A stretch of 60,142 nt of DNA, counting the filler, from Globobulimina sp. (taxonomy: Eukaryota): assembly GCA_003354225.1 (NCBI GenBank). It is 9 parts of 9 records of this genome, joined end to end, with 100 filler letters (N's around TTAATTAATTAA, not from the genome) between each part and the next. Parts side by side here need not be neighbours in the genome. Positions count along the whole stretch, not along the records: positions 26,813 to 33,408 come from PIVH01000269.1; 8 more parts are not named here. The stretch is one strand, 5' to 3'. The notes beneath the pieces are model-generated. The model saw only the letters and a list, made by a program, of their open reading frames with translations, made no database searches and had not been told where the DNA came from. The translations under genes were made by a program, and so were the position numbers. How positions within the stretch are numbered: position 1 is the first letter of the stretch; each line of letters starts with the position of its first letter. This document shows positions 1-60,142 of the stretch, piece by piece.

Positions 1-60
1 TTGCCCCCTTTGCTGCCCGTGCCCTTGAAGCCACTACCACGCGGCCGTCCACGTCCACGT

Positions 61-107
<47 letters not shown>

Positions 108-1531
108 TCTACGACCACGTCCACGGGCACGAGTACGGGTACCTCTACTTACACGGCCACTTTTACGTCCACCTCTTCGACCACGACCGCGTCTGCGAGC
201 CTTCCTCCTTCCTTTCTTTGGAGGTAATATTTCAACACTCTCACTGTTGCTTTCATATTCTTTTTTGTTTCTTTTTGATTTTCTTGGTTTTCTCTTTCTT
301 TCTTTTTCATTCTCATAATCTATATATATATAACATTAGATATATTTTATCAAAAAAATATACACCAAATACCAAAATCAGTAAATTTTAAATTATAATT
401 TATTGTTTCTTGTTTGTAAGGAGACGTCTTTGGGGGGGTAAAATTATATTTTTCACAACAGATATATTTACCTGTGCTGTATCTCTTTCGTGGCGACCCT
501 AAACTCACCATACGCATCGAGTCTTTGATGCTTAATAAATAGCCACCTAATTTACGCCATAGATAACGCGGATACTGTAATCGTAAATCAAAGAATATAT
601 CACCTAAATTAAATAATACTTGACCCGATGGTGTTACAATGCAAACAACTGCCTTCCCTTTAAACCACCGCCATGTTTGCATAGCTTTGTTATCAACTGA
701 AGGTTGGTGTCGTGTCGGCAGAGGGTTATTTGCGGGATCTCTATTTATAAGATATATATATATTAGTAATATGAAAGTAATATACAACTAATAAATGCAT
801 AAAAAATCAAAAGTATAACATGAATTTCCTAGTAATATGAGAGTAATATAGCAGTTAAAACTGTATAAAATCAAAGATATAACATATATATAAACATACT
901 CGACATGTTTCGCCAATGGGATGTGTTTATTTCTTGTATGATCACAACAAATGGAAGGTTTACCTCTACCAGTTCCACCTACGTATGACATTTGAAATTG
1001 TCGTGCCCCGAGATGTCCACAATATGTACACTGGCCACATTTGAGGCTACGAAGTATTAATTTCACGAATGGTTTAGTACCAAATTCATGAATTTGGCTT
1101 GGTTGATACAAATTAGTAACAACAGACTCTGATAAATATTTGTGTAAATATGCATAAAAATCAAATGTCGGTAATTCACCATCAATCGGCAGACTTAATA
1201 ATTTAAGAACTTCCATTTTTAAATTTAATTTATCATAAATATTCTTATAATCTAAGACAAATGCATACATTTGATTGGCAAATAAGTCTAAATCATCAAT
1301 TTTAAATTTAGATTCTAATAAATGTTTAACAAAAGCGACAAATATCTCACCAACTTTAAGTACCTTGGCGTCTAAATAAAATCTAAAACACGGCGGAGTT
1401 GTACTGTATAAAATTATTGTGTATAAAAATAAAAGAGAGTGTATAAAACCAATTAACTTTTGTATCGCTGTAAATAATATGCTGTTTTTTCCTGTGGTCC
1501 CACTACGTTCCAATATTTTAATATCAGGCAT
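1..1531 (-). CDS. Multi-exon gene, 3' end off contig: Cys/His cluster, Bro-N-like segment and Lys/Arg/RG-rich tail; putative nucleic-acid-binding accessory protein
   Basis: Removing GT-AG introns 899..741 and 471..320 joins ORF 788-1531, ORF 350-787 and the minus-strand frame at 1-319 in frame (..KHVE|DPANN..; ..RYST|DYENEKERKRK..GRGRGRG). Motifs: CGQCTYCGH..CCDH and FKGKAVVCIVTPSGQVLFNLGDIFFDL. Confidence 0.5.
61..108. repeat. (CCACGA)n hexamer repeat encoding (RG)n on the minus strand
   Basis: Seven CCACGA units plus CCACGT seen directly. Confidence 0.9.
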
Positions 1532-1596
1532 CTTTTGACCCGACCCGGCTCTTTTTTTCTTTTCTTTCTTATTTTTCTGCGATCGTCCTCTGCTGC

Positions 1597-2453
1597 TTAT
1601 GCATGGCCCACTGGTATTCTTTCGTGTATTTTTATGATATTTCTTTGTTGTTTCTTCGATATTCTTGCTTTTTTTGTCCTTTTTTCTTGGTCTCCTAATA
1701 TAATCTGTTGTATATATGTATAATTATTGTGTACATTAGATAGAAATATAACAAAAAATAGATAGAAATATAACAAAAAAATAGTATTTATACCCGAGTT
1801 AGGATGTCCTCATATTCTGCTTCGTCTTCGCCTTCGTCTTCGTAATAGTCATAGTCATCTTCATACTCCTCTTCATAGTCACCATCCTCATATTCCTCGT
1901 ATTCATCTTCAAATTCCTCCAATTCATCTTCGGAAGTTACAATGCTGTCAACTTCGTCGTCTTCACTTGTTTCATGATAGCGAACTCTTTGGGTATTACG
2001 CGGTGATTGGCGGCTCCCCCGGCTCTTCGTAGTACCAGTCGTAAAATCTGTATAATGGTCAAATGCACGTTTTATTTTCATAGCATGCGCCAAATATGCC
2101 CCCTTGAATTCATCTTTTCTTGTTTTCATAAATTCTCTCAAAAATCCAATAATGCCCGTATCATCCTCACCAGTTATAATCATATTAATTAAATTCGCGT
2201 CCACCGACTGTGCGCCACCTAATTCCTCAAATAAAGTCATTACAATTTTCAATGATAATGGGCATTGAATGACATTCTTCATATATGAGATGATAATATT
2301 TGCGTCTCTTGACGGCTTCTTAGGCTTTGGGGCCTTCTCTTTTGCGACTGACGGATCGTCTGATTGTTGATCAGCTTGAACAACATTGGACTCTTCTTGG
2401 GTCTCTTCTTCGTCTGCATCATTGTTGGCACTGCTGCTGCCCGACGAAGCCAT
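1597..2453 (-). CDS. Acidic low-complexity protein, probably the 5' part of the gene at 1-1531
   Basis: ORF 1788-2453 with D/E/Y-rich tail. Donor at 1793 and acceptor at 1705 give an in-frame basic exon (IILGDQEKRTKKARISKK..) that reaches TAA at 1597-1599. The link to the downstream exons is unresolved. Confidence 0.45.
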
Positions 2454-2712
2454 GACTAAAATACTTAAATGAAAGGATTGAAAGAAAGTTGCTTAAAACT
2501 TTGTAGCTTTCTAATATATCTTTACACAGTAACAATGGCAAAGTCATGCAAAAGTCAATCACGCATTCTAATCAAGCACAGTTTAATCACGCACAACATC
2601 AACAAATATTTGGAACAATCTTATTATGTAAATATTTATACAATTAATTATATTGAACCTTATTATTTTAAATGTCTATAAAACAAAAGGTTTGTAGTCA
2701 ATGTCATATTTA

Positions 2713-5700
2713 TTATACATAAAAATTAAATCCAAACCAGAAACATGCTCGTTTTATTTGATTAAGCGAATGCTTTCTATTGAAATGAAGATATATTTTT
2801 TCCAAATTTTGCTTATCTAATTTCCATCCTTCTACATTGGAATATCGATCTAAATAAATTAATAATTTATAATTTTCATTCTGAGTCCATTTTTCTGTTT
2901 TGTCATATACAAATCTTAGTTTTCTTAATAAAATTTGTTTGTAGACAAATTCATTTATTTCCGCTTGGTTATAATTTATCTGTGGACATAAAATATGATC
3001 GGTGGCTTTTTTAGTTAACTGTAAAAAAATTAAATCACTGAATATATTATTGAACTCATCATGAATATTACGGTAATGTTCATAGATTTCACGTTTCCAT
3101 AAATGGAATTTATTTCTATTTAATACTATAAATGATAAGGTGACACGCGAATAAACCATCGCTACACTTTGTTTGCCTTTATGGGTCCATTCTTGTCTAT
3201 ACATTTTTTAGAATTTATAATATATTTAATATATACATATATATATATATAGTAAAAAGTATAAAATATGGATATTAAACGATAGAAATAATATAGATAA
3301 ATGAGAGAAAATTATCATACTTATTAAAATATGAATTGTTTGCTTCAATTCCAAGAGAGCCAGATCGTATCTTTGCTGGAGCCAATGTATTATTCCATAA
3401 AATCTTACTATTGTAAGGTTTACATTCTATTGCCATATGATCAATATATCTAGATGATGTAATATCAAATACTGGTTTCCCATCGCGTTTATCCTCGATC
3501 TTCTTCATCCTTAGTAATATAACAGTATATATATGATGACGAAGAAGGAGAGTCATTAATTATTTATTGTGATACCTCGGGACAGTCCAAAATTGATAAA
3601 ATCCACGTAATCCCGCGGTTAATTCACTGTGACTAAAGTTACCTACCTCTTCACATACATTTCGCAGTGAGGCAACATGATATAAACCTAATCTATGTAC
3701 CCATAATCGAACGGTTGAAGGCGGTGCTTTGATGCCCGGATAATACTCTGTATATATTTTTGAACTATTAAAATATTGTAATTTATGACATATTTTATCT
3801 TTATTAGTGAATAATAAATATTTTAATTTTTTGTATTTATCAGATTGCCAATTTAATGTCGGAAATTTGAATTTAATGAAATTATAATCATCGTCAGTCA
3901 TACTCGGTTCCTTATATGGTGGTGAATCATTCAGTATTTGTTTATATGTCACTAAATTATACAATAAAGCCATAAAAATTGACACTTGAATTGGAGGTAT
4001 ATGTCGTATAGCATGACCAATAATGTAATCATATTCTTTATTTTTATCGAGATTTTCATCGGACTGTAGTGAGTTATTAGAAATATTTAAGAAACAATAT
4101 AGAATTAAATCAATTATTAATATAAATATATTGTATTTAGTATATTTATACAATATTTCTACTTACTATCTCATATATATATATATGTACATAACATATA
4201 TTGAATGTTCTTTATTGTTGTAATATTCCCCAATTGTATCCAATGAGGTACATGCCTGCAGTGTTGTCACTGCTACATATAATTGAAGTGATTGTAATGA
4301 TTTTAAATCACAAAAATTATGTTTAAATTTATTATGTTTTAAATAAACTTTTAATGGTAAAATTTTCTTATCTTCAATCAAATATACATCAATCTGTGGA
4401 AGTTCGTGTCTATGTGACAAACAAATTCTATCTCTGTATGCTTCTTTATCCTCAGAACACCATTTCAGATTTCGAATAATATTTTTAATCCATAATATTC
4501 GTTGTCTATGCCATGGACATGCACCGGGCTACAAATATATTAGAAATATGCACATAAATCCAAGAAATACAAAGGAAATATAATAGATATATATAATAAG
4601 TAACTAATAAATGACAAGGTCCGTGTTCTTGCCATTGTGATAGTATATATACATATTTTCGACACAAACTCCAGATCTCACCACCCACTTTTTCATATTT
4701 TTGGCTTAATCGATTCAAAATATAGCGATATAGATATCTATTTTTGAATAAACCATCACATTTTAATACTAATAATTCCAATTGATGCTGTTGATATAAT
4801 AATAGATTCTCAAATAATTCTGTCAGCACAGGGAGAATATATTTATGATCTTCACCTTTGCCTTTTTGTAAAATGATTTGTGTTTGAAAATATACACAAT
4901 TTAATTAGAAATATTAGATAAATATGTAACCTGGAACAGGAATAATATCATAGACAAATTCCATATCATTGCCAGTTATTAACCAAGATAATAGCATTTT
5001 ACCTGCTTTGGTTTTGCGTAGTAATTCAATTGTAGGTTGCATTAAATGGGCGGATTCATCATATTCAATCTCGGGAATGTTATCAATAGTTAATTGTTGT
5101 AAATAATTATCATCGTCATTCTTATTTTCTGTATTATACTTATTATCGTTTTCATTATTTTGAAATATTGCAGGATATTCAGTTGGTCGTCTACCGCCGA
5201 CAGTGTCATAGATATTAGATCCCATATCAAATGTAAGATCATATGCAATAAAGCTGGTGGGTAATCGTAAAATAGGTATTCTCAATTTGTTGGCAGCGGG
5301 AATCCATTCTTTTTTATGTAACCACCAATATATTGCTTTCAAATCAACCTTCCTTGGTATTTGTGTGCTAATAAAATGAGAGATTGCCTTGTTATCCGGT
5401 GCAACATATTTCGATTTGTTTTCATGGTTTGTAAGGAATTTAGATATGTTGGTTTTTAATGTCGTTGAATAATTGGATTCAAATGTTTTCGACCATGAAG
5501 CTGTGTAATATAAATAGTACATTTATTTGTACAAACAGCTTGATATATCTTAGTAATATGAAAGTAATATAAAAAGTAATACATCTGAAATATGAAAGTA
5601 AATTATACATTATTACTAAAAAACAGATTGATATATTAAAATAATATGAAAGTAATATATTTGAAATGTGAAAGGAAACTGTACATTATTTACAAAACAG

Positions 5701-6334
5701 CTTCATATATCTTATTAATATGAAAGTAATATATCTGAAATATAAAAGTAAATAATATATTATTACTAAAAAAAACAGATTGATATAATACGAAAGTAAT
5801 ATATTTGAAATATGAAAGACAACTATACATTATTCACAAAACAGCTTGATATATCTCAGTAATATGAAAGTTATATTTCGGAAATATCAATGTAAAATAT
5901 TAAATACCTATTGTTGTATCCTCTTTATCGAAAACCATACCATTGCAATATATTAAAGTCTCCCATGGAACATAGTGTTGGCTTATTTTGCCGCAACAAA
6001 ATATTTTATCATCATTAACTTTAACATAATCGTTTGGTCCTTTTTTGAATCTATGATCTAAATTTAATATTTTGTACATTCGAGATGGAATTTTGGCACA
6101 CCAAACATTAAAATTGAAAGCAATTTGATTACCGTTTCGAGAATGAAGCGTGCTTATTTCTCCGCGTGATATATCGAAATTAATAGAACATGGTTTGTGA
6201 TGCATTGGACAACAGGTTTGTTGAAGATTAAATTGAATATCGACATTACTATTAATAAATCGCGACAATAATGGAATTGTTAATTTAGGTCTAGTGGCGA
6301 CCAATTGCTTTCTTAATTTATTAAAGCTATACAT
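2713..6334 (-). mobile_element. Mutator(MULE)/IS256-like DDE transposase, 7 exons, ~899 aa
   Basis: Exons 6334-5908, 5500-4931, 4861-4653, 4528-4196, 4063-3576, 3509-3321 and 3196-2713 (all GT-AG) sum to 2700 nt with no internal stop. Ordered motifs: N-terminal Cys/His cluster; FIAYDLTFDMGSNI (D, 5238-5240); LKCDGLFK (D, 4755-4757); ACPWH (CxxH, 4508-4519); GSLGIEANNSYFNK (E, 3344-3346). Confidence 0.65.
5515..5899. repeat. Intronic minisatellite, ~5 units of ~65-87 bp with alternating variants
   Basis: AAACAG(C/A)TT(G/C)ATATA recurs at ~5534, 5621, 5695, 5773 and 5838, each followed by a TAATA(T/C)GAAAG core; it lies inside the 407-nt intron 5907..5501. Confidence 0.8.
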
Positions 6335-6609
6335 CCGTTTATTAGCAATACGCGTCTGATGTGTGACAAAGAAAGACGCAGAGAGTAATAGCTTTTAGTC
6401 GGAAATAGCTTGAGCTGTAGTGCAAGAGAGTACCAGTATGAAGTTTTGAGTCTGTTAAATAAAAAACATTCTTTGTTACTATGAAAATTGACTAAATTAA
6501 AGAAAAAAAATCCTTTGAAAATCAAAATTCATATTTCTACGATATATGTCCTTCATATTTCTAGCATGTTTCTCAATGCGTGAGATATATGATACAAATT
6601 ATTATAGAA

Positions 6610-6709
6610 NNNNNNNNNNNNNNNNNNNNNNNNNNNNNNNNNNNNNNNNNNNNTTAATTAATTAANNNNNNNNNNNNNNNNNNNNNNNNNNNNNNNNNNN
6701 NNNNNNNNN
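6610..6709. other. Artificial contig linker (N44-TTAATTAATTAA-N44)
   Basis: Identical 100-nt spacer with stops in all six frames. Confidence 0.98.
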
Positions 6710-9700
6710 ATTCAATGTATTTTCTTCATTTGCTTCAAACGGAGTTATTGGACTGTCATCACCCATATCAATCTCAACATTGTCGTTATTTGTTTTTTTA
6801 TTACCAGTCATTTCTAAATCTATCCGATTATTACCGGCACCAACTTCATTTGCAGCATCATCGCAATTTATTTGTTTTTTATCTAAATTATTTTTTTCGA
6901 ATTTAATATATCTCGTTTCATTGTTCCAGGTATATTGCGGTAATTGCTTTCCTTTCGCATGCAGCTCATCCTGAATCTCGTCAAATATCTCAAATAAAAA
7001 CTTCCCTGCATCCTCCTGCAAATTAGCCATATATTTCTCATAAAACCTGTGAACAACAAAAGAACCGAAACGCGAATCCAATTTCGACTGAAATCCAAAA
7101 TTTGCTGCTTCCACTCTCGCCAACATATAATCCGGATTATTCTGACCATGTACCCATGCTTGAGATGATTTGATGTCAGATATTCCCACTAATTTTCCCT
7201 GCACATATCCCCCACCAACACTGGCTGTGGTCGGTATTGTGTACGTATTGGATGCCACACATTTATGTTGCTCGTAATGAGTGCTATTTGATGCTGACAC
7301 GGAAGTTTCGACAGTTTCTCGTTCGTCAGCACCGGAACAACAATCATAAAGTACGAAACGTGGTATTTCCCGGATTTTATTATGGCCCAAAGAGAATATT
7401 CGGTGCGCGGCCTCTCTCGAAAACTGCTTATAATCACTGGTGCACAAATAACCAGGAATGCCATGACAGGAAATCACTAATATCAAAGCGTCATATTTTT
7501 TGCCGGCGGAAATATTCTCTTCCAAATAATCTGCGTTTGATTCGAGGAAATGTTTAAGTTCATTTTGTGTCCACGTCGTTTTAGCCACATCTTGCGGCAC
7601 TGGAAAAATGTCATAATTTAAGGTGCGACCAAATAAATCCACCATATGTTCGACGTCCCATTCAATTCCGTCTAAATTTGGCAAATATCCCTCAATATCG
7701 CCTGCGTCCCTTTTCTCGCCATCATAATCAGCAATGGCTACTAATAAAACTAGCGCGTTTTTGATGTATTTCGATTGTTCTGCCCGGAGTTTACGTGGCC
7801 GATAAGCACCAAAATAATATGCAATAACACCAATTAAACAAAACAGCAATATCACTGCAACTAATATGGTCACCAAAGCTTCCCATAATTCATCGAATTG
7901 CGGCTCATACCATTCCAATGGATGTAATAATTGAGGTTCTGTGCTACTTTCAATTGAAAATTGTATACTTGAATTTATGTTGGTTTTTGCAGAGAAATAC
8001 TCCCTTAATTTTTCTTGCGCAGTGTTTCTAAATAAATCAATATCCAATACGTGCAACAATGTATCGCAGGCATCTTTATTGCATGAGATTTGGCTCTCAA
8101 TTGGTATGCTTTTGCGATCATGAAAGAATTCCAATTCATTCTTATTTTGATTGTTTGCTATATCTCCAATTTTAACATTATTTATTTTTTGGATTAAAAG
8201 CCAAAAATATTTATATGCCAAACTGCTCGTAGCTGCAAAGTATGCCTTTTCTAGAACAATTGTAATGTCTTTGGTGGCATTCAAAACATTAGAAACCAGA
8301 TAATGAGTCTCTTCTTTTCGGCATTCTTCCAATAAATATGTGATATCAAACGACAAATCGTACGCATTGTCAAGTGTTGGTATTCGCGTCGGATTCGCTG
8401 TGGGACTGAATGTTGGAGCATTGGTTGGATCAGTGGTTGGTGCGGATGTTCCATAACAAGCATAATCAGTGAATTCTGAAATCCATATTGGATAAAAACA
8501 AGAAATGATATCATATAAATAATTCAATATCGGGAGGTAATTTATTGTGAAGTGATAGCGTACTTCGCATGGAGCTTTTTGTATTTCTGTGAAATAATAA
8601 GTAATGGCATCACATGGCAGTGTGCCACCAAAGACATCCATTGCAGACTGGTTCAATGAGACAAATTCTGCACTGTCTAAACTGAGATACGCATTCAATG
8701 GATTACAGTCCAGATTGGCAATGATGAAATTTGTGGGGACGTAAATTGAAACATCTTTGTTGTAGTTATAAAATTTAAAAGTTATATTATCTGAGTCGGA
8801 GTAGATATGGATTGAGTCGCACGCATTTTGCGAATAGCAACGAATTTCCATTTGTGATGCATTTTTTATATCGATGGTGGTTTCCAAACAGGAATATTGA
8901 GCGACACATTCCATTGTAATTGATTCTATATTTGTGGCGGTGATAACACTTTGTTTGCAGGATGACTCTCCTTCACATAAAATGGAAACAATAGTTGAGG
9001 CTGTAATATCTATCACAGTTTGCAAACAGGAATACATTGAAGAGCACGCGATTAAAGTATTATATGTCGCATTTGATATTATTTCACTGCCAACACACGC
9101 TCCATCACACTCTATGTAACAGTTTAATGTATTATTACAGGTTAATAGTTGTTGAAATTGAGTAAGTGGATAATAGCGATCATGTGTTATATTTGTCGAG
9201 GTCTCATAGAAAAGAATAGAATGATTAAAGTCTGAATTATTAAAAGGACGGCATGGCGAAATAATAATTGTTCCATTGTCTACACCGAATCCGATCAAAT
9301 CAATCCCGATGTTTTGGAGCAATGTTTCCGGCTCAAAATTGATTAAACGCAATGAATTATAATTTGTGGTATTGTTGGAATGTCCAAAACCAATAAAGTT
9401 GGAGCCATGACTTGGTGATGGAGTCGGATTTATTGTGTGACTCACTGTAGCATTTAATGTAGGGTTTATTGTGGGATTTATTGTGGGATTTAGTGTGGTG
9501 TTTAATGTATGATTTGTTGTGGTCGTACAGCTCATTTCAAATAAATAGGATCCGGTGGATTGACCGACTGCAATGTATCCACCAATTCCAATGGTATAAA
9601 AACCAGGATTTATATCATATATATTCAATATTGAGCGATATATGCAACTTGATATATATTCACATATGCAACTTGATTGATAGCCATCAATGAGAGTCAT

Positions 9701-12542
9701 GTTTGAGGAATAAAAATAAATATGCGGAGTTGAAGAAGATCTGCAGGGAGTAATTATTAGCTTAGATACAAAGACATCTAATCTTAATGAATAATAATTG
9801 GTATCATTAGCAGTGAGAATGGAGCCGATAATATTGTTAGTTCCACAATCTACCGAAGGGAATGGTGGTGGTGCTGTAGTTGATATTGTTGGTGCTGCTG
9901 TAGGTGCTGTAGTTGGTGGATTGGTTGGTGCCGCTGTCGGTGCTGTAGTCGGTGTCGATGTTGGTGCAGCAGTCCAAATGTTGGCAGAATACTGATCAAT
10001 GTTTGCATTCACATCCATCAGTTCGATACAATACGTTTCTAGGCAGTAATTGTTGTCCGCAAAATGAGTTTGTAAAATGGAAATAGTTGAATTTACATTG
10101 TATACAGCAATTAAATGATTTATATTGATATTGTGTTCGAAGATATTATCATTCATTGCAATGGTTCCACTGAAACCTTTTTGATAAATGAGCGAAAATA
10201 GGTTTTGATTGTGATGAAATAATGATTTTCTTATTTCAATAAAACTATAATCATCCTTTGAATTTATTAAATGAATAATGCCTTTGCCCACTCCTTTATT
10301 GTTTGAAAACTGCACAGCATCAAATATTACCATTCCACCATCGACAACAATCATGTCTGTAATTAAAGAATTGCCACTAAACACAGTGTCTGTGACAGAT
10401 ATCATGGCCTCATTGCTAATTCTAAACAAATTGTAGACTGCTTCATAATTAATAAATTCACAGTTAATAAATGTGACATTAGTTCCTTCGCCATCAAAAT
10501 GGAAATTTGACGATGAATGTTTTCCATCGAATCGGACATTTGAGAAACGGACATTTGCTCTGTGGAATATTTCAAACGATGCGTGGTTGGAGGTGATAAA
10601 TGTGAGATCTTTGATTGTAAGGAAACACTGCCAATGACATTCAAGAGAGATATTATTATTTACCGAATGATTTAAAAATGTGTTATCCATTCCCGCGCCA
10701 TGTATCTGTATTTGATCAAACTTAGAGCGGATAACATCATATAACTCAAATGTACCCTCTCCAATATCAATAATTCCGTTTGAATCATAATGGCCGCAGT
10801 CAGCGATATTTCCATGGAAACAATTCCATGAATAATTTAGTGTTTTGCACGTGGACGGTTTTACCGGATCACTGCAGTCCACCTCCAAACGCACTCGCAT
10901 ATCATGCCAACATCCATAACATTCTGACTCTGTTGTCCAGCAACGAGCACTTACGCTCTGTTTATATGTTTTTTAATATCAATTATCAATGATATGATAC
11001 ATATCATTTGAAAGCACTTAACTGCATCATTCATAAAATAGAATATTTTGTATGGCTCTGTATCTGTATAAAACCATTCAGAAAATGATGTGTTTACCGG
11101 GCAATCTAGGAAAGCATCACTAGTCGGATACGAACAGTGGGGTTCACCGCCAAGACATCCATCATTCAGCAGATTCGATGCATTTTTGTATGCAATATAG
11201 AACCTTTGATGGTCATATTTATAGTCACTAGGCTCAAATGCCACTGTTATAACCGGATTATAGCAAATGACATCTTTAGCGAGTGTGACACACAGCGATT
11301 CTGTGCGTGTATAGCCAACGAATGAATTGCTAAAAACAGCATTGCTGCTTATTGTTGTGATACTGCGTACATCAGACTTGCATTCGGGTGGTATGGCCGG
11401 CTGATACGTCGAGTTTGGAGGTTGCGGATACTTTTTACAACAGCTATTAGTTTGATGCAGATGTTGGTTTTGACAGATCGAGTCATAATCAAATTGTCCA
11501 GCTGAAGAGGAACAATTTCCATCGTCACATCCTTTGCTTCGAACATATAAAATATTGCGACTTGAATAAGGTGTCATTATGGGAGAAGTGGAGGGTGCAT
11601 TGGTCGGCGCCGCCGATGGAGAATTTGATGGTGCATTGCTGGGATGGCTGGTGGGGATGAAATAAGTCGAACAGATGCTGGCAGTTTCCATTCCAGTCCA
11701 GTCAACACAAGCCCAATCCCCTTTTTCTTGATTTGGTAAAGCTGAGATAGCGCACTGCGAAGTAAAATCCGCTGTACATTTAAGAACTGCTCGACGATAG
11801 GAAGTTTCTGGACTGCAATCATCCGTACAATGTATATTAACATCATTTAGTCCTTCTACAGCATATATTATCATGTCCCGCGAATTTTCACCGTTTTCAA
11901 AAAACAAGTTACAATTATTTGTATTTCCATATAATCCATCATTTGGACAATAAATATGTGCATATTGCATGATGACACTGTAAATATCACCCCCTAACAC
12001 ATTTATATACAATGTGGAGGCTGCACCATGGACTTTAATAGACCCACAACCCAGCGACATCGAGCAGGTGATGTTACAAATTGCGTTGTCTGGACAATTA
12101 ATATTCGCTCCTAATAAATTGTACGAGCTGTTACGTCCAACAACTGTTAAATTACCAGTTCCTGCATCTTTCAGGACAATATTTATGTATTTATGTATTT
12201 ATAAATGGGTTGGCGCAGTGCTTAACTTATTGTGGCATGTGCACACGCCCCATATCCATCACATATGACATTTAAATCTGAGGCGTTGCCTCCATCTGTT
12301 TTAGGATAAAAAATAAAATTAAAAAATATTAATGTAAGTTGTTAACTGATTGTTGCATCGCTACAGCCGCTCCCAAGAAAATCTGGAGGCGCTCCCCCTC
12401 CACTACACAGAACTGTGCATCTTGCATTGCCTAAACAAGTGACATTTGTGTTATAACAACCGTACTGGCCAGAAATGCATGATATATTCTCACAATAAGC
12501 ACTTTTAACCATAGACAATAAAAATATCATTGTGATCCTCAT
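6710..12542 (-). CDS. Type I membrane receptor-like protein: Cys-rich, beta-helix-like and PTxxPT ectodomain, one TM helix, cytoplasmic caspase-like (peptidase C14) domain; 3' end truncated
   Basis: Signal peptide MRITMIFLLSMVKSAYC at 12542. Introns 12346..12296, 12226..12168 and 11022..10958 join ORFs 12342-12716, 10951-12060 and 6662-10900 in frame (>=1,886 aa). TM ALVTILVAVILLFCLIGVIAYYF followed by RPRKLR. Caspase motifs NALVLLVAIADY, LVISCHG (His 7463-7465) and LYDCCSG (Cys 7337-7339). Confidence 0.85.
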
Positions 12543-12813
12543 TGTTGATTGCTTTGAAAACAACTTTAATGCCACAAACAGAAAGCAGCACAATAAGGTT
12601 GCTGCGCCATTTACAATCCAAACTAAGTGGTGAGTATTTTTTGCAAATCGTAGTAAAATTTGCAATTGGTATGTTAAGAAATACAAACCATTTAAGTGAC
12701 ATTCTGGGCAAAGCATTGGTTCTTGAAATAAATTCGCATAATTTCGTGATGGATCATAATCATTTGCTGCATATATATGTTATTAAAAACATCAGATTCA
12801 AATAAAAAAGAAA

Positions 12814-13212
12814 TCAAATGAGAATTGCACTGTCAGATAAAAACAATTGCGTGGGAAACAATTGCGTGGGATTACCTGCAACGCTTTGATTATAATATTG
12901 TAGTATTGTATGGTTTTTATTGCGCCATTCGTGGACTTGAAATGATGAGCATTGTGCGGTGAGAGTAATGGAAGGATACATTTGTGCAGATGCGACACAT
13001 AAATTTGAGTAATAATTATAATGGCTTGACGCAAATGAGATAATATTCATGGCGAGTTCGCTGGAATTCTTACACAATTCAATGGTCTCTGAGACTGAGT
13101 AATAATTAGGATAATGATCATTATCACATTTGTTAGTGCATAATCTTGCAATTGTTGCATTCGACCTAGTAATGACTAAGATATACAACAGCAGAATCAC
13201 GTGCAATATCAT
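12814..13212 (-). CDS. Small putative secreted Cys-containing protein or first exon
   Basis: Hydrophobic N-terminus MILHVILLLYILVITRSNA followed by Cys-spaced sequence; no recognisable family. Confidence 0.3.
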   Translation of the reverse strand: MILHVILLLYILVITRSNATIARLCTNKCDNDHYPNYYSVSETIELCKNSSELAMNIISFASSHYNYYSNLCVASAQMYPSITLTAQCSSFQVHEWRNKNHTILQYYNQSVAGNPTQLFPTQLFLSDSAILI

Positions 13213-13317
13213 TAGAGTTTTCCTATTTGACCTTGCTTTTGCTCATGATCAACTTTTTTTAATCATTTGTGAATTGTTAGAGAAAAAGCTTACGTAAATG
13301 TTCGTCTAATCCTTAAT

Positions 13318-13417
13318 NNNNNNNNNNNNNNNNNNNNNNNNNNNNNNNNNNNNNNNNNNNNTTAATTAATTAANNNNNNNNNNNNNNNNNNNNNNNNNNN
13401 NNNNNNNNNNNNNNNNN
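13318..13417. other. Artificial contig linker
   Basis: N44-TTAATTAATTAA-N44. Confidence 0.98.
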
Positions 13418-16400
13418 CTTGCTCTTTTTTTTCTTTTTCTTTTTTTTACGTAATTTTCTCGTTTCAGTGTCTTCCTCATTTCCCAATATATCGTAATCAT
13501 TGTTACCGTCTTCCTGTTGACCAAATTGATCCATATGATGCTGACGCGGATGCTGCGAATCCTCTTCTTTCAACCTCCTCACTCTTTTAATCGGTGGCTG
13601 GTTATCATTCTCATTCTCATTGTTCTCCTCATCCAGCATCAATTTCCTTTTCCCATTGATTTGAGGTCGCGGTTCAATCCAATTAATCTGCTTCGATTTT
13701 AACTTTGCCTGCGCTGCTTTCAATTTATTTTCTTTTTCTTTCTTCAAAATTAAATTTTTCTTCTTCTCAATTTCTTTCCTCTCTTTTTCCAATGTTTTGT
13801 TTAATTTCTTCTCCTCCAACAACCGCTTCCTCTCATTTTTGATTTGCTGGTTTTTCTGAAATTGCAAATGTTTTTTGGCATTTTGCAACAATTCGTTTTT
13901 AATGTGATCCAAATGCTGCTTCAACTTATCATGCGGTATTTGGGTATGTGTCTTCTTATTAATTTGCAACCGACGATATAATCTCGCCGCATTCTCCAAC
14001 ATTTTCATCACATTTTCAATCTGTTTTAATGTTCTTTTTTTCGGATCTTTGCGCAAAATATCGCACGCATATTCTTCTTCGATCAATGCCAAATTATACA
14101 AATACAATTCCTGGGTCGGATTATAGCGCAATATTTGATATAAATGCAATTTTGCTGCAACAAAATCCTTTTTTGCAAATAATGTCCGCACGATATACAA
14201 CGGAATATCGCCCAAATCGTAAGTATGCGAGTTTTGCATTAATTTTTTCTTCGCTTTTTCGTAACATTTGAGCGCCAAATCCCAGTCTTGATTGACACTG
14301 TGAACATGACCTAAATTGCATAAAATATCTGAACAGGAAATACATTCTCGACTCAATTTATGCAATATCCGCTGGCTTATACCCACATTGTCACTGCCAT
14401 GCGTTGACCCTTCGCACGCAATGGCAGCTAAACCATGCACCGCGTACACATTGTTCTCATTCACCACCAATATTTGCTGATATTTTTGCAAGGCGTCATG
14501 TAGCCGTCGATAGTAATTACTGTTACTCCGCTTGTAATGATTTAACATATAATTCGCAGATATCAACTCAGAATATTCATCGTTGCGAATCTCTTCAACG
14601 ACGCGATTATCTTTTTTTAGTACGTCTATCTTATTCAATATAGACTCACATTCCGTACGACGGCCAATATACTCATAAATACGTTGAATGTACAAATAAG
14701 CATTTAATTCGATATCAATCTCCCCAAATTCGTGCGCTTTGCGGGCGGCATCTTCAAATTTCCGGATCGCGTCCATATATTTCCCACTCCGATACAAATA
14801 CAACGCATTACACAATATCGCCTCGATAAACGATGGACAGTTTATCAATATCTGGCGATAAATCTTGCGCGCTTTCTTGTAAAATGACAGCTTATCCAAA
14901 ATGCGCGCATAATTATATTGAATGATGATTTGGTGCGCTTCAAACTCGTTATTATTCTCATTCGTGATCGCTATCAATTCCTCGCAGAGTCTCTTCGCTT
15001 TCTCATAATCGCCCAATTGATAAAATAACACAATAATATTATTAAACAGTTCAAATGGAATTTGCGTATTTTGCGCATTCATAATAGCCTTCGCCCGCAT
15101 ATATTTTCCAATGGCAAAGGACGGGTCTTTCAGTTCCGTGATCTCCGCCAAATCAATGTATAAATCCACCTGGGTCGGATTCAATTGTGTAGCGCGCAAT
15201 AAATTATCTTTCGCCTTTTCCAAGTCACCACACTGTCGACAGACATAGGCATAATGACTCAGCACGACATGATCAGACACTGTGTTATTATCATCGTTCA
15301 GGTCTAAGATACGCATCAAGCAGTTCTTGGCATGGCTGATCTTATTAAAATAGATATACATTTGCGATAAGCCGAATAGAGACAAAGTAAACTGCGAATC
15401 TAATAAAATGGACTTATAGTACCATTTTATAGCTTCGTTGTAATCCAAGCAGATATGATACATTTTAGCAATCACATAGCAAGCCTCCGATTCACATTTA
15501 CTTAATGGATGCTTATTGTTACTCATCAGGTTATGATGCGGTTTTATATCCAAACCGCTCATTATATCACGTTCAGTCGGCTCCTTACGCAACAAATTGG
15601 TGATTTTCTCGCATAAACAATAAGCAGTGCCGGCCCACATTTTGGTAAATTCGATATTGTCGCAACTGAACCCGACAAAATTCGCAATTAACACCAATAA
15701 CTGCGGGTTATTGGGACTGTATAGCATGGCATCGGTGATCTCCTTCAACGCCTTACGCATTGAGCTTACTTTCTTGTTATTGCTGTTATTGTTATTATAG
15801 CTGTAATCGTATTGATTTAGATATACCAAAGCCAGTCCAATACGGCTCTTAATCCCTACATAGCCCACTTTGCCATCATTGCGTACCTTATCCTACAAAA
15901 ACAATCAATGCAATCAATGACAAACAATATGGAGCAAGGATGTGCAGTGTAGGTAACTATTTTTTTTGCCCTTTCGAAAGCATGTCTGGCGATATCAAAT
16001 TCTCGCAATTTGAGCGAACTGATACCAATCCCCAAATGCACAAAGCCTAAATAATGGCTATTGTCATGGTTATTATTGAGATTCATCTTTAATAATTTGG
16101 TGAAATTGGTGAGCGAATCCTCATAATCGCCAGTGGCGTACGCTAAGGTTGCAATGCATAACAAAGAGATGAAATTGGGCTCTCTTTGTAAGGGTATTTT
16201 TTTAGGATCGTTGTCTTGATTATGTAGGTTTGCGTCATCATCGTCGTCCTCGTCATCCTCTTCCATCTCTTTCCATGAGATGGCTTTCTGTAAATTGTGC
16301 TTGGTCTTCACCATAATGGTCAATATGTCTTCTTTCTTACGTTTGGCCTTTTCAATGCTGATTAAGCCCGCTAGGAAATGCAAGACCATGTTGTATTTCT

Positions 16401-16869
16401 CGGTGGGATCGTATTGTGTGGCGATATTACGAGCCAGTTGATAATATTGAGTGGCTTTGCGGATATTCAATTTATAGTGCTCCTCTTTCATGTGCGACTG
16501 GGAGGTGTTGATTTTATTGATGGTGTTGATGGCTTGCACCGTGGCGGCATTTAATAGGTTTATGTGATGCTCGGGGTTGCCTTCGTAGGAACATACGGTG
16601 GTATTCCAATCAGAGATGTGTTCTAAGTCGTCTTCTAAGGCTAAACCTAGCAAGCTGTTGCACTGCGAGTCTAATCCATTACGATATAATTCCACACCAA
16701 TCCGATGCCAGATTTGAATGGGTGCGAATTCTAAACGTAGACATTCTTTGATATCGGCTAGTTTGGAGGATAAAATGTCAGGGTCTAAGGGGATTTCAAT
16801 CGCAAAATCTTTGTCTTCGCGATGGTCGCGGAGGTAAATAGGATCTGGGATGCTGTCAAAGGAAGCCAT
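13418..16869 (-). CDS. CTR9: RNA polymerase-associated protein CTR9 homolog (PAF1 complex, TPR repeats); 3' end truncated
   Basis: N-terminus IEIPLDPD..LRLEFAPIQIWHRIGVELYRNG, a long TPR array (IQYNYARI, NVYAVHGLAAI, CNLGHVH, YLYNLAL) and a charged K/E tail match CTR9 architecture. Intron 15957..15893 joins ORFs 15856-16869 and 13370-15868 in frame. Confidence 0.85.
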
Positions 16870-17749
16870 GGTTTTTCCAGCAATAAAAAAACTTTACAAG
16901 TACTCGCAGTCACACAGTTGTAATTTTCTCTCATTTTCAGACATCGCGTTTTGAAGCACTCAACACGCTTAAAAAGAACAAATATGCAATATTATATTGC
17001 AGATCGTTCATCAACGAACATTAAAACAATTATATGACACTAATATCACATTGGAGAAGGTCAATCATTTATATTTGTATACTGGTCACAATATTTTGGA
17101 TTTGTAATCAAATGTAATTTTCTTGTTGCATACTGTATTTTATTCGATCCTCTTTGATTCATATTAACCTTTAACTGACTGATCATTTAAATAGGCAATC
17201 GGCACCATAAATAAACACATTAATTCCACAGATATTTTGATGGTATATTTTCCTTCAACTTTAGCGTTTGCTTTGCATTCAACCAATTATGATGCAAACT
17301 ATTCAAAACACAGAATGTTTTGATTGCTTTGTTGCATTCGTCAGTAGTAACACAGAATTTTGATTGCCAACAATGCATTCAAATCATCCAAGACTGGTTT
17401 AATATATTGATAATATTACTTTCTTTAATATGAGCATTTATTTTATTCCAATTTTCTCGATATTGAGAATTGTTATTTGCTTTGTATTGCGAGCCATAAA
17501 TTCGATATGCTTCTTTAGTCCACGATATGCTTTTTTCTATTCGTTGTCTTTTGCGGTTGTATTTTCAGTTTTGTATATTATCTGAAAGTTTACATACGTT
17601 GAAGATATTATACATTTGATTCTGCCTTTCCGAATGTGTTATTGATCATGAATTATAGTTGCTATATGACCAAACTGCAGATCTGCGCCGTTTATGCTGT
17701 TCAGTTTATTTAATTATTGCATTCAATAATGTCATTTAAGGTAAACCAC

Positions 17750-18535
17750 TCAATAGACAAAAGGTATCAATCTGTGTGTTTTGGCGATATAATCTTGATA
17801 AACTTTGCCGTATTTGGCGCACAAATAATGATCCTTTTCCGGAATTGAAATGTAAATAAATTGCGAATATAAGAATGCAGTCATTATGGAGGCATACACC
17901 ATATTATTTGCTAAAAAAGATTGTCCCGTTCTCCATAAAATATATCCTGAATAATTGGGATAAGCAATGTATTGCGCGAATCCAGCCACATATATATTTC
18001 CTTTATTTGCTAGTTCCAATTTGAATGTTTTCAATAAATAGTCATGTCCGGATTCCATAACTGCTCCGAAAGCAAACAAAACTAAACCAACCACATTCAT
18101 CCATTTGTTTGCTGCTCGGCCTCGCCGGTTTTTGAATCCATATTTGGCATAGATCCAAATGGTTAAAACATCAAACAATGATTCATACAATGGCCAAAAA
18201 ATTAAAAAATATGGTGGCATCCCATAATTTAATATGGTTAATGCCCAAAGATTTTGTCTGTTTAATTTGAAGCATGGTTTAACACTGGCAATGATTGATA
18301 AATATTTATTTTATTTTACATACTTTAAAACTCGTATTGCTGAGGTGAATTTGAACAATTTCAGCTGTTTCTCATCAATATTGTCAGTGTCGACACCCGT
18401 TTTTGCAAATAATGTTTTGAGATGATTGGATTTGATTGTTGTTATCATATAATATCCTGCCATGTTAACAGCGCACATAACAAGTCGCCATATCAATCCA
18501 GTGGCTGCACTGTAGCGTGGCAAGCTAGAAGCCAT
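17750..18535 (-). CDS. DUF1295 / steroid 5-alpha-reductase-like membrane protein
   Basis: Intron 18323..18258 joins two ORFs. Motifs GAVMESGHDYLLKTFK, GFAQYIAYPNYSGYILW and KYGKVYQDYIAKTHRLIPFVY. Confidence 0.75.
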
Positions 18536-19141
18536 GCAAGGCGTGGCAAGCTAAAAAAAACTGAATTGATTTCTTTTAACATTTTTAAACAACCACGTTT
18601 TGTGTTTCCGAATCTGAAAATTGTCTGATACTGCAACATAAAACAAGGGGGTTGTTAACCTTGTTGGTGATACAAAAAAAACAATTAGTTATATCCTTTT
18701 TTCTCAATTTTATAAACTTTAAAATGGTTTCTTTATCCAAAAGCAAAGCAGCCAACAATCCATTCGAATTTAACTGCGACAATTTGGGAATTTGAACAAA
18801 TCCAAGCGAGAATACAAAGGCGCCGGGACCAAATACTTTGTTGTATATATCTCGATGCTTGAAACCTCAGTTTGTCAATGATCCATTGAGTGGAAGAGCA
18901 ATAAAAATATTTGAAATCCTTGTCTCCGCAGCATACAATCCATGGTTTCTTGAGATAGGCATTTGCAAAAATAGTCCATTAGATATCTGCGAGCAGTGTG
19001 CTCCCGGCAATACATCCATTTTAAACTTAATAAAAACTTAATGTGCATGAATTACATATTTTGTAGCACACTTTGTCTATATTAATTAACTTTCTTTCTT
19101 TTCCAAATCATGACTTTATGTGCTTTCGTGTCCGATGACAT

Positions 19142-20014
19142 ATGCTACATTACCTGCATACAAAAATCAGATTTGTTCAAGGAATAATGAGCACGACGCC
19201 CGTTATTATGACCAGATGGATTGTTGCTACGATTAAAAACACTTTACACTGGAAAAACATGAGTCAGTCACTGTCATTCACATTGTTCGATTCACAGTGT
19301 GTGATCCCATCGTTATTAAATAAACAACCCATTTTAAAATCTAAAGCCATCACAAATGGTATTGTTCCAATTTCAATCACAAACTTGGATGATTTCTTTC
19401 AGAATGACGCAGCAATTCAGTCTTGTGACTTGTTGCTTGATTACAGATTCATTTTCAAAGACTATCAAGTAAATCAACAAAATGCAAATTATGCAAATTA
19501 TGATCATCAATGGAAATCAAAAAATTTTGAAACGCATCCATTCAATGGATTTTGTCATATTTTCCTAAAATGTCCGTTATTTTTATCATCATACTCCGTA
19601 GAATTTAAATTACAAATTGTTGACAATATTTCCTTCAACACGCAATGTTCTGATTCTTCTGAAAGTCACATTGTTGAGATACCATCAATGATTTGCGGGA
19701 CACATTTTCAAGTTAATGATATGATTATATACAACGACAGAATTGGAAAGATATTACAATTCACTCCAAATGAAACCGCAAAAATTAAAACTAATGATGA
19801 TAATCAGACAATTAATGTACAATTAGCTGACCTTGTTCTGCATAGTATCGCTTATATGATGGTGGTTGATGCCACAAATACAAATAAGATATTGTACGAT
19901 TTACTTTTGAGCAACAATAATGATCCTGAACTCTATCAATTTTATAATTCATTATGCAATTCTTTATTAACTATTTATGATTTGCTGGTCCTTCTGGTTT
20001 TTGATTTGCTGTGA
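19142..20014 (+). CDS. Uncharacterised protein, possibly with a fibronectin-III-like beta region; likely truncated at contig end
   Basis: 290-aa ORF; only a weak pattern (YSVEFKLQI..CSDSSESHIVEIP). Confidence 0.4.
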   Translation: MLHYLHTKIRFVQGIMSTTPVIMTRWIVATIKNTLHWKNMSQSLSFTLFDSQCVIPSLLNKQPILKSKAITNGIVPISITNLDDFFQNDAAIQSCDLLLDYRFIFKDYQVNQQNANYANYDHQWKSKNFETHPFNGFCHIFLKCPLFLSSYSVEFKLQIVDNISFNTQCSDSSESHIVEIPSMICGTHFQVNDMIIYNDRIGKILQFTPNETAKIKTNDDNQTINVQLADLVLHSIAYMMVVDATNTNKILYDLLLSNNNDPELYQFYNSLCNSLLTIYDLLVLLVFDLL

Positions 20015-20016
20015 TT

Positions 20017-20116
20017 NNNNNNNNNNNNNNNNNNNNNNNNNNNNNNNNNNNNNNNNNNNNTTAATTAATTAANNNNNNNNNNNNNNNNNNNNNNNNNNNN
20101 NNNNNNNNNNNNNNNN
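20017..20116. other. Artificial contig linker
   Basis: N44-TTAATTAATTAA-N44. Confidence 0.98.
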
Positions 20117-20599
20117 TATGATAATATAGAAATAATGCTCTAAATGTGGTTAACACGCCCCAAATAGCAAAGACGCCCCAAAAATTCTTAATGGAGCGTT
20201 TAGAGGTAAAAAATATATGATTTCAGAAATATACTTGAATGAAATAACGGCTGCATGACACGCAGAATTGCAAAGTGATGCCTGATATATTAAATGTCCG
20301 CACCTGAGGCATGAAATAGATGCTACCATGCGCATGAAATAGAAATTATAAGAATGAATGACCTTAGGCCTCAACACTTTACGTGTAAAATTGTCGATCA
20401 CCATTAATCAGAGTAACCCTACTAAGGCAGAGTACAGAGTGTTGTGTACTAAACACTAATCTGCGCGAGACAACCCACCGCTTATAGTAGATATAGAATA
20501 TATTGGAATAGATGTTGCATGAAACATAATATAACTCTTACACCTAAAATAGATGTAGCCTGACACATATTATATTAAGTTTAAAAAACTAAGATATAT

Positions 20600-23030
20600 C
20601 CTTAACTCAGTCAATAGTAATTGGGTCGAGCTGAAAATTAAAACTCAAAAATCAAAATATTAGGTTTCGGACCCGGAAAATAAATAGGGATCCTAATGTT
20701 TACTGAAAAAAGTTTTACAATTTTAGTATATTCTAAATATGAATGAAAAAGTACGTCAAAACATCCCATGTTCAGAGGTTGAAAAACGGTAGTTAGATGA
20801 TCGGTTGAGACTGGGTAAATGGTAATAATGTTCTAAAACGTTCAAAATTTATGAATAATTATTAAATCAGACCCATACATCCGTAATTATGACAGAAATT
20901 ATCTAAACAAAGCCGATATATTACGAACTTAGTCAATACGAGGTCAAAAAGCAATGCTTAGATCATCGGTCGATACTGGGGTAAAATGTATACAACTTCC
21001 ACAATTGAAATTATAGTAGAAACAATATAAGATGTACTCAATAACCAACTCAATACATATCCTAATATATTTAACCCAATAACTTAATAACGTAATACCA
21101 AACTGATATTTAATTTTTCAGCAAAGATTCGGTTTTACCAATTTTGGGGGGCCGTTTCATGAAAATACGAAAGCAAAAACATCATTTTTACATTATTTGC
21201 CAATTCGTTAAAGAGTTCGAACATATCATCAACTTTATAGTTATAACGTCGGCATATTTTCTAGGACCAGCTTAAACACTTCATTGAAATTTAAAATTTC
21301 AGCAAAAGATAAATAATTTCATCAAGTCAGTAAAATTAAAACAACATTAAAATATAATTAATGTTGTCAAACACCTATATCTTACGAATAATTATCAATT
21401 TCTAACCCATTCTAATCGCTATATACGACACCCTCAGATCAGAAATTCTCTAAACAAGGACGAGAAGAATGGTACGAGAATTTAACTCGGCCAATATTAA
21501 CCAGGTCGAACTGAAATTAAAACATAAAATTCGAAATTTTCGATTTCGGACCGAAAAAAAATTAAATTATGCTCCAAGTTGACTGAAAATGTTCGCTATT
21601 TTTTATTATTCTCCAAGATAGACTGAAAAAGTTTGATATTTTACTAAACGTTCTATGTTCAGAGGTTTAAAAGCAATGGTTAGATAGTCAATCGAGACGG
21701 GTAAAATGTTATTAATGTTGTCAAACACCTATATTTTATGAATACTTATCAATTTCTAATCCATACTAATCGCAATATACGTTTCCGTCAGATCAGAAAA
21801 TCTCTAAACAAGGTCGAGAAGAATGGTGCGAGTTTTTAGGCCCACACTTTACGTGTAAAAGTATTGATTGGAGGGTTCGCTGACATAGGGAGTTATAACG
21901 TGGACCCCAAGGCCTGTCAGGGTTGTCTATTCCACTGACGCTCTCATACATAACATAAATAATCCTACTAAAGTAACGTTTTCTAAACCAGTATAAATGA
22001 CATTTCAATCAATAATGGGTCAAAATGCATTGTTACTTTGGAAAAATGTAGTTCTCTATTGTTGTTCCGGTTCTGACTTATTATTAAGTGAAAACATAGT
22101 GTGTGTGTGTGTGTGTGTGTTTAAGTCGCCTATCTTAGATATACACAGGCAGCCAACAAAGTTTATAACGTTGTTAAACTGACAGAAACGTATATCACTG
22201 CCAGCGGAGGTAAGAAATTTATTGATATTTATAAAATCATGATTACTGAGAACATTAATAATATTTTACCTCATCGATGTGCGGTCTTATCATAAGCCTT
22301 AGAAAGAAGCCCGATACCTAAGCCTATTAGAAGACATATCCGCTATGTGTACAATTAGAGAATATCTATGTAACTCGGTCAATATCAACCGGATCGGGCT
22401 GAAATTTGAAACTCGATTTATGGAAATTTAGTTTTTTCCAGACCGTAAATTACAATTTACGGTCAGACCGTAAATTAAAAGACCGTAAATTTGATCTACG
22501 GTCTGGAAAAAACCCAACTTTCGATAAATTGAGTTTTAATTTTCAGTCAATCGGGGGTATTATTGACAGAGTAACAGATTTGTGTACAGATATAAAATTT
22601 GGCGCTCTGTTGGGGGTTACACCTAAACCTAATCATGAAGAAATTTGTCAAAATACATTTATGTCCATATACAAACAAAACTCAAACCACAGCGCAGCGA
22701 CTATTGTTTACGGAAATATGTCTCTACTGTTGCAATATACCGTTAGAGCCTTATTGGCCAAATTAGATGAATTTAATAACCTGCTCCGTCTATCCTTCAA
22801 CGTATGGACAGAACGGGCCTGTTTAGAGATTTTCTGATCTGACGGAAACATATATTGCGATTAGAATGGGTTAGAAATTGCTCGGTATTCGTAAAATATG
22901 GGTGTTTGCTAACATTAATAACATTTTACCCAGTATTGATTGACCATCTAATCATTCCTTGTTGTCCTCCGAACATGGACCCGTTTTAGTAAAAAAATAG
23001 CGACTATATTCAGTCAAACCTGGAGAACAA
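20600..23030. repeat. Dispersed ~350-bp repeat family with direct and inverted copies
   Basis: Related copies at ~20600-20930, ~21355-21480 (partial), ~21480-21835 and ~22370-22440 (5' part), plus an inverted copy at ~22820-23030 (e.g. CAGATCAGAAAATCTCTAAACA at ~21789 versus TGTTTAGAGATTTTCTGATCTG at 22820). Confidence 0.75.
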
Positions 23031-23408
23031 TTTAAAAACCACATATCATGATCAGTTTTAGTATTTGCTGGCACCCGTTAGTGTATGTTACCTCAAAATT
23101 TTTGGAAAGTTTATCGCGAATATACAAAATATAGATATCCAAAAACATTATTTACATGGTCGCTATCATCCTTTTAGTCGCCTCTACTCGACCTCTGGGC
23201 ATTGAACAACCGCAAAAACAGCCACCTATCCTTCAACAAAGGGACAAAACACCCTCGTTTTTTGACTTTATAAATGGCCAGAAAAGTGTATTGTGTTTCA
23301 GTTTGAACAAAATTGTATTGTCATTTATACTGGTTTAGAAAACGACACTTTAGTAGGATTATTTACATTATGTATGAGAGCATCAGTGGAATAGACAACC
23401 CTGACAGG
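21913..23408. mobile_element. Putative non-autonomous DNA transposon (MITE-like) bounded by 90-bp inverted repeats
   Basis: 21913-22002 (CCTGTCAGGGTTGTCTATTCCACTGA..) and 23319-23408 are reverse complements with 5 mismatches in 90 bp. No credible internal ORF and no clear target-site duplication. Confidence 0.6.
22099..22120. repeat. (GT)11 microsatellite
   Basis: Seen directly. Confidence 0.95.
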
Positions 23409-23597
23409 ACTAGGTGTATCCCCATATATATATATATCTGGTGACCAAAAAAAGGTCTCTCCTTACAACAGCTATGCAAATAAATCGAAGGAAGACAACC
23501 TCCTGGTTCGTCAGAGTTTGTATATATATTGGATGGTTTGTCAGAGTTTACCATTTTCTCTAATTGATGAACTATATGACTTCGTTCATGGAAAGTA

Positions 23598-24178
23598 CTA
23601 TAAGGTGTAAAATCATCATTTATAGGGTAATCGGCCATCCTCAATACATTTATGATAATAAAATTACAGTAATCTTAGGTCCTGATACGAAACGTTTTAT
23701 AGCTAAGGTATGTATTATCATTTATAGCGTAATTGAGTATCCTCAAATCATTTAAGATAATGAAAATACAGTAATCTAGTGTCCTGGCACGAAAATTAAA
23801 TGTTTTATAGCTAAGGTATAAAATTATCAATTAGGGTAATCGAGAATCCTCAATTCATTTATGATAATGAAAATACAGTAATATAGATCCTCACACGAAA
23901 ACTAAACGCGTTATAGCTAAGGTATAAAATTATCATATATGGTGTAATCGAGTATCCTCACCCCAGGTCCTGACACGAAAAGTAAACCTTTTATAGATAA
24001 GGTATAAAATTATCATTTATGTGTAATTGAGTATCACTATATCATTTATGATAATGAAAATACAGTAATCTTTGGTCCTGGCACGAAAACTAAACACTTA
24101 ATAGCTAAGGTGTTAAAAGATAATTTACGGGTGTTCAAGTATAGCTATTTCATTTATGATAATGAAAATACAGTAACA
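23598..24178. repeat. Tandem repeat, ~105-bp unit, ~5.5 copies
   Basis: TAAGGT unit starts at 23601, 23704, 23813, 23918, 23998 and 24105; shared core CATTTATGATAATGAAAATACAGTAAT..GGTCCTG(A/G)CACGAAA; one unit is internally deleted. Confidence 0.9.
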
Positions 24179-24386
24179 TGGTCTTTTGGCAAATACAGGC
24201 CACATTTATATTCACTCAAAGCTAAAGCATTTTGACTGTCAAATCAGCTTAAACATTTAAAATGTTAATCAATATTCTTTTAACGATGACATGAGATGAA
24301 CTGGTTCTACTAAAAAAAATATACCTACATAATTCAGTATTCTCATTCTAGGTAACTCGGATTGAAACCTTTTTTTTGGATCTGTA

Positions 24387-25541
24387 ATGGAACCGTCATG
24401 TTCAACGGCTGAATTGCAGAGTGAAGGAGCTCAGCAAGAATGCAGAAATTCGATTTTGGCTGATCAACTGGCAAAACAAATTATTTTAAAGGCAAAGGCA
24501 AAAACCACACTTATTTTGCCTACCATCCCCTATGTGGTAGAAAGTAATTTCTGTCGTAAATGTAAAAAGACTGTAAAGAATTTGGCAAACCATCTTGGAA
24601 ACTTTCACAAACATGCTACTACTGATTGTGGACACTGCTATAAAGTTATGAAAAGAACTAGTTTAAAACTTCATACTAACAGATTTCATAAAGGCAAGGA
24701 GCCAAAAACTTCCCCTCCCCCCATGATATGTTATTACTGTAACACTTATATTGATGAATTAAACAATCATACTAACAGACTTCATAAAGGCAAGGAGCCA
24801 AAATTTACCCCTCGGTTGGCTTGTTATTACTGTAACATTCCTTTCAATGATGTACGTGAGACTGCTGACATATATACTCAACATTTCAATGCTCATGTGA
24901 CCTACTGTTCCAAAAACTTATTCAACAAAGAAACATTACAATGCTGTGGACTAGTGTTCAGCAATCATGATAAGTGAAAACTTCATATAGAGACTGTTCA
25001 CCGACAACCCCAATGCATTGACCAAACAGAAATGGCAAGTGAAGAGGCAGTAAAGGAGTTCCTTGAGAATAAGTGTTTGCCAACATCACTATTTGTCAAC
25101 AAACCGGTAAATACATTTGACAAACCACTAGATACAACAGAAACTTTGTGCAGTGTGAATTTCCGAATAAGCGAATACGGACTACAATTGTCAAGGGCAG
25201 GACTTCCATTTTCCGTGTTAAAGAACGTTGTACAACACATAATAGATACCAAATGTTCAACAGACCGGGGCTCGTCGTCGTCAGATTGGGGGGTGAGCCG
25301 AAACTCACCGGGACTTAGTAGGCCGCAGTGGGCCCATTGTCCCCAACAAGTGCCCCATACAGACCCGGGCTATTGCACAGTATGTATCAGCTGCGCGGCT
25401 GTTGAGGCTGATGATTTCCGCTTCCTGTTAGAACCCGACGTTGAACTTGACCTGTATGCAGTAGGCTTTGGACCCATATTTGAATCTGGAAATATGTTAA
25501 AGATTATGAATAAACCAATACAAATTGATATATATGGATAA
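24387..25541 (+). pseudogene. C2H2 zinc-finger gene with premature stop, degenerating downstream
   Basis: Four C2H2-type fingers (e.g. CRKC..HLGNFH, CGHC..HTNRFH) plus a fifth, CCGLVFSNHDK*KLHIETVH, broken by TGA 24975-24977 at the conserved Leu position; the same frame continues into ORF 25032-25541. Confidence 0.6.
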
Positions 25542-26712
25542 AACAAAAATCTGTATTTTATTTGTTTTAAACAAGTTGTTATCATCTTATTCTTGGGCTG
25601 TTAGGTTAAATGTTGTAAATGTTTCTTTAGTTTGATTTAAACACATAAATGGTGGATAGACGGTTATGCATGGTAGTCAGTGATTGAAAAGCAATATGAA
25701 ATCTTCTGTTTACCATATTTGAAAAAAATAGTTGCCAATGAATGTGACGCGCTAAACACAAGAACATCCGAAGCAGAGCCCACACTTTTATGGCATTGTA
25801 GGTTAACTGCCCAAAATGGCATGCTTGCGGATGTAATGCCCAGGCAACATGTACCAGTTGACCACAAGCAGGGGTGCTTGTCAAAATTTTGCCCAAGTGG
25901 CAGAGACTTGTAGGTTTTTGTTACACAATGTCCAATAGGCATGCACAATTATGTTACAATCACAACTTGTCTGTGCATAGTTATAGAGTCGGCTGACTAA
26001 ACATTAGAAATGGTTTAACTTTTGCCTGTTCAAAGGTGGTTAACATGCTAAATTTTTTTTGAAAGTGGGTTGAGAGAAGAAATTCGACCCGACAATTGGG
26101 AGAAAAGCAGTGTGAGCTTTTGGCATAATATTCTACATAGCCCGAGTTATGACAATATCGTCTTTTTTGATGGGTAACACATGTTTTATAACTATAATAA
26201 ATTTGTTTAATAAATACAGTATAATTTCCGAATAATTATGATTAAACACTCAGTTTAGAATTTTGGAGTGTCTCGCCAACGTTTGGAGTGTCAATTCCAT
26301 CTTTCGAAACGTGTAGTTTACTAAGGTAATCATGTAGGCTACAAAATGAAAACAAGGCATCGTTTTCTTGGCTAACACACCCACATCATTACAATGAGTG
26401 TTAACGGTAAGCCTCTCTATGCATGAATACTGAACCCGTGCTCAGGATCGGACCTACATCTTTTACATATAAATAAAATCTATTTTATCAAACCACAATA
26501 TGCTATAATGATTAAGGCGTCGGTTTAAGCCCGACAGATCAATGTTGGCTCGATAATAACTCATACATATAAATAAAACCTTTTCACCATTTATTAAGTC
26601 AAATGTACACGATCAACTGTAATACCCAAATATGTAGCACGAATCACACCGCCCGATTATATTAAGTTATATATACTAGTAACGAAGTCTCGAACATGGA
26701 TGTATTGTCAAT

Positions 26713-26812
26713 NNNNNNNNNNNNNNNNNNNNNNNNNNNNNNNNNNNNNNNNNNNNTTAATTAATTAANNNNNNNNNNNNNNNNNNNNNNNNNNNNNNNN
26801 NNNNNNNNNNNN
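26713..26812. other. Artificial contig linker
   Basis: N44-TTAATTAATTAA-N44. Confidence 0.98.
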
Positions 26813-27603
26813 TTGCATACATTAATACATATTTTATCATGCAATAAATGAACAATCATATAACTGCCACTAAAATTCTCTCTGCCGGTGATTGTGTAGG
26901 TATTTCCTGCTAAAATGACGCCAAAATGAAAATGTGTACGATAACCATCCTTTCCTTTAAAGCTAATCCTCGAAACTGCGACATGGACCGAAGAGCCTCT
27001 TAACCCGAAATTCAATGTATAGCCATTATTTGGGAATTTCATTACAATCGAACTTGGTGAGACTATGGCGTCCTTTGCTCTCTTCTTTAGTGCAATATAC
27101 ACATTTTTTTCATATTTACAATCTGTTTCTGCAAATCCAACAGAATAATCAACGGACGAATGAGCCACAGACACATATTTCTGAGCAAATTCATAAACAT
27201 GGTTTTCTGATGGAACGTCACGTATTGTAAATGTAGAAAATCCTGACAGTAATGCTGATAATCCCCGGGGTGAAATATAATCAGCTGATGTTGTTGCAAT
27301 GCGTTTCTTTTTTTCATAACAACCGGAACAATAACCACGGTTCCTCCAAACAGTACCACTAATTTTCCACGTATCCCAGTCAATTACACCGTAAACATTA
27401 TAACATCCAGATGCTAAACATCCTAATTTGACAACGTTACCTGACCAACTGACAGAAGGAAGACTTTCACCACAACACGAATGACAATACCCTCGATGGA
27501 CTGTGATTGTCCCAGCTTGTTCCCAATCAGACCAGGTGATCCTGCTATAGGTTGTGTTACAATCTACACAATCAAGCCCAACGTACGAATCTTTATTTCC
27601 CAT
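26813..27603 (-). CDS. Uncharacterised protein with N-myristoylation-like start and two tandem Cys/Trp zinc-ribbon-like repeats; 3' truncated
   Basis: MGNKDS start; repeats CVDC..ITWSDWEQAGTITVHRGYCHSC and CLASGC..IDWDTWKISGTVWRNRGYCSGC. Confidence 0.6.
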
Positions 27604-27720
27604 GATTATTTTTTACGATTTTCAGTTTAAACACTAAAGATTTTGACGCTCAGCTTTTGTTTCTATTTGTATTTGGTGGAAACATTAAGCGTCCACAATT
27701 AGAAAATAAAAGCGATAAAA

Positions 27721-30700
27721 ATGAATATCCGCGATATATCAACAAATGTGTTAAGTGTTTCTGTCATTAATTGTTTGTGTGCTAATTATAAAAACAAAAT
27801 GTAATCAAAACAGTATTGGACCAGATCGGATGATGAGAAATTGGAACAATTGATTGATAGAACAGTATTACAAGTATTAAACTCGCGGAGTGTCAAAGCT
27901 TTGTGGAATAAACAGAGCCACGTTGAAAAGTTATACGATGACAAAACATTTCGATTGTTTGTGGATGCCATTTATGAGGGAATTGATGGGCAGACATTTA
28001 TAAACAGCGCACTTTACACATTGTATAAACATCAAATCGACCAATCTTTGAATAAAACCAAACCCGAAAAAAAGAAGAAATTGAGCACAGACAAACAGAT
28101 ATTTAATCAAATGCAATGTGTGGAATTTATTGAGTTTGATACGGACCGGTCCGGTTCCATTGATTTCAGTGAATTTACGCAATATTTCCACACAAAAAAT
28201 ATACAAATCGGCAAACAGAAACTGCATAAAATGTTTCGTGACATTAAAACCGACAAAGACAGTGAGGGAATAAATAAAAGTGATTTTAATAAATGGAAGG
28301 AATCCTTGCAAAATAATTGCATATCAACGCCCAAAATAAAACAGAAACGAACATTAAGTATTTCTGGATTGAATGTGGTCGGACTATGGATTGTTTGGTT
28401 CAAACCTCATTCCAAAATATATTATTTCAACGAAGGCGTTGGACTGAAAAGCTTTGCTCAAAAAAGAAGGGTTATAACAACAATACATTACAATGAGGAG
28501 GCAGACGCTGACAATAATTTTAAATGGGCGCGATTTGTGACCAAAACAAAAGATATGAAGCATAGATTAGGCGCAGATTTTCGACGGAACCATGCCAATT
28601 TAAGCAAGGCGAAACCAAAGGGATATTGGCATATTGTGGAGAATGATGATAATAATGAAATAATACCGAAAAGGGATTTGGATTTAATATTTATGTTATT
28701 GCATTATTACTATTTATCACATATCGAGGAGCAGAATACCGCGCTGTTTGGTGGTAATGACGATCCATTGAGGAAACATTTGATATCTCATCAGCAGAGA
28801 GTACGCGATGAAGAGTCATCCATTGAACACGACACGTTAAGAGATACAAACGCAAATAAAGCATATTCATTGTTGATTGGTGGTGATAATGGAAAGGGAT
28901 TAAAACGCATAGAAATGGGCAATAAAATTATATTTCAAATCAAACAAAATAAATATCGACTAAAGTACTGGAATAAGAGAGGAAAGTATGTCACCACAGC
29001 TTTGGTATTAGAAAAATTGGAACATAAATCAAAAAGGCATCATTCCACCAGAAAGGAGATAAAAGCAAAGGAGTTATGTTATTTGAGATTTAATACAGAT
29101 TTTGAGGTCAAACAGCTCGAATGGCAGTGGTTTGATAATGACACAAATTCGTATATGGATTATGACAAAAAGCAACGGGTAATCCAGGAGTTGGAAGCTA
29201 GCTTTTTAGGGAATGATGAACGCAATTTCAACCCAAAAGAATTTGAATTATTAAATAATTGTTTATTGCCAGAATTAAAAAGTTATATGGTTGAAAATAA
29301 TATTTCGCCGAAGGATGGTTATATATTTAGCATTGAGTTTGCTTCGGGTATTCATGACAGAAAAATAGCTTCGATGTCTCAAGTCTCATTTGATAGATAT
29401 GACTCATTTGCGAGGAAAATCAGACGAATGACAGACGGAACAGATTCGTTATTGACACATTATCAAAATTCAAATATGTTTTCTGATCAATGGAAGGCTG
29501 CACGCAAATTATTGACAAAAGCTCAACAAAAATATTTCTTTTCATATATTGTGGCCATTGCCGCGAAAATAAAATATATTGATATTGAGTTTGCGAATCA
29601 AACCGTATTACTGCCATCGGGGAGTAATGAGAGTGGCAAAAAAACACAGGATTTTATGAATATCGATGCGAGAGATGTTGAAATTGAACAAAGTAATTAC
29701 AGTGATTACGACGGATACTTAATACCTCAGGACAGATACTTTGAGAATCCAAATAAAACAAAAACGAAAATATTAAGGAAATATAAGATAACAAATAAAA
29801 GAGAATATCGATGGTTTCAAGATGGTGAGGGACGAAAAATATTATTTTCCAAAGAACAGGCACAGTTTTTGCGGTTTGCGGAGTGTATAAGGTATGGTGT
29901 TTCTGTATTTATTATATATAAAACAAAGTTATTACATTGGATGTTTAAAGGAAATATGTGTTGGAGAGTGAATTGGGCGACACATTAAATACATTGTGGC
30001 CATGGTATCAAAATAGTTATCATTCCATTCCAAATGTTGATGACTCCTCAAAATATAATAACTTAATGAAGAATCAATTTTTTTTGCAATCATGGGATGA
30101 AGAACGAATATTAACCATTTTGTACCAACATAAGAAAAACTTGAAACAAATAGCTGAGCGAGATCCAGATGGCAATGATGACAATGATTCGCCCATTCGG
30201 CATAAAAGGAAATTTGCAGCATATCTCTTGTTGGACAGTTCAGACGTTTTGAGAAATTTAAATATATTAAAGGCACAATTGGATCCTTTGTTGCATTGCA
30301 TTTCAGATAAAGCAATCTCCAAATATTTAGATGAACATTTCGAAGCATCTGGATATGAGCGAGAAATATATAAAATTATCTACAAACAACAAGTTAAGAA
30401 ACATCCGGCCGATTTTCAACACAAAATTGACAAATATGTATCGGAATGCATTCGGGGCAAAGCCAGAGATTCCAAAACAAAGGAGTTTTGGCAGCAAAAT
30501 ATACAAGAAATAAAAAAAAGAAAAATACGCAAAAGAAAAAGAAAATGATGAAAATTTTAAGTTTGAAGAAGGACATTTATTATTTAATGAACATTTCGAC
30601 AATATTCAATATTTAGATATTGATAGATTTCAACTGCCAATCTTTGAAGAATTTGTTCGTTTCTTCTTTGTGGCATCGGATGAAAATCGGTATAGAAGAA

Positions 30701-33408
30701 TTCATGAAAGCAAGCCTTCAGACAAATATTATGGAGGAGATGGGAAGGAATATTATCGGGTTTTTCTTGAAGAATGGCGGAATACTCCCAAATGGTATAC
30801 TTATTCTCATGACATATTATTATTGGAATTGGTTTTACGAAATGGCGTGAATGGCAGTAAAATTGTGCAGGATTTGGAAGGTGCCAAAGACGTGGAATAT
30901 AAAATAAGATTAAAATGCGAGGATTACTTTACGAGACAAGAGAACCACAGCAATATATATCATAAACATCAGCATGACGGAGATCGGTATTATCAGTTTA
31001 AAAAATGGTGCAAAATACAATATAATTTGTGGCATCGATTGAAATATATAACAAATATAATTATAAAGAATCTATTTGCTCGCGGCGGTGACATATCTTT
31101 ATACAAAGTGCGGATTGAAAACGAAGAGGATATTCCAACATTTAGTTGTAAGAGTAGGATATTTTCAGATTATCAGAAACAAACTCATATTAATTCTGTC
31201 AAACAGCAGAATAAATTACAAACAGTGGAACCACACAAAAACGATTATGATCGAGCGCAGAAATTTGATGTTAATAAAGATGAAAAAACTCACAACAAAC
31301 AATCAAATCCCTCAAATTATTGCTGCTGTAAATGTGTATGTTGTTGCTGTCATATTGAAAACTATCAAAATCTGGAGACTTTTAATGGTGATGACACTGA
31401 CGATGATGAAGAGGTGGTGCATATATTGAAAAATAAACGTAATTTATGCCAACTTACGAGACGGTCCGCCACTGCGCTTGGGAGAGAAGGGAGAATCCGA
31501 GCCAATGATCCTTTTCTTGATCGAAATCTGGATATTGAATTGATGGAAGTGTTGCAGTCATTTGATTTGTTAAAATATGGGGAACCAATGATTTTATTTA
31601 TCATTGAACAATTAAAGAAACAGATGATTCAAACATATTGGAAGATATTGGGTGCCATCGTTAATGTGTTACCGCCGCAATTAGCAATTTCTGCATTGAA
31701 GAATGAAGAATCAATGGACATATTACGCCATGGCGAGCCATCCAAACTGAAACAGCTATGTTTAGAGTTAGTCTCTGGTGCCAGTTTCAAGCCCGCCGCC
31801 GCCTTGGCAGCAGCAGCATTATTTGACGAGTTGGCTGAGGATGATTTAATTCAGGAAGATTCGTGGAAAACCTATGGCGATGATTTTGAAGCCATGGCCT
31901 TTCAGGAAATCAATAAAATCGAATCAAACCATTTGTTATATGTGTTGCTAAACATTCCATTGCTGAGTAATGAGAGGAAATCGTTGGTGGAGTTGGCTTT
32001 GGATGGACAACGCATAGAATTTCTGAATAATGATCGAATAAACAGTGTGATGCACCATATGTTCGTTCATGGCTACTTGCAGCCCGGCGAAGAAATTGAA
32101 ACTACAGAATTGGAATATGTTGACATGTTATACCAACTTTGGAACTATCCATTTGATTTTTATCTAAGCGCCAGAGGCTACCATTGGATCACCAATATTT
32201 TATTCATGTTATATTTTGTCTTGGTTTGTGTTTACGCCTTTTTGCGTCCAATGCAAGCGGGTGACTTAACGCATCCGTCTCAGTATTTCATTGAAATTCT
32301 ATTTTGGATTTGTAACGGAGGCTATGTCTTATTCGAATGTTTCGAGCTTTGGGAGAAAGGCCCTGCCACTTATTTCAATTTGGATGTCAAAGGTATTTTA
32401 TTTTTATTTCGTTTGTGATTTTTGTTTTATTTATCTCGAATTTAAAAAAAAAGGACAAACCAATCTTTTAGATACTGCATTATGCGCATTGTGGATATTT
32501 TTGTTTTTGACCAGAGCTTATTTTGTGTGTTGTTATGAAGATTATGATGAGTTTGATGTGAAACGACAGACTGCGTTGCAAGAAGTGTATATATTTGTAT
32601 TTGGTTTACAGATTACTTTATTGACATTGCGGTCTTTGACATTATTCTCAAATGCAAAATATTTGGGCGTCCTGCTGAAGATCATCAAATTAATGACAGT
32701 TGAAATTGTGCGCTTTTTATATGTTTATGTTGTTGTAATGGTTGGAATATTATTTGCTTTGTGGTTTGTGGTAGTATCGAATGTATGCAACACATCCTAC
32801 TCAGAAGATGGTCAATTGCCAGAGTCATGCGACGATTATCAAGTTTACAGCGCCTGGTTTGGCTTAAAATATGTATTCGAAGTGTTTGTAGGTACAGGCG
32901 ATTTGAGCGGCGTTGGGGAGCAGCCAATGGGCATAATATTTATGGTCGCTGTCACATTTTTTGGCACATTGATATTAACTAAGTTTGGTTTGTATACACA
33001 TGGCAAATATGAATAAATAATATATATAAATAATTATGACAGTTTACTGATTGCTTTGATGACAACCAAATACGAAGAAGTTCAAAGCAAAGCAAAAGCT
33101 GAAGTCATTTTCAATGCAACCGAGTTGACAGTTGATTTAACATCGCGTAGTCGACAAATGCCACCGCCTATAAACATCATCGTGACTGCACTATCATTAA
33201 CTATTCATATCTTGAATTTTTTCACTGCTTTGCTACATCCACAGATATTAAATATTTACAATTATATCGATTTCAGCACCTTTGAGAAATTCAGAAGGTT
33301 TCATATGTGGCGGTGTGCAGTGTCGTGGAAGAAAGCTGGCAAAGTTGAATTGGATAAAGAGGGTCAACAGAAATTAAAATCAAATTACAAATATACCAGG
33401 AAAAAAAT
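27721..33408 (+). CDS. TRP-type cation channel with N-terminal EF-hands and WWE-like domains; one frameshift; 3' truncated
   Basis: Introns 29892..29950, 32393..32453 and 32983..33042 (and probably 27748..27813) restore frame. EF-hand DTDRSGSIDFSEF. Six-TM region with pore-like VFEVFVGTGD, S6 LILTNLLIALMTTKYEEV and post-S6 MPPPINII as in TRPC/TRPM channels. One extra base in the A-run at 30512-30519. Confidence 0.75.
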
Positions 33409-33508
33409 NNNNNNNNNNNNNNNNNNNNNNNNNNNNNNNNNNNNNNNNNNNNTTAATTAATTAANNNNNNNNNNNNNNNNNNNNNNNNNNNNNNNNNNNN
33501 NNNNNNNN
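33409..33508. other. Artificial contig linker
   Basis: N44-TTAATTAATTAA-N44. Confidence 0.98.
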
Positions 33509-33737
33509 CATATGTAGTTTTACGTTCTTTAGTACCTAATGATGATATACCTTGTTCAACAGCAAATTGTTGCAGTATGCTCTCACCAATATTAACACCA
33601 TACCCTCCGCAGTTTATTGTAATAACTTCGCGCTGTTTGTTGCGTGATGCATTTGGTAGTGTCTTATGCATTTTATGTAGAGCTTTTACTAACGTACTTA
33701 AAAAAAAGTTATCTTCGTCACACATTTTTGATATCAT
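33509..33737 (-). CDS. Divergent tubulin-like protein, N-terminal fragment with leader extension
   Basis: QREVITINCGGYGVNIGESILQQFAVEQGI aligns by eye to the tubulin N-terminus MRE(C/I)I(S/T)IHxGQxGxQIGxxxWExxxxEHGI; preceded by >=33 extra residues; cut by contig end. Confidence 0.6.
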
Positions 33738-33965
33738 ATGATTTGTCGAAATTTATGTACTAAATAATTAAGCTATAAATACAGATTCCAATTTATCCTG
33801 ATATGTCTTTATCACACAATGATCCAAATCATAATCATAATTCACTAAATTCAGTGGCTGAATCTCCGCCTAAAATAATAAACTTATATATTAAAAAAAC
33901 TTCTTTGTGTCACTTCACTTGACTTGCGAGATCGTCCCGCAGTTCAAAAAGAAACAGACTTAACG

Positions 33966-36900
33966 ATGCATTCTAACATTCCATACAGAAACATACAATC
34001 ATCAATAAACGGCGATGATGTGAATACAAAAGTCGTATCTTCATTGGATAATATTTACACCAAAGAGCAAACCAAAGAAAAAGCTGATAAAAACAAATGG
34101 TGTTGTTTTCATATCAAATTGCCGATTACTGGCAAATTAGAAAAAAAAACCTTAACATTGATTGTAATTACATTACTCATCGACGCATTGGCTAATTTAT
34201 CCTTATTTTGTACAACTCACAAATGGTGGTTTTTCAATGGCCATCCTTTGAATTATTTAACATTCCATGACCTATACAATGATTTCACTTCATTCCATTC
34301 AGGTTAACTTCATATAATCCTTGCACAGCTTACACCACATAAACACATAAAAAAACACACCGAACAGGTACTTCTGATACAATCTTATTATGGATATTAC
34401 GTTTATTCTCGTTATTTATCTTAAGTTGCATTGCCATATCAAAAGGCGCACCGCCTGAATTATGGACAGATGAACAAAATTGTTGCTGTATATTTTCATG
34501 CTGTAAATCAAAACACAAACACAAACACAACAACAGTCGACGCAAAAACAGACGCAATACCGACAGCTCAGTACAAAAATTACTATCAAATGAGAATGAC
34601 ACTGATCCAATGCGGTTATCTTCAAATATTGGCATTAAAAACGGCACTGACAACAACAATGCATATGAGATTGAATTAGAAGAAGAGATTGAAGGCATTG
34701 AAGATAAACGTAGCTTACAGCCTAAATTTGATAATAAAAATGATTTGGATTCGTATCAAAAACGCACTCAGAAATGCGTAGCATACAAATACGCCCTCTT
34801 ACTGTTAATGTTTTTGCTTTGCACAGCATTTCAAGGCTATATCGGCGTAAAATGCGTAACCTTCGACTTCCTATCCAATGACCAACCATTCCATTATGAA
34901 ACTGTCCAAGCCATACTATACGGTCTCAGTGTATTATGCATCAACATTGAAATCTTTTTATTCAAAAACTTCGTAGACGCGGCAACAGATTTAGGCGATC
35001 ATATTCTGGTAAAAACATTACATCCGCACCCATTAAAACAGCGCAAAAAAATCAAGTTTTGGTGTAATTTATGTCGGTCCAGAGCCAAATACTGCACTTA
35101 TCGATGCGATGATTGTTCCTTTGATGTCTGCTCATCCTGTTATAAAAAGGAAAAAAAGAAATTAAAACTCAAACAAACTCAGAAACAAAGCTCCATGAAA
35201 CACGGTGGTAAGTTAGCAATGTCCATCAAATTGGATGCCGCGTCAGAGTCATACAAGTACGACAACAGTAAGGTTGCTCCAGAAAATGACCCAACACAAC
35301 GGTTGCAGCAAGACATGACCTCAACTGCTTATATGATGCGAGCGCTGTCGTTATGCAAACCACATTCAACATTGATACTGACTGCGTTTACATGTTTGGC
35401 CATCAACTCCACCGCCAACTTATTGCTCCCACAATCGCAAGGAATGATATTGGATAAGATTGTGAACCATGAAAAGTCTGAATTTATTTACCAGATCAAA
35501 TTTTTTCTAACCCTGTCCGTCATCGTAGGCTTATTCGGCTCTATACGCAATTTGTGTTTTGCCTTCACGATGCGACGGCTGATGGTGTCCATTCGTTCCT
35601 TATTATTCAGCAATATCATCGTGCAGAATATTCAATTTTTCGACGATATGAGTACTGGAGAACTGATCAGCAGAATGACCAACGATGTCGGCGGCATGTT
35701 GTCGCCGTTACGCACCATGCTACAAACTACATTATCGAATATAATCTTATTATTTGGCGGCTTGATAATGTGTTTTGTGACCTCGTGGAGGCTGTCAATG
35801 TTGGCGTTTACCACCGTGGCGCCGGTTTTATTTTTAACGGGGCAGTATGCGAAATGGAGCAAGAATATCAACCGTGCGATTTGGGCAGCGTTTGGGTCCT
35901 CGACGCAAATCGCAACGCAAGCTTTCAGCAATATTCGTACAGTGCGCGCTTTTGGTACAGAACGGAAAGAGATCGGTAATTATGATAATGCGTTGCAAGA
36001 GATCTTAGAGCGGGGTCTGATAAATGCAATTGCGTCGACTGCCACCTTTGCATTGACCAATTACTTGGATTTGGGCGCTGGAGTATTGATATTATACTTC
36101 GGCGGTGTTTCTATTTTTGATGCGGACAAAAGTAATTATGAACTGACTATTGGCAAATTAATAACTTTCCAGTTATATTGGAATATGATCAACAATGCAT
36201 ACAAGGGATTGCAGAATGTATTGACCTCATTCACGCGCGGCGCCGGTGCAGCGCAGCGAGTGCTGACTTTGTTGGATCATATCGGCAACAAACAACATAA
36301 CTTATACTCCGGTTTGGAAGCCAAGGATGCTGCGGTTGGTTTAGATGGCAATATTTATATTGAAAATGTGCATTTTCATTATAAATCGCGGCCAGACACG
36401 GAAGTGTTGACTGGCATCAACTTGCATATCAAACCTGGGCAAGTTATAGCATTGGTGGGGCGAAGTGGCGGTGGCAAGTCAACGTTGATTCATCTGCTGA
36501 TGCGATTTTATGACGTGACGAAAGGAGCAATATTATACAACAAAGAGAGATTGCCGTTGAATGAGATGAATTTGACGAAGTTGCGCCAGAATATTGGCCT
36601 CGTCGCGCAAGACACGCAGTTGTTTGATTGCACGATCAGAGAGAATATAGTCTATGGCTGTGCTGACCGGGAAGATGATGATATCGCATTGGAGGAAATT
36701 GTCCATTACAGTAAGTTGGCAAATTGTGACGAATTTATTTCCAAATTCGAAGAAGGGTATTTGACGCGTGTCGGTGAGCGAGGTATTCGGCTAAGCGGCG
36801 GACAGAAACAGCGGATCGCCATCGCGAGGATGTTGATGAAACGGCCGCGTGTATTGTTTTTGGACGAAGCGACGTCGAATTTAGACACGGAATCGGAGGC

Positions 36901-37294
36901 ATTGGTACAGGCAGCAATTGATAAAACAATATGGTACGATAAGGATAGGGATGATGAGAAGTATGAGGATAATAATAAACAGTATAAGTTTAAAGCAAAT
37001 GCAGTTATTTTAGTGGCGCATCGATTGAGTACAGTGATAAATGCAGACAAAATAGCTGTTATTGATGGTGGTAAGATTGTCGAGTTTGGGAATCACGAGG
37101 AATTGTTAACTATTCGTAATGGTGTTTATCATAAATTGGTTGAAAGGCAAATACAAAGAGAAGAAAATCAATTGGATCAAGATAAAGAAGAAGAGACAGA
37201 CACAAAAAAGAACGATTCAAAAAGTAAAAAGAAAAAGAATAAAATTAAAGTTGCGTCTGATAATATTGATAGTTTGTTTGATAATAACGATTGA
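33966..37294 (+). CDS. ABC transporter subfamily B half-transporter (TAP/ABCB9-like) with N-terminal TM extension and Zn-finger insertion
   Basis: Intron 34303..34367 joins ORF 33924-34307 to 34610-37294. TMD with FFDDMSTGELISRMTND; Walker A GRSGGGKST, signature LSGGQKQR, Walker B VLFLDEAT, H-loop VAHRL. Confidence 0.92.
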
Positions 37295-37407
37295 TAATTA
37301 CTAGTGTGCTTTAATTTTAATTTAAGTTCGTCTTAATTCGCATTTTGTAACTTTTACCACAGAAATTAGGAAAAAATGGAAAAAAAACTCTCAGTCTCTG
37401 ACTGAAC

Positions 37408-38703
37408 ATGTTGCAAAACATATTAATAGCAATAGTAATAGTGTGCGAGTCTGAATTAGACGAAACTTGTGATTTAAATGAATGTAATAACATAGAAATA
37501 GAATATTTATCTTCAGATAGATTACCAATTGTTTTATTAGATTACAACGATTTAAAAAATGAAATTGATTTATCAAATTCTATAGAAACAGCATATGGTA
37601 CAACTGGTTTAGGCATATTATTTGTTAAAAACATACCAGAATTAACAATTAAAAGAAATAATTTATTGCATCTAAGCAGACAATTGGCCCATTTGGATGC
37701 AAACATTAAAGAATCATTGCAAGATCCAGAGTCATTGTATAGTATCGGATACAGCCATGGCAAGGAAATGCTATCCAAAAACAACCCAGATTTGCGTAAA
37801 ATGAGTTATTATGCGAATCCAATATCAAATGATGTAACAAATGGTAATGCTGAATTAATAAGAAAGTATCGATCAATGTATGGCCGAAATATATGGCCAA
37901 ATGAAGATTTGCCATTATTACAGAAACACTTTATGGATTTGGGACAATTGATACATTCTGTTGGTGACTTAATTGCTCATCAATTGGATAAATATGTAAT
38001 TAAACGACGAGATGGATATAAATGTGGTTTATTGAATGAAATTATTTCATCAAATGTACCCAAAGCAAGGTTATTGTATTATTTTTCTCATCGGGAAATG
38101 AAGGAATTTGATAACAACGTTAGCGATGATATCAATATACAAGAAAGTGAAGAAATGTGAGCAACAAATAGTTGGTGTGGATGGCATAATGATCATTCTG
38201 CGTTAACTGGATTGATTTTGGCAATGTACTTTGATGAAAATGGAAATATTATTCAAGACATTGCAAATTATAAAGATAGCAATGATGCACATATTCAAAA
38301 AGGTGGATTACATATTAAAACAAGGGAGAATATAATGTATAATATTGAATTAACAGAAGAAGAAAGTTCAAAGTATTTGGCCTTTCAAATTGGTGAAACA
38401 TCACAAATTATATCTGGTGGCTCATTAATCGCAACGCCTCATTCCGTGATGGCTTATAAAAATAAGAAAATTTATGATAATGTTTCTAGAGCATCGTTTG
38501 CTGTGTTTCTTCAACCACATTATAACGTATCTATGATTGCACCGTATCATAAAGGTGTTACGTTACAACAGATACAATTTGATAGATTTTTGCCAGCAAA
38601 TGTTCCATTATTATCGTCGCGATGGTTCAATGGTACAAATGATACTTTTGGTGATTTTACAAAAAGAACATTTCAGACATATTATGACATGAAAATGAAG
38701 TGA
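37408..38703 (+). CDS. 2-oxoglutarate/Fe(II)-dependent dioxygenase (isopenicillin-N-synthase-like fold) interrupted by one in-frame TGA
   Basis: GLGILFVKNIP, YSIGYSHGKE, NIWPNEDLP, ARLLYYF, then TGA 38158-38160, then in the same frame WCGWHNDHSALTGL (HxD), FQIGETSQIISGGSLIATPHSV (distal His) and SRASFAVFLQP. Confidence 0.8.
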
Positions 38704-39700
38704 TTTAACTGTATAACTCCGCTGGTAGTTCAGCACAACATACGTTGTTTAGAATAATGAGCTTATGCAAAATTAAAACTCAAAAACTGTGCGTTTGATA
38801 ATTATTCACTTCTGACTGGCTTGTTTCAGAGTGAGTCTAAAGATAATAAATTCAATATTGAACAAAAACGAGAGAAATTAGTGCAACAATTTGAGTGATA
38901 TCAAAAAAAGATCATGTGTTCCAAAAAGTAAATTTTTGTTTTTTATAAAATTACTCAGCAAATATTTATAAATTTTTTTTTGATTTCAAGCAAATTATCC
39001 TATGAATCTGCAACTGGTGACTGGAATAACTGGATATATGATAATGAAGGCGAATCTGAAACAGATATCAGTGATGGTGATGCTGGAATGGATGGTAGAA
39101 TAAAAAAAGAAATTGCGATCGAATGAGTTCCGACAATTCAAATTAGCCTTTATTTTATATAAAAATATATTGCTGTTAAGTGATTTATATTTTATAATTA
39201 ATTAAATAAGAATAAGAAATTTCTGCATTTTCTAATGTTAATGATGAGGTAAATAAAATAAATTCAATTTAAAGCTTCCTATTTAGTTAAAACGCAGTAA
39301 TGTGAAAGTACGGAATTTGAAAAGATACGGAATTTGAAAAGATATTATTAAGTTTAGTATTTATTTGTGTATTGTTATATTCTGTGATGATATAATTTCA
39401 GCGATCAATTTTGATTGAAATGAAACTGAAAAACGTGATTTTGCTCTGAAAATAAATATCTTTTGTATACAAACAGTATATATTTTGTGATGGAGTAACA
39501 ATTGTTTTATTTTGTATTGTATATATAGGTTTATATTGGCATTTAATGTATGCTGATTCCACTGAGATGAATGTGACTTGTTTACACTCTTTCAATTTCT
39601 ACAATTTCTACATTTTATTTAATATAAATAGAATTAAAAAAACTTTTTGCAAATATGTTAATAATTAATTACAAACAAATAAATTTTTTTTCTGTAAATT

Positions 39701-40096
39701 CTAAGAATTTATGCTTGACGATGTCATCTCTGTTGTTTTATAACGAGGTGTTACTGTACCATTTGATGTCACGTCTGAAATCTCATCAAATCCTTTTAAC
39801 TTTCTTTCCACTTTCAATGCATATTTTATTTGAATACAATTATGCGAACATGCACATAATCGAAAATACATTGATTCATTGAATTTGAAATTTAATAACA
39901 AAACCATACAATTCACAATGGCATCCAATGGAAACACAACCATACCAATTATATTTGTCAAAGTAACTGTAACAAATTCCTTATTATTCTCTCCTAAAAC
40001 ATCATAATGTTCATATACAAAATGTATTACACCCAAAAATAGAAAAGAGATAAATGTTAATTGGCTGACAAATATCGTCGATATGTTTAAAATTGA
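39701..40096 (-). CDS. C-terminal fragment of a multi-pass (probably 7TM receptor-like) membrane protein
   Basis: Frame open to the contig edge; two hydrophobic helices ending VVFPLDAIVNCMVLLLNFKFNESMYFRLC..H..C, then a polar tail. Confidence 0.55.
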   Translation of the reverse strand, partial: SILNISTIFVSQLTFISFLFLGVIHFVYEHYDVLGENNKEFVTVTLTNIIGMVVFPLDAIVNCMVLLLNFKFNESMYFRLCACSHNCIQIKYALKVERKLKGFDEISDVTSNGTVTPRYKTTEMTSSSINS

Positions 40097-40196
40097 NNNN
40101 NNNNNNNNNNNNNNNNNNNNNNNNNNNNNNNNNNNNNNNNTTAATTAATTAANNNNNNNNNNNNNNNNNNNNNNNNNNNNNNNNNNNNNNNNNNNN
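40097..40196. other. Artificial contig linker
   Basis: N44-TTAATTAATTAA-N44. Confidence 0.98.
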
Positions 40197-41291
40197 GTGA
40201 TAATAGGTATGATGGTGGTGGTGGTGGTATGGTACCGGTGGCATTGTTGGTGGTGGTGGAGGATGATAACATTGATCATAACCATATGGCGATGGCGATG
40301 GCGGGCCATGCATGTACGTGTAATGTCCGTTGTTGTTGCCATTATGTTTTAACTTTCGTGGTGTTTTTGTATTTGTATTATCACCAAATGGTGTAATTGC
40401 ATGCGGCATATCTGTTTTATGCTTATTTTTTTTATTTTTTGGTGATATATTACTTGTTTGTTTGTTATTTGCGCAATAATCGTCATCGTCGCTGCTGTCA
40501 TGAATATTGTTATGGTTTTGATTGATATTTATATTGTTGTTATAAGCGTGGTTGCGGTCGTTGTGACCTATGTTATTTTTGTTTAATTTTGCTTTGACGC
40601 CAGTCATGTTGCCGTCGTCACCGATAATATCAATGGAAACTGGTAATGGTGTTTTTAATATCTCTTTCATCATAAGTTTGGACGCAATTTTTATGGCATC
40701 TTTTTTTTTGGGGTGTTTTGATTTGGTTTGTAATATATTTGCATTTGTATTTGAGTTTTGTGTTTTGAATGGTGACGGTACAGCACATACACATACACAT
40801 TGCCATTCGTTATGGATGGAATCCTGTGAACAGTGATGTTTTATTTGCATCGAATCACCGCCGATCCATCGTACTAAAGTTTCTAATTCGCCGCGTGAGT
40901 TATTACGCGATAGATCCACTGTTTTTGATTTGTGCTCTTTCTTGTTTTTATTGCTGTTGTTATTGTTTACTTTTTCATCGTTGTTATGATTATGGTTTCC
41001 GTTGTTTCTTTGTTTACGGTTATAAGTTTTTTTATGATATTTTTTTTTATAATTGGTTTTATTGTTTGATTTGGCTTGAAATTGTATGGCTTGCGGGGGT
41101 AATGGTGGTGGTAAGGGCAATAACGATGTGATTGGCTGCGTTAATGGATAATGATAAATTGGTGGATACATTGGATATTGTAAAAATTGGTTATGATTAA
41201 ATACATCATTTCTTGTATTTGGACTTGTTATGTCTGTTGATGATTGGCCTTGGCCTGGGCCTTCTGGTGTTGTCACCTGATTACGTGACAT
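40197..41291 (-). CDS. Low-complexity protein with a double-stranded RNA-binding motif; 3' truncated
   Basis: NSRGELETLVRW..WQCVCVC..SKHPKKKDAIKIASKLMMKEI fits the dsRBD alpha-beta-beta-beta-alpha layout with KKxAxxxA; flanked by P/Y-, N- and H-rich tracts. Confidence 0.65.
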
Positions 41292-41353
41292 GATTCACTT
41301 TAAGTGAACCTTGTAGTTTTCAAAAATGCGCAGTTCGAAAAAATGTATACAAA

Positions 41354-42526
41354 TTAAATGATACCGTATTGGTACCAATTGTCTTGTTTTATCTTTCGAG
41401 TTTGAGTGTCGTGTATTGATAATATTTCAATACTTACATAGAGTCCCAATCTATTTATTTTTAACAATCTATGTTTAGGAATTACTCCCATATCTTTATA
41501 CGTTTTACAATCTAACCTTCTCCATCTCAAATTATTTCCGTGTCTAGTGGTAAAACTATGTGTTTTCTCAAATATCATCGCATTGGTTGTTAAGTCATCA
41601 CATCTTATCTCAATTGAACACTTTACATTTACTTTAGATACAGAATCAGGAAATAATAATAACTGCAAAAACAATGATAATATGCGAGTTTCCTCTCCCA
41701 ATATGCAAATAATTGCCCATTTATTATCACCATCAACCAAATACACACCAGATTTATCCAATGCTATATATCGCAATCTGTAATCCTTAATGTTTCGTTT
41801 CAATGTTTTTTTATCTCCGCCAACGTTTATTAGTTTTATATGACATCTTAACTGGAGTCCGTCACAGCGTTTATTATCAATGAAATCTTTGAATAACATA
41901 ATATCCCATTTAGTTGACGTTGAACGAGAAATATTTTCCTTGCTATTTCCTGTTTGATTACAATAAATATGATAATAATACGCAAACTCTTGGTATTGAT
42001 TTATTAATGTCATTGTTAAATATATTCTTTGCTTCATAGTCTCATAATATATATCAAACACCAATGTATTTCCGTGAATGTCATAGGTCTGAGTCATGAT
42101 CTTGGTCCATAATAAGGAGAAATCGAAGCACTGTCCGCGTTTTTTGAAAAAGAATACAATCCGTTTTAGTCAACAGAAACACAATAAAGTACAGTAATAT
42201 TATATACCGGGATTTCTTTACCAATGCACGGAGTGTATGCTTAAAAAAAACGGTACCTGGTTTTTCCATATGTTTTTATGTCCAAAATATAAATCCTGTT
42301 GGCTTTGCCAAACCAACTCCAATGTACTTTCCATTTGTCGCGTTTTTGAAATGATGGATTTTCGGGGAATAGTTATAAATATCACGTCATTATAAAACAA
42401 AAAAATAATGGCAATAACATCCACTGGTAATTGTGTATCGTGCACATATCTAGAAACGCCACAGACTAACATCAAATGATCGTTTTTTGATAATTGACTG
42501 AAAATCGAGTTGACATATTCTGACAT
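41354..42526 (-). CDS. Protein with N-terminal F-box-like motif and MATH/TRAF-like beta regions
   Basis: Intron 42256..42131 joins ORFs 42218-42526 and 41354-42097 in frame; LMLVCGVSRY..LPVDVIAIIFLFY; LSLFLQLLLFPDSVSKVNVKCSI..LYVSIEILSI. Confidence 0.5.
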
Positions 42527-42565
42527 GCTTAAAATATAGTTGACTGAAAATACAGTTTATTTAAC

Positions 42566-44244
42566 ATGTCGCATCAAGACAAGACAAAAAGTGTAATTGA
42601 TTACAGCAAATGGGATGATGTTGTAGTTGATGATGATTTCCATATTGATGTACAGACGGCATTCAACCCCACAAACATTCAGCAAGAACCTAAACACATA
42701 AACATTCCGCGATCACCACGACCATTACCTAGTGAAGCACCCGTATTAGCATCAGCTTTTTCAGCCAGTTTGCTTGAAGCGCCACCTTTCAATGCACCAA
42801 AGGGGGTACGTATAACAATTGATTTGTAAACAAATACAACATTTACACAGTACAGGCCGCCGCAGTCAGACACTATCAAGTCGGTTTTGGTCATAATATC
42901 ATAAATAAAAACAAAAACAAAAACAAAGCTAAACATCGTAAAGCAGCGTCCATGTCGGTATTTGACGAAATGCAACAATTTTTAGCCAATGAGGAGAGTC
43001 AAAATGTACTGACAAACCACAATGCAAATGACGGTAAACGAAAAGAGAAGAAATATGGTATCAAAATCGAGGATGATAACAGTGAATTATTGAAAGAATG
43101 TGGTGAATTGTTGCAATTTATGATGCAGGAAAATGAAAATGAAATGAATAACAACAACGGCACTGAAACAAGATTTGGTCCTAAACATAATCCATACGAA
43201 TACTACAGACAAAAGGCGATGAAAACCCACGATAACAGCGATGAGCTGAAGGACATTCCCAAAGTGGATGTTGTGGTGAAAATTGGCGGTGCTTTTATAA
43301 CAAATAAAAATAAAATACATACATTGCGACAGGATAATATTGACATTGCTGCTAAACATATTTGCGATGCATTTAACGCGAATTATAGGATGATATTAGT
43401 GCACGGCGCAGGAAGTTATGGCCATTTTGAAGCGAAGCAATACAAACTAATGAATGGTTTGTATGCGAATGAGGCCACAGCCAGACAGGGGATGGTGTTA
43501 TGTCGTGCTGCGGTCAGTGTGTTGCATCAGCATTTGTTGGCAAAGTTGATCGAGTATAGATTGCCAGTCATGTCAGTCTCGCCGTGTAATATAATCACAA
43601 GTAATGACGGTATTATATCACGCAAACAATTGCGCGGATTTATATGCCATATTCGGAGGATTATAAAGTATGGAATGGTGCCATTGATCCATGGCGACAT
43701 TATATTTGATGACCGTCGAGGATGTCACATATTATCTGGTGACAAAATTGTGGAGAATTTGTGCTCTGTGTTTCATCCGCAAAGAGCAGTGTTTTGGAGC
43801 AATATCAATGGAGTGTATGACTGCAGACATCGGGAACATAAATTAATACAATCAATCAATGTCAATCCGCAGGGGAAGGCGCAATTGGATGGGGATATTA
43901 TTAAACAGTTGAAACATCCAAATGAATTCTTTAAAAAACAAAAAGAAGAGTTACAGGACGAATATATGCAAGAATTGAGTAAGAAATTTGATGCTAAATT
44001 GAAGAATAAGGATAAGGAGAATGTGGATGTTGATGTTGATGTGGAGAATGCAGAGAAAGTGAAGGGGTTAGATATTGACGCAACGGGTGGTATGTGGGCT
44101 AAAATTGAAGTTGCCGCAAGATGCTGTGCTCAGGGCATTGATGTTGTAATCACGAAAGGTGGGAGTAACGATGCTAAATTGGCATTGCTAGGGAAATATG
44201 TTGAGAATGCCACTGTGTTTGTGCCCGTAGGGACTCTAATGTGA
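42566..44244 (+). CDS. ipk: Isopentenyl phosphate kinase-like protein (amino-acid kinase family) with long N-terminal extension
   Basis: Intron 42806..42855 joins ORFs 42566-42829 and 42952-44244. IPK motifs VVKIGGAFITNK, LVHGAGSYGHFEAKQY (His typical of IPK), VPLIHGD, ILSGD and DATGGMWAKI. Confidence 0.8.
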
Positions 44245-44661
44245 GTGGTAAGAGTGGTAAGTGCGAGGATATGTAAATATAATTTACATTTTGAGGACTT
44301 TGACTTTTAAAACTCTCAATGATAAATCGAATTGACTTTTTAGGCTTAAACTTCTAAACACTTCTTTTGTAATTGGCAAGGTTTTTGGGTTAGCTATAGT
44401 GGTTTTCAACTTTGAATACTAGGATTCGAAACCTAGGTCAACTTCATTAATTTCAGTTTCACTAAGTTTTAGTAAGCTGGTACATCACTGATCATTAGTA
44501 AAATCTAGACACCGCTTTCAGTGCTTGTAAAAAGGGACATTATTGTTTTGTGTTCAGTTGAGAGTTTTAAAATGAGAAAATGTGGATATTCTGAAAAAGA
44601 CGTCAACTTAAAACGGTTAAATTATTAAACAACCTCACACAAATTAAAATAATTTATTTAA

Positions 44662-46278
44662 TTAAGCTTGGTTTAAATTGCTATCTACCACTTGTGGTAC
44701 ATCACGGTTTACATTTAAATCATTTAACTCTGAGATCTTTGGCGATGTGGCGCTTGATTCTCTGTCAGAATTGTCTTTGCATTTTGCATACATCTTTAGA
44801 CACGCAACAAATACACCGACTAATAATGCTGCGACCAATACCACTGAACCTACGATAATAATTGTTGTGTAATCATTTTTGCGCTGTGTTCTCTTTCCAC
44901 CATTCTCATCTGCATCAGCATCAGCATCTGCATTAACATTAACATCACTTGTTTCAGCATCACTTGTTGGAATACCAGTTGTCGAGACGCCAGTTGTTGG
45001 AATACCAGTTGTTTGGATTGCAGTTGTTGGAATGTCAGTCGTCGGAATAATATCAGTTGTTGGAATGACAGTTGTTGGGATGAACGTTGTTGGAATACCA
45101 GGTGTTGGAGTGCCAATTATTGGAGCATCACTTGTTGGAATACCAGCACCATTTTGTATTTCTTGTGGTTGACTGTTAAATGCCATTATAACTTCATTTG
45201 CGAATTGGAATTTTGGTGATTGATTATTTTCTGTATAAAATTGCCAACTCATAAACCCAGTATTCCATACAGGAGAACTTACAGCCAATGCTTGACCAAA
45301 AATACTTTTCAATGTAGTCCCATCAACAAAATCATGCCCATCCGCAGTCGAGACAGGTTTGCCAACCACAATTTTATTTGAAGGTATTGATACGCCCTCT
45401 GCATTAATCATTTGGTAAATTGAAGAATTTGAACTCCAACCAACTGAGGCTACGAACATATTTTCAAACGTATTATACGTCGTTGTACCTTGATTGTAAA
45501 ACTGTACATTGTACCAATCAATTAAATGACCAACATTTGCATGTACAGTTAAATACGCACCATGCGGATACTGATTTGCACCAAAATACGGTGCTTGCGG
45601 AGCATGTGTGATATAATATCGTTTTTCATTTGGATTTAATGCATTTGATAAACTGAGAGTTGCTCCGCTTACCCATGCTTCTCCATCACCTCCGCCATTA
45701 AAATAAGGCCCTTCTTCCAAATCAAGATCGACCCCGTCATATACATGTGATATTGCATAATTTGCTACACTTATACCAAATGCAGCGGCATCAATCCCTT
45801 CGGACTGTGGATAAGCACCGTGACCACCAACTGACAAAAATATTTTAATGTTATTTGCAACATAAATTTCTTTTATTGCGGTTCTTAATTCAGCAGAACT
45901 TGGGTTTGTTTTGTTTGTTAATGTTTCACGTAAAGTGTTGTCTGTTATGTATGTTGATAAGTTTTCCCAACAACCTGCGGCAGTGTTTGCTAAACCAGCA
46001 TTGATATTTGATCGCCAGAATCCAAAATTTAAAATATTATAAGGATGGTCGCTGTATCCTGGTACACCACTGTAAATGTATTTTTTTTAATTATTTTTTA
46101 TTTGAGGGGTTGATAAAAAATGTTTTGTGAGATAAATACTTAACAGATTGCTTAATAATGCTTCATTATACGAATTACCCCAATACGGTCCAATTTGTAC
46201 AATGTACGATACGAAATGTGGATATGACATTGTTGTGGTTATTAATAACAATGATGCATACAATAAGGTTACTAACAT
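44662..46278 (-). CDS. Glycoside hydrolase family 18 chitinase with Thr/Pro stalk and C-terminal TM anchor
   Basis: Signal peptide; intron 46144..46070; LSVGG, YDGVDLDLEE (DxDxE), ITHAPQAPYF, NVQFYNQG, KIVVGKP, GFMSWQF; (IPTT)n stalk; TM IIIVGSVVLVAALLVGVFVAC. Confidence 0.9.
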
Positions 46279-46783
46279 GATGTTTGTTAACTTTGTTTAC
46301 AGTAAAATGTTAAACTGAACAATTATAGCTAAATGATAAAGTCTTGTTATTTTTTTTGATAAAAATGGAATTATGACAATGAAATTTTACAAAATGCAAT
46401 TATGAAACATACCAATTATGAAAATTCATCCAATGATTTTTAACCATTTTACAAAATGCAATACGTTGAACAGTTCAATGCATCACAAACATTAATATTA
46501 AATTCTTTGTATATTAAAAGCAATAATTCTCTCTTCCAAATGCACGCACTGCTCCGGTCACTATAAACGCCACAACATGTTATCACGTGTCTACATAATT
46601 CAAATGCCACAACAAATTGTATATATTGGAGATATGTTAATGAATTTGTGGAGGTTATGACTTGTGACTGACTTTGTAATGTTTTTGATGTTTATTCTTG
46701 TGCTTTAGTGAAAACCTAGAAACGTTATCTTAATCAAGTAATTCCACCAACAAGTAATCGACACCACCAGAGGAGTCTCCACA

Positions 46784-46883
46784 NNNNNNNNNNNNNNNNN
46801 NNNNNNNNNNNNNNNNNNNNNNNNNNNTTAATTAATTAANNNNNNNNNNNNNNNNNNNNNNNNNNNNNNNNNNNNNNNNNNNN
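46784..46883. other. Artificial contig linker
   Basis: N44-TTAATTAATTAA-N44. Confidence 0.98.
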
Positions 46884-48634
46884 CATAATAATCAAAACCG
46901 AGCAGCTCATCGCCATAATCCTCAAACCATTGATTAAATGCTTGATGCTGGCAATCGCCGCCTCCATCCTTGATATTGTCACAAAACTCGGCATAAAACT
47001 CATTCACATCATAGTTATCCTTTTGCTGTTTCGGTCCGGTTAACAACGCATAATTACAGCAACAAACAGCCCTCGGCATAGTATCCAAATTGTATCCTCC
47101 CTCCAGTACAAGGCCGACTTTGTCGCATTCATTCAATAACAATCTGGTCAACAACCCGTAGCATGGCGGGGTTATTCGCATCGCGCCCAATGGATCACCG
47201 ATACTCGCATCAAACCCCGCAGATATTAACACAATCTCTGCTCCAAACTCCTTGCAAATTGGCAATAAAACATGCTTCCAAATCAATAAATACTCCTTAT
47301 CGCCGTGTCCTTTTTTCGAGTCTACATTCAATGGAACATTGACATTGAATCCCTTGCCGCTTTCCGCTGCTTTGCCGGTGGAGGGATAAAAGAGTCCGTT
47401 GTCGTGCCGATGCACACTGAAATATAACACATTGCCATCATTGTAAAACATATTTTGAGTGCCATTCCCGTGATGAATGTCCCAATCCACAATCAACACT
47501 TTCTGACACAGCCCTTCATCGCGAATGCAATTCACTGCGATCGCCGCATTGTTGAATATGCAAAATCCCATCGCTGTCAATATATTATTATGCAATCTGC
47601 GAAAAGCAAAAGCAAAAGAAAAAGAAAAGAAACAAAAATAAGAAACCTTTGTGCTGTTCGCAGTGATGTCCCGGCGGCCGAACTAAGGCAAAACCACTGT
47701 CATATTTACGCTGCAATATTCCTTTCAAAACGTCGATGGTGGCACCCGCCGCTAATTTGGCTGCGTGGCACGAATATTCATTGTAAAATGTATCCGTATC
47801 ATACCAGCCGCGCTTACCTTCATTGCCCAGCACGACATTCACATAATTCATTGTATGCGTCGCTGTCAACTCTGCCTTGCTGGCCTCTCGCGGTCGGATT
47901 TCAATTAAATCTCTCAGCAAACCATAATCACACAACATTTTATAGGCTGTCGAGCATCGTTCTGGTCGTTCCACATGAGACCCTTTGCCCGCTTCATGTA
48001 ATAAGCAATCGGGATGGTAAAATAACGCCGTTTTTCGATATCCATTCCATTTCCACGTCGCTTCCAAAGTGAATTTAGATAATAAATCATCGATAATATC
48101 AATGGTTAAGTTCGAATGTGTGTCATTTGCTTCTTTTTTCTCCTCAAAGTCGAATTGATCACTTTTCTCCTCTTCGGACTCGACAATGGCTTCCATAGTG
48201 ACAGTGGTCGATGCATGATGTTTAAAACTCGTTTTTTGCAGTAAACCGGCTGGGATCGGTTGGTTAAACCGGAGGCTGTGTGCAATGGAGTAAAAATCCC
48301 ACACTTTTTCTACAGATAAGTGGTCGATGTAATTTTCGCATTTATAACACCAGAAAGATAAGTCGTTGATACCCATGGCCATGCAATGCGACATATTGGT
48401 GTAGATGTAATGGTAAATCATGTGCTGATTGGCATAGCGACCACAGAATGTCGCATGGCATTTTAAACATAACCAACATTCTCCTTTGTTACAATTGAAA
48501 AAGGAACACGTTGCTGGTAATTGGGTGAGGTTTGATGGGATATCGATTGCGTTGAATACGTGCGGACAGTGGCTTTTATGTGGTGCTAAACCACCTTTGT
48601 CTGAGGCTTCGTTGAGTTCATTCAACTGTGACAT
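46884..48634 (-). CDS. Class II histone deacetylase (HDAC6-like) with N-terminal ZnF-UBP; 3' truncated
   Basis: CPH..CWLCLKCHATFCGRYANQHM..DLSFWCYKCENYI (ZnF-UBP); HVERPER, RPPGHH|AMGFCIFNN across intron 47646..47574, DWDIHHGNGTQ, SAGFDA, LEGGY. Confidence 0.92.
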
Positions 48635-48942
48635 TGTCAAAGTACTAGTTTTTTTTTAGTAGTTTAATCAATCAACATCTTTACACAACAATACCCCCAA
48701 CATCCTCTCATCCCGATACGTGAGAGGCACTTACAAATTTACAATATACAATGAAACGTATGTGGTTTCCAAACCATTTCTATTTCGCAAACTTACAAAA
48801 TACAAATGCAAACAACATTATTCGATACTCGCTAATCATAGGATACGCATCATCACACAACGTATGAGCACATTCGTTTTACAAAATATCGCATGCATAC
48901 ACTAATTTGCCATACAAATTATACCACAAAAAAAAACAATAA
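48635..48942. promoter_or_regulatory. Probable bidirectional promoter between the HDAC and Argonaute-like genes
   Basis: 308-nt spacer between divergent start codons (48634 minus, 48943 plus); no specific motif identified. Confidence 0.4.
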
Positions 48943-51900
48943 ATGATTGCACAGCATAATGAACACCAACATAATGAACATCATAGCTCTCATCACTCGA
49001 CATCGGGTGTGTAATATACTATGTTTCTCCGACCATTTACATTACACTACATATTAAACCACAGATAATCGACATAAACCACACAAAAATGACCGCGATA
49101 GAGACCGCGACAGAGACCGAGACCGAGATAGGAACAGAGACCGAGATAGGACCAGATCAGATCATATACATCGAAATAACAGACATCATAGCAACGATCG
49201 AGATGATCGTCGAAACCGAGACAGAGATCGAGATCGAGACCGTGACAGAGACAGAGACCGTGATCGATATCGACATGACAGAGACCGCAATGAACGGCAA
49301 AACCATGACCGCGACGATCGAAGAAACTATGACCGCGACGCACACCGAAATGGCAGAGGTGGTGGTCGTGGCCGTGGTCGTGGTGGTGGATTCCGCGGTG
49401 GTTTTCGAGGAGGATTCCGTGGCCGCGGTGGTCGAGGACGTGGGCGAGGTCGTGGTGGTGGACGCGGTGGTTTTGTGGGTAAGGAAAAATATGAAATACA
49501 AGAATTAAATCGTCGCTTAGTGGCAAACATTAAGATGTTAGCATTGGACAAACGCGGTGCTCAGCCATTGCGTAAATGGATCGATCGACAGACCAATTCG
49601 GAATATCACGAGGCGAGATTCAAGAAAGGCGCGAGGAAGATACGCGACCACGGCGTCTCCGTGAATGAAAGCATCAAAATCCATCAAATACCGCCTTCCG
49701 CGCAACTCACCTTCGAAAAAAATAGCGAATCGTGGCTGGACGGGCTGCCTATTGCGGATAACCGGAAACCGCTATGTTTCAAAAGGAGCGTATTAGTGAC
49801 CACCAGCTGCATACAGATCGATGATAAGTCGTTGACTGTGCATCAATACACCTTTGATTTCGTGAAAACAACCAATACGGCCACCGACGAGAATAAAAAC
49901 ACAAATTCGATGGAAATCGATGATAAAGAACAGGTAAAAGAGGTCGTTAAATCTGAAACTTTAAGTGTACAAACTCAAAATGACTGCAGTGTCGACGAAA
50001 AACGACAGGTATATTCCTTCACATTTTCGCCACTCAAATCGTTTCTGGGCAGTACTGTAATAATCGCATTTTTCTTATAATTTAGGTATATTTCGGCATT
50101 AAGCTGAAATTACGGAAGCACGGCTTCAATCCGCATAACTTCGACAACCGCCACATTTTCTCGTTCAGCAACAACGTGCCGAGCGACCCTCTGATTCGCC
50201 TCCAACACCGCAACTACGCCGTGACTCTGCAACGGCAATACTCGACCGACCCGCAGCTACAATGTCAGATGAAACAAGAACAGGACCAAACCGCCGCTCC
50301 GCCTCGGCACAAATGCAACTTTTCAAAGATTTACAAGCAATGCAGTTTGCAATTCCATCAGCAAGGCCTCAACATTTTGAATCGAAAGCGCTTCAACCAA
50401 GCGCATTATTGCAAGTTGCACCGCAACGAAGAGACATTTTACGCCTTATCCAATTTGCAAGAACACGAAGTGTGGCGTCAGAACGGCGCCTCGTTGGACT
50501 ACCCCGACTTGCGCTTATTGGTCGGCTATAAATCCACCATCGTGCACACGGAGCAGATGATCATTAAAAACCAGATGAAGCACAAACTGATCTGCAAGCA
50601 CTCGGTGCACGATCTGATCAAACACAACGGCGTGGAGGCAGTGGACCAATTTATCCGCGGCAAGCGAGCCATAACGAGCTATTCCGACCAAATCGTGGAA
50701 ATGGTGGGACTCGACACCTCGTTGAATTTGGACAGTACCTTCACAGCGCGCGACGGCGAGACGTCGTACCGCGAATATTACAGAAATAAGAAGGATTTCC
50801 GCAGCAAGAAGAGGGTGCATTTGATGGAGCAGCAGGAGCTGGGATTGGTGGTCCACCATAAATTTGAGGGCCGCGGGCCCAATCGGAGGGTGGTGGCGGT
50901 GTTGCACTTTTTGCCGCAGTTATTGTACGTGATCGTGCCGGTGGAGCAGCACAACGATCAGACCAAGCAGATGCTGCGCCGGCGCAGCCATCCGAGCGCG
51001 CAGACCATTATTAGTAAGGCGTTGGCGATCAATCGGTTGCTACGCGACGAGGCGAAGAGTGTGAAGCGGCTCTTCACTACGCACGATACGCCCATTCAAG
51101 TGAAGGGGTATTACCTCGAACCGCCCTTGATTTGTTTTAAAAGTTAGGCGGTGTTTTTGTGTACAATTTTGGATCGGAAATAGATGTTTTTGTTTTTTAT
51201 GAAATGTAAGGCCGTGGTGGCATTCGTAGAGAGAGTGCGGTGACTTTTGGTGGTAAAATCTGGCGCGATGTGGATGCATTTTGGTATAATTTGCGTTCGA
51301 TTTATGACGAAAAGGCGAGTGAGAGCCGCGTGGCTGGCATTGATTGGGCCATTTGCTTCGATGCGAATTCTGGCGACGGAGAAGGCGCCGCGCGCGAAAT
51401 CGAAAAGTTATTGTTCCAATTCAACAAACAACGGAGATTCGTGAATGCGCCGTTGAGGGCTCCGTCGATTATCGGGTTGGATTACAACAATTTGCATGCG
51501 ATCCGCGGCAAACTGCGGCACTCCAATTTCAGTGTCAGTGTCTTCATATTGCCGCAGCATAGGATCGGTTGCAAGTATAAGGTGGACATTACTCGCCATG
51601 TACTGCACGAATGTGAGCCGCAAACCGCGTTATCGACGCCGCAGAAACACAAGAAAGGAAACGGTGTTCGGAGGATATCGATGCGGAGTGGCGCCAATAC
51701 GAATAATCTGAGCATGGACCTGCAATTTATAAATGTGTCGACAGTGCGAAAGAGGGCCGCCGTGTTCAATGTGTTTGAAACGGTTTTGCTGAAATCCAAA
51801 GTAATTTTGTATAGCATTTGTCCGCAACTTCCCTGCCAACAGTTCGCGTATCGCAGTCTGTGGATGGTTGGCATCAAAATCTTGCGCAAAAAGGGTGGCT

Positions 51901-52850
51901 GCCATTTGTTGGTATTAAACTGTAACAGGGCGCCCTTTGTCGGCGCCTTGAAATATATGACGAATCACAGTGCGATGATCAGCTCGGAGCAGGACGTGAT
52001 TCCGCAACATATGATGCAACAGTTAAGCTATGATTTGCTGAAAACGAACGTGTCCAAAGTGATTGGCAGCGATGGCGACGAGGTGCTGCCTTCCAACATC
52101 GTGATATTGCGGTGTAGCGGCGGCGACGGACTGTTAAAACAAATCATATCCAAAGAAGTGGCGGGTTTTAAGAAGGCGTTGTATGAGTTCAGCAAAGCCG
52201 AAAAGGACATGATTAAGAAAGCAAATAATAATTCGCGCAAATGGTACCCCGGCTGCATTTTCAGTGTGTTGCAGGAGCACTGTCCCGATGCCTGGGGCTT
52301 GCCATCACCATCAACATCAACATCGACATCAAACACAAAAGTGGTTGGCATCGAAGACTCGGCGGAGGCGATTTGTGTGAATCGCGGCATCACTTCGTCG
52401 CAGTACTTGGATGTATTCATCTCTTTGCCCGCCAGACAAGAGCGGCTGTTGTATACTCGCGTGGTACGGCTGGTGACCTTAATGGATGAGTACAACAATG
52501 GACACACAAAGGATGGGCGCGCAGATAAAGCGGATCGGCTCTCCGCATCTCCCCAATTGCTCTCCGATTATATCAGTTTGGTCTATTCCTCCATTTGGGG
52601 CTATTGCCTCAACATTCCATTCCCCAAAACACCAAATTATCCCTCTCCCATCAACTTTGCCCAACATTACGCAACGTGGCAATACGGCATATTGACAAAT
52701 GAGGACACCTCGCTCACCGAGTTAATGATTGACGTCGACAACGCCAAGCCGCGGATATGTAATATTACCAAAAATACTCAAAATACTCAAAATAATCAAA
52801 ATGATCACAATAAGCAAAATGATATTGTTATGAAAAGAAATGATGATTGA
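48943..52850 (+). CDS. Divergent Argonaute/Piwi-family protein, ~1,234 aa, RD- and RGG-rich N-terminus, predicted non-slicing
   Basis: Exons 48943-49006, 49065-50008, 50086-51142 and 51211-52850 (GT-AG) give 3705 nt open. PAZ-like STFTARDGETSYREYYRNKK..LVVH..HFLPQLLYV; linker VKGYYLEPPLICF; MID-like VFILP..LQFINVSTV..VLLK; PIWI-like WMVGIKI, PSNIVILRCSGGDG..EVAGFKKA and YPSPINFAQHYA. Confidence 0.8.
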
Positions 52851-53151
52851 AATTAAAGAAAGAAAGAAAAACTTTATTTTTTTTTGAGCATTTATTTACT
52901 ATTAATTTTTCTTTCCTATTTATATTTATATTACTTTTTCCATACAACACTTCGTAAATCAATTTATTTCCACTTTCAAGTCCGCGATGTGTTCTTCTCA
53001 CTATTTCTACTGAGTGATATTTGGAATTAAAGTTCAAATTTGCAAAAAAACGACACAGCCAAATGAATCCAAATATTATATTGGATTTTCAAACAAACAA
53101 AACAAAACGAGAAAAAAACAACAAACAAACACAAATATTAATTATCGGGGT

Positions 53152-53464
53152 TTAACAAATTATTAATTCATTTTCTTTTAACTCCACAGAAAAATTACTC
53201 TCACCAAATTTACAACGCATTTCCTCTGAAAATACACGAAATAGCCAGTCACTACCATATGGATCTTTAATTATTATTCGATGAAATGTTTTTGGTAATA
53301 TTGCTGAATCAATAATTGATAATAAATTATAAATATTTAATGTATAATATGAGGCAATAATTATTATTTCATTCATATTTGGGAATAATTCAAATAATAA
53401 TGGTTTAAATAAATTAATATTATTATCTGCAATATCAGAGACACGTTGTTCTTTCATTGAATGC
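53152..53464 (-). CDS. C-terminal fragment of an uncharacterised protein
   Basis: ORF starting at the contig edge with protein-like composition. Confidence 0.4.
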
Positions 53465-53564
53465 NNNNNNNNNNNNNNNNNNNNNNNNNNNNNNNNNNNN
53501 NNNNNNNNTTAATTAATTAANNNNNNNNNNNNNNNNNNNNNNNNNNNNNNNNNNNNNNNNNNNN
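53465..53564. other. Artificial contig linker
   Basis: N44-TTAATTAATTAA-N44. Confidence 0.98.
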
Positions 53565-53873
53565 TTAATCTGACACAAAATATTATTGGTATTATGGATG
53601 GTTATTCTCGAACCCTTTGGGTTCTCGAACATTTTATTATTTGTATTATGATATTATTGTTTGTGTTTTGTTTGGTTTTGTTTTGTTTGATATGAAAATA
53701 GTATTCGGCTGCGCCTCATACTATTTTCTTATTTTTCGTTTTTATTATACAGTCAGAAATTTCACACAAAAAACAAATCCCATAAACAAACATAATGTAT
53801 ACAAAATAGTTAAATAAAATCTGCTTTTTCAAGAAACTCGAAGGATATTAGCTATAAACGGTCCGAGAACAAA

Positions 53874-54593
53874 TCAGAATTTATAGTTTCTTGAAAAAGT
53901 ATCCCTCGGCTTCGCCTCGCAAATAACTTTTTCAGAAACCTCAGGGATATTTTCTAATAAATAAATTTTACTATTTGTAGCGCGTCCATCATATTCATAT
54001 CTGGCAAGTTTTATATATATAGGGAATGCTTTCATTTTTTCATTTATTTTCTCAAAACATTGCGTTTTTTCAAATTTATAACATAATTCATTTGGATTTA
54101 AATCGATTGCTATATCCAAACAATTTATAGCTTCCTCATATCTGTGTTGCAGAATTAATAAAGCAGTATAATTCCAATAATATACCTCGTTTTTCGGATT
54201 GATTTTAATTGCCTCTCGATAATGATACTCACTTTTATGGGAAAATTTCATTTGTTCATAGGTCATTCCTAAGATATTATGAAACATATTCTTATTTTCA
54301 ATCCTGTTTTCAATATAATATAATGATAATTTCTCAGATAACAAAAAATTATAATCTTGTAATGCATTACGAACATTTTCATAAATATTTGTGAAACATT
54401 TTTCTGCAATGAATTGTTCAATATTTATAAAAGAATATTGCTGACATAATTGAAATAATTCTAATGGAATGTTTGTGTTAATTAGATTACATTCAATACT
54501 TTTAATGTAGCCATCAACAAGCAAACAATTCTCCAATTTTCCGTTTTTTGCTATTATTTTTGGCTTCTGTTCTACTGCTTGGCTTTGCGCCAT
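53874..54593 (-). CDS. TPR protein with N-terminal F-box-like motif
   Basis: LLVDGYIKSIE..IPLELFQLCQQY followed by TPRs (HNILGMTY..YREAIKINPKN; YEEAINCLDIAIDLNPN). ATG at 54593 preferred over the upstream TTG. Confidence 0.7.
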   Translation of the reverse strand: MAQSQAVEQKPKIIAKNGKLENCLLVDGYIKSIECNLINTNIPLELFQLCQQYSFINIEQFIAEKCFTNIYENVRNALQDYNFLLSEKLSLYYIENRIENKNMFHNILGMTYEQMKFSHKSEYHYREAIKINPKNEVYYWNYTALLILQHRYEEAINCLDIAIDLNPNELCYKFEKTQCFEKINEKMKAFPIYIKLARYEYDGRATNSKIYLLENIPEVSEKVICEAKPRDTFSRNYKF

Positions 54594-54871
54594 TGATAAA
54601 CTAATTAACCCTTTTTGACATCTCGCAAACCAGCCTAAAGTGCAATGGACATTTGATGACCCATTTGTTGCATTCCATTCAATTATACATTTGTTACGAC
54701 TTTGTGCAGTATTTGCAAACCCAGAACAAACCCAAGACAAAGCTATAACAAACAGTTTCTATATAAAAAGTATATATAATTGTCACTGATTAATATGATC
54801 ATGAATTATGAAAAGTATATTTAGGAATAACATCACTAATTTTGCATTAATTTTCATTAAAAAATCCGGTT

Positions 54872-56980
54872 ATGGAACTAATGGAAGATTTTGAAGAGTG
54901 GAAATTTAAGAATCATTTAGATTCTGTAAAAAGGCAAAGCGAAAGTTGTGAAATACACGAAAGGAAATCATTTTTAATCAATTCATTGAAAGATATAATC
55001 AATGATATGGAAAGCAAAAAAATTGCAATCAAACATTTTCATAAATCTGCAATGATACATTTATATAATCAACTAATTCATTCCGGTAACAACACACAGA
55101 AATCATCTCAAACATTTTCTGACGATATGAATAACACATTATCGATGTACGAGTTACAACAAGAAAATCAATTTAATGATTCAGAAATAAAACAATTAAA
55201 CAGCGCAAACAAACAGTTATCCAAAGAATTAGTGATATTGCAACACGAAGCACAAATTGAACGACTAAATATAGAGAATAGCGAATTAAAAAATGATAAC
55301 GGTGTTTTATGTCAAAAATTACAAAAAAGTTTAGAAAATCTTTATAAAAAAGGAAGAGAGTCTGAAAACAATCGAGCTAAATTAAAAGGTGCCAATTACA
55401 ACCACAATTTATTGAAAATCGCAAATGAAACATTACGTAAAGAGAATCAATCATTAACTGACGAATTAAAAAATTACAAAGCGACTGATGCAAACAATGA
55501 AAAATTATTAAAAGATACTAAAGCATTAAATGAAGAAATTGCAAAACTATCAGTTCAAGTGACAGAATCTAAGAATCTTCAAATTCAACAACAGCAACAA
55601 TTACGAGAAGAAATTGATAATAATAAGACTGTAATCAATGATATGGCCAAAGACAATGCTGATTTGTGTGAGAAATTAATGAATGCAGAAAAAGAACATA
55701 GTCAACAGTTGAAATATCAGCAAGAGTTAAATCATGATTTGGAAGCATCAAAAAAGTTAAATCATGATTGTGATAAATTAAAATTGTCCATTCATGATTT
55801 GAAGCAACAGTTAGTTGCAGAAACATATAATTGTTCAAAATTAAAATATGAATTACATGAACACAGAAAAAGTATACAAAACAGAGATGAAATCGAAGAA
55901 ACGGAATTAATCGAATTAAAACAAGAAATATTACGACATAAAAAACAGAATGCGGAAATGCGGAAAGTGTTTCTGCAGAAAACAAATTATATACAGTCGC
56001 TGGAAACTGATAAGAAAAACATGGCAGAAACGATACGTGGTTTAACAAATGATGTGGAACAATATAAACAATTAAAAGATGAATATACTGTGAAAGTCAA
56101 TGATGATAATGTTCGAGCAATGCAATGTGAATTAAATCGTACATTTGAAGAATTAAAGAAAGAAAAAATGAATGTAAAAAGGGCAACAAATAACTTATCG
56201 GAAATGAGAATGAGTTTGATGGAAATGGAGCAAATTGAAGAGACTGAATTAACTGAATTGAAACAAGAGATATTTAAATATAAAATTATATTTTCTGAAA
56301 TGAATGAAAGGCATTCTGTGGATGTTGATCGTATTGAAAAATTAGAAAATACAAAGAGTGCGCTGACTGAAAAAATACAAAAAAGTGAGATCGCTGAAGC
56401 GCAAAGACAGAGTTCTGATCATTTAAAGGTTAAGATTGAATATGACAAGATTGAAAAAATGAAAAAGGCAAAAGATATTGCACACAAAAAGCTGAATGAT
56501 TTGGAAGGAGAAATGAAATTAATTAAGCTGAAATTACAGGAATCTGAACATGAAAATAGTGGAATGAATAATTTATATCAAAGGAATATAATGTTATTGA
56601 AACAGTTGAAGCATCCACAGGAAATCAATGAGAGATATCAACATTTACGAAGGGTACATTCTGAATGTGACAGTAAAATGAATATGCAACAAACCATTAT
56701 CGATCGTCTCAAACAACAGTTCTATAAATTAAGTGAAAAGGCAAAAAACGCAACAACAAAGATTCAAGTCGAGAACAAAAAGTTAAAGGGAATATTTCTT
56801 TTTGTAGATGCACATTATAAAGCTTTATATGAATGTTTATTGGAGTTAGAAGGTAATATCTATGACAAATTTGAAACACATCAAGATTTTGACACATTTC
56901 TCATCCATTTAAACAGTATGAAAGCTTATATGGATGAAATTGAACATTATCTAAAAAACGAAATTCGTTGTGTAATCTGA
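54872..56980 (+). CDS. Long coiled-coil protein
   Basis: 702-aa ORF, E/K/L/Q-rich heptads, internal repeat IEETEL(I/T)ELKQEI occurring twice. Confidence 0.75.
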   Translation: MELMEDFEEWKFKNHLDSVKRQSESCEIHERKSFLINSLKDIINDMESKKIAIKHFHKSAMIHLYNQLIHSGNNTQKSSQTFSDDMNNTLSMYELQQENQFNDSEIKQLNSANKQLSKELVILQHEAQIERLNIENSELKNDNGVLCQKLQKSLENLYKKGRESENNRAKLKGANYNHNLLKIANETLRKENQSLTDELKNYKATDANNEKLLKDTKALNEEIAKLSVQVTESKNLQIQQQQQLREEIDNNKTVINDMAKDNADLCEKLMNAEKEHSQQLKYQQELNHDLEASKKLNHDCDKLKLSIHDLKQQLVAETYNCSKLKYELHEHRKSIQNRDEIEETELIELKQEILRHKKQNAEMRKVFLQKTNYIQSLETDKKNMAETIRGLTNDVEQYKQLKDEYTVKVNDDNVRAMQCELNRTFEELKKEKMNVKRATNNLSEMRMSLMEMEQIEETELTELKQEIFKYKIIFSEMNERHSVDVDRIEKLENTKSALTEKIQKSEIAEAQRQSSDHLKVKIEYDKIEKMKKAKDIAHKKLNDLEGEMKLIKLKLQESEHENSGMNNLYQRNIMLLKQLKHPQEINERYQHLRRVHSECDSKMNMQQTIIDRLKQQFYKLSEKAKNATTKIQVENKKLKGIFLFVDAHYKALYECLLELEGNIYDKFETHQDFDTFLIHLNSMKAYMDEIEHYLKNEIRCVI

Positions 56981-57052
56981 ATGTTTTGTGCTTGTCCTTT
57001 TAGTTGTTTTATGTTTTTGTAAAATCAATATTATACTATAATGCCTATTTAT

Positions 57053-58618
57053 TTATGTAGTATTTATCGATCCGTAGTCCTTGACAGTTGCTTTTATTCT
57101 CATTGTTGATCTGTCCAATGATTGTTTCCAATTAAAATAACAATTCGAATACATCATACATCCAAATACAACGGCACTCACTAAATAACCAATTGTTGTC
57201 CCACTCCAAACCACATATAATCCATTCAACGTATTTCCATCCACTTTGTAATAAAATAAAATAAAAAGAATGATTGGTAACATAACAATATATTGCGACA
57301 CAATTGCGACCGTTGCCATTATCTTTTGATATCCCAATGCTCGAAAGATGGATGCAAACATTGTGTACCAATTAAATGTTAATTCTCTGACCATTAAAAT
57401 TATAAAAACGTCTGACGCCAACACCGTTACATTGTCATCATTGCTAAATATTTTCGGAATGGAATGTCGAAATGCTAAAATAATAAATGTCATTAAAATC
57501 AATACGAACACATTAATGTAAACAGATATTCTGATGCTTCGTTTTGCAAATTGAATAGAGCCACAACCCATACATTTGCCGACTTGTATTGTCAATGCAC
57601 AACCCATTGATTCTGTGATTAATCCAAACATAACGTGAACAGATATGACAACTACAGTTACAGCCACCGCCGTTGATGGATCATAAATATAGCCAGACAG
57701 AATAATAATGGACTCAGCAACCCACCACATCAAACTCATTTGGACACAACCGGGCAATGTCAAGCTCAAATAGTCATACAATCCTTGTTTGGAGCAAACC
57801 ACATTAAAGAATGGCTGAATAGGTTCAAATAAATATCCATATCCTTTGTGCACCATAACAAATACGGCAAGCAGCAGCGATGAGAATATGGTTAAATCGT
57901 AAACAATGGCTGTTGCAATATACCCCCATTTAAAGTAATAAATACACAGAAAGTTCAATGGTATATTTACCAGAAACGGCACAAGAACAACCCATACAAA
58001 TTCTGTATTTAGATTTATTGATTGGGCGCATCTTTGCAATATTGAGATGAAAGAAACACACCATGCGTTTGGTATTAATGCATGGCAATAATCATTAATA
58101 TATGGATATAATTCCATTGGCTGTTTTAAAACATGACATAAAATATAACCACCAAACCATTGAATTACTGACAGTGGCAGCAGTGCTAAAAATATTATAA
58201 ATGCGGCTCTTTGGACATATATCTGTAATAAGTGTTGATTATTACTCCCAATGCATTCTGGTACCAATGTGTACAAAGCACTGGTTAGTCCCCACCCAAC
58301 ACTCGTTGACGTCACATTGGAAAACGTTCTGGCTAATCCTGACGCTGCTAATAAGGTCGCTGTTGGTGCGCTTGTCGTATTGTTGGCGTCTGATAAATTG
58401 CCAATAAATATGGATGGTATCACAAAAATCGGCAGTACCTCACAAAGCATTGCTAAGCTGACAGTGGTTAATATATGTAATAATATTTTTGCTTCATCCC
58501 ATCCGGACTTTGCAAGTATAAATGAAGCATCACTCCTTCCTTTGATACTATCACTTGAACTTCTGCGATTTGTGTGAATTTTGCGCTCATATAACGGACT
58601 GGTTAGTGGTGACAGCAT
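57053..58618 (-). CDS. MATE family efflux transporter
   Basis: ~12 hydrophobic helices; LAASGLA..NVT..VGWGLTSALYTL, QRA, LTLPGCVQMSLMWW..E, QVGKCMG, IFSND, FRALGYQK, GLYVVWSG. Confidence 0.88.
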   Translation of the reverse strand: MLSPLTSPLYERKIHTNRRSSSDSIKGRSDASFILAKSGWDEAKILLHILTTVSLAMLCEVLPIFVIPSIFIGNLSDANNTTSAPTATLLAASGLARTFSNVTSTSVGWGLTSALYTLVPECIGSNNQHLLQIYVQRAAFIIFLALLPLSVIQWFGGYILCHVLKQPMELYPYINDYCHALIPNAWCVSFISILQRCAQSINLNTEFVWVVLVPFLVNIPLNFLCIYYFKWGYIATAIVYDLTIFSSLLLAVFVMVHKGYGYLFEPIQPFFNVVCSKQGLYDYLSLTLPGCVQMSLMWWVAESIIILSGYIYDPSTAVAVTVVVISVHVMFGLITESMGCALTIQVGKCMGCGSIQFAKRSIRISVYINVFVLILMTFIILAFRHSIPKIFSNDDNVTVLASDVFIILMVRELTFNWYTMFASIFRALGYQKIMATVAIVSQYIVMLPIILFILFYYKVDGNTLNGLYVVWSGTTIGYLVSAVVFGCMMYSNCYFNWKQSLDRSTMRIKATVKDYGSINTT

Positions 58619-58756
58619 TGGAAACACAGACCAGACAAAACAAGTGTGTTAATTACTAAATTAAAAGTCCTAAATTAAAATATTAAATTAGCAATATTGA
58701 ATAAGTCATAATATATGTAAGGATAAAAAGCATTGATATAAACATTTTCCGGATGT

Positions 58757-59551
58757 TCAGTCAGCATTTTTTGCAGTTGTAAATGCGATGAAAACAATAA
58801 CACCGAACCAATAAAAATTAAGAGCATGGAACAATGCATTAATGATTAAAATTGAAATCCAAACCCATGAGGGAATGCTGCTATGTTCCACAGCAAGTGT
58901 TTCAAACACAAAAATTGACCACATCTCATATGTTATATAGCTTCCGATAATAATTCTGAATATTAAAAAATTTATTGCAAATAATATCTTTAATACAGTT
59001 TGAATCTTTTTTTTTTCATGGAATAATGTTGAAAAATGTAAAAAAATGGTGGACACTTCGTATAACAGGACAACAGTCGCTGGTCTGTGGAAATATGGCG
59101 CAAAAACACAAAATGAATACACTATGCAACACAATGTTGCATGAATAACAAAGTCTATTTTGAGTTTGATCACAAATACCGATATGTATAGGTCCCATAA
59201 GAAATAGCCATAGCTAATCGACAAAACAATGTCGCAGTGTGTTATTGCAGTTGAATAAGAATCTGGAATTACAAATAATGAATGCTGAGTTGATAAAATA
59301 TATACTGCCGACATTGATGCTACCATAGCATGGGCCAAACCAATTATTGTTTCATTTTCTTTTGATTTCTTAAATAATAAATCAAATGCAAAAATTGATA
59401 GTATTATTACACATAGTTTGTAAATCGGCAATATATTAAATGATCCATCTCCGTACAGATCATATGAATATTGCAACAATAAATCTTTTTCCAAAAAGTG
59501 CCACATTGTAAAAGGATAAAAAAATAGTTTTAATATCCGGACTACTAACAT
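58757..59551 (-). CDS. TLC (TRAM/LAG1/CLN8) domain membrane protein
   Basis: GLAHAMVA, SISYGYFLWDL, FVIHA, LLYEVSTIFLH, LFAINFLIFRI, LNFYWFGVI. Confidence 0.85.
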   Translation of the reverse strand: MLVVRILKLFFYPFTMWHFLEKDLLLQYSYDLYGDGSFNILPIYKLCVIILSIFAFDLLFKKSKENETIIGLAHAMVASMSAVYILSTQHSLFVIPDSYSTAITHCDIVLSISYGYFLWDLYISVFVIKLKIDFVIHATLCCIVYSFCVFAPYFHRPATVVLLYEVSTIFLHFSTLFHEKKKIQTVLKILFAINFLIFRIIIGSYITYEMWSIFVFETLAVEHSSIPSWVWISILIINALFHALNFYWFGVIVFIAFTTAKNAD

Positions 59552-59621
59552 TTATCTAGAATATCATATGAAAACAGCATAAAATGAATTATTAGCTAAA
59601 CTAAAATCTGAGTTTGTATAG

Positions 59622-60142
59622 TTACAATCTGAAATAGCGTGAACTTTTACGTGCATCATCTCTCTCTCTCATTACATTACTACTCAAACTATGTTGCTCT
59701 TTCTTGCTTTTACTGAAACTGTGTTGATCTGTTTTGAGTTTTATAATATCCGAAGCAGTCGATGTTAGTGTCGCATCCATAAAATCATGATTCGTTCTCG
59801 CTGTTCCAGTTCGAGTTGTAGAATCACTGTAAATTCCATCAGTCTCATCACCAATTAATTGAGCAGTAGAAGTAGTTGAAAGTCTGGATTTATTCTCATA
59901 CCACAACCCGTTGTTTAACATGCATGCTGGCACCGAAAATCTCCTGGTTGCTTCAAAAAAATCTTTCCTATCTCTTTTATTTACAATTAATACGCATTTG
60001 GAATGATTTGAATCAAAAAATGTGGCAAATAATATTAATAACATCACAAAATCAACCTGAAAATAACATTCTTTCTCTAATTCAATAAACCATGCTGGAC
60101 ATTTATTATTTACAGCGTCAATATCAAATTGTATAAAGAATA
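59622..60142 (-). CDS. C-terminal fragment of a membrane protein
   Basis: Frame open to the window end (..FIQFDID..YFQVDFVMLLILFATFF..), followed by a Ser/Thr-rich tail. Confidence 0.4.
   Translation of the reverse strand, partial: FFIQFDIDAVNNKCPAWFIELEKECYFQVDFVMLLILFATFFDSNHSKCVLIVNKRDRKDFFEATRRFSVPACMLNNGLWYENKSRLSTTSTAQLIGDETDGIYSDSTTRTGTARTNHDFMDATLTSTASDIIKLKTDQHSFSKSKKEQHSLSSNVMRERDDARKSSRYFRL

Follow-up and report, generated by a model that had tools for sequence, protein, structure and literature searches.

A foraminiferal gene predicted to encode a membrane receptor and a caspase-fold protease in one chain

Results

The window (the whole stretch of DNA analysed, 60,142 nucleotides with filler) consists of nine contigs of Globobulimina sp. 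(assembly GCA_003354225.1) strung together by N44-TTAATTAATTAA-N44 linkers. The gene described here lies on the 6.6-kb contig PIVH01000266.1 (window positions 6,710-13,317), where four exons on the minus strand, to which all features below belong, run from 12542 down to 6710. Exon 1 (12347-12542) carries the start codon (12542-12540), a signal-like peptide and the first Cys-rich repeats. It is followed by intron 1 (12296-12346; 51 nt, GTTAAC..CAG, 16% GC), the 69-nt exon 2 (12227-12295), intron 2 (12168-12226; 59 nt, GTTAAG..AAG), exon 3 (11023-12167), which encodes Cys-rich ectodomain modules and a PT linker at about 11581-11655 (PT repeat E 5.6e-4, under the Pfam cut-off), and intron 3 (10958-11022; 65 nt, GTTAAG..CAG). 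Exon 4 (6710-10957) encodes the remaining ectodomain, a transmembrane (TM) helix, the protease and a tail.

The exons were assigned from the sequence and from the open spliced frame, and were compared with contigs of the runs X1-X3, which are 90-95% like the window, may be RNA, and come from a related organism rather than from this locus. All three introns have GT..AG borders, at which they are missing from these contigs: intron 1 from X2 alone (joint 12293/12393, confirming the exon 1 donor), introns 2 and 3 from both X1 and X2 (joints 12167/12259 and 10934/11023). Exon 2 is also supported by the X1 and X2 alignments. A single 1456-nt X2 contig (7476-8931) reaches from the ectodomain across the TM helix into the protease, of which it covers the first half. 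The X1-X3 runs leave about 9583-9803 and 12677-13118 uncovered, gaps that carry no meaning. The indels listed against the X1 and X2 contigs include ones whose lengths are divisible by three (18, 18, 12, 6, 6 and 3 bases); single-base indels (11209, 12052, 12054) are listed too, and there are 9 more indels besides.

The spliced frame extends over at least 1886 codons without a stop. The length of this frame, together with homologues at E values down to 4e-84, excludes a chance origin. Position 6710, where the original prediction stopped, is the end of the contig and not of the gene, and an X1 record continues 43 letters beyond it; thus the C-terminus is missing and the stop codon lies out of view. 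For this reason additional regulatory domains may follow past the contig end. On the upstream side, a contig joint at 12556/13141 gives an alternative start for the gene. An extra upstream coding exon, spliced at 12873/12768 in frame and with canonical ends by eye, was dropped since no contig supports the splice. The Rfam search of the window returned 0 families.

In such a highly fragmented assembly, the joining of receptor and protease might come from a chimeric contig or from read-through of two genes. We find this hardly credible. A single unbroken exon encodes the bulk of the ectodomain together with the TM helix and the protease, as had been predicted for 6710-10957; contigs of X4, a DNA-like run, tile the locus at no less than 99%, and the same architecture is shared by 116 other listed proteins from independent sources.

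Only one hydrophobic segment was found in the 1886 residues (Kyte-Doolittle, 19-residue window, threshold 1.6 or more), with its peak of 3.24 at 7823-7879. Charge changes across this helix, from acidic over the 15 residues on its N-terminal side to basic on the other, where a stretch of 21 residues has 6 Lys/Arg; this bears out the proposed single TM helix with a basic stop-transfer. The short hydrophobic N-terminus after the ATG was likewise recognised as signal-like, by eye and with an uncertain start codon. On the ectodomain side there are 70 Cys and 33 NxS/T sequons in 1478 residues, on the inner side 6 and 3 in 364. These features make a type I single-pass membrane protein, N-out/C-in, the probable topology, with its protease predicted to be cytosolic. 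The uncertain N-terminus would leave room for a reversed or secreted topology with the protease facing outward, which we regard as exceedingly improbable: the N-terminal side is three times as dense in Cys and sequons, the helix is followed by basic residues, and caspase-fold enzymes need a reduced Cys.

Only about 15 residues separate the TM helix from the first strand of the protease, a Peptidase_C14 domain (clan CD, caspase-haemoglobinase fold) at 6926-7750 identified by Pfam, AF2, Foldseek and a profile search of the PDB. The Pfam match (PF00656; residues 1075-1349 of P0001, the translation of exon 4) scored 23.7 bits with an E value of 4.5e-5, exceeding the cut-off of 21.4 by only 2.3 bits. 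The C14-type domain with intact motifs and a small-subunit-like C-terminal part, as originally described, is all present: SCHG at 1168, DCC at 1210 and QLPQY at 1343 of P0001. The AF2 model (pLDDT 88.1, pTM 0.85) has the alpha/beta fold with a central six-stranded sheet. All Foldseek matches listed for it were animal caspases, the best being caspase-8 (E 1e-10, TM 0.79-0.80), so that the domain is predicted to adopt a caspase fold. A disordered linker (7181-7303; pLDDT 44-68) lies between the large- and small-subunit-like halves, and a low-complexity C-terminal tail (6710-6862) is cut by the contig end.

The single protease sequence gave 0 matches in the PDB at E<=10 and the family profile alone reached caspases, which made up 39 of its 40 matches at that threshold. 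No metacaspase or paracaspase occurred among these 40 or among the Foldseek matches listed. Judged from profile and Foldseek matches, the nearest relatives of the protease are caspases and not meta- or paracaspases. The other eight contigs held no second C14 domain, the family HMM matching the six-frame translation of the window once; 225 of the 228 tblastn HSPs in the window fell in the contig of this gene, and the other 3 were short, weak and outside the protease part.

The catalytic His (codon 7463-7465; the His of SCHG, P0001 residue 1170) and Cys (codon 7337-7339; the second Cys of DCC, residue 1212) align with those of caspase-2, whose large subunit is the partner in all five residue-level alignments displayed. 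In the family, His occupies its position in 169 of the 169 rows having a residue there, and Cys in 170 of 172. The domain is predicted from its sequence to be a catalytically competent caspase-fold cysteine protease. It might instead be a pseudo-protease, in which the caspase fold acts as an interaction platform or scaffold only, as it does in cFLIP; the S1 pocket, unlike that of caspases, would suit such a role. Since this protein has both members of the dyad, which is nearly invariant in the family, we consider this very unlikely.

The difference in the S1 pocket bears on specificity. The active-site pentapeptide of caspases is QACxG, the Gln of which lines S1, and two S1 arginines, Arg179 and Arg341, give these enzymes their Asp specificity. 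The sequence found here is DCCSG rather than QACxG. Its Asp, which precedes the catalytic Cys by two residues, aligns with the Gln of caspase-2 (Gln283 position) and is present in 172 of 172 family rows. At what would be, by motif comparison, the Arg179 position the family has Leu (150 of 156 rows), and at the presumed Arg341 position probably Lys (135 of 166). Because Asp replaces the caspase Gln and Leu stands at the presumed Arg179 position, Asp specificity is doubtful, and the P1 preference is probably not Asp.

The dimer modelling suggested with the original prediction yielded a caspase-type homodimer with a median score of 0.48, the best control scoring 0.01; the three runs included one at 0.00. 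The runs share at least 21% of contacts, with partner pLDDT of at least 70. The predicted interface is centred on the last beta-strand (6917-6937; domain residues 287-293), where residue 290 makes a symmetric contact with residue 290. Among microbial proteins the mark was attained by 21 of 30 that had been solved as pairs and by 0 of 23 solved as single chains; among eukaryotic proteins it was reached by 17 of 29 pairs, but by only 1 of 7 without an older solved relative. The pass may reflect caspase dimers already solved and remembered by the model.

The ectodomain, of about 1,480 residues (the predicted figure was about 1,490), contains the expected Cys-rich repeats and PT linkers and is rich in N-glycosylation sequons. 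Its Cys-rich repeat region (8693-9175, by tblastn) is common to many family members and to the non-caspase proteins P0174-P0176. A PT-rich linker (8375-8449; Pfam PT match under the cut-off) precedes a juxtamembrane domain (7886-8380) predicted by AF2 from 11 sequences, with pLDDT 83.8, to have a beta-alpha-beta-beta-alpha-beta (ferredoxin-like) topology. This topology would fit a SEA domain, but the Foldseek matches were no more than weak and generically ferredoxin-like (TM 0.3-0.49), a lone SEA domain standing at rank 41, and such an identity lacks specific support. A beta-helix-like N-rich region had also been proposed. The Asn-rich region exists (9953-10957), while its possible right-handed beta-helix stands as a lead from the Atlas feature search, in which the ten best named matches were all of Beta_helix/NosD type (score 0.92, few shared features); a Pfam search of the region had no match. 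Pfam searches of four ectodomain segments returned PT repeats under the cut-off and chance-level matches only, with no ligand-binding family, and the Atlas search with the membrane-proximal ectodomain gave no usable match.

The family of this gene comprises 670 representatives (50% identity clusters) at E<=1e-3, and 234 at E<=1e-30. The named relatives (16 of the 20 looked up) all came from Bolivina argentea or Nonionella stella. The joining of a TM helix to a caspase-like protease in one polypeptide holds well beyond this gene. Counting this protein, 124 of those listed have more than 60 residues before the C14 domain, and in 117 of them a TM helix lies at most 60 residues upstream of the protease. 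In 42 long members, PF00656 was matched at E<=1e-3 in 34, and Kelch (10), PT (8), C-type lectin (3) and SAM (3) domains were found; in P0071, P0035 and P0045 the SAM domain follows the protease on its C-terminal side. The inter-subunit linker has 31-90 residues across the family and is rich in Asp, Glu, Ser and Lys; the tail after the protease has a median of 37 residues. Ectodomain modules recur in protease-less proteins, some of them with discoidin and VWA domains. By homology, then, the gene is one of a very large foraminiferal family in which the TM-protease cassette is constant and the ectodomain varied.

Discussion

On balance, the readings taken together tip slightly towards a one-chain membrane receptor-caspase that belongs to a foraminiferal family, is activated by clustering and has a P1 preference that is probably not Asp. 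In this model the secreted part, an ectodomain of about 1,480 residues, would be tethered by one TM helix. Since the caspase-fold protease begins about 15 residues inside the membrane, helix and ectodomain would take the position that a CARD or DED prodomain has in animal initiator caspases. The monomeric, membrane-tethered protease would be inactive until a ligand or surface engages the ectodomain and neighbouring molecules are gathered. The protease domains could then pair via their last beta-strands, as caspases do, process their own inter-subunit linkers and cut cytosolic substrates at or near the membrane. The computations bear on gene structure, topology, fold, conservation of the dyad, and the family with its architecture; activation by clustering, substrates and biological role, for which immunity or cell death had been suggested, are our inferences.

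The same protein could be a membrane-tethered protease that is not gated by a ligand. Its ectodomain would serve adhesion or attachment to matrix or test, the enzyme would be regulated from inside (Ca2+, pH, phosphorylation or partners), and its role would be to remodel the cortex or the pseudopodial network locally, not to take part in signalling or death. The modules of the ectodomain belong to adhesive types (PT/mucin-like linkers, Kelch, C-type lectin), and the Pfam searches of the ectodomain segments identified no ligand-binding family; since such modules also occur in protease-less discoidin/VWA proteins, the ectodomain could be adhesive or structural instead of a ligand sensor. Against this stands the strict conservation of TM helix and protease with free variation of the ectodomain, which fits the pattern expected of receptor families, while the predicted caspase-type dimer interface and the SAM additions fit proximity control. 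We regard the tethered, non-gated protease as unlikely.

Initiator caspases are activated by dimerisation, and animal death receptors recruit caspases via adaptors. The animal initiator caspases (caspase-8, -9, -2, CED-3 and Dronc; MEROPS C14A) are the best structural and profile matches listed here. The Globobulimina protein resembles them in its large- and small-subunit halves, flexible linker, His/Cys dyad and predicted last-strand dimer, and in having the recruiting part N-terminal to the protease. It differs in the TM helix and ectodomain that stand in place of CARD or DED, for which Pfam found no match anywhere in the protein, and in the Asp for Gln of the DCCSG pentapeptide. With the complex of death receptor, FADD and caspase-8 (DISC) it would share the logic that an extracellular event gathers caspase domains under the membrane. 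Here, unlike in the DISC, receptor and protease are one chain, Pfam found no TNFR repeats, death domain or adaptor, and the likeness is no more than a functional analogy.

Metacaspases, paracaspases and orthocaspases (C14B) are Arg/Lys-specific, and the Asp two residues before their catalytic Cys is the S1 acid. The present family shares an invariant Asp at the same place. In profile and fold, however, it is no closer to C14B than to caspases, no metacaspase or paracaspase being among the 40 PDB matches or the Foldseek matches listed.

Foraminiferal caspase-like proteins have already been published. Those of Reticulomyxa filosa are C14 proteins reported to branch with animal caspases and not with metacaspases (Klim et al. 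2018, PMC5982838), a placement which agrees with our PDB profile and Foldseek results; one of them, ETO10778.1, served as an outgroup in PMC10959488. In the searched text of PMC5982838 neither the membrane-receptor architecture nor the family's size is described; 'receptor' and 'extracellular' are absent there and 'transmembrane' is used only for the mitochondrial potential. Among the membrane metacaspases of cyanobacteria, the metacaspase-CHASE2 protein of Trichodesmium was proposed to be a receptor-protease (PMC3501461); its TM helices join a cytoplasmic caspase homologue to an extracellular sensor. It is prokaryotic and multi-pass, has an N-terminal protease from another C14 branch and occurs as single genes without expansion. 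Our literature searches found no description of a membrane-anchored or receptor-type caspase in protists.

Caspases are usually seen as soluble enzymes that adaptors recruit to receptors. Here the recruiting step appears hard-wired, receptor and caspase-fold protease forming one chain, and the outer parts vary across a family of hundreds. As this family appears to be the nearest relative of animal caspases outside animals, it has a bearing on where those caspases came from. A broader proposal, possible though doubtful, is that hundreds of foraminiferal one-chain receptor-caspases form a surface recognition repertoire acting by direct, adaptor-free proteolysis, and that membrane-proximity activation, given this kinship to animal caspases, is an ancient switch, older than, or arisen in parallel to, death-fold adaptors. 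In such a repertoire a constant TM-caspase cassette would carry fast-diversifying ectodomains (lectins, Kelch propellers, beta-helices and Cys-rich solenoids) that recognise prey, microbes, symbionts or self/non-self. The small protease cassette lends itself to direct assay. If activation by clustering is true, no simpler caspase signalling module would be known; the system would also be a natural test of the induced-proximity model, and it would hint at the sensing of contact, prey or microbes by a giant single-celled organism.

Gene structure and contig boundaries

The putative receptor-caspase gene sits on the piece of the window at 6710-13317 and is encoded entirely by the minus strand. 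From the ATG at 12542 it comprises exon 1 (12542-12347), exon 2 (12295-12227), exon 3 (12167-11023) and exon 4 (10957-6710), the last of which is open at the contig end. Intron 1 (12296-12346, 51 nt), intron 2 (12168-12226, 59 nt) and intron 3 (10958-11022, 65 nt) all start with GTTAA(C/G), end with AG and have a GC content of 16-32%; once they are removed, the frame runs for 1886 codons without a stop up to the contig end. The original observation of a giant single-pass protein fused to an intracellular caspase-like protease at 6710-12542 is confirmed, with two corrections: the gene is on the minus strand and its 3' end is truncated, position 6710 being the end of the contig and not of the feature. 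Since one record of X1 (X1, X2 and X4 are public sequencing runs, the contigs of which were aligned to the window) extends 43 letters past 6710, the gene goes on beyond the contig end. The introns begin with GTTAAC or GTTAAG and not with the commoner GTAAG-type start, which may be a habit of the lineage.

The X1 and X2 contigs are 90-95% like the locus and their source is another, related organism. Introns 2 and 3 are missing at the predicted borders from the contigs of both runs, and intron 1 is missing from those of X2 as well; the X4 contigs (at least 99% alike) continue through the introns. The kind of run of X1 and X2 is a guess only ("RNA?"), and the safe statement is that a close relative of the gene has an intron-less, in-frame form. 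A single X2 contig of 1456 nt (7476-8931) runs from the ectodomain through the membrane helix into the protease, of which it includes the first half. Among the indels listed against the X1 and X2 contigs, those of 18, 18, 12, 6, 6 and 3 bases are multiples of three, and single-base changes at 11209, 12052 and 12054 are listed too.

Upstream lies an open frame of 142 codons (12814-13242, minus strand) that begins at 13212; its first residues are hydrophobic and signal-like, and it gave no Pfam match. One X2 contig links 13141 to 12556: 584 bases are left out, and a single extra letter separates the two sides. The ends of this joint are non-canonical and its shorter side is just 23 letters; it would leave the upstream open frame and the main ATG in phase, and it may reflect an assembly join, a 5' exon or a loss of these bases in the relative. 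Over the final 200 bases of the contig (13119-13317) the depths of the X4 contigs sum to about 4959, versus 4-12 elsewhere, and the contigs from all four runs break off at 13209-13213; the stretch resembles a high-copy repeat, the edge of which coincides with the ATG at 13212.

The 60-kb window is not a single molecule; its nine pieces, of about 6.6 kb each, are separated by eight copies of TTAATTAATTAA with 44 N on either side. These N44-TTAATTAATTAA-N44 linkers (6610-6709, 13318-13417 and six further sites) put stops into every one of the six reading frames, genes are cut off where the pieces join, and adjacent pieces are not necessarily adjacent in the genome. Long open frames on the other contigs encode a TPR-repeat protein cut by a linker (13373-15892, minus strand), an EF-hand protein (27805-29985, plus), an ABC transporter with a C1 domain (34343-37291, plus), a Piwi-domain frame (51210-52847, plus) and a MatE transporter (57056-58648, minus), all five being eukaryote-type genes. 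The Piwi-domain frame lies partly within the GC-richest stretch of the window (0.43-0.49 at 48-52 kb). A second family member was absent from the other eight contigs.

Membrane topology and ectodomain

A short hydrophobic peptide following Met-Arg at the N-terminus is signal peptide-like by eye, and a 19-residue hydropathy scan of the 1886 residues gave one membrane-type segment (peak 3.24). The 1478 residues on its N-terminal side contain 70 Cys (4.7%) and 33 NxS/T sequons, against 6 and 3, respectively, in the 364 residues on its C-terminal side; the 15 residues preceding the helix are acidic and the 21 following it include 6 Lys/Arg. This asymmetry of Cys, sequons and charge argues that the large N-terminal part would be extracellular and the protease cytosolic, in line with the orientation originally proposed.

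No Pfam family was found above threshold in the ectodomain, only PT repeats slightly under the cut-off. The Asn-rich part (9953-10957) was similar to right-handed beta-helix families in a language-model search, which is a lead only for its identity. For the final 165 residues ahead of the helix, which a PT linker precedes, a beta-alpha-beta-beta-alpha-beta fold was predicted (pLDDT 83.8). Foldseek gave only generic ferredoxin-like matches for this juxtamembrane domain; a SEA domain was considered, but mucin SEA appeared only at rank 41 and no family was assigned.

The protease domain and its active site

The protease matched Pfam Peptidase_C14 over the curated cut-off. The single sequence gave zero matches against the PDB; a profile of 52 family members gave 40 chains at E<=10, 39 of them animal caspases, with no metacaspase or paracaspase chain among the 40. 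In the displayed alignments the second Cys of DCC falls on the catalytic Cys and the His of the SCHG motif on that of the caspases. An AlphaFold2 model built on the 52-member alignment (pLDDT 88.1, pTM 0.85) has a central sheet; its two halves are separated by about 40 disordered residues at the position of the caspase inter-subunit linker. Only caspases were among the PDB matches listed by Foldseek for this predicted model, the best being caspase-8 (E 1e-10, target-normalised TM 0.79-0.80). The caspase fold claimed for this region is reproduced in the prediction, and the gene is classed in the caspase fold (clan CD, C14), closest to the caspases proper.

Conservation was counted over 189 domain rows from 173 gathered proteins. 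The dyad, which had been described as intact, is so across the family: the catalytic His is kept in all 169 rows with a residue and the catalytic Cys in 170 of 172, and the Asp two residues ahead of the Cys in 172 of 172. Since the conservation of these residues is so high, the protease is, as judged from its sequence, a caspase-fold enzyme in which selection maintains catalysis.

The S1 pocket, as read from the motifs, differs from that of a caspase. An invariant Asp occupies the place of the Gln of the active-site pentapeptide of caspase-2, and motif comparison places Leu, and probably Lys, where we take the two S1 arginines to be. Since an acid at that place is a feature of Arg/Lys-specific relatives, the receptor-caspase protease would be expected to lack Asp specificity. 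The QACxG-type active-site motif of caspases proper was not found in the domain, and because of this the protein is not classed as an Asp-specific caspase. At the end of the linker (7181-7220), directly before the small-subunit-like half, a G-K...D-(I/V) stretch shows moderate conservation and is in part structured in the model; its Lys is present in 117 of 173 rows and its Asp in 94 of 169, and the two residues are candidate autoprocessing sites, one for either charge class.

Family and modular architecture

Searched exhaustively, 1.84 billion cluster representatives gave 670 relatives at E<=1e-3 and 234 at E<=1e-30. All those carrying a species name (16 of the 20 looked up) belonged to either of two foraminifera, Bolivina argentea and Nonionella stella, the remaining four being ENA, NCBI or Logan records; judged by these names, the source organism is probably foraminifer-like. 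In a census of 155 proteins, the receptor-caspase included, 124 had more than 60 residues ahead of the protease, and in 117 of these 124 a hydrophobic helix lies at most 60 residues upstream of it; at least two of the seven misses (P0010, P0053) are threshold or coordinate artefacts. The domains outside the cassette of helix and protease differ among the 42 long members, in which Pfam identified Kelch (10), PT repeats (8), C-type lectin (3), SAM (3) and RCC1 (1). The SAM domains are C-terminal to the protease (P0071, P0035, P0045). The Cys-rich membrane-proximal module of the ectodomain is present also in three protease-free relatives, P0174, P0175 and P0176, one of which lacks a TM helix and has discoidin and VWA domains; the other two combine a C-type lectin and PT repeats with 3-4 TM helices. 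This points to domain shuffling among the surface proteins of these organisms.

The existence of a foraminiferal C14 family is already known. According to Klim et al. (PMC5982838), the C14 proteins of the foraminifer Reticulomyxa group with animal caspases, a placement with which our PDB and Foldseek results agree, and one of them serves as outgroup in later papers (PMC10959488, PMC10565124). The words "receptor" and "extracellular" are absent from the main text of PMC5982838, where "transmembrane" refers to mitochondrial potential only. No description of a protist caspase that is membrane-anchored or of receptor type turned up in a full-text literature search. The nearest described architectural analogue is a prokaryotic one, the metacaspase-CHASE2 protein of Trichodesmium, for which Asplund-Samuelsson et al. 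(PMC3501461) proposed a sensor outside and the metacaspase inside. As far as these searches reach, the receptor-fused architecture, the family size and the modular ectodomains are undescribed.

Predicted pairing and proposed activation

Initiator caspases carry an N-terminal CARD or DED; in the receptor-caspase that place falls to the ectodomain and helix, since the first protease strand follows the helix after only about 15 residues. The two-copy prediction gave a median of 0.48 versus 0.01 for the best control, though one of the three runs gave 0.00. Among microbial proteins, 21 of 30 solved as pairs and 0 of 23 solved as single chains reach the calibration mark; for eukaryotes it is reached by 17 of 29 pairs, but only by 1 of 7 lacking an older solved relative. 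At least 21% of the contacts agree between runs, the partner pLDDT is at least 70, and the predicted interface, a symmetric one, has at its centre the last strand (domain residues 287-293), through which caspases also pair. Since caspase dimers are already solved, the result speaks for likeness more than for binding.

The computations bear out the architecture, the fold, the indicators of orientation and the mode of pairing, and the interpretation as a whole is partly supported, ligand-gated activation and the biological role being inferred. The main rival is a tethered protease controlled from within the cell, the ectodomain of which would be adhesive or structural. The tight tether, the flexible linker, the oligomerising SAM domains that some members add and the constancy of the cassette under variable ectodomains all fit activation by induced proximity, to which we give about an even chance. 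If the receptor-caspase is activated by induced proximity, engagement of the ectodomain would gather the protease domains beneath the membrane, where they would pair, then process and then cut.

Follow-up and report, generated by a model that had tools for sequence, protein, structure and literature searches.

Gene structure and coding continuity

The locus carries a single spliced gene with four introns, encoding a TRP-type channel of about 2,150 residues. It lies in the window, the whole stretch of Globobulimina sp. DNA analysed (60,142 nucleotides, filler included). Both ends of the gene fall on other contigs, its 3' side being cut at the contig end (33408).

27671..27749, + strand: 3' end of exon 1; frame from 27672; matches residues 81-104 of the relative P0001
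27750..27813, + strand: intron 1, GT..AG, 64 nt; skipped in the X2 and X3 contigs
27814..29891, + strand: exon 2, with N-terminal helical module, EF-hand pair, two unnamed modules, WWE-like domain and post-WWE modules
29892..29950, + strand: intron 2, GT..AG, 59 nt; skipped in X2, X3 and X4
29951..32392, + strand: exon 3, with helical module, SANT-like segment, Cys-rich linker, linker-helix/pre-S1 region and S1-S2; a one-base frame break inside
30512..30519, + strand: A8 run with the one-base frame break; a straight reading stops at 30546-30548
32393..32453, + strand: intron 3, GT..AG, 61 nt; skipped in X2, X3 and X4
32983..33042, + strand: intron 4, GT..AG, 60 nt; skipped in X2, X3 and X4
33043..33408, + strand: exon 5, cut at the contig end, with the end of S6, a degenerate TRP box and a P-P-P-x-N motif

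The proposal of a single gene is borne out by alignment of the window model (with X at the one break) to residues 82-1914 of the 2146-residue P0001, at 57.7% identity. The start at 27721 given in the earlier note is incorrect, as the ATG there does not lie in frame; the coding frame runs from 27672 to intron 1, and the upstream part lies on contig G000:C38521. This contig supplies the 5' part of exon 1, with about 95 acidic residues and the start codon, and overlaps the window by 69 nt at 98.6%. The join at 27671 looks like an assembly chimera, the sequence 5' of it being foreign and not the gene's own 5' end. The C-terminus of the gene is likely represented on G000:C45130 and C43899, which display 59% and 74% identity, respectively, to the C-terminus of P0001; we infer this linkage, as neither contig overlaps the window. 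The introns are skipped by public contigs from two studies. The X2-X4 contigs are treated as RNA solely because they skip introns, no RNA status being recorded for them, and X1 is DNA-like.

The discontinuity near 30500 is caused by the frame break. The letters of the A8 run are identical in the DNA-like run X1, a 1825-nt contig of which crosses the break without a gap, and none of the spliced contigs listed spans 30515-30603 to bridge it. These observations, along with an upstream join that is not the gene's own 5' end, are in line with a dead allele or pseudogene, or with two separate genes. Such an explanation is nevertheless very improbable, as evident from the reading frames of relatives and of the paralog on C2541, which are open across the break, and from the X2 contig of a spliced run, which departs from the window letters after 30514, just inside the A run. 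The coding differences are mostly synonymous on both sides of the break (28 of 37 coding differences among the 40 listed of 70 in all, against a crude expectation of 19%; 10 of 11 downstream of the break, among the same 40), both halves are spliced, and the irregular 5' join resembles an assembly chimera. No second allele of the frame-break region was found in the assembly. The family-level finding would stand even if this single individual carried a null allele. An intron within 30400-30700 was also considered and rejected; no joint occurs there among the contigs listed, and the sequence is coding-like and collinear with relatives.

Membrane region and predicted calcium-binding sites

31492..32187, + strand: linker-helix/pre-S1 region, with kinship to the linker domain of TRPC and to the stretch preceding S1 in TRPM
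32188..33061, + strand: S1-S6 membrane domain with TRP homology, spanning introns 3 and 4
32335..32473, + strand: S2-S3 calcium site, E (32335), E (32344), N (32462) and D (32471)
32891-32902, + strand: selectivity filter G-T-G-D, inside the S1-S6 domain
33098-33121, + strand: degenerate TRP box after S6, in exon 5
33158-33181, + strand: P-P-P-x-N motif, in exon 5

The TRP-like membrane region reported earlier is substantiated by matches to TRPC5 and TRPC4 as the best in PDB (E 3e-14 with P0001, 2e-32 with the family profile), and by Ion_trans on P0001 (E 3.6e-9). A six-helix S1-S4 plus pore domain, preceded by the linker-helix/pre-S1 region, places the protein in the TRP superfamily (group 1 type), and the family profile aligns to TRPC4 219-680 and TRPM8 578-1025. 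In sequence, the membrane and linker region comes closest to TRPC4/TRPC5 (PDB 8wpl, 5z96, 7d4p, 9g4y), with which the channel has in common the S2-S3 calcium ligands, the S4 Arg, L-I-A-x-M in S6 and P-P-P-x-N after the TRP helix. The TRP helix and box align gap-free, with E, F and P-P-P-x-N kept and the Trp absent; the TRP box and pore helix differ from those of TRPC4/TRPC5, and the TRPC5-type TRP box and pore-helix motif were not matched in the alignment. TRPM2 (6mix, human; 8sr7, choanoflagellate chanzyme; 6co7, sea anemone) has a related membrane domain (E 1e-19 to 7e-23). Among non-animal TRP channels, the Chlamydomonas TRP-like channel (6pw4) and yeast YVC1/TRPY1 (6whg) match with E values of 7e-29 and 2e-19, respectively, while choanoflagellate TRPW, as described in its preprint (bioRxiv 10.64898/2026.06.15.732144), resembles the present channel in having lineage-specific cytosolic domains, a likeness of description and not of sequence. 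The window channel has no detected WD40 domain or other N-terminal family in common with these three.

The regions flanking the membrane domain are distinctive. Unlike TRPC4/TRPC5, the channel has about 1,500 cytosolic residues at its N-terminus, with EF-hands, a WWE-like domain and unnamed modules, and the C-terminal part in its family contains an H-x-x-C plus C-x-x-C motif together with a hydrophobic tail. No ankyrin family was matched by Pfam in the window frames, in P0001-P0004 or in 30 further relatives. MHR1/2 (LSDAT_euk) has no match in the full-length relatives; a search of the genome itself for LSDAT_euk also gave none, but its positive control was equally silent. No NUDT9-H/NUDIX match was obtained, the full-length relatives ending about 300-500 residues after S6. 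The protein is therefore neither a TRPC nor a TRPM2. Its position among TRP families follows search scores alone, because the tree of 21 membrane domains has no outgroup.

The S2-S3 calcium site, overlooked in the earlier note, corresponds to E418, E421, N436 and D439 of TRPC5, with all four residues present. Across 27 rows these ligands are kept in 21/22, 21/22 (E or Q), 23/24 and 25/25 of those with a residue at the position. Mutation of this site in TRPC5 abolishes calcium activation (PMC7987348). A second, putative calcium-binding element lies in the N-terminus.

28111..28311, + strand: EF-hand pair, loop 1 canonical (28138-28173), loop 2 degenerate

The previously noticed canonical loop and its degenerate partner are indeed visible in the sequence, with Pfam E values of 4e-5 to 4e-3, below the curated cut-offs; a search of the ESM Atlas returned EF-hand clusters, under 0.9. 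Loop 1 has 12 residues with ligands at 1, 3, 5, 9 and 12 and Gly at 6, and loop 2 is nearer canonical in P0002 and P0004. EF-hands occur in four of the eight long channel chains reaching that region. The best-supported calcium sensor would thus be the membrane-embedded S2-S3 site common to TRPC5 and TRPM2, and not the EF-hands.

WWE-like domain and neighbouring modules

28507..29103, + strand: two unnamed conserved modules, which accompany the WWE-like domain and occur also in non-channel proteins
29113..29436, + strand: WWE-like domain with inserts, about 110 residues, with profile homology across both halves
29803..29872, + strand: second WWE of the earlier note; start of a conserved family helix, not WWE by profile
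30787..31080, + strand: conserved helical segment, SANT-like, its first helix resembling SANT/SLIDE

All statements on folds are drawn from profile comparisons. The first of the two WWE-like motifs (29113-29200) is upheld and extended by a C-terminal half at 29320-29427, comprising Y503, M-x-Q523 and R534-x-I-x-R538. HHalign against canonical WWE gives 94.5% end to end (E 8e-8, 64 columns), the top of 60 column-shuffled controls reaching 1.4%; the C-terminal half alone gives only 15%. A canonical-WWE HMM scores at least 10 bits in 33 of 74 family members versus 0 of 740 shuffles. The curated threshold of Pfam PF02825 is not reached (no match in the window; E 0.049 for one member out of 10). 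Searching PDB with a profile of 10 sequences gave no WWE, and the ESM Atlas was uninformative, with unrelated bacterial clusters returned for this region.

In the alignment with HUWE1 and TRIP12 (PDB 8rd7, 9bks) and RNF146 (3v3l), the W-x-W, Glu, Tyr, M-x-Q and Arg positions correspond, and both the Trp and the acidic loop follow the HUWE1/TRIP12 pattern. W439 (29128), Y503 (29320), Q523 (29380) and R534 (29413) are the counterparts of HUWE1 W1619, Y1658, Q1667 and R1676, the ligand residues as given in PMC11269756, which describes WWE domains as readers on E3 ligases and PARPs. In contrast to those E3 ligase or PARP fusions, the present domain is fused to a channel. It also differs in its inserts of about 20-25 and about 11 residues before the C-terminal half, and in the HUWE1 Asn1669 position, which is Ser, Ala or Thr in the family. 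The first Trp and the Glu of the WWE name are kept (W437 in 67/73, E461 in 75/80). Position 447, which we take to be the second of the two Trp that give WWE its name, is Tyr in 54 and Phe in 14 of 75 sequences.

Retention of the ADP-binding residues in this domain makes nucleotide binding plausible. A less probable alternative, though one deserving consideration, is that of a TRP-type channel activated by calcium whose WWE-like domain binds no nucleotide, having turned into a structural or protein-docking element of a larger foraminiferal module. The domain travels with the two upstream modules, it is present on astacin-type proteases (P0057, P0143) as well, and it has gained inserts and lost the second Trp. 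All four ligand residues are present in the window, but only four of the eight long channel chains keep all four. P0005 retains them together with the EF-hands; P0001, the closest full-length relative, lacks the adenine-stacking Trp and scores 0.5 bits against the canonical-WWE HMM, and P0004 has none of the four. The best-kept residues of the family nevertheless include the ligand contacts Q523 (80/89), R534 (77/81) and W439 (64/73), which is more than expected of a purely structural role; Y503 is kept in 47/78, with Phe in 21 more.

The second WWE proposed at 29803-29872 is not supported. HHalign gives 0.07% against canonical WWE, conservation is lacking at the first aromatic, and what the family retains is just the helix that comes after it, W-x-W, E, Q and R not being conserved as in WWE. 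The upstream modules were likewise rejected as degenerate WWEs (HHalign 0.1-2%). The SANT/CHD-like helix has no PDB match and no CHD/SLIDE Pfam match; comparison with eight SANT/SLIDE candidates of the same genome was weak and confined to the first helix (E 0.012-0.11), and none of 13 homologous proteins has a CHD-type Pfam domain. PF23078 had no match in the genome, the control also being silent. The helix is a conserved family motif, for which SANT is a tentative label.

Distribution in foraminifera

In full-length relatives from Nonionella and Bolivina, the EF-hand part, the WWE-like part and the channel are joined in one chain, an arrangement present in P0001, P0002, P0004 and P0005. The WWE-like and channel parts occur together in 12 of the 161 proteins compared, most of the others being fragments, and every relative with a species name is a foraminifer, one of a group of marine eukaryotes that consist of a single cell. 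There are 31 matches to the pre-S1/S1-S2 part in the genome itself; near-length homologues were not found. The same WWE-like module occurs on the RING protein P0162, and the genome holds at least 61 PARP and at least 48 WWE matches. An ADP-ribosyltransferase-like motif was seen on P0065/P0075, for which no Pfam or PDB support was found.

Functional interpretation

The earlier note proposed a convergent channel gated by ADP-ribose and Ca2+. The single-chain order of EF-hand, WWE and TRP parts is real and recurrent in foraminiferal relatives, but there is one WWE and not two. The reading that we prefer, at about even odds, is of a TRP-type six-helix subunit that likely forms a cation channel activated by calcium, an adenine nucleotide in the WWE pocket being a likely further regulator. 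What is observed here is the gene structure, the domain order and the retention of four S2-S3 ligands and four WWE ligand residues. By analogy with known TRP channels, four subunits would probably assemble around the pore, with cytosolic Ca2+ at the S2-S3 site required for opening. The EF-hands may or may not add a second, subfamily-specific Ca2+ input, the chances being balanced. From WWE structures, it is marginally favoured that the domain binds the ADP part of its ligand, which may be ADP-ribose, ADP or ATP, either free or attached to a modified protein. The Trp at 439 and the acidic loop would make ADP-ribose or ADP the preferred ligand, ahead of the iso-ADP-ribose unit of poly(ADP-ribose). 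Ligand binding might open the pore, which we regard as doubtful, or might only tune or dock the channel. The WWE-like domain sits about 900 residues ahead of S1, a distance that counts against its coupling to the gate.

An improbable variant is that the pocket reads ATP or ADP and not ADP-ribose, the channel being an energy-state sensor. In PMC11269756, crystals of the HUWE1, TRIP12 and DTX1 WWE domains contain ADP, ATP or an analogue of ATP, and ADP is suggested as the smallest unit recognised. The HUWE1/TRIP12-type Trp and acidic loop of the window domain agree with this variant. On the other hand, the partners of canonical WWE domains point to ADP-ribose signalling, as does the large number of PARPs in the genome. 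Cellular ATP is millimolar, and at such a level a micromolar site would be saturated.

Under the preferred reading of calcium activation with nucleotide regulation, a functional analogy to TRPM2 lies in opening by nucleotide plus Ca2+, as reported for TRPM2, with the calcium site in common. Unlike TRPM2, the channel has no MHR1/2 or NUDT9-H, and any ADP-ribose input would pass through the unrelated WWE fold. It is tentatively suggested that foraminifera independently evolved channels opened jointly by ADP-ribose and calcium, by grafting a WWE reader onto a TRPC-like pore. Equally speculative is that such channels constitute a second solution beside the MHR1/2 and NUDT9-H of TRPM2, wiring an expanded PARP system to membrane currents. 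A literature search, covering mainly the main text of open-access papers, found no WWE on a channel and no description of such a channel.

Even without gating by nucleotide, the family represents an expanded TRP subfamily whose calcium site is intact and whose unnamed cytosolic modules add up to about 1,500 residues. If the pocket binds a ligand and moves the gate, the domain would be a ligand-sensing module new to TRP channels, and TRPM2 would have a convergent counterpart. In foraminifera, where the handling of calcium matters for building the shell and for surviving stress, calcium signalling would then be tied to ADP-ribosylation.

Gene structure and integrity of the locus

The channel gene is located on contig C269 of the Globobulimina assembly (G000; 70 Mb in 48,370 contigs). 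This contig occupies 26813-33408 of the window, which is made up of contigs of about 6.6 kb strung together with N spacers. The features of the gene are as follows.

27633-27671, chimeric-looking join at which several run contigs end abruptly
27750-27813, GT..AG intron, skipped by contigs of sequencing runs X2 and X3 only
29113-29436, WWE-like domain
29892-29950, 32393-32453 and 32983-33042, GT..AG introns, skipped in contigs of runs X2, X3 and X4
30512-30519, A8 run, the sole remaining frame break
30787-31080, SANT-like segment
31306-31350, Cys-rich stretch of the linker preceding pre-S1

Contigs of run X1 retain all four introns, and this run behaves as DNA. The ATG at 27721, taken as the start in the earlier note, does not share the coding frame, which runs from 27672. 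Upstream of this position, X1 and X3 contigs run on into letters other than those of the window, found on contig C38521, which encodes an acidic leader of ~95 residues with a start codon. Because the X1 and X3 contigs continue into the C38521 letters, the join near 27670 is likely an assembly chimera, and the head-to-head arrangement of the channel gene with a minus-strand gene is probably not real. At 26815-27603 on the minus strand there is a Cys-rich open frame of 263 aa, truncated by the contig start and without a match in the Pfam scan, with a contig depth of 250-2950 in the spliced runs as against ~6 in the DNA-like run. Contigs C45130 and C43899 likely carry the channel C-terminus; neither overlaps the window, and we infer the linkage.

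Straight reading through the A8 run stops at 30546-30548. Run X1 is identical to the window at the break, an X2 contig leaves the window letters after 30514 (22 letters unaligned), and among the pieces listed no spliced contig bridges 30515-30603. The frame is open at this position in the paralog on C2541. With X at the break, the model has 1,829 residues and aligns to residues 82-1914 of P0001, the closest full-length relative, at 57.7%. The runs differ from the window at 70 places; of the 40 listed, 37 fall in coding sequence. Synonymous changes make up 28 of the 37, and 10 of the 11 downstream of the break, against an expectation of 19% that ignores transition bias. In our reading the locus is a single gene under purifying selection, and the break either is an error or makes this copy a null allele.

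Channel domain and calcium site

The best matches of P0001 are TRPC5/TRPC4 (E 3e-14), and the family profile (27 rows) ranks TRPC4/5, a Chlamydomonas channel, TRPC6, TRPM8, TRPM2 and YVC1. Pfam scans of the window frames, P0001-P0004 and 30 further relatives revealed no ankyrin, LSDAT or NUDIX family, which places the channel outside both TRPC and TRPM2. The activating calcium of TRPC5 is bound by E418, E421, N436 and D439 in S2-S3 (PMC7987348); equivalents of all four are present in the window and near-invariant in the family. They are the firmest mechanistic clue, one overlooked in the earlier note. The TRP box is without Trp. C-terminal H-x-x-C and C-x-x-C residues, kept in 26/27, 26/27, 26/26 and 26/26 rows, suggest a putative zinc site. 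The Cys-rich run at 31306-31350, shared with P0001 and P0002, is a possible palmitoylation or metal site.

WWE-like and SANT-like modules

The Pfam scan makes no call for the WWE-like domain, and a profile of 10 sequences found no match for it in the PDB. A canonical WWE profile was built from 17 of the 48 PF02825 matches of the genome itself, and it recovers DTX1, TRIP12, HUWE1, RNF146, PARP11 and ZAP. Against it, the family scored 86.6% with 10 sequences (N-half only); with 74 sequences the score was 94.5%, the alignment spanning 64 columns, and column-shuffled controls reached 1.4% at best; in the HMM test, 33 of 74 members gave at least 10 bits as compared to 0 of 740 shuffles. WWE homology of the first motif is thus upheld, while the second WWE proposed earlier scored 0.07% in the same test and is rejected. 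The C-half by itself scored 15%, which weighs against the WWE assignment.

According to PMC11269756, HUWE1 binds ADP-ribose through W1619, Y1658, Q1667 and R1676, and a Trp at the W1619 place with an acidic loop is linked to preference for ADP-ribose over iso-ADP-ribose. The four residues correspond to W439, Y503, Q523 and R534 of exon 2, and the window domain has both the Trp (439) and an acidic loop. Other features also speak against a WWE domain: its second Trp is Tyr/Phe, and the HUWE1 Asn1669 position is not retained in the family. Of 8 long channel chains, just 4 have the full set of four ligand residues; the Trp has been lost from P0001, and all four residues from the relative P0004.

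The segment at 30787-31080 is conserved in the family and its first helix is SANT/SLIDE-like, but the assignment is tentative, all searches for it being blank or marginal.

Distribution of the family

A profile search, whose profile included C-terminal columns too, found 385 proteins at E ≤ 0.001. Nonionella stella and Bolivina argentea account for all 19 relatives with a species name (24 proteins looked up, 6 of them without one, plus 2 cluster members), in line with a foraminiferal source. By module profiles cut from those very proteins, 12 of 161 carry the WWE-like domain and channel in a single chain, four of the 12 with EF-hands too. Module order is constant: a helical module, an optional EF pair, modules A and B, the WWE-like domain, three further modules, the SANT-like segment, linker/pre-S1, S1-S6 and a C-terminal module.

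RING proteins are a usual WWE context, and the WWE-like module occurs on the RING protein P0162 (E 8e-5). The locus L046:384-5534 (C516), grouped with P0162 and P0039, encodes a protein of 1,717 aa that is not a channel but also bears this module. In P0162, a relative of this protein, the RING finger is C-terminal, and P0162 is possibly an RNF146/Deltex-like ligase. The module is also fused to astacin-type metalloprotease domains in P0057 and P0143. P0065 and P0075 combine tandem modules with an R..S-T-T..E-x-E motif, which we take to resemble ADP-ribosyltransferases; neither Pfam nor PDB supports it. At least 61 matches to the PARP family and 48 to WWE occur in the genome, several of them sharing a contig; its ADP-ribosylation genes have undergone a large expansion.

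Two other loci were observed in the window.

34343-37294, plus strand, half ABC transporter (ABC_membrane and ABC_tran) whose N-terminal part contains a Cys/His-rich C1 domain (PF03107, E 5e-6, above the cut-off), on a contig other than that of the channel
24366-25541, plus strand, two open frames in a common reading frame split by one stop codon, the first with several C2H2-like Cys/His patterns

Proposed mechanism

Judged from the listings, the literature search turned up nothing about TRP channels that carry a WWE domain or about TRP channels of foraminifera; the terms WWE, EF-hand, Rhizaria and foraminifer were absent from a 2026 choanoflagellate TRP survey (10.64898/2026.06.15.732245). 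Gene structure and residue retention are directly established. Direct gating by ADP-ribose, as proposed in the earlier note, is less likely than not. Most likely, four subunits would form a cation-conducting pore requiring cytosolic Ca2+ at the S2-S3 site, one subfamily would have the EF-hands as an extra input, and the ADP part of a ligand would sit in the WWE pocket, with binding and coupling to the channel as predicted steps.
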